Source: a virus. From it: a DNA stretch of 25,798 bases. Below are positions 1 through 25,798 of the stretch, in pieces. The position numbers were made by a program, and so were the translations under genes. A model generated the notes under the pieces. The model was not told the origin of the DNA, did no database searches, and saw only the letters and a program-made list of their open reading frames with translations. The stretch is from the IMG/VR virus record IMGVR_UViG_3300002821_000230, one strand, 5' to 3'. Position 1 is the first letter of the stretch. Every line of letters begins with the position of its first letter.

Positions 1-2
1 TC

Positions 3-149
3 CTTGCCTGTATCACAATCCTGCCACTGCTTTCCCAGTTCGGGATCCCGACATGGCTCGGCATGATCATCCAGGGCCCGATCTGGCTTGTGACCATCTG
101 GGGACTGTATCAGTTCCGCAGCGGCTACCAGACGCAGGGGATGGACTGA
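3..149 (+). CDS. C-terminal part of a small membrane protein (5'-partial; probably continues the ORF starting at 25603)
   Basis: Open frame LACITILPLLSQFGIPTWLGMIIQGPIWLVTIWGLYQFRSGYQTQGMD; stop TGA 147-149 overlaps ATG 149 of next gene. Confidence 0.75.
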   Translation, partial: LACITILPLLSQFGIPTWLGMIIQGPIWLVTIWGLYQFRSGYQTQGMD

Positions 150-1897
150 TGAGGCGCCCCGCCCTCGCCCTCCTCCTCGGCTGCCTCCTGCTCGTCGCGG
201 GAGTCTCGGCGCTCGACGGCTACGAATATTACCAGACGATCGAGTACGCCGCCTGCGACCAGGAAGTCTACCAGCAGGACATCGTGATCCACCGCACCAC
301 CGGCACCGCCTACAACGAGACCGCCGGCGGGCTGGAGACCTGGCATATCTATGTCGGGGACCACTGCCGGGAGGATTACGGCGATGTCCGGTTCACCGAC
401 AGCACCGGGGCAGAGCTCGCGTATTATCTCTGGCCGGACTGTACAAGCAGCAGCGCCCGGTTCTGTGTGCGGTTAGAGGGGGCGGATGCGGCCGGGTCGC
501 TGTTCATCTGGTATGGGAACCCGACGGCAACGACGACGAGCGACGGGGATGCGGCGTATCTGTTTTTTGATACATTTGATGGAGATGCTTTAAACTCAAA
601 TAAATGGACAGATTCAGGAAATTCCGGGGAGGTTACAGTTACTAATGGGGAGGCTGTACTGCGTGCGGCTGCCGCCAGTGCAACTTATTACAATCGTTAT
701 ATAACGTCTAAGTCCTCGTTTAGTGGACTCGGAAACATCTCCGTTGAGATCAAAGCCCGGGTTAATCTCAATGGGGCCAATAGGTATGGATCAAGTGTCG
801 CTGCTGGTCGTTCGGATAGATCTTACTACGCGAACGGGGTCTACGGGGCATCTCATAGATTTTCGTATTCAAATACTAAATACTGGTTTGCAGACGGTAC
901 ATCCCTTGCCTCCTCGGTGACCGCGACAAACAACGTAGTATATCGATTTGATATTTACCAGTCCGGGACTCGAGCAGATTATTACGCAGACGGCGTCCGG
1001 GCGTATCAGGGCGAGACCATTACTTTTAGTTCGTTTCCCTATATCGAGCTGTACATCTCAACCTGGGACGCAGGAAACAATCCGAAACTCCACATCGACT
1101 ACGCCCTCGTCCGCGCCTACAGCGCCACCCCGCCCGCTGCCACCGATTTCTCTGGCGAACAGGAAACCCAGGGCCCGCCCATCGTCGGCTTCACCGCAAC
1201 TCCCACCGTCGGCCTTGCCCCGCTAACCGTCCAGTTCAACGACACGTCGCTCCGCAGCCCGACCTCGTGGACCTGGGACTTTGGCGACGGCAGCACTTCA
1301 ACCGACCAGAACCCGGAACACACATACACCGCAGCAGGCACATATTCCGTCAACCTCACCGTCACCAACGAGTACGGCACCGAGTATAAACTAAAACCAG
1401 ACTACATCACCGTCTACAGCCCCGTTACGGCACAGTTCATGGCCGACGTGACTTATGGAGCCCTCCCGCTAACCGTCCAGTTCACTGACGCCTCATCAGG
1501 CAGCCCGACCTCGTGGACCTGGGACTTTGGCGACGGCAACACTTCAACCGACCAGAACCCGGAACACACATACACCTCCACAGGCACATATACCGTAAAA
1601 CTCATCGCGAGCCATCCATATGACTCCGACGAAGAGACAAAAGTCAACTATATCACCGTCGTGACGCTTCAGCCGTTCCCAGGCTGCAGCAGCAACCCGA
1701 CAGACCCAGACTCAGACGGCCTGTATGAAGACATCAACGGCAACGGCCGGTGGGATTTCCAGGATCTCGTCCTGTTTTTCCAGCATCTCACGTGGTGCAA
1801 CGCGAACCAGCCGATCACCCTGTTTGACTGGAACAGCAACTTTAGATGTGATTTTGATGACGTTCACAAACTGTGGCTGGATGGGGGGATGATATGA
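149..1897 (+). CDS. Secreted adhesin: signal peptide, DUF2341-like domain, lectin-like variable domain, 2x PKD, C-terminal dockerin
   Basis: Start corrected to ATG149 (TGATG overlap, MRRPALALLL signal peptide); DYGDVRFTD..LAYY..WYGNP..SDG..FFDTF; two PKD repeats (LTVQFxD..SPTSWTWDFGDG..NPEHTY..GTYxVxL); EF-hand-like dockerin DPDSDGLYEDINGNGRWDFQD...DWNSNFRCDFDD (about 1697-1885). Confidence 0.88.
   Translation: MRRPALALLLGCLLLVAGVSALDGYEYYQTIEYAACDQEVYQQDIVIHRTTGTAYNETAGGLETWHIYVGDHCREDYGDVRFTDSTGAELAYYLWPDCTSSSARFCVRLEGADAAGSLFIWYGNPTATTTSDGDAAYLFFDTFDGDALNSNKWTDSGNSGEVTVTNGEAVLRAAAASATYYNRYITSKSSFSGLGNISVEIKARVNLNGANRYGSSVAAGRSDRSYYANGVYGASHRFSYSNTKYWFADGTSLASSVTATNNVVYRFDIYQSGTRADYYADGVRAYQGETITFSSFPYIELYISTWDAGNNPKLHIDYALVRAYSATPPAATDFSGEQETQGPPIVGFTATPTVGLAPLTVQFNDTSLRSPTSWTWDFGDGSTSTDQNPEHTYTAAGTYSVNLTVTNEYGTEYKLKPDYITVYSPVTAQFMADVTYGALPLTVQFTDASSGSPTSWTWDFGDGNTSTDQNPEHTYTSTGTYTVKLIASHPYDSDEETKVNYITVVTLQPFPGCSSNPTDPDSDGLYEDINGNGRWDFQDLVLFFQHLTWCNANQPITLFDWNSNFRCDFDDVHKLWLDGGMI
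1255..1576 (+). repeat. 76-bp direct repeat pair (1255-1330 and 1501-1576) in the PKD domains
   Basis: 75/76 identical by eye; single G/A difference at 1293/1539; offset 246 nt (82 codons). Confidence 0.9.
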
Positions 1898-2715
1898 GAC
1901 GGCAGGCTCTCGTCCTCGTCGCCCTCCTCCTCCTTGTAGGGATCGCCGCTGCGGACACTCTCACGATCCCGGACGCGGCCCCGTACCAGAACCAGCAGGT
2001 GACCGTTCCCGTAGCACTCACGGCAGCAAACGGGTTGAGTGGTTACAACATCACGTTTTCGGTAGATAACTCGTCCGTGGCACGGATTGATAGCGTAACC
2101 TTCCCGGCCTGGGTCACCCTACACTCGGCCTCGACGACACCGGGCACGACCGTCACCACTGTGGGCGCGGACCTCGGCAACGCCGTCACCGCCCCGGCGA
2201 GCACGACGATCGTCTCCCTGGTGGTGCAGGGTCTCGCGCTCGGCTCGGCAAACCTGACCGCGACCGTCAACCAGATTGATGACGATGCCGGGGGCTCCGT
2301 CACCCCGACGATCAGCTCCGGCACGATCACCGTATCGAGCTCTATCCGGCCCCGGGCCTCCGCGACCATCCCCACGCTCTCAACCGACCTCAAAGACGAC
2401 CTGATCAACTCGCTTGGCGGCGAGACCATCCCGGAGCCTGGCAACGATACAATCAACTGGACGGGACTGATCTCAACCATTGGCGGTGCCTACACATCCG
2501 CGTTAGGTCCGCTTGCGTATACCCTGATCTTCTCGATCCCGTTCCTGATGATGTGGATCACTCAACGGGACATGACATTACCCGGTCTTGTCGGGGCATT
2601 GTTAGGGCTGTTTATAATCGTGCGGTTACCTGCCGAGTTTCATCTGGTCGCCGTGACATTCATCGCGATCAGTATTGTGGCAGTGGTATATTCGCTGGTA
2701 AAGGAGAGGGTGTAA
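1894..2715 (+). CDS. Membrane-anchored cohesin-domain protein (signal peptide, cohesin, C-terminal approx. 3 TM segments)
   Basis: ATG1894 overlaps upstream TGA; MRRQALVLVALLLLVGIAAA signal; archaeal cohesin pattern VTVPV..GLSGYNIT..VARIDSVTFPAW..ADL..IDDDAG..GTITV (about 1954-2334); hydrophobic C-terminus. Confidence 0.8.
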   Translation: MRRQALVLVALLLLVGIAAADTLTIPDAAPYQNQQVTVPVALTAANGLSGYNITFSVDNSSVARIDSVTFPAWVTLHSASTTPGTTVTTVGADLGNAVTAPASTTIVSLVVQGLALGSANLTATVNQIDDDAGGSVTPTISSGTITVSSSIRPRASATIPTLSTDLKDDLINSLGGETIPEPGNDTINWTGLISTIGGAYTSALGPLAYTLIFSIPFLMMWITQRDMTLPGLVGALLGLFIIVRLPAEFHLVAVTFIAISIVAVVYSLVKERV

Positions 2716-2718
2716 ACA

Positions 2719-2874
2719 ATGGATAAAGGCCGATGCCGGATAGTTATATACAACGAGTGGAACCGAAAAGAGTATAACACCGGGCTGAAACAGATTGAAG
2801 ACGCCATAACCGAAATGAACGACTATATCGAGACCAAATACTTTGGTCGGAGGTTCAGTGATGATCACCGTTGA
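2719..2874 (+). CDS. Small hypothetical protein (51 aa)
   Basis: MDKGRCRIVIYNEWNRKEYNTGLKQIEDAITEMNDYIETKYFGRRFSDDHR; GAGAGGG upstream; fills the gap between two genes. Confidence 0.45.
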   Translation: MDKGRCRIVIYNEWNRKEYNTGLKQIEDAITEMNDYIETKYFGRRFSDDHR

Positions 2875-3262
2875 GATCTATATCTTCCTTGCTGCCGTGG
2901 TCGCGGCCGCGTTCGTCTATATATTCCTCGATCTTGACAACCGGCTGTATGGCAACCTGTTTGCTGCCGGTTTTGCAGGAATCATGTCAGGGCTCCTGGC
3001 GCTCTGGAGTTTTAACGAGAACACCGTCACCATAACCACTGTGCCGGGAGCTGCCATTGCCGTGCAACACTATCTTAACGATACCCTCGCCAACGTCACC
3101 ACCACATACGCATACCAGACGCATATCGTCCCGATAGTCGATCCGGCACTCGGTTACTTCTGGATGCTGGTTATGGTATTTATGTGGTTCCTGGTCGGGT
3201 ATTTCGTCCTGGAGATCCTGCATGAGAGCCGGATGCCTGATGACGAGGAGGCATACGAATGA
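2861..3262 (+). CDS. Membrane protein, about 3 TM segments, putative virion component
   Basis: ATG2861 with GGAGG RBS; hydrophobic segments; NDT/NVT sequons in the loop. Confidence 0.75.
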   Translation: MITVEIYIFLAAVVAAAFVYIFLDLDNRLYGNLFAAGFAGIMSGLLALWSFNENTVTITTVPGAAIAVQHYLNDTLANVTTTYAYQTHIVPIVDPALGYFWMLVMVFMWFLVGYFVLEILHESRMPDDEEAYE

Positions 3263-3522
3263 GCAGGGGTCGTCGTGTCCCAAAAGCGATCATAATGATC
3301 CTGCCACTCATGTTTATCCTGGCACTGGTGATGCTCCTCCCCGCGATCGCGGGCAGTGCCGAGGCGGAGCACAACATCACGGCGCTTGAGCACAGCGAGG
3401 GTGCTGCGGGAGCTATGAACCTCCTCCTCGTCGGAGACATGATCCTGCCGGTTCTTGCGCTCCTCGTCGGTCTTGCGATCCTGCTGGTCGGTGTTGGATT
3501 CTTCCGCCGTGGAAACTACTGA
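3259..3522 (+). CDS. Two-helix hairpin membrane protein, candidate minor capsid protein
   Basis: 87 aa: basic N-terminus, hydrophobic helix, polar linker with NIT sequon, second hydrophobic helix, basic C-terminus. Confidence 0.6.
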   Translation: MSRGRRVPKAIIMILPLMFILALVMLLPAIAGSAEAEHNITALEHSEGAAGAMNLLLVGDMILPVLALLVGLAILLVGVGFFRRGNY

Positions 3523-3523
3523 T

Positions 3524-3545
3524 AATAAGGTATAAATAATAATGC
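3524..3545 (+). promoter_or_regulatory. Strong archaeal promoter (TATAAATA at 3531-3538) upstream of the capsid-like gene
   Basis: ATAATAAGGTATAAATAATAATG in an AT-rich gap within GC-rich DNA. Confidence 0.7.
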
Positions 3546-3576
3546 CACGAATAAACCTCATACCGAGGTGAAAGAA

Positions 3577-3858
3577 TTGGCAAGACGCAGAGAAGTCAAC
3601 CCGATGAACCTGATCATCGCAATCGCGATCGGTATCCTGACCCTGATCGCGGTATTCTCGGTGATCCCGGTGGTCGGTGGATCGATCGACAACGCAATGC
3701 CCGATGTTGGTGACACCTCAGAGTGGAACACCACAAACAACCCGGATCTCCCCAGCGGTGCCAGCATGTGGACGCAGCTCGGGCCGCTGCTTGTGCTCGC
3801 AGTCCTCGCGATGGTGATCGGCCTGGTGATCATGTACTTCCGGAACGCCGCAGGATAA
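3577..3858 (+). CDS. Putative major capsid protein of spindle-shaped virus type (SSV1 VP1 / His1 MCP-like architecture)
   Basis: Likely TTG start 6 nt after GAGGTG (track start GTG3568); NLIIAIAIGILTLIAVFSVIPVVGG helix, linker with NTT sequon, LGPLLVLAVLAMVIGLVIMYF helix; own strong promoter. Confidence 0.7.
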   Translation: MARRREVNPMNLIIAIAIGILTLIAVFSVIPVVGGSIDNAMPDVGDTSEWNTTNNPDLPSGASMWTQLGPLLVLAVLAMVIGLVIMYFRNAAG

Positions 3859-3937
3859 GGCGGATTTCATGAAAATACAGATCAACCGGGGGCAAAGGGG
3901 GTCAAACCCCTTACCCTCTTTCCTATCAAGGTGATTT

Positions 3938-4459
3938 ATGGCAGACGATCCCTCTAACTTTGCCGGTGACGGCATTGACACGCCCGAACCGCCCCAGGCA
4001 TCCCGACTGTACTCGGATGACCAGATATACAACTCCTTCTTATACAAGGCCCGGCTCATCGAGACGGATTATCTGCCGGCACTGGTAGAGGCTGCCTGGA
4101 AAGCACCGCTAACGATGTCGGCGAAGAAGACGCTGTCAACGATATTTTTGGGGTTGTTTGAGAAGTCGGTCGTGCTTGCCAGGGAGAAGGATATTGATGT
4201 CTCACTCTGGGAGGCAGAGATCATGGTGCTGTCTGCCACACAGAGTTTCACATCATACGACCTTGACCGGCCAGAACTCCAGGTGATCATCAACTCGGCA
4301 CTTGAACACTACAAGAAATTTATCAGCAGGTCAAAGGACGGGTGGGAACGCGAATTGCAGAACAGGATTGAGACGTCGAACAAAACCGAGAACGTGCAAC
4401 GGATTGTGGCACCAAAACCTCCGAAACGGGGGTTCCTATCGATTTTTGGAGGTAAATAG
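3938..4459 (+). CDS. Hypothetical protein, morphogenesis block
   Basis: 173 aa ORF, GGTGA RBS, C-terminal amphipathic tail RGFLSIFGGK. Confidence 0.8.
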   Translation: MADDPSNFAGDGIDTPEPPQASRLYSDDQIYNSFLYKARLIETDYLPALVEAAWKAPLTMSAKKTLSTIFLGLFEKSVVLAREKDIDVSLWEAEIMVLSATQSFTSYDLDRPELQVIINSALEHYKKFISRSKDGWERELQNRIETSNKTENVQRIVAPKPPKRGFLSIFGGK

Positions 4460-4461
4460 GC

Positions 4462-5304
4462 ATGGGCGTATCAATACCGATAGAATATCTCTATCTCACG
4501 GTAGGATTACTTGTCGTCGCCGTGATCTACATAATAAACAACCGGAACAACACCAGGCTCTACAACCCGGAGGGCCCGCTGTTTATCAAGGCGCGGAAAA
4601 AGGAGATTCCACTTCTGCGAGTTATCGATCCCGGCACCAACCACGCGCGGCACGTCCTGGGAGACAAGGAACGGGACGACGATCCGGTCTATGCCAAGGA
4701 CATGTGGGGATTGCACGCGGACCCGGCATATATCGAGGGAGATGCGTCTCCTGAGAGGCATCCCGGTGGGCTGCTCATCTACAACATATCCCCGAACGTG
4801 ACATTCCCGATATCGCCGAGGAACGTTCTCGCGCAGCATACTATTCTACGGCACCGCCGGGATCTACCGGAGTTCGCGGAACTCGATTTCCTCAGCGACC
4901 GCGACCTTCTGGTGCTTCTCAGCTCGCCCGCGGATCATCTGCCTCACGATGCCCAGATCTTCACCGACAACTACAAACCCACGATAGTCGAGATCGACGA
5001 GTCCGGGCAGCCGGTCGAGGTTGAGATGAACGCGGCCGATCTGGTGGAACGGATCACGGCGTTCAAGAAATACGCGACCACGCTGCCGGTTGAGGGCGGT
5101 GGGTTTGCGTATCACGAGTATTTCCGGAACAATCCCTACGGCCACAGTTCGCAGACCACGCAAAGAATCAATTATCTGTTCCAGAAGATCGCCGACCGCA
5201 AATCGGCAATGGCAGACAAGTTGTGGACATACGGTCTGATTGCGATCGGGTTGCTGGGTGCCGTGGGCGTGACAATCTATATCATCAGTCTGGCGGCAGG
5301 GTGA
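4462..5304 (+). CDS. Membrane protein with N- and C-terminal TM helices
   Basis: 280 aa; hydrophobic LYLTVGLLVVAVIYII and LWTYGLIAIGLLGAVGVTIYIISL; operon spacing. Confidence 0.8.
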   Translation: MGVSIPIEYLYLTVGLLVVAVIYIINNRNNTRLYNPEGPLFIKARKKEIPLLRVIDPGTNHARHVLGDKERDDDPVYAKDMWGLHADPAYIEGDASPERHPGGLLIYNISPNVTFPISPRNVLAQHTILRHRRDLPEFAELDFLSDRDLLVLLSSPADHLPHDAQIFTDNYKPTIVEIDESGQPVEVEMNAADLVERITAFKKYATTLPVEGGGFAYHEYFRNNPYGHSSQTTQRINYLFQKIADRKSAMADKLWTYGLIAIGLLGAVGVTIYIISLAAG

Positions 5305-5308
5305 TGCC

Positions 5309-5656
5309 ATGGATATGGATGAGAATCGCACCATTCCAGGCATTATCGAGACCGTATATCTGGAGACCGTGCACCAGACCGCCGAGGCACTCAAATACCT
5401 GCATGCTCCAACGGGACCCCTGAAACAGAGGATACTCAATCTTACTGTCCCGTTTTATGAATTGTATCAACACACCCATCATATACCCGCCGTTGCCGAG
5501 GTTATGGAGAACGACGGCACCAAAACGGCGGAACTTGATAACTGGTTTTTCACGACGAGATACTCACCAGATGCCCTGAAACGCGGGATAGCTTTATTCT
5601 CCTGGTATCAAAAGATACTCCTGGAATCGAGGGTGATAACAATTGAGAGGCAGTAG
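5309..5656 (+). CDS. Hypothetical protein
   Basis: 115 aa, GGGTGA upstream, in operon. Confidence 0.75.
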   Translation: MDMDENRTIPGIIETVYLETVHQTAEALKYLHAPTGPLKQRILNLTVPFYELYQHTHHIPAVAEVMENDGTKTAELDNWFFTTRYSPDALKRGIALFSWYQKILLESRVITIERQ

Positions 5657-6125
5657 AGGCAACACCAACGACACGATCAGCGCTGGAGCCGCGGCAAACA
5701 TCGACGACACCCCCAAGGTGTTTGCCGGGCGAAGCGGGATCGATCTATACCTGGCACACATCCTGTTTTCCCTGAACCGGTGGGACTGGATGATTTCAAA
5801 TCTCACAAACACCGGGGATATCAGGATCGTGCCGTTCGCGCGGACGATCATCAGCAAACTGCCTGACAAAGACGTGAAAGTGAAGCTCTTCAAGGCCCTT
5901 AACTCGGACATCCTGGCAGTGAAAAACACCCCCAACAGGTCAACCATCGACAAGGACCAGAAGATACTGGAGATCTGCCAGAACGCGATCTCGGTGGTCT
6001 ATGATCACGTGATCAGGGAGTATGTGCTGAGAGAGACTACTGTTATTCTGCCGATGACACAGGATCCAACCGAGGAGGACGACACAGATGCCGATAGTGT
6101 ACAGACGCCCGACTCAGACGATTGA
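5643..6125 (+). CDS. Hypothetical protein with acidic tail
   Basis: 160 aa, TTG start after GAGGGTGA, overlaps both neighbours. Confidence 0.65.
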   Translation: MRGSRGNTNDTISAGAAANIDDTPKVFAGRSGIDLYLAHILFSLNRWDWMISNLTNTGDIRIVPFARTIISKLPDKDVKVKLFKALNSDILAVKNTPNRSTIDKDQKILEICQNAISVVYDHVIREYVLRETTVILPMTQDPTEEDDTDADSVQTPDSDD

Positions 6126-7179
6126 TCCACTGTATTCCGAGCCAGAACCATCGTCCTCGCTGCAATGGGACATGGTTGCCGACCGGTATGCCGCGCTCTG
6201 TAGCAATTCCAATGGTAATGCCGGTGGCGAACTGAAATTCAGTTCTCTCGCAGAGATGCTTGCCCGGCGTGTGTGCTCTAAATACAACAAAAACGTGATC
6301 TTTGCCATGTTCGGGGAACCAGGCAGCGGCAAATCTATGGCCGCCCTGAGTCTGGCAGAAAGTTGTGCGAAATGGATTGCCAGGTTCCGCGGCGGCAAGC
6401 CTGAAGACTATTTCACGCTCGACAACGTGGCAGTGATACACCCCATAATGTTGCAGGACATGGTCAAGCGCATGCAGAGCCACAATATTTACATCCTTGA
6501 TGATGCGGGTGCCGCATATGACGCCCGAAATTACATGAAACAGGACAACAAGGCTCTGGGATACGTGCTCCAGACGTTTCGGACCTTAAACTCGATCCTG
6601 ATCGTGACAGGCGTTGACGGGGCGATGCTGGATGTCAATCTTCACCGCACCGCGCGGTATTATGCCGAGGTCAGTGAATCACACCACGATCTCGGTTACA
6701 CTGACGTGAAGGTTTTCCGGGCACTCCGGAAGTATCGGCAAAAAACCGTTCATTACAGGTATCTGAACCAGAATATGACGCAGATCATTCGGTATCGAGC
6801 GTATCTGCCAAGCAAGGATCTCATCGAGCCGTATGAGGCGCTCCGGAAAGAGCAGGCGCTCCTGATCCAGACGATGGAAGACCAGGCAGAGAAGAAGAAA
6901 CAGGAGGATCTGAAAAAGCAGCAGGAGGCAAGGGAACAGGAGAAGATCCGGAAACAGGAGGAACTGAGGGAGAAAAAGAGACAGAGGAAACCAGGAGGCG
7001 TTTTACTCACATGCCAAATATGTGGGCATGAGTGGAACTACAAAGGCAAGAAGGTCAAGAATGCCACCTGTCCTGACTGCTCTAGTAAGGTGCCAATCAA
7101 CGGTTACCAGCGCACTGAAGGCTCCACCACCACCAGAACTATTATCCCTACCACCACAGAGGTACCGTCTAGCTGTTAA
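6088..7179 (+). CDS. P-loop ATPase (Zot/AAA-like; candidate packaging or extrusion ATPase) with coiled coil and C-terminal Zn ribbon
   Basis: Walker A GEPGSGKS, Walker B IYILDD; K/E/Q-rich coil; CQIC...CPDC; GAGGAGG RBS. Confidence 0.85.
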   Translation: MPIVYRRPTQTIDPLYSEPEPSSSLQWDMVADRYAALCSNSNGNAGGELKFSSLAEMLARRVCSKYNKNVIFAMFGEPGSGKSMAALSLAESCAKWIARFRGGKPEDYFTLDNVAVIHPIMLQDMVKRMQSHNIYILDDAGAAYDARNYMKQDNKALGYVLQTFRTLNSILIVTGVDGAMLDVNLHRTARYYAEVSESHHDLGYTDVKVFRALRKYRQKTVHYRYLNQNMTQIIRYRAYLPSKDLIEPYEALRKEQALLIQTMEDQAEKKKQEDLKKQQEAREQEKIRKQEELREKKRQRKPGGVLLTCQICGHEWNYKGKKVKNATCPDCSSKVPINGYQRTEGSTTTRTIIPTTTEVPSSC

Positions 7180-7257
7180 AGGCAAACGTCGGCATCTGTT
7201 TGTCATGGAATGGAGGAATACGATATGTTAATAACACCGCACGAGGTATAGTCTCTC

Positions 7258-7533
7258 ATGAATGATGACGGCGTCGCCTGGTCGTTTGTGATGGTCGTGC
7301 TCGCTCTGCTTGTCCTGGCAGGCCTGTGGATTGTAATGACGCCGTTCGCCGGGTATTTTGTCGACCTGATGAACGAGAGGATCGCGGCGGGCACGGTCTC
7401 GGCGCAGACGGCAGACGCTTTTGAATTCAACGTTACAATATTCACCTACTGGCCGGCGTTTGCCCTCGGTGCGTTATTCCTGTTCTCGATTATCAGGGCA
7501 CTGTACGAGCGGAGGGTCAATCCTTATGACTAA
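7258..7533 (+). CDS. Two-helix hairpin membrane protein
   Basis: 91 aa; two hydrophobic helices with NVT sequon in linker. Confidence 0.75.
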   Translation: MNDDGVAWSFVMVVLALLVLAGLWIVMTPFAGYFVDLMNERIAAGTVSAQTADAFEFNVTIFTYWPAFALGALFLFSIIRALYERRVNPYD

Positions 7534-7837
7534 TTTCTGGACGGCGTATACCGGATGCCTGATCGGGCTCGTTCTGATCTTCTCCGGGATCATGCTCTCG
7601 TTCTGCGGCGGGATTGTTCTGGACGCGATGAGCGACGCATTCGTCGGGGCCGGGCTGGATCAGGGGGTCGGGACGGCATACGACTCGTCCGGAGAGATCA
7701 GTCTGCTCTCCAACCTGTTTTTTGTCCTGTGTTATGCTCTCCCACTGCTCGGCATAGGGATCATGTATGTCACGATCACGCGGCGGATGCGATACGACCA
7801 GCAGCAGCAGGCATATTTCGACGAAAACGATTATTGA
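7526..7837 (+). CDS. Two-helix hairpin membrane protein
   Basis: Start corrected to ATG7526 (GGAGGG RBS, overlaps upstream stop); MTNFWTAYTGCLIGLVLIFSG... two hydrophobic segments. Confidence 0.75.
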   Translation: MTNFWTAYTGCLIGLVLIFSGIMLSFCGGIVLDAMSDAFVGAGLDQGVGTAYDSSGEISLLSNLFFVLCYALPLLGIGIMYVTITRRMRYDQQQQAYFDENDY

Positions 7838-8019
7838 GCCAGATTCGGGCGATCTGGGCTCAAATCATCGAGTATGCGCAGACACGATATAACGGTAGAT
7901 CTCTCTCCCGGACACCCTAACATACCGGGCCGCTCCAGATCGTCGGTCTGAGGGCCATGGGAGAGGTGGTTTCCGGGCTCCGTTTGGTGTGAGCTCGCAT
8001 AGTGCCACAAACCACACAT

Positions 8020-8188
8020 CCGCACGGTCTGCACGGTCCGCGCGGATACTCCGGACCCGACCGGGAGGGGATCCTCACCCCGGACTATCCTGGAGCTGCG
8101 CGATCACCCCGGACCCAGTATAGATTGTGTGATCACCCGGACCCAGTATAGATTGTGTGATCACCCGGACCCGCACGGTCCGCGCGGA
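8020..8188 (+). repeat. Non-coding direct-repeat cluster: 28-bp unit x2.5 flanked by a 16-bp direct repeat
   Basis: GATCACCC(C)GGACCCAGTATAGATTGTGT at 8102-8130 and 8131-8158, partial copy 8159-8172; GCACGGTCCGCGCGGA at 8031-8046 and 8173-8188. Confidence 0.9.
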
Positions 8189-8199
8189 CTACGTAAGCG

Positions 8200-8240
8200 A
8201 TAGTATTATATACATGGATATCCAATAGTATATTGTATCA
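8200..8240 (+). promoter_or_regulatory. Promoter of the accessory gene array with a short palindrome
   Basis: TTATATAC at 8206-8213; CAATA-GTA-TATTG palindrome 8223-8235. Confidence 0.6.
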
Positions 8241-8268
8241 CGGAGAGATACAACAGGAGAAGAGAACC

Positions 8269-8541
8269 ATGAACCAGACCAAAAAATTCATGCACACTCC
8301 CCTGGTGTGGGAGCTCGTGAAAATCGTGGACGACCATGAGATCGTGCTCCGCGCGTCCTACATATCCGCGGAGGAGTTTTGTCAGCTCGCGTGCAGGCCA
8401 GGGCCCATGCTTCCCAGGAGCATGCTTCCGGGGAGCATGCTCCCGGATGTGGACGCGGGGGAGTGGATCGGGACAGGCCTGCGCTTTGTGCACGCTGGCC
8501 AGGATTACCTGCTGAGGTGCAGGATCGAGGGAGTGATCTGA
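8269..8541 (+). CDS. Hypothetical protein, PxLVWELV family member 1
   Basis: ATG8269 after AGGAGA; shares LVWELV and AGEW..GL.F.H.G..(Y/F)L.RCR with the 9358 product. Confidence 0.75.
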   Translation: MNQTKKFMHTPLVWELVKIVDDHEIVLRASYISAEEFCQLACRPGPMLPRSMLPGSMLPDVDAGEWIGTGLRFVHAGQDYLLRCRIEGVI

Positions 8542-8542
8542 G

Positions 8543-9337
8543 ATGGAGACCGGTGAGTATCTCCTCAAGGGTCCCGGCGACGTACCGAGCATACGCGTGC
8601 GGTTTTCTGGGGGGAGATTCTACCCGGAGACCGCTCCGGGGAGGTTTTCCACGAACCCCATCCTGTGCGGGTGCACGGGAAAAACCGCTGCAACTGCTAC
8701 CCCCATGGTCGGGGACGAGCGCGGGGCGGTCTGCCCGCGCTGTGGTAAGACCCTCCCGATCGTCAAGACCCCGGCCGACCTCCGGGCCGACGAGGAGCAG
8801 CGGGAGCGCGAGCGAGCTGCGAGCCTCCGGCTGGTGTTCGCCGGCCGGACCGAGGATTTCGGGCGGGTCTGGAGGTTGTCCGGTCGGGTCGACAAGAGCA
8901 CGTGGTCTAAGATCCGGCCACTGATGAGGTACCTGACCCGGGCCGACGAGGCCGGGATGGACGCTGACGACCATGACCTCGGGTGGGTGACCCCCCACCC
9001 CGAGGAGGTGGAGCGAATCCTCGGGATAACCGGGGACAGGACAGTCGCGGCCCAGCGAGCCGCTCGGGAGGCCGTTCGGGAGGCCGCAGACCAACTCAGG
9101 GAGGATCTGATCCGCGAGGGCGAGACCCTCTGCGAGCAGTTCCACGGCCGGCGATTTTTCGCGGACTGGTCGTGGGACGACTACAGTCAGTGCGCGGGGG
9201 ATGTGGTCGCAGAGAGCGACCACTGGCAGGTTAGAGACTACCTGATTGACGGGCAGACCGTCGGGGTCTGCCTGGAGGCAAAGGATGGTAACCCCGTCAG
9301 CCCCGGAGACGTAATCCGGGGCCGCTGGGAAATGTAA
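8543..9337 (+). CDS. Hypothetical protein with Zn ribbon (CGC...CPRC)
   Basis: 264 aa, GAGGGAG RBS, Cys pairs. Confidence 0.8.
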   Translation: METGEYLLKGPGDVPSIRVRFSGGRFYPETAPGRFSTNPILCGCTGKTAATATPMVGDERGAVCPRCGKTLPIVKTPADLRADEEQRERERAASLRLVFAGRTEDFGRVWRLSGRVDKSTWSKIRPLMRYLTRADEAGMDADDHDLGWVTPHPEEVERILGITGDRTVAAQRAAREAVREAADQLREDLIREGETLCEQFHGRRFFADWSWDDYSQCAGDVVAESDHWQVRDYLIDGQTVGVCLEAKDGNPVSPGDVIRGRWEM

Positions 9338-9357
9338 GGAGTAAGGAGGAGATTACA

Positions 9358-9978
9358 ATGGCAAACAACAACACCAACCAAAAGACCCAGCCCCACCTAG
9401 TGTGGGAGCTGGTGCGGCTCGCACCTGCGAGCGAGGTTGTGGTCTGCTCGGTTGAGCAGACCGTGGAGGAACACGAGACCAACGGACGCGGGGACGCGCT
9501 CGCAAACCTGCTCCCGGTGGAGCTGATTGACTCCGCGAACGCGGGCGAGTGGAACGAGGAAGGTCTTCTCTTCGAACACGACGGGGAGACCTTCCTCGTG
9601 CGGTGCAGGGTCACCGCACGGGAGGAGATCGAGGAGATCGTGCACGACCCCATCCCAGAACCCCTCTCGCTGGGGGTCGGGGTGAGTATCGATGTGGTCT
9701 CCGATCACATGGATTCCCCGACGTGGTACGTCGGGATCTACGACGACGAAACCGCGGACTGGCTGGGAGAGGTCCCGACCCGCATGGACCCCATGCGCGT
9801 GCCCCTGGCTGCGATCGACGAGCTCGCAGAGGCTGTCGCGCGGTACATACTCCACGTATATCCCCGGTGCGTGGTGGGGACGGAGGAGCTAGCGCGGAGG
9901 ATCAGGATGGTCATTCGCACGGCCCGGGTGGGAGCCCCGCGCTCCTACCCGGAGATTGAGAGGGAGGGGGTGGAGTAA
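9358..9978 (+). CDS. Hypothetical two-domain protein, PxLVWELV family member 2
   Basis: 206 aa; N-half matches the 8269 product, C-half matches the 10474 product; GGAGGAG RBS. Confidence 0.85.
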   Translation: MANNNTNQKTQPHLVWELVRLAPASEVVVCSVEQTVEEHETNGRGDALANLLPVELIDSANAGEWNEEGLLFEHDGETFLVRCRVTAREEIEEIVHDPIPEPLSLGVGVSIDVVSDHMDSPTWYVGIYDDETADWLGEVPTRMDPMRVPLAAIDELAEAVARYILHVYPRCVVGTEELARRIRMVIRTARVGAPRSYPEIEREGVE

Positions 9979-10473
9979 ATGGCCCCAGAGCAAAACGCGG
10001 CCGGGGCGTACCTCCTCGACCTGCGGCGTGTCGCCGAGGAGTACGTCGACGGGTTTAGCCGCTACAACGGCGGGTGGATCCGGAAGATCGACCGGATCGA
10101 CAAGAGCAAGACAAATGGATACTCCCTGATCGGGGAGTTCTGCCGGGACGGGCTCCAGTGGATGGGCCCCGGCGTGTACCTCGACTGCTCCAGGGGGGGC
10201 AGCCGGAAATACCAGCGCATGATCTACACCGTCTTCGTCCTGCACGAGGACGGTACGGTCACGGCATACAACGACGACGCAGTTGTTAGCGACGTGGGCC
10301 AGGGCGGCGATCGGTTCGTCCGGCTCTGGCCGGCGGTCGAGCGCGCGCTCGAGGAGGTGGCCAGCGTGGACAACAAACTCGCGGCGCTCCGCGCGCGCAG
10401 GGCGGAACTCCTGGCGGAATTGGCGCAGATTGAGGAGGAAATCATGGAGTTAGAGAACAAGGAGGTGGCCTAA
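9979..10473 (+). CDS. Hypothetical protein with C-terminal coiled coil
   Basis: 164 aa; TAAATG junction; motif WIRKIDRIDKSKTNGYSLIGEF. Confidence 0.85.
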   Translation: MAPEQNAAGAYLLDLRRVAEEYVDGFSRYNGGWIRKIDRIDKSKTNGYSLIGEFCRDGLQWMGPGVYLDCSRGGSRKYQRMIYTVFVLHEDGTVTAYNDDAVVSDVGQGGDRFVRLWPAVERALEEVASVDNKLAALRARRAELLAELAQIEEEIMELENKEVA

Positions 10474-11013
10474 ATGGCCACCCAGACAACCCAGCCCCAC
10501 CTGGTGTGGGAGCTGGTGAGCAGGGAAGGAGAGGATCTCTGCTCTCTCGACGAGGATAGGGCCCCGCAGGAACTGCGGGACTATGTACGTGCGGGAGAAA
10601 CCCGGCGCGTATACGTGAGGTGCGCGCGCCGGGCACCCCCCACATGGGTGTATCCCCCACCCACATTCCCGGAGCCCCAGCCGATCGGCCGGGGCGAGAT
10701 TGAGGTCAACCTGACATGGGTCACCGGCCCGGAGTGGCGGGTCGGGATATACCAAAAGGTTGGGGAAGTCTCGTTTGAGCGGGACCCCCTCCGCTGGCCC
10801 CCGCCAGGGGAGAAGATCGCCGACAAAATCCTCGCGTGCACGGGGATTACTGCGGACCGCGATGAAGTAGCCGCAGACGTGCGGAGAGTGCTCCGCGCGA
10901 TGCGAGCTAAAGTCCCGCATGCTTACCAGGGGATTGAGGATGAAGAGGAAGAGGAAGATTATCTTCCTCCGGATCTTCGACCTGATTCGGGAGAGTATAT
11001 AGAGGTGGAGTAA
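10474..11013 (+). CDS. Hypothetical protein, PxLVWELV family member 3
   Basis: 179 aa; TQPHLVWELV start; W.VGIY..GEV..DP.R.P..P..Y..IE shared with the 9358 product; acidic tail. Confidence 0.85.
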   Translation: MATQTTQPHLVWELVSREGEDLCSLDEDRAPQELRDYVRAGETRRVYVRCARRAPPTWVYPPPTFPEPQPIGRGEIEVNLTWVTGPEWRVGIYQKVGEVSFERDPLRWPPPGEKIADKILACTGITADRDEVAADVRRVLRAMRAKVPHAYQGIEDEEEEEDYLPPDLRPDSGEYIEVE

Positions 11014-11361
11014 ATGACCCAAGAGCAGCAGCGTCTGGAGATATTGCTCTCCCGTGACGGGCGGGGGGGCAGCACCTTGAGCGCAGGGGTATACCTCTCA
11101 GGTGACCTGATAGCGTGGGTGCAGTTCGCGGCCACCTCCCTCGTGATCCCGACGACAACGGCCTACACAGACCGCGTGGCCGAGGAGGTCGCAAAAGCCG
11201 GGTTTGATCTCCTGGAGGCTGGTCGGCCTGAGATGGTCTCCAGGGTGCGGGAGGTGCTGGAGGAGACGGGCGCCCGGGAGAAACAGATTGCAGCACTCAT
11301 GAAGGAGATCTGCGAGCTCAGGAAGAGGATTCGCGAGCTTGAGGGGAGGGGGTCTAAATGA
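11014..11361 (+). CDS. Hypothetical protein with C-terminal coiled coil
   Basis: 115 aa; TAAATG junction, GAGGTGGAG RBS. Confidence 0.8.
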   Translation: MTQEQQRLEILLSRDGRGGSTLSAGVYLSGDLIAWVQFAATSLVIPTTTAYTDRVAEEVAKAGFDLLEAGRPEMVSRVREVLEETGAREKQIAALMKEICELRKRIRELEGRGSK

Positions 11362-11687
11362 CCTCCCCCCTAGAGCCGCCGCGAGGCGATAGCCTTGTCG
11401 TCGGTGGTTATGATCTCGATACCTTTCGGCACGTCGCTGGTGGAGGGGTCGCGATCATACGTATTATGGAGACAGCCGGATCGGTGCCGGTTGCCGGGGG
11501 ATATAACAAGATCGTCGAATGCGATCGCGCAGGCATGCGGGTGGTTGTGCAGGAGGCTATCGAGTACGCCCGCGAGCACGGTCTCACCCTACAGGTATAC
11601 AGCCGACACGTTCGCGCGGATATTGAGGCCGGATTTATTGATGCGAGCGGGATTAGTGTGCATTATAGGGTGGGGGGTCCATCATGA
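11358..11687 (+). CDS. Hypothetical protein
   Basis: 109 aa, ATGA overlaps at both ends. Confidence 0.75.
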   Translation: MTSPLEPPRGDSLVVGGYDLDTFRHVAGGGVAIIRIMETAGSVPVAGGYNKIVECDRAGMRVVVQEAIEYAREHGLTLQVYSRHVRADIEAGFIDASGISVHYRVGGPS

Positions 11688-11923
11688 CAACGTTTGACGA
11701 GCTAGTCGCGCGGTCCGCTGAACACTCCAAGCGAGAGGCCGGACTACCCGGACGCGCAGATCCGGCTGCGGCCGTGCCCTGCAAGGGGTGCGCGCAGGCC
11801 GTCGTGCGGCAGAGCGTTGACTGGCATGGGGCATGTGGTGTCCCGGTGGTCCGGTACGGGTGCACCGGGGATCCCGATGCGTGCCCGTATAATGGCAAGG
11901 AGCGAGGAGGCGAAAGGGTATGA
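11684..11923 (+). CDS. Small Cys-rich protein
   Basis: 79 aa, CxxC and further Cys; ATGA overlaps. Confidence 0.7.
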   Translation: MTTFDELVARSAEHSKREAGLPGRADPAAAVPCKGCAQAVVRQSVDWHGACGVPVVRYGCTGDPDACPYNGKERGGERV

Positions 11924-12108
11924 AGGAAAGATTTGTTATCGGCCTGCTCCATGGCTCCGAGAGCGAGGTTTTCGAGTGCCGCGCAAAGGTACCCGAGATG
12001 ATCGTGGTCGAGGTGCCACCAAACACCTATGACCGCGTTTTGGATCTGCTCGTTTTGGATCTGATGATGAATCTTATTATTCAGGGCCGAGAGGAGGCAA
12101 AAAAATGA
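11920..12108 (+). CDS. Small hypothetical protein
   Basis: 62 aa, GAGGAGG RBS, ATGA overlaps. Confidence 0.65.
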   Translation: MKERFVIGLLHGSESEVFECRAKVPEMIVVEVPPNTYDRVLDLLVLDLMMNLIIQGREEAKK

Positions 12109-12713
12109 GTTTTACAATCGATTTGCCGGCATTGCCAGGCCCGGCTGCGCTTGTGGAGCCCGATGACGAATGTCGACCACAGCAGATCCTGCTGGTGATC
12201 AACTGGGTCAACCGGTCAATCACCGTCGAGACCAGGATGAGGAGTGATGGTGGCTGCCTGGGATCACGGTGGCGCGGTATGGAGGACGCGTACGTCCTCC
12301 CGCCGAATGTTGACGCCACCGAACTCCGCGACTGGATAGAGCGGGAGGTCGTCCCGCGAGCAACCCCCCTCGCGGAGGCGTTTCGAGTTGACTGTGATGG
12401 CATGAAATGCTATGGGTGTTTCACGGATGCGCGAGAAGAAAAGTTTGAGTTTGACCGGTGGATCTCCGTGGAAGCCGAGCCCCCGCAGCACGATCTGGAG
12501 ATCTGGGGAGTCAGGGAGTGGGTTGATCCTGGGGAGGCGATCGATCTGGGGCTTGCCAAGGATACCACAGATGAGGGGTTGGAGGCACTTGCAGACGTTC
12601 TCCTGGAGATAGCCGACTATCATAGGGTTGTGCTCGTCGGCGGAAGGAGGGAAGTACTGGAGTACCTCCGGGAACTCCGGGACACTCTGATGGAGGGGGG
12701 GTCTAAATGGTGA
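12105..12713 (+). CDS. Hypothetical protein, tandem paralog A
   Basis: 202 aa; ILLVI.W..R.I.VET and LP.NVDATELR.W.E.EVVPRA.PLA shared with the next gene. Confidence 0.85.
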   Translation: MSFTIDLPALPGPAALVEPDDECRPQQILLVINWVNRSITVETRMRSDGGCLGSRWRGMEDAYVLPPNVDATELRDWIEREVVPRATPLAEAFRVDCDGMKCYGCFTDAREEKFEFDRWISVEAEPPQHDLEIWGVREWVDPGEAIDLGLAKDTTDEGLEALADVLLEIADYHRVVLVGGRREVLEYLRELRDTLMEGGSKW

Positions 12714-13315
12714 ACCCACCTGGGGTGTTCGCGGTCAACATCGAGGACTACGAGCACCCAACGGCACTGGTGGATCTCGATCCCGACGGCAAGCCGAACG
12801 AGATCCTGCTGGTGATCGACTGGGCCGGGAGAACGATCTCGGTTGAGACCCCGAAACAGTTTGACTACGGCAACGAGGCCTGGTTGCGCGACCTGGTTGA
12901 CATCTACGACCTACCGGAGAACGTTGACGCGACCGAACTCCGGGCATGGGTCGAGGAGGAGGTCGTGCCGCGCGCGCAACCCCTCGCAGACGTGTTTGGG
13001 ATTGTTACCCGGAACGGAAAGCGGTGGGGAGAATTCCGCGGGGTGGAGGACGCGCGAAAGGGATTTCACGTATGGATGGGTATCCACGCCAGACCCCCCA
13101 CGTATGACTGGGAGGTGTGGGAAGTTGCCGACTATCTGCCGGACCTCCCGGAGAGCATGAGCACGATCTCCGACGAGGAGATTGAGCTCCTCGCAGATCG
13201 CGCGCTCAAGTACGCGGCGATGGAGGGCGTGGTGTTCATCGGCGGCAGGGGGGCTGTCCGCGAGTTCCTCGCCGCATCCAGGGAACGTCTGAGAGAGAGG
13301 GGGGTCGGGGAATAA
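12707..13315 (+). CDS. Hypothetical protein, tandem paralog B
   Basis: 202 aa; same motifs as the 12105 product. Confidence 0.85.
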   Translation: MVNPPGVFAVNIEDYEHPTALVDLDPDGKPNEILLVIDWAGRTISVETPKQFDYGNEAWLRDLVDIYDLPENVDATELRAWVEEEVVPRAQPLADVFGIVTRNGKRWGEFRGVEDARKGFHVWMGIHARPPTYDWEVWEVADYLPDLPESMSTISDEEIELLADRALKYAAMEGVVFIGGRGAVREFLAASRERLRERGVGE

Positions 13316-13325
13316 CCCGGTCTCC

Positions 13326-13631
13326 ATGGTGATCAACATGACTAATGACAGAATAGCAGACAGAATAGATCTCGGCGGTGGGTTTGAGATCTGTGTGGCA
13401 CCAGACGATGAGGGGGTATGGACGCTCACCCTCTACCATGAGGGTGAGTGGGTCGGAGAGATACCGCTGTGGGGCGAGCGCCCCACAATCCCGCGTGAGC
13501 CTGACTGTTACCAAATCAGGGGATATGCGGTGCTGGAGGGCACCGTAAAGCCGTATGGCAATTCGGCGCACGTTGCGGTGCCCCGGAAACACACAGGAAA
13601 GAGGGTAAAGATAGTTGTCATAGAGCCATGA
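13326..13631 (+). CDS. Protein with C-terminal DUF2080-like (AbrB-fold) DNA-binding domain; alternative start 13338
   Basis: C-terminus VKPYGNSAHVAVPRKHTGKRVKIVVI fits the DUF2080 pattern. Confidence 0.7.
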   Translation: MVINMTNDRIADRIDLGGGFEICVAPDDEGVWTLTLYHEGEWVGEIPLWGERPTIPREPDCYQIRGYAVLEGTVKPYGNSAHVAVPRKHTGKRVKIVVIEP

Positions 13632-13651
13632 GCTCTATGACGGCCCCGGCC

Positions 13652-13858
13652 TCAAACTCTTTTCCCTTTCTTGTCGCTTCTATTCTTCCTTGTCTCGTGG
13701 TAAACTCTCCCGGTGCTGCTGCGCCTTTTCCCGGGCAGCATTGCCTTGCGCTGTCTGTCGCGGGTAAGATTGGACCTGCCAGTCTGCCGACTTGTTGCGG
13801 CAATTACCCGCCCACGTGGTTTACGCCCGGTTTTACTCCGGGCTCTGGCTTTAGCCAT
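13652..13858 (-). CDS. Very basic small protein, candidate DNA-condensing virion core protein
   Basis: 68 aa, R/K-rich; TATTAA about 26-31 nt upstream on the minus strand (leaderless promoter). Confidence 0.65.
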   Translation of the reverse strand: MAKARARSKTGRKPRGRVIAATSRQTGRSNLTRDRQRKAMLPGKRRSSTGRVYHETRKNRSDKKGKRV

Positions 13859-13912
13859 ACTGGCTGTTTAGGGCTGCTTGGCATTAATAGTTTATGGTTC
13901 GAGCGTCCGCGA

Positions 13913-13986
13913 TATCCCCGGACAGATTCGAACTACCGACACTCTGCGAATAAGGCAGCCTGATGACCTAACAGATCCATAGGTAT
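13913..13986 (-). other. tRNA-like sequence (degenerate tRNA or candidate attP)
   Basis: Minus strand has T-arm GGTAG-TTCGAAT-CTGTC preceded by GTC, a hairpin CTGC-CTTATTC-GCAG in anticodon-arm position, and 3' CGGGGAT-A; D-arm and acceptor pairing are imperfect. Confidence 0.35.
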
Positions 13987-13992
13987 ATAGAT
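13981..13992 (+). promoter_or_regulatory. TATA box for a leaderless integrase transcript
   Basis: GGTATATAG with TATATA 25-30 nt upstream of ATG14014; no RBS before the ATG. Confidence 0.55.
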
Positions 13993-14013
13993 GCTTGGCA
14001 CAATACTTCTTTA

Positions 14014-14577
14014 ATGCCACGAAAACAGGAACACGGGAAAGCAGCACCATACCGGACCGGGGAACTTGCACTCACACGGGGGGAGTACCAGAAACTCCTG
14101 GCCGCGTGTGGGACACAACAGGATCGGGTCCTGATAATGATGGGTGTCGCCCTCGGGTTGAGGCGGTCCGATCTCGTCCGGGTGCGGTGGAGCGATATTG
14201 ACTTCGAGAGGTCGGAACTCCATTATCGGGAGCGGAAAAAGGGCGACCGGTTGAGGACGGTGCCGATAGGCCCAAAACTCCGCCAGGAACTGATGATTCT
14301 GCGAGCCAGCACGCCGAAGAATCAGGCCACCGTGTTCTCGTTCGGGGACCGGCAGGCATACACACGGTTCAACCGGGTCTGCGACCTGGCCGGGATTGAC
14401 CGCAGGCCGATCCATGCACTCAGGGCAACTGCGATCAAGTTCATGCAGGCCGCGGGATGGACACCCGAGCAGGTCGCAGAGATGACCGGCGACACCATCC
14501 GCACAATCCAGGAGCACTACCTGACACCCAGCAGGTCCGAACTCGCAGAGGCAGCAAAGGAGAGGGAGGTGGTCTAA
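14014..14577 (+). CDS. int: Tyrosine recombinase/integrase, catalytic domain only (187 aa)
   Basis: GLRRSD (R), RKKG (K), HALR (H-x-x-R), TGD at the usual LGH position, EHY nucleophile. Confidence 0.9.
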   Translation: MPRKQEHGKAAPYRTGELALTRGEYQKLLAACGTQQDRVLIMMGVALGLRRSDLVRVRWSDIDFERSELHYRERKKGDRLRTVPIGPKLRQELMILRASTPKNQATVFSFGDRQAYTRFNRVCDLAGIDRRPIHALRATAIKFMQAAGWTPEQVAEMTGDTIRTIQEHYLTPSRSELAEAAKEREVV

Positions 14578-14873
14578 CCTGCGACAATCTGCAACAGGTT
14601 GTTTGTGACCACAACCATATAGAGCCCCACGGCAGCAGCAACACAACAGATGCCGGACCGTGGAACCATACGATCCGCCTGCCGGGCCAGCAGCAACACA
14701 ACTCCTGCAAAGGAGAGTTTAATGATCAGGTGTAAAAGGGGTGACCAGACGAACACTGCGGCAACGGGATTCACCTCGCGACACCCGGCCTCCTGTAGTG
14801 CATAGGCCGTGGTGACAACGTCTCCTACCAGGAGGACGAGCAGGAGACCGAACTGGAGGCGTCTGGTATTCAC
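14574..14873 (-). CDS. Small membrane protein, DUF5658-like
   Basis: GDVVTT..AL...G.REVNP pattern with three hydrophobic segments; stop overlaps the int stop (convergent). Confidence 0.7.
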   Translation of the reverse strand: MNTRRLQFGLLLVLLVGDVVTTAYALQEAGCREVNPVAAVFVWSPLLHLIIKLSFAGVVLLLARQADRMVPRSGICCVAAAVGLYMVVVTNNLLQIVAG

Positions 14874-14879
14874 ACCTGA

Positions 14880-15206
14880 TCACGGTTGTCTGAGCTGTAG
14901 AGCGCGGAGTTCGCGCTCCTCGATTGCTATCTGTGCCTCTAACTCACTCGCCTCGCACAGGCGATCATCGCGGATTGCTCGCAGATTTGCAATCCGGGAT
15001 TTATGATCCTGAATCGCTTTGAGCCTGAGCGCCTCATCGTGCCCTGCACTGTCTTCGACCTCCCCGGCCGGAGGGTGTTCAAAATCACACCCGGCGCAGG
15101 GGCTGGTGTGGGAATAATAGATCCCAAAATTCTTCCTGCCGCACTTTGGACACGTCCACCAGATTTCTGTATCGGTGTATCCGGTTGGTTTTGCCTTTCT
15201 TGTCAT
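14880..15206 (-). CDS. Zn-ribbon plus coiled-coil protein
   Basis: ATG15206 after AGGTGA; CPKC...CAGC; heptad-rich C-terminus. Confidence 0.75.
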   Translation of the reverse strand: MTRKAKPTGYTDTEIWWTCPKCGRKNFGIYYSHTSPCAGCDFEHPPAGEVEDSAGHDEALRLKAIQDHKSRIANLRAIRDDRLCEASELEAQIAIEERELRALQLRQP

Positions 15207-15232
15207 TGATCCTGTCACCTACACACACTTTT

Positions 15233-15517
15233 TCACTCTGAGGGATCGAGAACTTCAAGTTCAGCATTATGTTCCCGCCACATGAGCAACATAGCCATCT
15301 GTTCATCTGTCAGGTCCGCGAGCCGCAGCACCGCCGAGCCAGGGTATCCGCAGTCCGGCTCCTCTGCTGTTGGGTAGATCCAGATTTTTCCGCCACATAT
15401 TGGGCAGTTATCGATATCCCCGGCAGGGAAGCAAGTACAGGGAGCTGCAACCCCGCACAGGTTTGGATTCTGGTGCTCACATCTCTCGTAGTAAATGCAG
15501 TCCTCGAAACAGGTCAC
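15233..15517 (-). CDS. Cys-rich hypothetical protein
   Basis: 94 aa; multiple Cys including CPICGG; ATGA overlap with the upstream gene. Confidence 0.7.
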   Translation of the reverse strand: MTCFEDCIYYERCEHQNPNLCGVAAPCTCFPAGDIDNCPICGGKIWIYPTAEEPDCGYPGSAVLRLADLTDEQMAMLLMWREHNAELEVLDPSE

Positions 15518-15813
15518 TTTATATCACTCTCCTCCGGCGTTGTGGATGAAAAATGCCGGATGAGAAGAGCGACCCCCACCCCGACAACCCCGAACGTGAG
15601 AAACGCAACAACATATCCGACACCGGCCCACTTCCCACCGTGAACAATCAGGCTCTGGATGGCCCAGACCCATGCAGCAAGCAACAGGAGTACGAGTGTT
15701 ATTGCACTGGCAACAACAAACCCATCTATACCTGTCGCGTAAAACCCAGCTATCAAAACAAGTGACGCACCGAGCAGGGTTAGGAAGACGTTTTTCCAGG
15801 TTAAATGCCTCAT
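15514..15813 (-). CDS. Small membrane protein (about 3 TM)
   Basis: 99 aa, strongly hydrophobic; ATGA overlaps. Confidence 0.75.
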   Translation of the reverse strand: MRHLTWKNVFLTLLGASLVLIAGFYATGIDGFVVASAITLVLLLLAAWVWAIQSLIVHGGKWAGVGYVVAFLTFGVVGVGVALLIRHFSSTTPEESDIK

Positions 15814-16325
15814 TTTGTGACCTCAGAATTTGCGTTCCCATACCGAGCCCGTCGCAACACCCAGCCACATTCCCGCGAACACGCCCTCGGCGGATACCCT
15901 CTCCGCTCCCCAGATCGAAACTCAGATATCCGCATCTGCCGTTCCCTGCCACACACCGGGCAGGTCACTATCACATATCGCCCTCCCAATACCCCACGGT
16001 GAGTATTGTCAAGGCGTACCCAGGGAGGCAGATCATCAATGACTGGATCATCCACGACCGGCACAGTCTCTGGATCCGGGGTCTTGTTGACGGCGGCCCC
16101 GGACACCGTTTTTATCCTGCGCAGTACCCGGCCGCAAGACAGAGAACACGTCTTCGGCGCTCGGCCGCAAGACAACTGTCTGAGATACCAGGATAGGAGA
16201 TACCTGGAATTTCGCCCACATATCGGGCAGGTGGCAATCACATACAGGCCCCCCATTCTGCCACGACGGGGATCAATCTGCACCCCTGGGGGGAGGTCGA
16301 TATCCATCACAGCGGGTTCAGACAT
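15810..16325 (-). CDS. Protein with two tandem Zn-finger repeats (CPxCG...CSxxC)
   Basis: Two internal repeats LPP.V..D..RG..GG.YVI.TCP.CGR...CS..CG.VLRR; start set at ATG16325. Confidence 0.75.
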   Translation of the reverse strand: MSEPAVMDIDLPPGVQIDPRRGRMGGLYVIATCPICGRNSRYLLSWYLRQLSCGRAPKTCSLSCGRVLRRIKTVSGAAVNKTPDPETVPVVDDPVIDDLPPWVRLDNTHRGVLGGRYVIVTCPVCGRERQMRISEFRSGERRGYPPRACSRECGWVLRRARYGNANSEVTK

Positions 16326-16339
16326 CTGCACCGCCAACT

Positions 16340-16720
16340 TTACCACCTCAAAATTTGAGCCTCTATACTCCCACCGCGGTCCCATATCCGGTATAGATCA
16401 TTTAACACCTCGCCGAGAGCCTCGCCGGTCGGCGGATCGATCCCGTCCCGGCTGGCGAGGTCGTCGAGTTGTGACCACGGTTTTATGATACCATCTATCT
16501 CTATGCCGCCTGGATAGAGGGTGATCGGGATCACCTCGCTCAACTCAAAGTACGGCGTTCTAAACGACCATTTTGATCGATATGGTACGCCCTCCCACCC
16601 GTAGAACGATACCAGATCACCTACAGCATATTTGTGACCGATCCGGATTGTCTGCCGGACGGTGCCGTCAACGACCCCCCGGATCTTCTGGTCATACGTA
16701 AGAGGGAGATTATGTTTCAT
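16340..16720 (-). CDS. ASCH/PUA-like domain protein
   Basis: DG..RQTIR....GD.V.FYGW.G...LA.RDG pattern; ATG16720 overlaps the upstream TGA. Confidence 0.7.
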   Translation of the reverse strand: MKHNLPLTYDQKIRGVVDGTVRQTIRIGHKYAVGDLVSFYGWEGVPYRSKWSFRTPYFELSEVIPITLYPGGIEIDGIIKPWSQLDDLASRDGIDPPTGEALGEVLNDLYRIWDRGGSIEAQILRW

Positions 16721-17193
16721 CTGCACCGCCTCCTGATCGGGCAGGTCATTCCCGGCGGACATCTGCGCTCGGTCGAGCCGCAGGTATCACGTTTGCCCGT
16801 CTCGCAGCGTATCTGCTGGTATGCCGGGCACTGTTCGGGAGCTGCCGGCACCTCCCCGACGGTTTTGTATGGCCCGAGGGTCTCAATACCCAGCTCCTGC
16901 GCTAGGGTAAACTCGCGCGCAGACCCCACGCTCCCGGTTGACCAGCCGGGAAGGAGGAGCATGGCATCAGGGTCGAGCCTGGAGATGATATCCAGATCGG
17001 CATCGACCCATTCTGAGTGCGCGATTTCATGAATATACTGTTCGAAGTGGGCGGTGTTGAGGTGCGGGGTGAACACCGCCCACCCCTTCCGCCACGCTGC
17101 GATCGCGTACTCCCTGGCGACCGAGATGTTGTTGTTCGTCTCCTCTGAATCCATGCCGGTATACGGACCGCAGATGTAGAGCAGCGGTCTCAT
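16717..17193 (-). CDS. DUF4406 / nucleoside 2-deoxyribosyltransferase-like protein with Cys-rich tail
   Basis: LYICGPYT, AVFTPH, MLLLPGWS..S.GSAREF..A..LGI pattern with the conserved Glu. Confidence 0.75.
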   Translation of the reverse strand: MRPLLYICGPYTGMDSEETNNNISVAREYAIAAWRKGWAVFTPHLNTAHFEQYIHEIAHSEWVDADLDIISRLDPDAMLLLPGWSTGSVGSAREFTLAQELGIETLGPYKTVGEVPAAPEQCPAYQQIRCETGKRDTCGSTERRCPPGMTCPIRRRCR

Positions 17194-17315
17194 GGATGTT
17201 GCTCCCCCCTGCGGTATCCGAGGTACTTATAGCAGATCGGGCACTGCCATCCGTCATCGAGTGCCAGCATCTCCCCGCACCCGTTGGGACACTCGTGGAG
17301 TGAGTAGACGGTCAT
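17190..17315 (-). CDS. Small Zn-ribbon protein (41 aa), absent from the ORF track
   Basis: MTVYSLHECPNGCGEMLALDDGWQCPICYKYLGYRRGEQHP; TGA overlaps ATG17193. Confidence 0.65.
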   Translation of the reverse strand: MTVYSLHECPNGCGEMLALDDGWQCPICYKYLGYRRGEQHP

Positions 17316-17469
17316 AGCATGTTTTATGTCCGCAAACGCTCTTTTTGGAGAACTCATGGCTGAACCTCCGCTTCACAGTTCTATGCAGGCATTTTATATA
17401 ACCCTTGTCTTTTGTTTCCACTTGTTATCTTTAGATACCTATATATTCTCTGAGAGTTTATTCTCTGGC
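17316..17469. promoter_or_regulatory. Divergent promoter region
   Basis: AT-rich gap; TTTTATATAA at about 17392-17401 and TATATAT at about 17440-17446, about 25 nt before ATG17470. Confidence 0.6.
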
Positions 17470-17685
17470 ATGACAGACATGACAAACCATGAATCGTCAG
17501 ACGACACCCTCCCGAGCCTGCTCACCGTCGAGGAGACGGCCAGATACCTGAGGGTGCACACCAAAACGGTGTACAGCCTCATAAAATCCGGGGCGTTGCC
17601 GTCCTCATGTGTTGGTCGGCAGCACAGGATCAGGAAGGAGGATGTCGAGGATTACCTGCGGCGGCAGGAAACCGCGGGAAGATGA
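17470..17685 (+). CDS. Excisionase-like HTH_17 (MerR-type) DNA-binding protein
   Basis: LLTVEETARYLRVHTKTVYSLIKSGALP...VGRQHRIRKEDVEDYL; start corrected to ATG17470. Confidence 0.85.
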   Translation: MTDMTNHESSDDTLPSLLTVEETARYLRVHTKTVYSLIKSGALPSSCVGRQHRIRKEDVEDYLRRQETAGR

Positions 17686-17708
17686 GACTGTAGAGGAGGG
17701 GGAGTCCG

Positions 17709-17927
17709 ATGACCAGGATACTCAGGATTGAAACCTGTGACCGGTGCCCCTACGCGGTGGGGTCGCGCGGGTGCGGTCATGAAGATGTGCTCTGGAGTGA
17801 CGGGATAGTCAGCGGCAGGGCATGCCCGTTTGATGACTTTTTTGTGATCCCGGACTGGTGCCCGCTGGAACAGGTAGGACCTGACTGGCGGCCACCGAGA
17901 TCGGGGTCTGGGGGTGGTAGTGGATGA
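17709..17927 (+). CDS. Small Cys-rich protein
   Basis: CDRCPY..C..CP..IPDWCPL; GAGGAGGGGG RBS. Confidence 0.7.
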   Translation: MTRILRIETCDRCPYAVGSRGCGHEDVLWSDGIVSGRACPFDDFFVIPDWCPLEQVGPDWRPPRSGSGGGSG

Positions 17928-18256
17928 AGAACTTTTACCCTGGGACACACGCCTACGATGTTGCCGAACAGATATACCTCTGTGTTGGCACAAAACCATT
18001 CGTGTACAGGGATATCGCGGGGAAGTTTGATGTCACTCCAGGGAACCTGACCAGATTGAGGTCATGGGGTGCTGTGAGGAATCCTACACCGGCGGAGGAG
18101 GGTGATGAGCGACGTCTGCCAGATCAGTCAGAAGTCAGGTACTGGGTCCTGACACCGATCGCGATCCAGACAATCCGCCGGTATCGGGGTGAATCGGATC
18201 GAGAGGATTTTGATCATATACCAGCTGGTTTTGATCATATACCAGCTGGTTTTTGA
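17924..18256 (+). CDS. Hypothetical protein, possibly winged-helix; its 3' end runs into the repeat array
   Basis: 110 aa, ATGA overlap; ends DFDHIPAGFDHIPAGF encoded by the 21-bp repeats. Confidence 0.6.
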   Translation: MKNFYPGTHAYDVAEQIYLCVGTKPFVYRDIAGKFDVTPGNLTRLRSWGAVRNPTPAEEGDERRLPDQSEVRYWVLTPIAIQTIRRYRGESDREDFDHIPAGFDHIPAGF

Positions 18257-18650
18257 TCGGGATCACCACTTTTTGAGGGTTCGACCCCCATTTTTGATCT
18301 GGTTTTTCCAGTGGAAGCAGGGGTATAGTGCGGCACCTCCCCCGGTCCGGAGCCAAAAAAACCGATCAAAATCGATCAAAAATCGATCAAAAATCGATCA
18401 CTTTTCGGGATATACCAGTTGGTATATCGATCAAAATCATCAAAAATAGGGTATCCCAATGGGTAGGTATATATATTGAAAGATCGCCATTTTGGGCATT
18501 TCCGGTGAAAAAGTCCCGAAATGTCGATCAGATCTGGATAGTGTGTACACCAGTGATCCGGTGGTGCATCAAGAGAGACCTTACGAGATGTCTCAGATAA
18601 CCCGGATCTCCGTGATGGTGAGTTGGTAAAAAGTGTATGCACACTGATCG
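18197..18650. repeat. GATC/A-tract repeat array with inverted arrangement; candidate replication origin
   Basis: TTTTGATCATATACCAGCTGG x2 (18208-18249); TTTTGATC x4 on the left versus GATCAAAA x4 on the right; palindrome GATATACCA-GT-TGGTATATC 18409-18428; 17 GATC counted by eye. Confidence 0.85.
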
Positions 18651-18898
18651 TTTTTGTCGATGTCACATCAATATCCTCAGGGAAGGATACCCCTTGCTTC
18701 GGCAAGGTCTTCGGAGTCCCTCCTCTACCTTGCGCAAGCGTCTTGTTGTTGTGATATGTTTTTTATAGTATATATATGTATTTAAAGAGGCAAAAAGGGG
18801 GCTAAAACCACCTTTCAGGAGAGGGGGGTATCTTCCTGCGGCAGATCGTAAGGAGCATCGACAAAAACAATCAGTGTGCATACATTTATTATCTCAGC

Positions 18899-18913
18899 AA
18901 TATACAGTATATT
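18899..18913. promoter_or_regulatory. Palindromic operator upstream of the RHH gene
   Basis: AATATAC-A-GTATATT perfect 7-bp inverted repeat, 20 nt before ATG18934. Confidence 0.6.
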
Positions 18914-18933
18914 TGCACAAAGAGGCAAGTTAC

Positions 18934-19638
18934 ATGAGAAAACAACGTACTACACTATCCTTACCGCCTGATCTCATCGACCGGGCGAGGACCGCAGGTC
19001 TGACAAACATCTCAGAGTTTTGTTCTCGGGCACTTGAGGCCTATCTTGAGGGAGTCGAGAAAGCTGAAGCCGCTGCAACAAAACTCCTTGAAGAGGACAG
19101 GTATCAGGAGGAGCTCACAAACGAGGAGATCGATCGGGTGCTGGAAGAACACCTCGCGAAACACCGAGACCAGATACTCTCACGTCTCGTGAAATATGGG
19201 TCCTTAGGCAGAAAATGTATCGAGAAGATCAGGGTCCGTATTTTGCTCGACACCGGCAGAGAGATCCCGCCAACTCGAATTAAAGCTGCTCTTGTCAAGT
19301 TGCGCGACTCGGCCTGGGAAAATGGTGACCTTCATGTTGCACATGTAAAACTTCAGTATGATCGCGAGTATAGTCTTTATGGAGCAAAAATATGTGACTA
19401 TCTTGTGACCAGCGAAGACCGTCTCTCGGAGGCGATACGCGTCAAGGCAGAACATGACCCGGGTCTAACCTATTTGTGGGCCAGCGAGATTGTCGAGCAT
19501 TTCGCCAGCCTCGGTATCACCATACACAATCCAACGGTATACCGGGTGCTCGATACGATCTCGATCGACCAGCCAGCCGCGACACCGGTCAGAGAACCCC
19601 AACACGTACCACAACACACATATCACCCAACCGCATAA
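18934..19638 (+). CDS. Protein with N-terminal ribbon-helix-helix (CcdA/CopG-like) domain
   Basis: MRKQRTTLSLPPDLIDRARTAGLTNISEFCSRALEAYL; start corrected to ATG18934 (GAGG upstream). Confidence 0.8.
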   Translation: MRKQRTTLSLPPDLIDRARTAGLTNISEFCSRALEAYLEGVEKAEAAATKLLEEDRYQEELTNEEIDRVLEEHLAKHRDQILSRLVKYGSLGRKCIEKIRVRILLDTGREIPPTRIKAALVKLRDSAWENGDLHVAHVKLQYDREYSLYGAKICDYLVTSEDRLSEAIRVKAEHDPGLTYLWASEIVEHFASLGITIHNPTVYRVLDTISIDQPAATPVREPQHVPQHTYHPTA

Positions 19639-19680
19639 TCTCTAATCACCTCTGTTTGAGGCTGGAGAGACGAGAGACCC

Positions 19681-19845
19681 ATGAAAATCAACGTGGCACT
19701 GAACGAGAAGGACGCGATCGTGTTCGACCGCGTGAAGAAGAAGATCGGCATCCAGACGAATGCCGAGACGATGCGATACCTGATCACCAACTATGCACAG
19801 TCTGAGGGACTGGTGTCTCCTGATGAGGTGGCATCCGATGTGTAA
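19681..19845 (+). CDS. Small RHH-like protein (54 aa), absent from the ORF track
   Basis: MKINVALNEKDAIVFDRVKKKIGIQTNAETMRYLITNYAQ... beta-alpha-alpha pattern. Confidence 0.7.
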   Translation: MKINVALNEKDAIVFDRVKKKIGIQTNAETMRYLITNYAQSEGLVSPDEVASDV

Positions 19846-20206
19846 GGACTACCCCGACGGATGCGGCCAGACCTGCGGCTTCTCCGGTTTCGGTGAGTCG
19901 TGGTACCGGCCGGGAGTGGCCGCAGAACGGCAGAACGCCCCCTGCATGTTGCTTGACAGCCTCAAATCCTATACAATGCAGTATGGGAAGACGATGGTTG
20001 CATACGAGTGCGGCCAGGTCTGGGTGCTCCCATACCCTGTTAATGGCGGGTGGATCATCATGACATCATCAGACGGATCGGGTGTCGTGGATAGCGCGAT
20101 CTACCTGGAGGAGGACCGGGGATACCTCCTGTCCCTTGCCGTGGCCGAGGGGGCCATCGAGTATTACAGGTCGCAATCCTGCGCGAGAAATTGCGGGGTA
20201 TTCTGA
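19838..20206 (+). CDS. Hypothetical Cys-containing protein
   Basis: ATG19838 after GAGGTG; overlaps the upstream stop. Confidence 0.65.
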   Translation: MCKDYPDGCGQTCGFSGFGESWYRPGVAAERQNAPCMLLDSLKSYTMQYGKTMVAYECGQVWVLPYPVNGGWIIMTSSDGSGVVDSAIYLEEDRGYLLSLAVAEGAIEYYRSQSCARNCGVF

Positions 20207-20252
20207 TGTCAGGTCGTCGTGCAGTGGCACCATCAAGGTCTGTCCCGTATCA

Positions 20253-20283
20253 CCGCGACAGATATACCGCGATAGATATATAC
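20253..20283 (+). promoter_or_regulatory. Promoter of the structural block with a 14-bp tandem repeat
   Basis: CCGCGACAGATATA (20253-20266) and CCGCGATAGATATA (20267-20280) run into GATATATAC. Confidence 0.6.
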
Positions 20284-20330
20284 ACCCTAAATCCATTATC
20301 GTTACTCATGAGTAAACGAGGCGGGTGTTA

Positions 20331-22757
20331 ATGGGTTTACTTGACGCCATAACAGGCTGGGCCAAAAGTGCCGGGCAGCAGGCGTACCAGAACGTGATCC
20401 GGTCAGGGCAGCGGGGGTACGAGAGTTCCAGACAGGCACACGGTGGTCGATCCCCCACATGGCCGATCGTTACCCAACAGACCCGACAGGCACAACAGGC
20501 CCGGTCTCGCGTGAGTGGTGGCACGACCGGCGGTCGCGAGGTCACCGGGGTAAAAGGGGTCGAGTCGGGTGTATCAAACCCCACAGAGTCGATGTATCTC
20601 TACCCAATCTACACAGCGGCAAAGTCTCTTGCCGAATCTTACAAGAAGAATGTCACAGACAAGTTCTCGGGGTATGTAGAACCTCGACTCAAGGGTCATG
20701 GTGCCTGGGAAACCGTCGGCCAGGCGGCCACCGGGCTCGTCTCATCTCCAGGACTTACAGTCGAGTTCCTCGGCATGATCCCGGCCGGCGCAGAACGGCT
20801 GGCGCGGGAAACCGTCCGGGCCCCCAGCACCCTCCCACAAATGGCAGCATCCGGGCTCGCTTATCAGGCACACGGGATTGCTTCCGGGCTCAAAGAGAAC
20901 CCCGGCCGGACCGCGGGCGAACTCGTCGGGATGGGTCTGGTTACTCACGGGATCACCCGCGGTGCCACCAGGAGCCCGGTCCGTCCCGCCGTGGATGTAG
21001 CAAGGTTCCCGCTTGAATCCCACATCTCGTTCGGCATCAAGACCGCCCCCTCCCGCGGCAAGGTGGTCGGGTTCCAGCCGGTGGTCGGCATCAGCAAAAC
21101 CCCAAAAGGTACCCGCCCAACAGTCGGCACCCCCAGTGTCCGGATTGAGGCTGCACTCGGCGGTGAACGGTTCACGCCGGCAACCCCGCTGGAGACCCGG
21201 ATTGTCCAGAAAGCCCTCGGCGGCCAGGAAGCGGCCAGGATCGGCTATGCGAGGAACGTCCGGAAAGTCACACAGTCGTCCGGGCTCACCCTGAAACAGG
21301 CGACCCCGGTAATCCAGGAGGTCATCACCCAGCACAACATCCCCAACCCCAAGGCGGTATCAAAAGCGATCGCCACCGGGCTCCGGTCCGAGGGCGCACA
21401 ACTCTATGGCAGTGTTGTCCAGCGAGGTATCGGGCAGGAGGCCGGGAAGCCCGGCCTGTCCCGTGTCCCGCGCGACTTCGATATTCAGGTCGCCAACGCC
21501 CAGGCGTTCCAGAGGAAGATCATCAACGACATCAACCGGGCAGCCGGCAGGCAGGTCGTCGCGCCGGAAGGCCGTGGGGGGGTCGTCGTCCGGGAGACCG
21601 GCGCCAAACTTTTCGACATCCACGACCTTGAAACCACTCTCTCTGAACGGCAGTTCACCCCGAAAACTCCATCAGAGTATATCGCGTTCGGGATCAAAGG
21701 AGAGAAACTTGTCCCGACACGAGAAGGCATCCCGGCGATCACTCTCTCGGAGCAGGCGACCCGTAAACTCGAGGGTTCAATGCAGCTCCGGCCGGCCGTG
21801 GAAACCCTCGATGTTCCAGGCTCAACCCTGACACTCAAGGGGCAACTCCTCCCCAAAAGCTCCGGCAGGGTCAAGGACATCTCTGATACCTATTTCGCGG
21901 AAAAACTGGCCATCGACGTGATGAAAGGCAGCAAAAACCCGGTGACGGTTTCCAGGGCAATTGTTGGCGAACAATACCTGAACATGTACCTCGAAACCTG
22001 GGGCGAGGAGGTTGCCGCATCGGTCAGGGCACAGTATGCAAAAGAACTTGCCGGAGGCACACTGTCCGTGAAACTGGCAGATTTCTCCCAACCCGCGGTA
22101 AAGTCACCAGCGGTCCCAGCGGCCAGCGATTTCTACACCGGTGCGGTTGCAATTCAGTCACCATATTATGCTGCGGCATCACCCTCCAGGCCCGGGACCC
22201 CCGCAAGGAGCCCGACCTCGTCATCGATGTATTCCGCAGCATCGGAGATCGCGCGGGGCAGCGGCGTCGGCAGCGGGTCTCTGCTACCATCTCCGTCCCG
22301 GTCGCCGCCTCAGTATAGCCCGCCGGCATACACTCCGCCCTCCTTGTCGTCGGTATACACCACACCTTACTCACCACCTTACTCACCACCTTACTCACCA
22401 CCTTACTCACCACCTTACTCACCACCTTACTCACCACCTTACTCACCACCTTACTCACCACCTTACTCACCACCTTACTCACCACCCTACTCACCACCTT
22501 ACTCACCTCCCTACTCACCTCCCTACTCACCTCCCTACTCACCTCCCTACTCGCCGCCGGTATACACTCCCCCATACATCCCCCAGCAGAAGAGGATCAG
22601 GCCCAAAGACGACCGCAAACTCAGAGCCATTCGTCCCGACCTTTCCCTAACCGGTTTTGACTGGACGGTGACAAACCCGGTGCCGACATGGGAATCTGTC
22701 TTTGGCACCACCAAAACACCGAACCTCACCATAACCCTGTCGGAGTTCAAATTATGA
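20331..22757 (+). CDS. Large multidomain protein: Gly/Ala-rich N-terminus, AbiEii/Pol-beta-like nucleotidyltransferase domain, Ser/Pro-rich region with (YSPP)16
   Basis: ATG20331 after GAGGCGG (track start GTG20325); LYGS (21402) ... RVPRDFD (D at 21474 and 21480) ... KLFDIH ... ITLSEQATRKL ... RVKDISD (21867-21887). Confidence 0.75.
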   Translation: MGLLDAITGWAKSAGQQAYQNVIRSGQRGYESSRQAHGGRSPTWPIVTQQTRQAQQARSRVSGGTTGGREVTGVKGVESGVSNPTESMYLYPIYTAAKSLAESYKKNVTDKFSGYVEPRLKGHGAWETVGQAATGLVSSPGLTVEFLGMIPAGAERLARETVRAPSTLPQMAASGLAYQAHGIASGLKENPGRTAGELVGMGLVTHGITRGATRSPVRPAVDVARFPLESHISFGIKTAPSRGKVVGFQPVVGISKTPKGTRPTVGTPSVRIEAALGGERFTPATPLETRIVQKALGGQEAARIGYARNVRKVTQSSGLTLKQATPVIQEVITQHNIPNPKAVSKAIATGLRSEGAQLYGSVVQRGIGQEAGKPGLSRVPRDFDIQVANAQAFQRKIINDINRAAGRQVVAPEGRGGVVVRETGAKLFDIHDLETTLSERQFTPKTPSEYIAFGIKGEKLVPTREGIPAITLSEQATRKLEGSMQLRPAVETLDVPGSTLTLKGQLLPKSSGRVKDISDTYFAEKLAIDVMKGSKNPVTVSRAIVGEQYLNMYLETWGEEVAASVRAQYAKELAGGTLSVKLADFSQPAVKSPAVPAASDFYTGAVAIQSPYYAAASPSRPGTPARSPTSSSMYSAASEIARGSGVGSGSLLPSPSRSPPQYSPPAYTPPSLSSVYTTPYSPPYSPPYSPPYSPPYSPPYSPPYSPPYSPPYSPPYSPPYSPPYSPPYSPPYSPPYSPPYSPPVYTPPYIPQQKRIRPKDDRKLRAIRPDLSLTGFDWTVTNPVPTWESVFGTTKTPNLTITLSEFKL
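22365..22556 (+). repeat. 12-bp tandem repeat CCTTACTCACCA x16 encoding PYSP
   Basis: First 10 units identical (22365-22484); last 6 carry only synonymous changes. Confidence 0.95.
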
Positions 22758-25606
22758 GACGACAAACTGTTGTTATCCTGGTCGCGCTCCTGGCATTGTG
22801 CCTGCTCGTTGTGCCGGCTGGCGCGTGGCAGGAGGATTTCCAGTCGGGAACGGCGTATGGGTGGACGGCCACTGGTGGCAATGCCGCGGTAGAGCCATAT
22901 CAGCACGTGGATAGATACGCATTGAAAGTTCCCCGGTATACAACCGTGTGGGCCAATCCAGAGCAGAACTTTAATTATCTTGCACTCACGAGCCTGTTTG
23001 GCGATATGCCCTACAAGACAATAAAGATCTACTCAGAAACAGGCACTCTCCTTTGCGATATAGGTATAACCTTTTGGCCGCTCACGGCCCACCGGGTAGA
23101 GGTGGTCTTCACCGGGACCACCGCGAACGTTTATTGTGATGGTCTTTTTGTTAATAGTGTATCATGTAACGGCCAACCCTATAATTTTGCGTATACTAGA
23201 GGCGAGACTACTCCTGATAATGACTGGATCGATGACGTGGTCATCGGCGGCAGCGAACCAGACATTCTCGGCATCATCCCGCCAGGCTGGTATGTCCTCA
23301 AACACCCGACCGATCCGTATGCAAGCGGTCTCCATAGAAGCGACGATACATTCGCCAATCCTCATATAATGCATGCAACCTACGGTCTTGACGACCTGGC
23401 GGACGAAAACACCAGGATCGTGCTGCAACCAATGGGGTCCGGCTATTTCCTCAACACAACCTATCTCCCTGTAGGCGAAAATTTCGGAGTCGTCGCCCTC
23501 AACATCACAGAACTCCTGATAAACAATCCAGATGCCCCACCCGGATACTATTACCTGAAACTGATGCGGGGCGACACCCTCCTGGACTATGGTCTGTTTC
23601 CATACACCAACGGCGGCGGTACGATCTCGTTTGATGCAGACTCTTATGTCTCGACGCAAACCACAACCGTCTCGCACGAGATATCGATCTTCAGCATCCA
23701 GGATTACACTTACAGGGGCCAGATCATTGATATCTATGGCAACGAGAAAACATCGTGGCCGATCACCTCGATGACCGGCACCCATTCTGTTGATCTCACC
23801 GGCTATTCTTCCGGGACATATTTCCTCCTGCTCAAAGCAACCGACCGGGACACCGGTGAGGAATACGTCTTCGATGTCGACCATGCTGAGGTGAACGAGG
23901 AGATCTGGGTCACCGGCACGGCGTATGATGCCGAGACCGGCGAGCCCCTTGAAGGCGTCACCGTGGATATCGGCCAGTTTGGTACCATAACCAGTAACGT
24001 CACCGTGGCGGACGGCAGTTATGCGACCGTTAAAGGGCTGTATGCCGACAACCCGATCACCGTCAACGCGAGCAAAGCCGGGTACACCCACAACAACTTC
24101 TCGTTTACGCCGCTGGGTAACGGTCTCAAGACGGTTAACCTGTACCTGATCCCGTCTCCCCCCAATTTCACCGGCGCGGCGGCCATCGGGGGCCTGGTCC
24201 ACGACATACCATACCGGCAGCCGGTCGGCGGGGCGACCGTCACGATCGCAAACGGCACCTGGAGCAACACAACGATTGCCAACACCACCGGGTACTACAT
24301 CTTTTCAGATCTTGCCGTGAACGAATCCTATAATGTCAATTCAACCCTTGTCGGGTATCAACCTTCGGCAGTATACTCGGCAACGACTCAAAACGAGACC
24401 TTTGTGAGGCAGGATATAGAGATGAGCGGACTCTACACGCTCACACTCGAACTCAGGGACGCCACCGACCACAGCCTGATCACTACCAGCATGACTGTAG
24501 AGGCAGATGATGCCACAAACGTCACCACAAACGGGCAAACTACGTTCCACAACCTTGATTATGGCATTGTTACGGTCACCGTCTCCGGCAACGACGACTA
24601 TTATGGCGTCTCTGAGAACATCCTGGTCGAAGAGGATACCCTCAAAACGATCTATCTCACCCGCAAGACAGAGAGTACCCCGTTTGCCTATCCGCCGCAC
24701 AATGTCCGGTTTATCGTCAGGTCAGCGTTTGGTGCCCCTATCGAAGGTGTTACCGTTGAGGCTACCGGTTACGAGACCACAATGGGCAGTTTTTCGTGGT
24801 TGTTTGACCTGCTCGGTATAGATTACGAGAAGACACAGGTTCACAACCAGACGATGAACGGCACCACCGGCAGCGATGGCGGCATCGATTTCATGATGTT
24901 TGAGGCGATCAAGTATCGGCTCACATTTTACAAGGACGGAGTGATCAATACCACCTGGGAAGGTTTTCCAAAAGACGAGTATTACACCATCTGGGCGCCG
25001 ACGGTTGGCCCGTCCGAGTGGTTTGAGTACGGAGTCAACCCGTTGGAGGCGGTCAACTTCACCGTCACGGGAACCACCGCCACCGAGGATGAGGCAACCA
25101 TCACCGTCCACTACAACGACACGCTCGGAGAGACTACCAGCGCGGCGGTATACCTGAACCAGACGTTTACCAACGGCACCGAGATACTGGTCAGCCAGTA
25201 TCTTGGCGGAACCGCACACACCTGGAACCATACATTCACTCTCGATGGCGACCACCGGGGTGAGAGTTATCTCGTCCATCTGCGGGCCCAGCACGGGACA
25301 CTCGGCAACATCACCCGCGATTTTGGTGTCTATTTCAAGCCGGCACCGATCTCGTTTGGCCTGCCCGAAGACCTCCTCCTGTATGGCGCGATGGCGGTGA
25401 TGATATTTACCGCGCTCTTCTTCGGCCAGAGTTCCGTGGGGGCGGGCTGTATTGTGTTCGCGTTTGAGGGCTGGCTTTTCTACTGGATAGGCTGGCTCCA
25501 GGATCTCGGTAGTGAGTACGCGGTCGGCACAGCACTCATCATCATCAGTGTGGTGGCGGTTCTGGTGAACGTGATGCAACGATCCAAGCGGGAGCGATAC
25601 GCATGA
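22754..25606 (+). CDS. Large glycosylated adhesin/terminal-fibre-like protein (signal peptide, CarboxypepD_reg-like beta-sandwich repeats, C-terminal approx. 3 TM anchor)
   Basis: Start corrected to ATG22754 (ATGA overlap); MRRQTVVILVALLALCLLVVPAGA; repeats such as VTGTAYDAETGEPLEGVTV..ASKAGY and IGGLVHD..QPVGGATV; about 20 N-x-S/T sequons. Confidence 0.85.
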   Translation: MRRQTVVILVALLALCLLVVPAGAWQEDFQSGTAYGWTATGGNAAVEPYQHVDRYALKVPRYTTVWANPEQNFNYLALTSLFGDMPYKTIKIYSETGTLLCDIGITFWPLTAHRVEVVFTGTTANVYCDGLFVNSVSCNGQPYNFAYTRGETTPDNDWIDDVVIGGSEPDILGIIPPGWYVLKHPTDPYASGLHRSDDTFANPHIMHATYGLDDLADENTRIVLQPMGSGYFLNTTYLPVGENFGVVALNITELLINNPDAPPGYYYLKLMRGDTLLDYGLFPYTNGGGTISFDADSYVSTQTTTVSHEISIFSIQDYTYRGQIIDIYGNEKTSWPITSMTGTHSVDLTGYSSGTYFLLLKATDRDTGEEYVFDVDHAEVNEEIWVTGTAYDAETGEPLEGVTVDIGQFGTITSNVTVADGSYATVKGLYADNPITVNASKAGYTHNNFSFTPLGNGLKTVNLYLIPSPPNFTGAAAIGGLVHDIPYRQPVGGATVTIANGTWSNTTIANTTGYYIFSDLAVNESYNVNSTLVGYQPSAVYSATTQNETFVRQDIEMSGLYTLTLELRDATDHSLITTSMTVEADDATNVTTNGQTTFHNLDYGIVTVTVSGNDDYYGVSENILVEEDTLKTIYLTRKTESTPFAYPPHNVRFIVRSAFGAPIEGVTVEATGYETTMGSFSWLFDLLGIDYEKTQVHNQTMNGTTGSDGGIDFMMFEAIKYRLTFYKDGVINTTWEGFPKDEYYTIWAPTVGPSEWFEYGVNPLEAVNFTVTGTTATEDEATITVHYNDTLGETTSAAVYLNQTFTNGTEILVSQYLGGTAHTWNHTFTLDGDHRGESYLVHLRAQHGTLGNITRDFGVYFKPAPISFGLPEDLLLYGAMAVMIFTALFFGQSSVGAGCIVFAFEGWLFYWIGWLQDLGSEYAVGTALIIISVVAVLVNVMQRSKRERYA

Positions 25607-25798
25607 TGCTATACAAGATTATGCTCAGTCTGTTTATCTTCGGTCTCGTGGCAGGCGCACTTAACGCGTCAGGCATCTACTCGGTCGCGGTGCCAGAGAG
25701 TGGCGTTAGCATCTCACAGGCAGACGTTGTTGACTTTGCGTCATCCAGCGACGACGGTCTTAACTTCTTCTACATCTACAGCAGTATTGCAACGGCGG
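25603..25798 (+). CDS. N-terminal part of a small membrane protein (3'-partial; joins in frame to 1-149)
   Basis: ATG25603 overlaps the upstream TGA; MMLYKIMLSLFIFGLVAGALNASG...; open to the window end. Confidence 0.75.
   Translation, partial: MMLYKIMLSLFIFGLVAGALNASGIYSVAVPESGVSISQADVVDFASSSDDGLNFFYIYSSIATA

What the first reader, a model, noticed from the sequence alone, without database searches (positions are those of the whole stretch)
149..2715. Virus-encoded cohesin-dockerin pair: a plug-in receptor-binding system
A secreted adhesin with no membrane anchor ends in a dockerin, and the translationally coupled next gene is a cohesin with a multi-TM anchor. Cohesin-dockerin is the established high-affinity, Ca-dependent coupling of cellulosomes and also occurs in archaeal surface proteins. 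Inference: the cohesin anchors the adhesin on the virion, so adhesins could be swapped or host dockerin proteins captured. Alternatively the dockerin binds host cohesins as a receptor. I know of no characterised viral use of this pair, though I cannot search the literature.
Basis: partly seen in the sequence, partly recalled or inferred. Interest (0 to 1): 0.85.

Follow-up and report, generated by a model that had tools for sequence, protein, structure and literature searches.

The report
Virus adhesin clipped on by cohesin-dockerin
A probable virus of methane-producing archaea splits its surface adhesin into a secreted binding protein ending in a dockerin "plug" and an anchored protein carrying a cohesin "socket"; close relatives have the same two halves fused into one protein, so the plug and socket most likely replace a peptide bond.

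Summary
Gene 1 (149-1897) encodes a signal peptide, DUF2341, a variable lectin-like domain, two PKD domains and a C-terminal double Ca-loop module. Gene 2 (1894-2715, ATGA overlap) encodes a signal peptide, a beta-sandwich and three hydrophobic C-terminal helices.

- **Cohesin:** Pfam misses it, but an AlphaFold2 model (pLDDT 95) matches only cohesins in the PDB (TM 0.73-0.79).
- **Dockerin:** Pfam misses it and the fold model failed. A profile of it hits, at 60-105 bits, C-termini that Pfam calls Dockerin_1.
- **New evidence, fusion:** in the same syntenic slot, relative P0012 is gene 1 residues 1-344 (89% identical) fused directly to gene 2 residues 150-273 (94%).
- **New evidence, scars:** at least three fused forms keep cohesin last-strand remnants of different lengths at the junction. 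I read these as scars of independent deletions.
- **New evidence, head swaps:** relatives carry unrelated heads on a 100%-identical dockerin.
- **Conservation:** the pair persists in six viral lineages, down to about 27% core-protein identity.

The modules derive from a large Methanomicrobiales cohesin-dockerin system, so cross-talk with host proteins stays open.

The scan noted the same pair on other DNA (e1-5771589 and others). I found no published viral precedent in the held library.

The parts
149..1897 (+). Gene 1: secreted adhesin, 582 aa (signal peptide, DUF2341, variable lectin-like domain, PKD, PKD, dockerin). It has no membrane anchor.
   Evidence: ORF and translation; Pfam; hydropathy.
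374..610 (+). DUF2341 domain (residues 76-154)
   Evidence: Pfam PF10102, E 2.4e-20.
644..1183 (+). Variable central head domain (residues about 166-345), the probable receptor-binding part. No Pfam match.
   Evidence: Relatives with a 100%-identical dockerin have unrelated sequence here. A distant relative, P0037, carries Laminin_G_3 in its head.
1199..1639 (+). Two PKD domains (residues 351-422 and 431-497), a spacer stalk
   Evidence: Pfam PKD_4 and PKD, E 1e-35 and 2e-26. Absent from several dockerin-bearing relatives.
1670..1894 (+). Dockerin module (residues 508-582): two Ca-loop plus helix segments, DINGNGRWDFQD.. and DWNSNFRCDFDD..
   Evidence: Motifs. A profile of it matches 53 C-termini of cohesin-family proteins, most at 60-105 bits. 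Several of these are Pfam Dockerin_1 above cutoff. It is 65% identical to cellular P0170. The AF2 model has low confidence.
1894..2715 (+). Gene 2: anchored cohesin protein, 273 aa. Its start overlaps the gene 1 stop as ATGA.
1954..2340 (+). Cohesin domain (residues 21-149)
   Evidence: AF2 pLDDT 94.9. All listed Foldseek PDB matches are cohesins or cohesin-like modules, including A. fulgidus 2xdh at 21% identity and TM 0.76-0.78. Pfam Cohesin match is full length but sub-threshold.
2341..2712 (+). Conserved anchor module (residues 150-273): a linker (RPRASATIP...) plus three hydrophobic helices
   Evidence: 90-97% identical in relatives whose N-terminal parts differ completely. Hydropathy.

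Best explanation
Both proteins are exported by their signal peptides. Gene 2 stays fixed through its C-terminal three-helix hydrophobic module. This module most likely sits in the virion coat near the MCP-like proteins encoded just downstream, and exposes a cohesin on the outside. The gene 1 adhesin has no anchor of its own. Its C-terminal dockerin binds that cohesin, presumably with Ca2+, so the DUF2341/lectin-like head is displayed on a PKD stalk as the receptor-binding protein.

The coupling was borrowed from the cohesin-dockerin surface system of Methanomicrobiales hosts. It stands in for a peptide bond: in close relatives the same head is fused directly to the same anchor.

Shown here: the domain identities, translational coupling, synteny, the fusions and their junction remnants, the head swaps, and purifying selection. 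Inferred: the binding itself, Ca dependence, the virion location, and the role in host recognition.
For: 1. **Cohesin fold.** AF2 pLDDT 94.9; all listed Foldseek PDB hits are cohesins or cohesin-like modules, most at TM 0.73-0.79.
2. **Dockerin.** A profile of the viral C-terminus matches 53 of 148 cohesin-family proteins, 52 of them at the extreme C-terminus and most at 60-105 bits. Those tails hit Pfam Dockerin_1: P0163 32.6 bits, P0138 25.8, P0090 24.9, P0155 24.1, against a cutoff of 22.9.
3. **Fusion relative.** P0012 (468 aa) equals gene 1 residues 1-344 at 89% identity plus gene 2 residues 150-273 at 94%. It lies in the same slot, between the 121-aa and 48-aa genes.
4. **Junction remnants.** Fused forms keep cohesin last-strand remnants of different lengths: P0008 VTPTISSGTITVSSSI, P0009 ISSGTITV, P0010 TVSSSI. 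P0012 keeps only SI, too short to count as a remnant. This implies several independent split-to-fused deletions.
5. **Slot variety.** The same slot holds the gene pair, a fused head-anchor gene, or an anchor-only gene.
6. **Co-occurrence.** In 36 loci and the window, 16 sequences carry a cohesin-anchor gene and each has a dockerin ORF directly upstream (12, 2, L041, L052). Six lineages are represented: window type, L034, L001, L003, L052 and the distant L041, whose core proteins are 26-38% identical. None of the 21 loci whose anchor gene lacks a cohesin has a dockerin.
7. **Head swaps.** A 100%-identical dockerin sits on unrelated central head domains in P0024, P0025, P0026 and P0028.
8. **Selection.** dN/dS is 0.08-0.18 for the dockerin and 0.30-0.35 for the cohesin.
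9. **Count.** There is one dockerin and one cohesin in the whole window.
10. **Structural analogy.** In SSV19 the tailspike VP4 and the adaptor B210 are beta-sandwich plus C-terminal three-helix bundle proteins on which the MCP stacks (PMC9351363). Gene 2 has a comparable layout and lies two genes upstream of two MCP-like hairpin proteins.
Against: - **Domain calls.** Neither viral module reaches a Pfam cutoff on its own. The dockerin fold model is uninformative (pLDDT 50).
- **Linkage.** The pair is adjacent, so its co-occurrence and co-loss are partly explained by linkage. A single deletion removes both.
- **Head not essential.** Anchor-only relatives (156-161 aa) show that the anchor has a role of its own and that the head is dispensable in some lineages.
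- **Exceptions.** In two short contigs of a divergent lineage (L050, L051) the gene upstream of a cohesin-anchor gene is a membrane protein, not a dockerin protein.
- **Host cross-talk.** The viral dockerin is as close to a cellular dockerin (65%) as to those of other viral lineages, so host cohesins could compete.
- **Viral nature.** No capsid homology was detected by sequence, so the viral nature and the virion location rest on gene content.
Confidence: 0.62

Rival explanations
1. The two modules work with host partners rather than with each other. The viral dockerin docks onto cohesins on the host surface and so acts as the receptor-binding element. The viral cohesin, or both modules, captures host dockerin-bearing surface proteins. 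This can also coexist with the main explanation.
For: - The cohesin family is found in 67 of 201 sampled genomes of the order that holds the Methanoregula MAG, often in many copies. One 958-aa frame has six tandem matches.
- 53 of 148 family representatives end in the same type of dockerin.
- The viral dockerin is 65% identical to that of cellular P0170, a DUF2341-PKD-cohesin-dockerin protein.
- In L050 and L051 a cohesin-anchor gene has no dockerin gene directly upstream.
Against: - Fused relatives discard both dockerin and cohesin yet keep the head on the anchor. The head, not the dockerin, is therefore the retained outward-facing part.
- The one MAG that carries a related viral contig has no other cohesin or dockerin match. 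Binning is weak host evidence, however.
- The viral dockerins share lineage-specific residues (RWD, RCDFDD, C-terminal GGMI) that cellular ones lack.
Confidence: 0.15
2. The pair is displayed on the infected or lysogenic cell membrane rather than on particles. It could change cell adhesion, aggregation or superinfection. Alternatively the element is a plasmid or vesicle-forming element and not a virus.
For: - Both proteins have Sec signal peptides, and the anchor looks like ordinary TM helices.
- No capsid protein is recognised by Pfam, PHROGs, PDB or tblastn.
- The element has a tyrosine integrase.
Against: - The genes sit in a translationally coupled block with two small double-helix hydrophobic proteins carrying N-glycosylation sequons. 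That is the layout of spindle-virus MCPs (SSV19 VP1 in PMC9351363).
- The DnaA-like ATPase finds as its only phage-database match the lemon-shaped Haloferax virus LSV-48N.
- Contigs of about 26 kb recur in independent metagenomes.
- Hypervariable heads on a conserved anchor are typical of receptor-binding proteins.
Confidence: 0.15
3. The modules are inherited leftovers of a captured host surface protein and no longer bind anything.
For: Neither reaches a Pfam cutoff. Deleting them is tolerated.
Against: - Purifying selection acts on both.
- All Ca-ligand positions are kept in both loops.
- The pair is retained in lineages whose core proteins are only 26-38% identical.
- The cohesin model is very confident.
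Confidence: 0.05

Closest known systems
Non-cellulosomal archaeal cohesin-dockerin modules (Archaeoglobus fulgidus cohesin, PDB 2xdh; ANME and methanogen surface proteins, PMC9012536)
   Same: The cohesin has the same beta-sandwich fold (TM 0.76-0.78 and 21% identity to 2xdh). The dockerin has the same double Ca-loop of the PTDPDxDGLYEDxNGNGRxDFxD type. Both are extracellular and unrelated to cellulose degradation.
   Different: The pair is encoded by a virus-like element. It is split over two translationally coupled genes. The cohesin is attached to a virus-specific three-helix anchor instead of a PGF-CTERM tail or a following dockerin.
Cellulosome anchoring scaffoldins with type I cohesin-dockerin (C. 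thermocellum 1ohz, 2ccl, OlpA 3ul4)
   Same: The logic is the same: an anchored cohesin holds a secreted dockerin-tagged protein. These are the top structural matches.
   Different: Sequence identity is only 9-17%. There is no SLH domain, one socket rather than an array, and the cargo is an adhesin rather than an enzyme.
Fusellovirus SSV19 tail proteins VP4 and B210 (PMC9351363)
   Same: The architecture is similar: an outward beta-sandwich or head plus a C-terminal three-helix hydrophobic module that seats the protein among the MCP hairpins. The variable outer parts serve host recognition.
   Different: No sequence similarity was detected. The fold of the anchor was not tested. In SSV19 the tailspike is one covalent chain.
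Modular receptor-binding proteins of tailed phages that attach through conserved docking domains or adaptor proteins (from my own knowledge; see also scan note e1-1265223 on a prophage tail fibre ending in a dockerin)
   Same: A conserved attachment module is combined with exchangeable binding heads.
   Different: Here the attachment module is a bona fide cohesin-dockerin pair taken from the host surface system, and both partners are virus-encoded.

Membership tests
Cohesin (Pfam PF00963, type I-like) | Nine-stranded flattened beta-sandwich (jelly-roll) fold | tested here: met
   AF2 pLDDT 94.9 with ten strand segments assigned. All listed Foldseek PDB hits are cohesins or cohesin-like modules, probability 1.00, most at TM 0.73-0.79.
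Cohesin (Pfam PF00963, type I-like) | Sequence match above the Pfam gathering score | tested here: not met
   14.5 bits against a cutoff of 24.1, although the match is full length (3-139 of 139). None of 36 family members scores at E<=1e-3. A PDB profile search finds nothing.
Cohesin (Pfam PF00963, type I-like) | Binds a cognate dockerin | not testable with these tools
The indirect support is the fusion relatives.
Dockerin type I (Pfam PF00404) | Two duplicated segments of about 22 residues, each a Ca-binding loop (ligands at positions 1, 3, 5, 9, 12) followed by a helix | tested here: met
   DINGNGRWDFQD and DWNSNFRCDFDD, starts 32 residues apart. Helices are predicted after each loop, though at low confidence.
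Dockerin type I (Pfam PF00404) | Sequence match above the Pfam gathering score | tested here: inconclusive
   There is no direct hit. The link is transitive: the viral profile hits P0163 at 78 bits, and P0163 hits Dockerin_1 at 32.6 bits against a cutoff of 22.9.
Dockerin type I (Pfam PF00404) | Dockerin fold | tested here: inconclusive
   AF2 pLDDT 50.5 from a 10-sequence alignment. No fold search was attempted on it.
Spindle-shaped archaeal virus (Fuselloviridae-like) | Small MCP made of two hydrophobic helices; DnaA-like ATPase; integrase | tested here: inconclusive
   Two proteins of 87 and 84 aa have two hydrophobic helices and NxT sequons, but no sequence match to known MCPs. The ATPase hits PHROG DnaA-like families and LSV-48N. 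The integrase hits PF00589.
SSV19 B210/VP4-type tail anchoring module | C-terminal Z-shaped three-helix bundle contacting the MCP | not tested
   Only three hydrophobic helices are seen by hydropathy.

The most novel reading that the evidence does not exclude
The non-covalent coupling lets adhesins be exchanged in trans. Any dockerin-tagged head made in the same cell could load onto the particle. Sources could be a co-infecting relative or the host's own DUF2341-PKD-cohesin-dockerin surface proteins, whose dockerins are up to 65% identical. This would give phenotypic mixing of host range without recombination, a form of pseudotyping not described for archaeal viruses.
Probability: 0.25. Interest if true: 0.85.

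Novelty: new variant of a known kind. Interest (0 to 1): 0.72.

Why it matters
Cohesin-dockerin is a textbook extracellular coupling, known from cellulosomes and from poorly understood archaeal surface proteins. Here a virus-like element appears to use it to mount its adhesin.

Nature has supplied the control. The same head and anchor also occur covalently fused in close relatives.

If binding is confirmed, three things follow:
- It would be the first natural viral use of this pair that I could find.
- It would give a concrete function to one archaeal cohesin-dockerin pair.
- It would explain how these methanogen viruses shuffle host-recognition heads.

It would also offer a compact, naturally orthogonal plug-and-socket for display technology. 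Methanogen viruses matter for anaerobic digesters and methane cycling, and their entry machinery is essentially unknown.

Tried and rejected
- **AF2 of the dockerin tail:** pLDDT 50.5, so it was not used for a fold search.
- **Direct family and structure searches:** Pfam and NCBIfam on both proteins, and PDB sequence and profile searches, gave no significant cohesin or dockerin hit.
- **Phage database:** megablast of the window and tblastn of gene 2 found nothing.
- **IMG/VR:** scans with the anchor and with gene 2 found no relatives.
- **Anchor module:** searches against the PDB and the ESM Atlas were uninformative.
- **MCP candidate:** searches against the phage database and the PDB found nothing.
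- **Whole genome:** none is held for the window.
- **Considered and rejected: fused forms as assembly chimeras.** They occur with different junctions in different samples and in intact synteny. P0007, which joins the first 53 residues of gene 1 to mid-cohesin, may be a chimera or a defective variant and was not used as evidence.
Full report
**1. What is in the sequence**

Two genes on the + strand overlap as ATGA. Gene 1 runs from ATG 149 to the stop at 1895-1897 (582 aa). Gene 2 runs from ATG 1894 to 2715 (273 aa) and is preceded by a G-rich stretch.

They belong to a chain of coupled genes. The upstream 121-aa membrane protein spans the junction of the window ends, and its stop overlaps the gene 1 start as TGATG.

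Gene 1 has these parts:
- a signal peptide;
- DUF2341 (residues 76-154);
- an unassigned central domain;
- two PKD domains;
- no hydrophobic segment after the signal peptide;
- a C-terminal tail with two loops, DINGNGRWDFQD and DWNSNFRCDFDD, whose starts are 32 residues apart.

Gene 2 has a signal peptide, a domain of about 130 residues, a linker, and three hydrophobic helices at about 203-222, 229-243 and 249-268.

**2. Is gene 2 a cohesin?**

Pfam gives only a sub-threshold match, though it is full length (14.5 bits against a cutoff of 24.1).

An exhaustive phmmer search with residues 18-160 found 893 relatives at E<=1e-3. None of 36 sampled relatives is called Cohesin by Pfam at E<=1e-3.

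An AlphaFold2 model built on that alignment is very confident (pLDDT 94.9). Every listed Foldseek match in the PDB is a cohesin or cohesin-like module, at probability 1.00 and mostly TM 0.73-0.79. They include the archaeal non-cellulosomal cohesin 2xdh (21% identity). The fold is therefore a cohesin, from a divergent archaeal subfamily.

**3. Is the gene 1 tail a dockerin?**

Pfam does not hit it directly, and the AF2 model is unusable (pLDDT 50.5).

A profile built from nine viral tails was searched against the 148 proteins that had been found through the cohesin domain alone:
- 53 match at E<=1e-3, and 52 of those matches lie at the extreme C-terminus.
- Most matches cover nearly the full profile at 60-105 bits.
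- The median gap after the last cohesin is 5 residues.

Pfam recognises those tails as Dockerin_1. P0163 scores 32.6 bits, and P0138, P0090 and P0155 score 24-26 bits, against a cutoff of 22.9.

The viral tail is 65% identical to the tail of P0170, a cellular-type DUF2341-PKD-cohesin-dockerin protein. Both loops keep all the Ca-ligand positions. I accept it as a dockerin of the archaeal PTDPDxDGLYEDxNGNGRxDFxD type.

**4. Do the two proteins work together?**

The anchor part of gene 2 (residues 150-273) is 90-97% identical in metagenomic proteins whose N-terminal parts are completely different.

Context look-ups show that all of them occupy the same slot, between a 121-aa membrane-protein gene and a 48- to 51-aa gene. 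That slot lies upstream of two small hairpin-like hydrophobic proteins and a DnaA-like ATPase. The slot holds one of three things:
- the dockerin gene plus the cohesin-anchor gene;
- one gene in which a head is fused directly to the anchor (442, 436 or 468 aa, and open frames up to about 1,300 codons);
- the anchor alone (156-161 aa).

The most telling relative is P0012. Its residues 1-344 match gene 1 residues 1-344 at 89% identity. Its residues 345-468 match gene 2 residues 150-273 at 94% identity. Compared with P0012, the window has PKD-PKD-dockerin, a stop and start, a signal peptide and a cohesin inserted exactly at the head-anchor junction.

Fused forms differ at the junction and keep remnants of the cohesin's last strand of different lengths:
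- P0008 keeps VTPTISSGTITVSSSI.
- P0009 keeps ISSGTITV.
- P0010 keeps TVSSSI.
- P0012 keeps only SI, which is too short to count as a remnant.

Fusion therefore arose several times by deletion from the split form. Each time the head stayed joined to the anchor.

**5. Census of related loci**

I scanned 36 related loci and the window with HMMs for anchor, cohesin and dockerin.

- Sixteen of these sequences carry a cohesin-anchor gene, and each has a dockerin-ending ORF directly upstream (12, 2, L041, L052).
- They fall into six lineages: the window type, L034, L001/L002, L003, L052, and the distant L041, whose core proteins are only 26-38% identical to the window's.
- None of the 21 loci whose anchor gene lacks a cohesin contains a dockerin in the sequence held.
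- The window has exactly one of each.

Dockerin, cohesin and anchor diverge together across lineages. Both modules are under purifying selection, with dN/dS of 0.08-0.18 for the dockerin and 0.30-0.35 for the cohesin; dS is near saturation.

Relatives with a 100%-identical dockerin and second PKD domain carry unrelated central head domains.

**6. Caveats**

- The two genes are adjacent, so co-occurrence and co-loss are not independent events.
- Anchor-only relatives show that the anchor has a function of its own.
- In two short contigs of a divergent lineage (L050, L051) the gene upstream of a cohesin-anchor gene is the membrane protein, not a dockerin protein. Its partner, if any, is encoded elsewhere or comes from the host.

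**7. Origin and host**

- The nearest named cellular cohesin relative is from Methanofollis formosanus.
- A related viral contig is binned in a Methanoregula MAG. That MAG has no other cohesin or dockerin match.
- The cohesin family occurs in 67 of 201 sampled genomes of that order. It is often multi-copy, with six tandem matches in one 958-aa frame.
- Some short family members end in PGF-CTERM. These look like cell-surface anchoring cohesins.

The virus seems to have taken a host anchoring cohesin and replaced its tail with its own anchor. It put the matching dockerin on an adhesin whose domain set (DUF2341, PKD) also mirrors host surface proteins.

**8. Where does the anchor sit?**

The element is probably a virus:
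- It is a circular element of about 26 kb that recurs in independent digester metagenomes.
- It encodes two MCP-like hairpin proteins with NxT sequons.
- Its DnaA-like ATPase has only one phage-database match, the lemon-shaped Haloferax virus LSV-48N.
- It encodes an integrase.

No capsid homology was detected by sequence.

In the fusellovirus SSV19, the tailspike VP4 and the adaptor B210 each carry a beta-sandwich and end in a Z-shaped three-helix bundle. The bundles form a ring that seats the tail on the capsid, and the MCP stacks on the VP4 bundle (PMC9351363).

Gene 2 (beta-sandwich plus three hydrophobic helices) and the neighbouring 972-aa protein (signal peptide, CarboxypepD_reg domain, hydrophobic C-terminal helices) have comparable layouts. 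I therefore propose a tail-end location. This is an analogy and was not tested.

**9. Novelty**

Five full-text searches found no paper describing a virus-encoded cohesin-dockerin pair. Background on archaeal cohesin-dockerin proteins is in PMC9012536.

The scan itself noted the same pair on other DNA (e1-5771589 and several first-reader notes). Those notes are not independent evidence.

I class this as a new variant of a known kind: a known coupling in a new biological role, with unusually good comparative support, but with no biochemical or virion data.

Noticed in passing
window 22688-25606: The 972-aa protein has a signal peptide (probable start at the internal MRRQTVV..), a CarboxypepD_reg domain and hydrophobic C-terminal helices at about 895-913 and 940-966. 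Its mature N-terminus (AWQEDFQSGTAYGWT) recurs at the start of the heads fused to the anchor in P0013 and P0017. It may be a VP4-like tailspike.
   Followed up: partly
L050:560-1657 and L051:214-1299: A divergent lineage has a cohesin, an extra domain of about 130 aa and an anchor (361-365 aa). Its upstream gene is the membrane protein rather than a dockerin protein. The contigs are too short to locate a partner.
   Followed up: partly
P0049 (517 aa, no DNA available): A protein with the viral-type anchor and two cohesin-like stretches, possibly a two-socket viral scaffoldin.
   Followed up: no
G178:C10:30417-33721 and other Methanomicrobiales genomes: Tandem arrays of this cohesin subfamily, with six matches in one 958-aa frame. 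The family is present in 67 of 201 sampled genomes of the order and is mostly invisible to Pfam Cohesin. This is scaffoldin-like architecture in methanogens.
   Followed up: partly
P0007 (227 aa): The first 53 residues of a gene 1-like protein are joined in frame to the middle of the cohesin (from TAPASTTIVSL). This is either a defective deletion variant or an assembly chimera.
   Followed up: no
L033 (JAKPPK010000459.1): A 1.2-kb contig 95% identical to gene 2 is binned in a 'Candidatus Latescibacterota' MAG, almost certainly a binning error. L034 is binned in a Methanoregula MAG.
   Followed up: no
window 6088-7179: The 363-aa AAA+ ATPase matches PHROG DnaA-like families. Its only tblastn match in the phage collection is the DnaA-like gene of lemon-shaped Haloferax virus LSV-48N (24% identity, E 8e-5).
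   Followed up: partly
L036:3396-8666 (Halobaculum sp. EA56): A 1757-aa open frame (stop to stop) in a haloarchaeon ends in the same cohesin-dockerin tandem (cohesin 1552-1685, dockerin 1689-1754). This subfamily pair therefore spans methanogens and haloarchaea.
   Followed up: no

Follow-up and report, generated by a model that had tools for sequence, protein, structure and literature searches.

Nucleotidyltransferases of the DUF1814/AbiEii type are the toxins of the AbiE and MenAT systems and add nucleotides to the acceptor ends of tRNAs; known members are AbiEii of S. agalactiae, MenT1/3/4 (TglT) of M. tuberculosis and JHP933 of H. pylori. The family has been defined by an uncommonly long spacer that separates motifs I and II, an Arg in motif II that is absent from other Pol-beta proteins (in AbiEii R63, which precedes D67/D69), a Lys in motif III (KLxAaxxR) and a family-specific +DxxD motif IV (Dy et al. 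2014, PMC3985639). A different kind of precedent is provided by the polyvalent proteins of phages and conjugative elements, the catalogued domains of which include Pol-beta nucleotidyltransferases and GNATs (Iyer et al. 2017, PMC5512222). For non-tailed archaeal viruses, and especially for those of methanogens, host takeover is almost unexplored, and their large proteins are routinely annotated as 'hypothetical'. Here we describe such a large protein, encoded in a methanogen virus-like element of ~26 kb, analysed as a window of 25 798 nucleotides (the whole stretch of DNA). Searching a library of papers for nucleotidyltransferases in spindle-shaped archaeal viruses, we found no such protein described. 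Overall, the explanation that we favour, and consider fairly probable, is that of a modular protein whose cargo enzyme is of the AbiEii/MenT type and would act in the conflict between the element and its host.

The large gene and its neighbourhood

The open frame at 20325–22757 (+ strand) is long and is translated without stops. It contains an in-frame GTG at 20325 and an ATG at 20331; judged from the sequence, the latter, located 3' of the ribosome-binding-like site GAGGCGGG, is the likely start, so that the whole gene spans 20331–22757 (+) and encodes 808 aa. The intergenic region 5' of this ATG harbours repeated TATA-like elements of the GATATATAC type. The gene leads a unidirectional block which continues into adhesin-like genes, and its stop codon overlaps with the ATG of the next frame in an ATGA at 22754–22757; this ATG corresponds to Met23 of the longest adhesin ORF and lies directly ahead of its hydrophobic signal-like segment. 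The relatives L001 and L007 have a 4-nt overlap as well. The description of a lead gene that is translationally coupled to the main adhesin, given in an earlier note on this DNA, is thus accurate at sequence level. The product of the downstream partner gene (22754–25606, +) is an adhesin-like membrane protein; it has a signal/TM segment at its N-terminus and TM helices at its C-terminus, and contains CarboxypepD_reg domains.

A word-indexed search for homologues of the large protein yielded eight relatives only, while an exhaustive profile search with the aligned domain (alignment A2) yielded 129 protein clusters at ≤50% identity, 55 of them at E<1e-30; one entry of the homologue list (P0091), a YadA-type bacterial autotransporter, is likely a false member. 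The family spans elements of Methanoregula, Methanoculleus, Candidatus Methanoperedens, Thermoplasmatales (a MAG) and Aenigmatarchaeota, and all of these named relatives are labelled 'hypothetical'. The relatives sit in integrase-bearing elements. On their 3' side, either immediately or with one to three small ORFs in between, comes a large adhesin-like protein with CarboxypepD_reg domains, and often a DUF2341/PKD protein too; homologues precede a CarboxypepD_reg protein in the loci L001, L003, L005, L007, L013 and L039. Within the window a DUF2341/PKD gene is located at the opposite end (53–1897), which suggests that the window represents a complete element in circular permutation. A pair of small proteins (3259–3522 and 3568–3858) contain two hydrophobic helices each and match no family, and their layout fits that of the capsid proteins of pleomorphic or spindle-shaped viruses. 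Pfam scans of about 30 ORFs of the window revealed no portal, terminase or MuF domain, and neither did PHROGs scans of its two large proteins.

This neighbourhood bears on the possibility that the protein is an addiction or abortive-infection toxin, which would act inside the lysogen, stabilising the element or excluding other viruses, and would not be delivered by the particle. Such a role would suit the toxin function of the DUF1814 enzymes in AbiE and MenAT as well as the integrases of the elements, and the gene upstream of the large gene (18874–19638) encodes a weak CcdA-antitoxin-like N-terminus (E 9.9e-5). However, upstream genes are shared only with L001, the closest relative, and small downstream ORFs are common only to L003 and L006; in a comparison of 10 loci the adhesin-like gene was the only conserved neighbour, and no conserved antitoxin-like partner or other small partner gene was found beside the large gene. 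Moreover, AbiEii/MenT toxins are stand-alone proteins of ~250 aa, whereas the domain described here is part of proteins of 800–2900 aa, lacks an antitoxin gene and belongs to a block of viral structural genes, with which (adhesin-like genes) it is co-oriented and translationally coupled. We therefore regard an addiction toxin as improbable.

Active-site motifs and predicted fold of the central domain

For the central region of the protein the earlier note had proposed the motif order hYGS, R..RDhD, a third Asp (LFDIH), I..hs.E...RKL and R.KD..D. The motifs are present in this order between residues 361 and 521, as YGS, RVPRDFD, LFDIH, SEQATRKL and RVKDISD (YGS 361–363, R380 with PRDFD 382–386, LFDIH 429–433, TLSEQATRKL 473–482 and GRVKDISD 514–521), and a composite regular expression of the DUF1814 motif order, which matches residues 361–521, was found in 0 of 20 000 shuffles of residues 1–650. 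Conservation among the homologues is a stronger argument for the motifs than this shuffle test. We counted residues per column in 124 domain segments from the 129 protein clusters after realignment to the profile, and the best-conserved columns were G362, S363, R380, D384, D386, D431, H433, E476, Q477, R480, K481, R515, K517, D518 and D521. Motif I (h-G-[GS]; Y361-G362-S363, 21405–21413, +), at the junction of strand 1 and a helix, shows G in 113/124 and S in 110/124 segments. Motif II (R380-V-P-R-D384-F-D386, 21462–21482, +) provides the first two predicted catalytic Asp residues at the start of strand 2; R380 is found in 107/124, D384 in 117/124 and D386 in 110/124 segments (plus 6 with Glu), and every homologous sequence that has a residue at the D384 column has Asp there. 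The third acidic residue (L-F-D431-I-H433, 21609–21623, +) is located on strand 5 (model residues 144–150), with D431 in 109/124 (plus 5 with Glu) and H433 in 101/124 segments. Motif III (S475-E-Q-A-T-R480-K481-L, 21747–21770, +) forms part of a helix at model residues 190–201 (K481 119/124, Q477 113/124, E476 110/124, R480 108/124). Motif IV, the +DxxD pentad (R515-V-K517-D518-I-S-D521, 21867–21887, +), is covered by ~98 segments, of which 97 have K517, 93 D518 and 91 D521; query K233 and D234 of this motif are invariant in the alignment A3 described below.

The signature of Pol-beta proteins (h-G-[GS], D-h-[DE]-h and a later carboxylate) is thus represented by Y361-G-S363, D384-F-D386-I and F-D431-I, in 88–94% of the 124 segments and in nearly all segments that cover these columns. 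The triad D384/D386/D431, for which conservation in homologues had been named as a check of the original proposal, is conserved across the 124 segments and shows no variation among 26 long members that were aligned separately. We weighed these counts against the idea that the fold is retained merely as a building block of a tail or terminal structure, with catalysis lost. The position of the gene in a structural block would agree with this idea, as would a structurally similar large protein in a Nitrosopumilus spindle-shaped virus (see below). However, D384 is universal where covered, and D386, D431 and K481 are either retained or substituted conservatively in >95% of the sequences, which is typical of active enzymes; in addition, the centre of the protein can be swapped for another enzyme with an intact HD signature. 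A purely structural role thus seems highly unlikely, and the large protein is very likely an active Pol-beta-type nucleotidyltransferase. In this way a predicted and testable enzymatic activity is assigned to a protein family that comprises at least 129 clusters.

A model of residues 285–600 (AlphaFold2, md3ee793bbef8) reached a mean pLDDT of 91 and a pTM of 0.86 with the 43-sequence alignment A3 as input, compared to a pLDDT of only 51 with 7 sequences. The domain as folded (aa 285–580; 21177–22064, +) consists of a Pol-beta core with five strands, which is preceded by helices on its N-terminal side and followed by a helical lobe on its C-terminal side. The core displays the alpha-beta-alpha-beta-alpha-beta arrangement with a mixed five-stranded sheet that characterises the Pol-beta fold: a strand, GS at the N-terminus of a helix, the DxD strand, a helix, a beta-hairpin and a fifth strand with the third Asp; K481 and KDxxD are carried by the lobe C-terminal to it. 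From their positions on these canonical elements, D384, D386 and D431 are predicted to cluster in space. In Foldseek comparisons with the PDB the E-values were weak (0.03–0.1), but the top of the list consisted almost wholly of nucleotidyltransferases, led by JHP933, TglT/MenT3, MenT1 and the poly(A) polymerases of giant viruses. Model and Foldseek matches therefore agree on the Pol-beta-like fold that had been anticipated. In BFVD the best matches, both with a probability of 1.00, were A0A514K2U2 (E 1.3e-4), a protein of 1125 aa from a Nitrosopumilus spindle-shaped virus which is labelled 'IgA FC receptor', and the unnamed protein A0A5P9U643 (E 3.7e-8). Like the query, both are large (~1000–1100 aa or more) and share the modelled fold, but no sequence similarity was detected: a collection of 50 697 phage records gave no match when searched by tblastn with the domain and with two distant relatives.

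Comparison with AbiEii/MenT enzymes and poly(A) polymerases

Sequence databases give no family name to the central domain: it has no match in Pfam, PHROGs, NCBIfam or PADLOC, and phmmer and profile searches of PDB sequences returned matches to the low-complexity tail only. We therefore compared it feature by feature with the DUF1814/AbiEii definition (PMC3985639). R380 precedes D384 by four residues, the same distance that separates R63 from D67 in AbiEii, and the motif I–II spacer is long, with 20 residues compared to 15 in AbiEii. The family-specific motif IV is present as K517-D518-I-S-D521, and the motif III Lys is found in K481-L482, which is conserved but embedded in E-Q-x-x-R-K-L instead of KLxAaxxR, with the downstream Arg falling outside the conserved columns. 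Further differences concern motif II, which reads RFSEDIDL or RFSDDLDF in archaeal AbiEii and RVPRDFDI in the query. Two positions ahead of the first Asp, archaeal AbiEii proteins have a Ser and the query has P382 (column: Pro in 86, Ala in 11 and Leu in 5 of the 124 segments). Going by MenT3 numbering, in which D80 is the first Asp, this Ser position would be that of the auto-phosphorylated S78. According to the model, a beta-hairpin of ~15 residues is also inserted between motifs III and IV of the query. In classical Pol-beta proteins the motif I–II spacer comprises 9–13 residues, clearly fewer than in the query.

At the level of profiles the resemblance is lost. PF08843 matched neither the whole protein nor the domain nor any of 43 relatives at E≤1, and hhalign of the family profile with 21 archaeal AbiEii proteins gave probabilities of 0.2–0.7%, although the motifs nevertheless align in register. 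The earlier assignment to the AbiEii type thus stands with respect to motifs I, II and IV and to the Lys of motif III, the latter in an altered context, but not with respect to membership in the profile-defined family. Given the four DUF1814 features on the one hand and the differences in the Pro, motif III, the hairpin, the HMM search and hhalign on the other, we describe the domain as apparently DUF1814-like in active-site design, and not as a demonstrated PF08843 member. As such it would add a new divergent branch of DUF1814-like nucleotidyltransferases to family models such as Pfam.

In the model, a core of the poly(A)-polymerase type appears to be an equally close structural neighbour as AbiEii/MenT. 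In the ESM Atlas, a search by shape recovered Poly_A_pol_cat-like phage proteins (TM 0.78 by target, rmsd 2.2), unnamed nucleotidyltransferases and a cluster with PF08843 AbiEii in 84% of its members (TM 0.64), and the language-model neighbours were for the most part clusters with Poly_A_pol_cat in a minority of their members. The enzyme might hence be an RNA tailing enzyme like those of giant viruses and poxviruses, which would extend transcripts of the virus or the host by untemplated tails and would not perform a toxin-type modification of tRNA. However, the match to viral poly(A) polymerase domains (Megavirus/Mimivirus 4p37/4wse, vaccinia VP55, PF19244 and small phage proteins) covers mainly the core; JHP933 and TglT align over 172–176 residues of the two-lobed domain (model 43–294), a poly(A) polymerase over 157. 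PF19244 was absent from Pfam matches of the large protein, the domain and the 43 relatives, and occurs in a minority of the members of the matching clusters. We know of no +DxxD or Arg –4 signature in viral poly(A) polymerases. Both the Arg at –4 and the +DxxD pentad have been described as specific to DUF1814 (PMC3985639). A poly(A)-type tailing activity is thus rather unlikely in our view, and AbiEii/MenT enzymes are likely the closest functional analogues.

With AbiEii/MenT enzymes as the guide, the predicted active site (G362/S363, D384, D386 and D431) would bind an NTP with two metals, K481 and K517-D518-x-x-D521 would complete a nucleotide pocket of the AbiEii/MenT (DUF1814) type, and an NMP would be moved from the NTP to a hydroxyl of a host macromolecule. 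By analogy with MenT the acceptor would most likely be an RNA 3' end, e.g. the acceptor end of a tRNA. If the enzyme does act on tRNA like MenT, this would be, to our knowledge, the first case of a mobile element that uses this toxin chemistry offensively from a protein of its structural module.

Exchange of the enzyme within a common scaffold

The most informative new result is the exchange of cassettes. The homologue P0009 shares 84% identity with the query over residues 3–214 and is near-identical over the last ~45 residues, but the central ~500 residues are unrelated. The centre of P0009 belongs to a 13-member family with invariant H...HD...H...D residues, of which one member matches Pfam HD (E 2.6e-4, 21.7 bits with a cut-off of 22) and another is labelled as an HD-domain protein by NCBI. 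The N-terminal module (residues ~87–230) also stands ahead of the HD cassette in P0141–P0148 (E 5e-13 to 6e-6). In P0063, a protein of 2876 residues, a GNAT acetyltransferase directly precedes the nucleotidyltransferase, while most family members contain one recognisable enzyme each. According to these sequence comparisons, the nucleotidyltransferase is an exchangeable cassette in a scaffold common to many archaeal mobile elements, and a swappable enzyme points to a function in an arms race.

In the query the N-terminal scaffold module comprises aa 3–215 (20331–20969, +) and is Gly-rich and weakly hydrophobic at aa 120–215. On the other side of the enzyme, translation and composition reveal a Ser/Pro/Tyr-rich low-complexity region with ~16 YSPP repeats (22300–22616, +), followed by a conserved C-terminal segment (aa 765–810, RPDLSLTGFDWTVTNPVPTWESVFG..., 22617–22757, +) that is near-identical in P0009 and P0011 despite their different centre. 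Analogous P/S/Y-rich tails are found in relatives, HD-cassette proteins included; since HD cassettes are followed by such a tail too, it is a part of the scaffold rather than of the enzyme. This weakens the explanation that the enzyme nucleotidylylates a hydroxyl of a protein, small molecule or glycan, as do ANT(2''), LnuA and adenylyltransferases, with Tyr/Ser of its own YSPP repeats, a virion protein or the host envelope as acceptors. The protein also has no signal peptide and thus no obvious route to the envelope, and its motif set agrees with that of the RNA-acting DUF1814 enzymes, so that we consider such a target unlikely.

Taking an RNA-directed enzyme of the AbiEii/MenT type as the preferred reading, it would be the cargo between the conserved N-terminal module and the P/S/Y-rich tail with the C-terminal segment, in a large modular protein of integrase-bearing archaeal viruses or proviruses whose relatives have hosts that include Methanoregula and Methanoculleus. 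By analogy, this architecture follows a logic similar to that of polymorphic toxins and of the polyvalent proteins of phages and conjugative elements. Like the latter (PMC5512222), it is a large multidomain protein of mobile elements, encoded together with virion components, with nucleotide- or protein-modifying enzymes and cassette-like variation; unlike them, it belongs to non-tailed archaeal virus-like elements and contains mostly a single recognisable enzyme. In the element–host conflict the enzyme would act as a weapon and, as to the timing, may reach the cell together with the virion. Packaging of the protein and its delivery by the virion are plausible, if tentative, because of the gene position, the HD cassette swap, the GNAT fusion and the precedent of polyvalent proteins. 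T4 Alt is a virion-delivered enzyme and as such a further precedent for delivery. More speculatively, and with some doubt, non-tailed (spindle-shaped or pleomorphic) viruses of methanogens and other archaea might share a conserved 'cargo carrier' protein, whose termini would mount it in the particle and whose exchangeable centre would be injected with the genome; this centre (nucleotidyltransferase, HD phosphohydrolase, sometimes GNAT) could then rewrite host RNA or nucleotide signalling. If so, the protein would be an archaeal counterpart of the polyvalent or ejection proteins of phages, and no virion protein that delivers an enzyme would have been known before in this part of the virosphere.

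The N-terminal part of the protein had also been described as Gly/Ala-rich, free of a signal peptide and similar to pilot or translocation regions. The first two properties agree with the composition of residues 121–330, which are rich in Gly and Ala, and with the hydropathy profile, in which no N-terminal signal peptide or transmembrane segment is found and the sole weak hydrophobic stretch covers residues 134–152 (Kyte-Doolittle 1.23); the profile thus does not support the idea that the N-terminus is a transmembrane or pilot region. Language-model leads from the Atlas for this part of the protein were the MafB and PT-TG pre-toxin domains, with scores of 0.82–0.88 that lie below the reliability line of the tool.

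Exchange of the central domain in relatives of the nucleotidyltransferase protein

The centre of the main protein, which carries the nucleotidyltransferase domain, is exchanged as a whole in P0009, a close relative found among ENA metagenome proteins: its N-terminal 212 aa are 84% identical to those of the main protein (window 20331-20969) and the C-terminal ~45 aa (window 22617-22757) are also retained, while the entire centre is substituted by an HD-type phosphohydrolase cassette. Residues H497, H535-D536, H586 and D618 of this cassette are invariant in 13 homologues. The 2876-aa family member P0063 (locus L037, 4036-12666) combines a GNAT acetyltransferase domain (E 1.4e-4; aa 2206-2287) with a nucleotidyltransferase domain that directly follows it (aa 2359-2643). 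Upstream there is a gene for an OrfB_IS605 transposase.

The pairing of ArdC-N with MPTase-PolyVal is a hallmark of bacterial polyvalent and anti-restriction proteins. Such a protein is encoded at 5044-5898 of L039, a related provirus on a 177-kb contig, a few kb upstream of that provirus's own protein with a nucleotidyltransferase domain.

Putative promoter and candidate capsid genes

The 124-bp gap upstream of the main gene contains TATA-box-like direct repeats, CGCGA[C/T]AGATATA(TA)C (window 20253-20290), which possibly represent an archaeal promoter for the structural block. Candidate capsid proteins are encoded by two adjacent small genes on the plus strand (3259-3522 and 3568-3858); in each product a polar linker connects two strongly hydrophobic helices, a layout matching that of capsid proteins of spindle-shaped or pleomorphic viruses, and neither has a family match in Pfam.

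Other genes of the window

A short tyrosine recombinase (187 aa; 14014-14577, plus strand; Phage_integrase, E 8e-15) could represent the C-terminal portion of an integrase of the kind that is split when the element integrates; L001, the locus of the closest relative, opens with the same 187-aa form. L001 also has a counterpart of the 158-aa protein encoded on the minus strand at 16717-17193 (DUF7768/DUF4406, E 7e-6 and 6e-5), and is the only locus in which the 254-aa protein of 18874-19638 (plus strand), with its weakly CcdA-antitoxin/RHH-like N-terminus (E 9.9e-5), is conserved. The 363-aa protein of 6088-7179 (plus strand) weakly matches the AAA/STAND P-loop. In L039, an ORF of the same length, 363 aa, is found at a similar place.

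Ends of the window

The window opens with a gene for a DUF2341 and PKD protein (53-1897), and an ORF at 25603-25798 continues past the 3' end. Since a DUF2341 gene follows the adhesin gene in the related loci L007 and L013, the window appears to be a complete element in circularly permuted form. A contig of 25,813 bp encodes the same protein.

Follow-up and report, generated by a model that had tools for sequence, protein, structure and literature searches.

TonB joins its body to a terminal interaction module through a Pro-rich spacer of (EP)n(KP)n repeats, encapsulin cargo proteins have a layout of enzyme, linker and C-terminal targeting (cargo-loading) peptide, and the large tegument protein of herpesviruses carries its capsid-binding C-terminal end after a Pro-rich repeat region. 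Among the nucleotidyltransferases (NTases), those of the MntA type oligo-AMPylate a Tyr of HepT, their HEPN partner; MntA is a small MNT domain that stands alone, its gene forming a pair with that of a HEPN toxin, and AbiEii/MenT (DUF1814) toxins are encoded in a two-gene operon with an AbiEi/MenA-type antitoxin. Motifs I and II of AbiEii follow the definition hG[G/S]x(9-15)DhD, the first Asp being preceded by an Arg at a distance of four residues; motif III of DUF1814 is a Lys conserved within a hydrophobic context, and motif IV carries +DxxD (PMC3985639). In the Borgs, which are extrachromosomal elements of Methanoperedens, near-perfect nucleotide repeats with A-enriched units occur within open reading frames (aaTRs); these are lineage-specific and turn over fast, and homologous proteins carry aaTRs of similar composition (PMC9879509).

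The present analysis concerns sixteen tandem Tyr-Ser-Pro-Pro (YSPP) units in a large protein encoded by a 25.8-kb virus-like circle; the window is the whole stretch of DNA analysed, 25,798 nucleotides in length. Its source is a putative methanogen virus, probably spindle-shaped and probably with a host in the Methanomicrobiales. The array shares with the Borg aaTRs a unit divisible by three, near-perfect copies, synonymous variants and a Pro/Ser/Thr-rich, disordered product, and the repeats of its protein family are likewise found in an archaeal mobile element and show fast, lineage-specific turnover. Unlike the A-enriched Borg units, however, the YSPP unit, TACTCACCACCT, is C-rich (A3 C6 T3 G0); Borgs are giant linear elements whereas the present element is a circle; and, unlike the Borg case, the protein has no signal peptide and the linker that contains the repeat pre-exists across the whole family.

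The TonB spacer and the linker described here are both Pro-rich, non-globular, loosely conserved in sequence and situated between functional parts, although the units (EP/KP versus YSPP), the cellular context and the partners differ and the extended state of the viral linker is a prediction. Encapsulin cargo and the herpesvirus tegument protein resemble the viral protein in that a long disordered linker separates the enzyme from a short conserved C-terminal motif, a likeness without homology that serves as a lead only. The earlier note on this DNA had compared the repeat with the RNA polymerase II CTD, (YSPTSPS)n, and with plant extensins, and the comparison holds for composition, all three being Tyr/Ser/Pro-rich tandem repeats that are likely to be PPII-prone (polyproline II), but it does not extend further. 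The CTD heptad is borne by the largest RNA polymerase subunit whereas the YSPP tetrad is borne by an NTase-bearing virus protein, and extensins have a signal peptide, Ser-Pro(3-5) blocks and YxY cross-links whereas the viral tail has SPP only (no SPPPP), an array without YxY and no signal peptide. We know of no archaeal kinases or prolyl hydroxylases for CTD- or extensin-type repeats.

The features of the gene, all on the plus strand, are as follows.

20331..22757, plus strand: whole gene, 808 aa from the ATG at 20331 (ORF list, starts of relatives)
20577..20969, plus strand: N-terminal module, conserved, helical and Gly-rich, aa 85-215 (hhalign, AF2)
21300..22064, plus strand: AbiEii/MenT-like nucleotidyltransferase-fold domain, aa 326-580 (column conservation, VIA, Atlas, motif definitions of PMC3985639)
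21576..21582, plus strand: homopolymer run of seven G within the gene (G7; G6 in the JGI contigs)
22065..22367, plus strand: Ser/Pro/Ala-rich segment upstream of the array, predicted to be disordered (AF2 pLDDT 33-40)
22308-22367, plus strand: degenerate units PQYS PPAY TPPS LSSV YTTP, 5' of the array
22368..22559, plus strand: (YSPP)x16 tandem array, 12-nt unit (TRF, translation, unit search)
22560..22583, plus strand: degenerate units VYTP PYIP, 3' of the array
22584..22661, plus strand: basic patch QQKRIRPKDDRKLRAIRPDLSLTGFD (sequence)
22662..22706, plus strand: conserved C-terminal motif WTVTNPVPTWESVFG (family comparison, translation)

The reading frame is open from a GTG at 20325, while two relatives (P0104 and P0107) and the ESM Atlas record begin at MGLLDAITGW. 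The N-terminal sequence MGLLDAITGWAKSAGQQ lacks hydrophobic character. The gene heads a long, conserved co-directional module, which includes large surface-protein genes; its stop codon and the start codon of the following gene overlap (ATGA, 22754-22757), and this following, translationally coupled gene encodes a 950-aa secreted protein. Upstream, the ORF at 19793-20203 has no Pfam match. The folded body of the protein consists of the N-terminal helical module, a small beta domain and the AbiEii-like NTase, and in the AF2 model built with a 49-sequence alignment pLDDT exceeds 90 over approximately aa 90-575 and falls to 33-54 for aa 580-810. The N-terminal module, modelled as helices with pLDDT 80-94, is common to all subfamilies, and it is here only that hhalign joins subfamily A2 to A3/A5 (probability 99.8).

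Database searches returned few matches. Neither the whole protein nor its NTase part is matched in Pfam or PHROGs, and the same holds for 49 family members, the NTase-less subfamily and the long relatives, save for a GNAT domain in one protein (P0058). Sequence searches of the PDB gave nothing, or low-complexity matches to the tail only, and tblastn and megablast searches of a phage collection, in which archaeal viruses are perhaps poorly covered, gave nothing for the window protein and two relatives (P0010 and P0012). PMC10866085 makes no mention of the array-bearing protein. Among viral fold matches to the whole model, the one ranked second (Foldseek E 3.4e-7, probability 1.00) is also a large protein, a 1125-aa product of a Nitrosopumilus spindle-shaped virus (BFVD A0A514K2U2). 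Both models being multi-domain, the TM-scores are low (0.14/0.11); the name of this product, 'IgA FC receptor', perhaps reflects a Pro-rich region.

The presence of an NTase domain, asserted in the earlier note, is backed by both motif conservation and fold matches. The key residues (G362 S363, R380, D384, D386, D431, R480 K481, K517 D518 D521) lie in columns conserved to at least 90%. Motifs I and II are present as LYGS (G362 and S363) followed by R380-VPR-D384-F-D386, with the G, S, R, D and D kept in 42-44 of the 44-45 aligned members and a spacing between the motifs of 20 residues, as against 15 in AbiEii. Motif III (R480-K481-L482) is retained by 41-43 of the 47 members and motif IV (K517-D518-I-S-D521) by 44-45 of 46-47, the residues of both being invariant in alignment A2. 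In the VIA structure comparison the top 12 rows are all NTases, at moderate Z values (8.0-5.9), among them the Megavirus PAP (Z 8.0, rmsd 4.6, 171 aligned), JHP933 (Z 6.8, 187/227 aligned), MenT3 (Z 6.0, 172 aligned) and MenT1 (Z 5.9, 148/194). In the Atlas comparison, a cluster of phage poly(A)-polymerase domains matched with a TM of 0.77 (151 residues, rmsd 2.3) and AbiEii clusters with a TM of 0.62. The motifs and the modelled fold thus point to an AbiEii/DUF1814-type nucleotidyltransferase that is apparently active.

The MntA-type assignment made earlier gained no support, as the domain looks more like AbiEii/MenT or poly(A) polymerase than like the minimal MntA, and it is embedded in a large protein; MntA chains are missing from the VIA list, although absence there does not exclude similarity, and Pfam scans found no HEPN family in the window ORFs that were scanned. 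All four motifs and the fold are common to the viral NTase and the AbiEii/MenT toxins. In contrast to these toxins, it forms part of an 808-aa multidomain virus protein and has no match to PF08843 (domain alone at E<=10, whole protein, or any of 49 family members). No antitoxin was recognised beside it, the upstream ORF being without a Pfam match.

When the ORF is translated, YSPP follows itself without interruption exactly 16 times at 22368-22559 (aa 682-745, counted from the GTG start), and TRF reports a period of 12 with 15.8 copies, 97% matches and a score of 317. The unit, at no more than one mismatch, occurs 11 times in the window, every time within the array, against 0.06 expected, and 0/100 shuffles reach 11. 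Units 1-9 and 11 are identical (TAC TCA CCA CCT) and unit 10, ending in CCC, departs from this A-type by one synonymous change; units 12-15 (B-type) read TAC TCA CCT CCC and unit 16, which is divergent, TAC TCG CCG CCG. The array therefore consists of a 5' block of A-type units (1-11) and a 3' block of four B-type units and the divergent one. The five distinct substitutions are all synonymous, at third positions and located in the 3' part; since 10/36 of the possible single changes are synonymous, five out of five corresponds, by our own arithmetic, to p ~0.002. The YSPP reading frame is fixed by the conserved sequence on either side, the NTase upstream and WTVTNPVPTWESVFG downstream, and because this frame runs on into conserved sequence, the translations in other frames (LTHH in +1 and VVSK on the opposite strand) are regarded as by-products of the repeat. 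An array of iterons or binding sites acting at the DNA level was rejected, the unit being confined to the array, its variants synonymous and the units of relatives different.

These results agree with the earlier description of a 16-unit repeat with flanking variants and of synonymous changes clustered towards the 3' end. The placement after the NTase needs amendment: the array does lie downstream of that domain, but some 100 further disordered residues intervene, including a short motif, MYSAASEIARG, common to close relatives. The suggestion that the 5' block is the young part is borne out by the closest sequenced relative (L006), in which the flanking genes are 93-95% identical to those of the window virus and the tail aligns with the 3' B-type units only, so that the 5' block of identical units is new.

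The search retrieved approximately 100 homologues, counted as cluster representatives, from archaeal virus-like contigs, among them contigs of Methanomicrobiales, Halobacteriales and Thermoplasmatales. Tails were counted in the 94 family sequences with at least 100 aa after the last conserved module, a Pro-rich tail being defined as a segment with at least 30% Pro; such a tail is present in 69/94, the other 25 falling below the threshold. The tails are unrelated in sequence, do not align and are often made of repeats of their own. In relatives the same place is occupied by SSPPYSPPx3 (24-nt unit, copies 96-100% identical, three assemblies), a 39-nt unit x2.9, (PS)n or, in a homologue 35% identical to the window protein, (HSPP)x8. 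Median tail Tyr is 6-9% against 3.3% overall, with 6.1% in proteins with the NTase (n=56) and 9.1% in those without (n=11), while 20 of the 69 Pro-rich tails have at most 2% Tyr and SP/PS/TP units instead. One subfamily with Tyr-rich Pro tails has no NTase by HMMs, hhalign or motif scans.

The inspection of homologues proposed earlier thus found tails that are Pro-rich and often Tyr-rich, which is not the lack of Tyr-rich tails that had been envisaged as an objection; Pro-rich tails are, moreover, the rule in this family, contrary to the view that the repeat is unusual for an archaeal virus. A consistent co-occurrence of NTase and Tyr repeats was not seen, as Tyr-rich tails also occur without a detectable NTase and many tails are poor in Tyr. 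In the 66 other tails Y-x-P-P occurs 89 times against 37 expected (z 9.3) and [YFHW][ST]PP 46 times against 11 (z 11), counts that are inflated by internal repeats; with that reservation, the over-representation of Y-x-P-P hints at a sequence-specific role beyond spacing. A PPxY late-domain reading was discarded, PP.Y being weakly enriched in the tails (z 2.6 vs 9.3 for Y.PP); PPxY late-domain machinery, moreover, is not known from the hosts.

The array is located within a segment of about 180 residues, predicted to be disordered, between the NTase and the conserved C-terminal motif. The family consensus of this motif is [WY]x[IV]xNP[VIL][PA]x[LIF]Ex[VM][FLM]G; it was found in 28 family sequences including the window protein, each time preceded by a K/R patch (8 K/R among the 30 residues before it in the window protein), and in its strict form in about one-third of the candidates only. 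Motif and patch are present in the NTase-less subfamily too. In 17 sequences NTase motif IV and the C-terminal motif are a median of 251 aa apart (IQR 234-263), 16 of the 17 distances lying within 196-278 (window 263, closest relative 206); the spacing is thus constrained although the sequence between is not conserved. In the full-length AF2 model the C-terminal motif docks on nothing. An archaeosortase/PGF-CTERM-type sorting signal was rejected, a C-terminal hydrophobic helix being absent.

On balance, we lean towards the explanation that the array is a recent slippage expansion in an extended, length-constrained and fast-evolving Pro-rich linker of an archaeal-virus protein family. A YSPP seed would have been amplified by recent, lineage-specific replication slippage within a Pro/Ser/Tyr-rich, intrinsically disordered and probably polyproline-II-like, extended linker that is near-universal in the family and would join the folded body to the K/R patch and the W-x-V-x-N-P-V-P-x-x-E-x-V-F-G element, which together are a putative docking or anchoring peptide for a partner. 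Selection would act on composition and overall length of the linker rather than on its sequence, so that each lineage would rapidly gain, amplify and replace units. As a spacer or tether, the linker would allow the body and the C-terminal peptide to sit up to tens of nanometres apart; at ~3.1 A per residue, 64 residues would span ~20 nm if fully PPII. The segment lies between two conserved modules, is non-globular by prediction and retains its length rather than its sequence. Among the three roles suggested earlier for the tail, an acceptor array, a phospho-scaffold and a rigid spacer, the evidence favours the spacer, whether rigid or flexible. The protein may be associated with the virion.

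The same data bear on other explanations. We consider it rather unlikely that the tail is a multivalent scaffold, in which aromatic-x-Pro-Pro units would act as linear motifs or modification sites (phospho-, glyco-) that recruit partners or self-associate, copy number setting the avidity. No patterns are more over-represented in the other tails than Y-x-P-P and [YFHW][ST]PP, a distant homologue has independently amplified HSPP and tail Tyr exceeds the overall value, but the pattern counts are inflated, the Tyr-poor tails are built of SP/PS/TP, Pfam scans recognised no PPII-binding module in the window and WW or SH3-type readers are not known from the host lineage. The wider proposition that the array is a multivalent functional element, be it a ladder of hydroxyls modified by the NTase or the host or a set of docking sites for PPII readers with copy number as a tuning device, is judged quite improbable; if true, the number of units would modulate the assembly of virions, the delivery of the genome or the takeover of the host, and spindle-shaped-type viruses would hold an archaeal-virus analogue of CTD-like code scaffolds. 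Modification in cis, with the protein's own NTase nucleotidylylating the Tyr (or Ser) hydroxyls of the tail, is very unlikely, in spite of the predicted, apparently active NTase in the same polypeptide and the precedent of MntA and HepT. Self-modification of DUF1814 toxins by auto-phosphorylation, described in PMC11375011, is a further point in its favour. However, NTase-less members keep Tyr-rich tails along with the C-terminal motif, tail Tyr is no higher where the NTase is present, many NTase-bearing members have Tyr-free tails and one homologue uses His, so the idea of Tyr acceptors is not upheld; the characterised relatives of this NTase type, moreover, act on tRNA according to PMC7450476 and PMC10435456.

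A neutral microsatellite, in which slippage-prone, C-rich DNA expanded where any in-frame insertion is tolerated and the 16 copies have no role, is likewise held to be unlikely. The rapid turnover of units between close relatives, the predicted disorder of the tail and a linker length (263) that stays in the family range would all suit it, but every variant is synonymous, composition and length are conserved family-wide and copy number is stable between assemblies, three of this virus and three of the L006-type virus. This explanation overlaps with that of the tether, where the region and not the individual copy is selected. Extremely improbable is an assembly artefact affecting the repeat or its number, a possibility raised in the earlier note. 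Assemblers are notoriously prone to error at tandem repeats and the contig of a close relative (P0001) ends within its tail; nevertheless, the 16 units recur unchanged in L004 and L005, two JGI contigs of this virus (99.97-99.99% identical), the three assemblies agree on copy number and internal variant pattern, and the reading frame and the downstream motif are intact. Wherever the JGI contigs differ from the window, they have six bases in place of a 7-mer homopolymer, a pattern suggestive of long pyrosequencing-type reads able to span 192 nt. Their reading of G7 as G6 splits the gene into 499 + 325 aa; real phase variation at this site was dismissed, as the loss of one base from a 7-mer homopolymer accounts for every difference in the JGI contigs.

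The repeat is thus best read as the product of an ordinary evolutionary process, slippage expansion within a disordered linker, and its follow-up has exposed an uncharacterised protein family without a Pfam or PHROG model. The layout of the family is fixed, with an N-terminal helical module, an enzymatic core, a length-constrained Pro-rich tether and a C-terminal basic/NPVP motif, while the enzymatic core is exchangeable and usually an AbiEii-like NTase. The tails constitute a natural series on how linker length and composition are kept while sequence turns over, and, should the C-terminal motif prove to be a docking peptide, the family would offer a tractable route to the placement of enzymes in or on non-tailed archaeal virus particles.

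Translation of the array-bearing open reading frame gives exactly sixteen YSPP units in succession, as the earlier note had proposed, flanked by degenerate units and followed by a conserved C-terminal motif; the gene starts at the ATG at 20331 in the relatives and in the ESM Atlas record.

20325-22757, + strand: ORF of the array-bearing protein, 810 aa counted from GTG
22368-22559: YSPP array
5' of the array: degenerate units PQYS PPAY TPPS LSSV YTTP
3' of the array: degenerate units VYTP PYIP
22584-22706: K/R patch and conserved C-terminal motif, beyond the Pro-rich part
22662-22706: C-terminal motif, WTVTNPVPTWESVFG

TRF reports a period of 12 nt with 15.8 copies and 97% matches (score 317), and the unit TACTCACCACCT, allowing at most one mismatch, occurs 11 times, every time inside the array (shuffle expectation 0.06). 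Units 1-9 and 11 do not differ from one another; unit 10 has CCC as its last codon, units 12-15 read TAC TCA CCT CCC (B-type) and unit 16 reads TAC TCG CCG CCG. The five distinct nucleotide changes are all synonymous and all lie in the 3' part, in agreement with the earlier note; since just 10 of the 36 possible single changes leave the peptide unaltered, the chance of five out of five is p ~0.002 by our own arithmetic. The reading frame is anchored by conserved sequence upstream and downstream of the array, and the ORFs of the alternative frames (LTHH and VVSK) were rejected as by-products of the repeat. A short motif, MYSAASEIARG, is present in the disordered segment at 22245-22277 (aa ~641-651), with the counterparts TYTVASEIARG and SMYAASEIVRG in close relatives and three related copies (SSYEVARDMSPSY) in the homologue P0106.

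The repeat number, a possible assembly artefact, was compared with two JGI contigs of the same virus, L004 (from a 25,813-nt contig) and L005 (99.97-99.99% identity), in both of which the array again numbers 16 units and its variants are arranged alike. Leaving aside one base substitution in L005, the two contigs depart from the window only where a 7-mer homopolymer is read as a 6-mer. The G7 run at 21576-21582 inside the gene is G6 in both contigs, and the JGI gene calls consequently split the protein into 499 and 325 aa (P0107). Phase variation at this run was rejected in favour of an artefact of the JGI assemblies, because all five differences in L004 are 7-mer homopolymers one base short; such shortening points to pyrosequencing-type reads, which would be long enough to span 192 nt. 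L005 (7429-7449) joins the end of the window (25798) to its start (1) via 21 extra bases, which makes the element a circle of ~25.8 kb and the window essentially complete. The contig L002, with a 67%-identical Methanoregula homologue (P0001; gene 1548-3359), stops inside the Pro-rich tail, as would happen if assembly had broken at a repeat.

The array-bearing gene is translationally coupled via ATGA at 22754-22757 to a gene for a 950-aa protein whose N-terminus is signal-peptide-like and which has CarboxypepD_reg domains and, at its C-terminal end, hydrophobic segments; a DUF2341/PKD protein is encoded further downstream. The same order is seen on MAG contigs of Thermoplasmatales and Halobacteriales, making it a module conserved between distant archaeal hosts:

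L019, 6627-16667: NTase-tail protein, ~900-aa CarboxypepD_reg protein, DUF2341 protein
L017, 6042-12925: NTase-tail protein, ~900-aa CarboxypepD_reg protein

Close homologues are found on Methanoregula and Methanoculleus MAG contigs. Other genes of the window encode a tyrosine integrase and a DnaA-like AAA+ protein. Capsid family models gave no match. Among named viral proteins the best fold match, which ranks second overall behind an unnamed one, is a large Nitrosopumilus spindle-shaped virus protein (E 3.4e-7). Based on its gene content, the hosts of the homologues and this fold match, the element is treated as a presumptive spindle-shaped-type virus or provirus of Methanomicrobiales. A 96-aa ORF at 3568-3858, with no Pfam family match, has two hydrophobic helices with a polar loop between them, as capsid proteins of spindle-shaped viruses do.

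Pfam and PHROG models did not match the array-bearing protein. A HMMER full-library search with aa 1-640 retrieved 103 cluster representatives, 50 of them with E<=1e-30, and a second search added the closer relatives P0104 (75% identity), P0105 (69%) and P0106. AbiEii/DUF1814 nucleotidyltransferases (NTases) are defined by four motifs, I and II with an Arg four residues before the first Asp, III with a Lys and IV being +DxxD (PMC3985639). The conserved stretches of the family consensus (LYGS..Q......G..GL.R.PRD.DV.V, KLFDIH, TLSEQ..RKL.G and GR.KDI.D.Y..E) are these four motifs, including that Arg; the catalytic columns are retained in at least 90% of the 44-47 aligned members and are invariant in 12 closer ones. 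An AF2 model from a 49-sequence alignment is confident for approximately aa 90-575 (356 residues with pLDDT >=90), and the twelve best VIA matches of aa 327-580 are all NTases, among them Megavirus poly(A) synthase (Z 8.0, rmsd 4.6, 171 aligned), JHP933 (Z 6.8), TM1012 (Z 6.4), LnuA (Z 6.2), MenT3/TglT (Z 6.0) and MenT1 (Z 5.9). In the ESM Atlas search, a phage poly(A)-polymerase-domain cluster matched with TM 0.77 (rmsd 2.3 over 151 residues) and AbiEii clusters with TM 0.62. Motifs and fold matches thus bear out the NTase domain claimed earlier, which is AbiEii/MenT- or poly(A)-polymerase-like and, judging from sequence and model, probably active; it is not filed as a PF08843 member because the Pfam model test failed.

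The only part common to all subfamilies is an N-terminal Gly-rich helical module (20577-20969; consensus ...VExxGMIPxGxERLxR...AGELVGM...), which shows weak fold similarity to helices of membrane or coiled-coil type (MscS, flagellin) and could be membrane-active. Extra inserts occur in three relatives: in P0058 a GNAT acetyltransferase domain by Pfam, in P0106 ~185 aa within the NTase, carrying an HxH...SxxD string that resembles JAMM by eye only, and in P0108 a HELTH string. As a whole, the family looks like a polyvalent scaffold whose enzymes can be exchanged.

The array is indeed C-terminal to the NTase, but ~100 residues separate the two, and the pLDDT of 33-54 over aa 580-810 places it in a predicted disordered segment of ~180 residues. 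Tails were surveyed in 94 family sequences with at least 100 residues beyond the last recognised module, a set that includes the window and three locus ORFs duplicating representatives; 69 have a segment with at least 30% Pro. The tails are alike in composition, not in sequence (for example SPSLPRSPGSPS..., YKPKVYKPYSYKPYPYKPY..., PPSYPPSRPPSY..., YPPEKYPPGKYPP..., PPSTPPGSPPSTPP...), and where DNA is available they bear tandem repeats of their own:

P0104 virus: (TCT TCA CCT CCC TAC TCA CCG CCG)x3, encoding SSPPYSPPx3; copies 96-100% identical, three assemblies
P0105 element: 39-nt unit x2.9
L013 (35%-identical homologue): (HSPP)x8 then YSPP
L016: (PS)n

The flanking genes of the P0104 virus are 93-95% identical to the window, and its tail aligns only with the 3' B-type units of the array; the 5' block of identical units is hence the young, lineage-specific part, in line with the 5'-side expansion envisaged in the earlier note.

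The C-terminal motif, [WY]x[IV]xNP[VIL][PA]x[LIF]Ex[VM][FLM]G, is present in 28 family sequences, the window's included, 18-90 residues from the C-terminus, and also in family proteins without the NTase; with the K/R patch it is probably a docking peptide for a putative partner. Linker length, measured from NTase motif IV to this motif in the 17 sequences with both landmarks, has a median of 251 aa (IQR 234-263; 196-278 in 16 of 17), the window having 263 and P0104 206. Length, unlike sequence, is thus conserved, as one would expect of a spacer or tether. The best explanation, held with moderate confidence, is that the array is a recent expansion within a disordered, length-constrained tether found family-wide.

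The earlier proposal that the tail serves as an in-cis Tyr-acceptor array found no support. Tyr is not constant in the 69 tails (median 7%; at least 8% in 33 and at most 2% in 20), and the L013 lineage has amplified His in its place. An NTase-less subfamily (P0061, P0066, P0074, P0082, P0090, P0092, P0100, P0102) has nothing but the N-terminal module in common with the NTase-bearing proteins (hhalign prob 99.8); GS...DxD and +DxxD strings are absent from it and the iterated NTase HMM does not match it. Its members carry Pro-rich, often Tyr-rich tails, except P0082 (below the Pro threshold). The C-terminal motif is present in six of the eight, being absent from P0066 and represented in P0100 by a loose variant only. 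Nor is tail Tyr content higher where an NTase is present, the median being 6.1% with the NTase (n=56) vs 9.1% without (n=11; Mann-Whitney p 0.036). Characterised relatives of AbiEii/MenT-type NTases, according to the abstracts of PMC7450476, PMC10435456 and PMC11375011, act on tRNA, or on their own active site. Tyr acceptance by the tail thus seems very improbable from these comparisons, a small probability being left to it because the evidence against it is not biochemical. The main rival to the tether is a scaffold of repeated aromatic-x-Pro-Pro motifs, kept alive because this unit is clearly favoured: in 66 other tails, Y-x-P-P was observed 89 times vs 37 expected by shuffling (z 9.3) and [YFHW][ST]PP 46 times vs 11 (z 11), although internal repeats inflate these counts. 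PP-x-Y is only weakly enriched in the same tails (z 2.6).

The array matches in kind the Borg amino-acid tandem repeats, which are in-frame, near-perfect, Pro/Thr/Ser-rich, disorder-generating and lineage-specific with synonymous variants, but its unit is C-rich whereas Borg units are A-rich (PMC9879509). The likeness to the RNA polymerase II CTD or extensins suggested earlier holds for composition and for nothing beyond it. In its mechanism the tail recalls Pro-rich spacers, for instance the one in TonB, and layouts in which a linker joins an enzyme to a targeting peptide. Of more novelty than the repeat, which is moderately interesting by itself, is the protein family that carries it.
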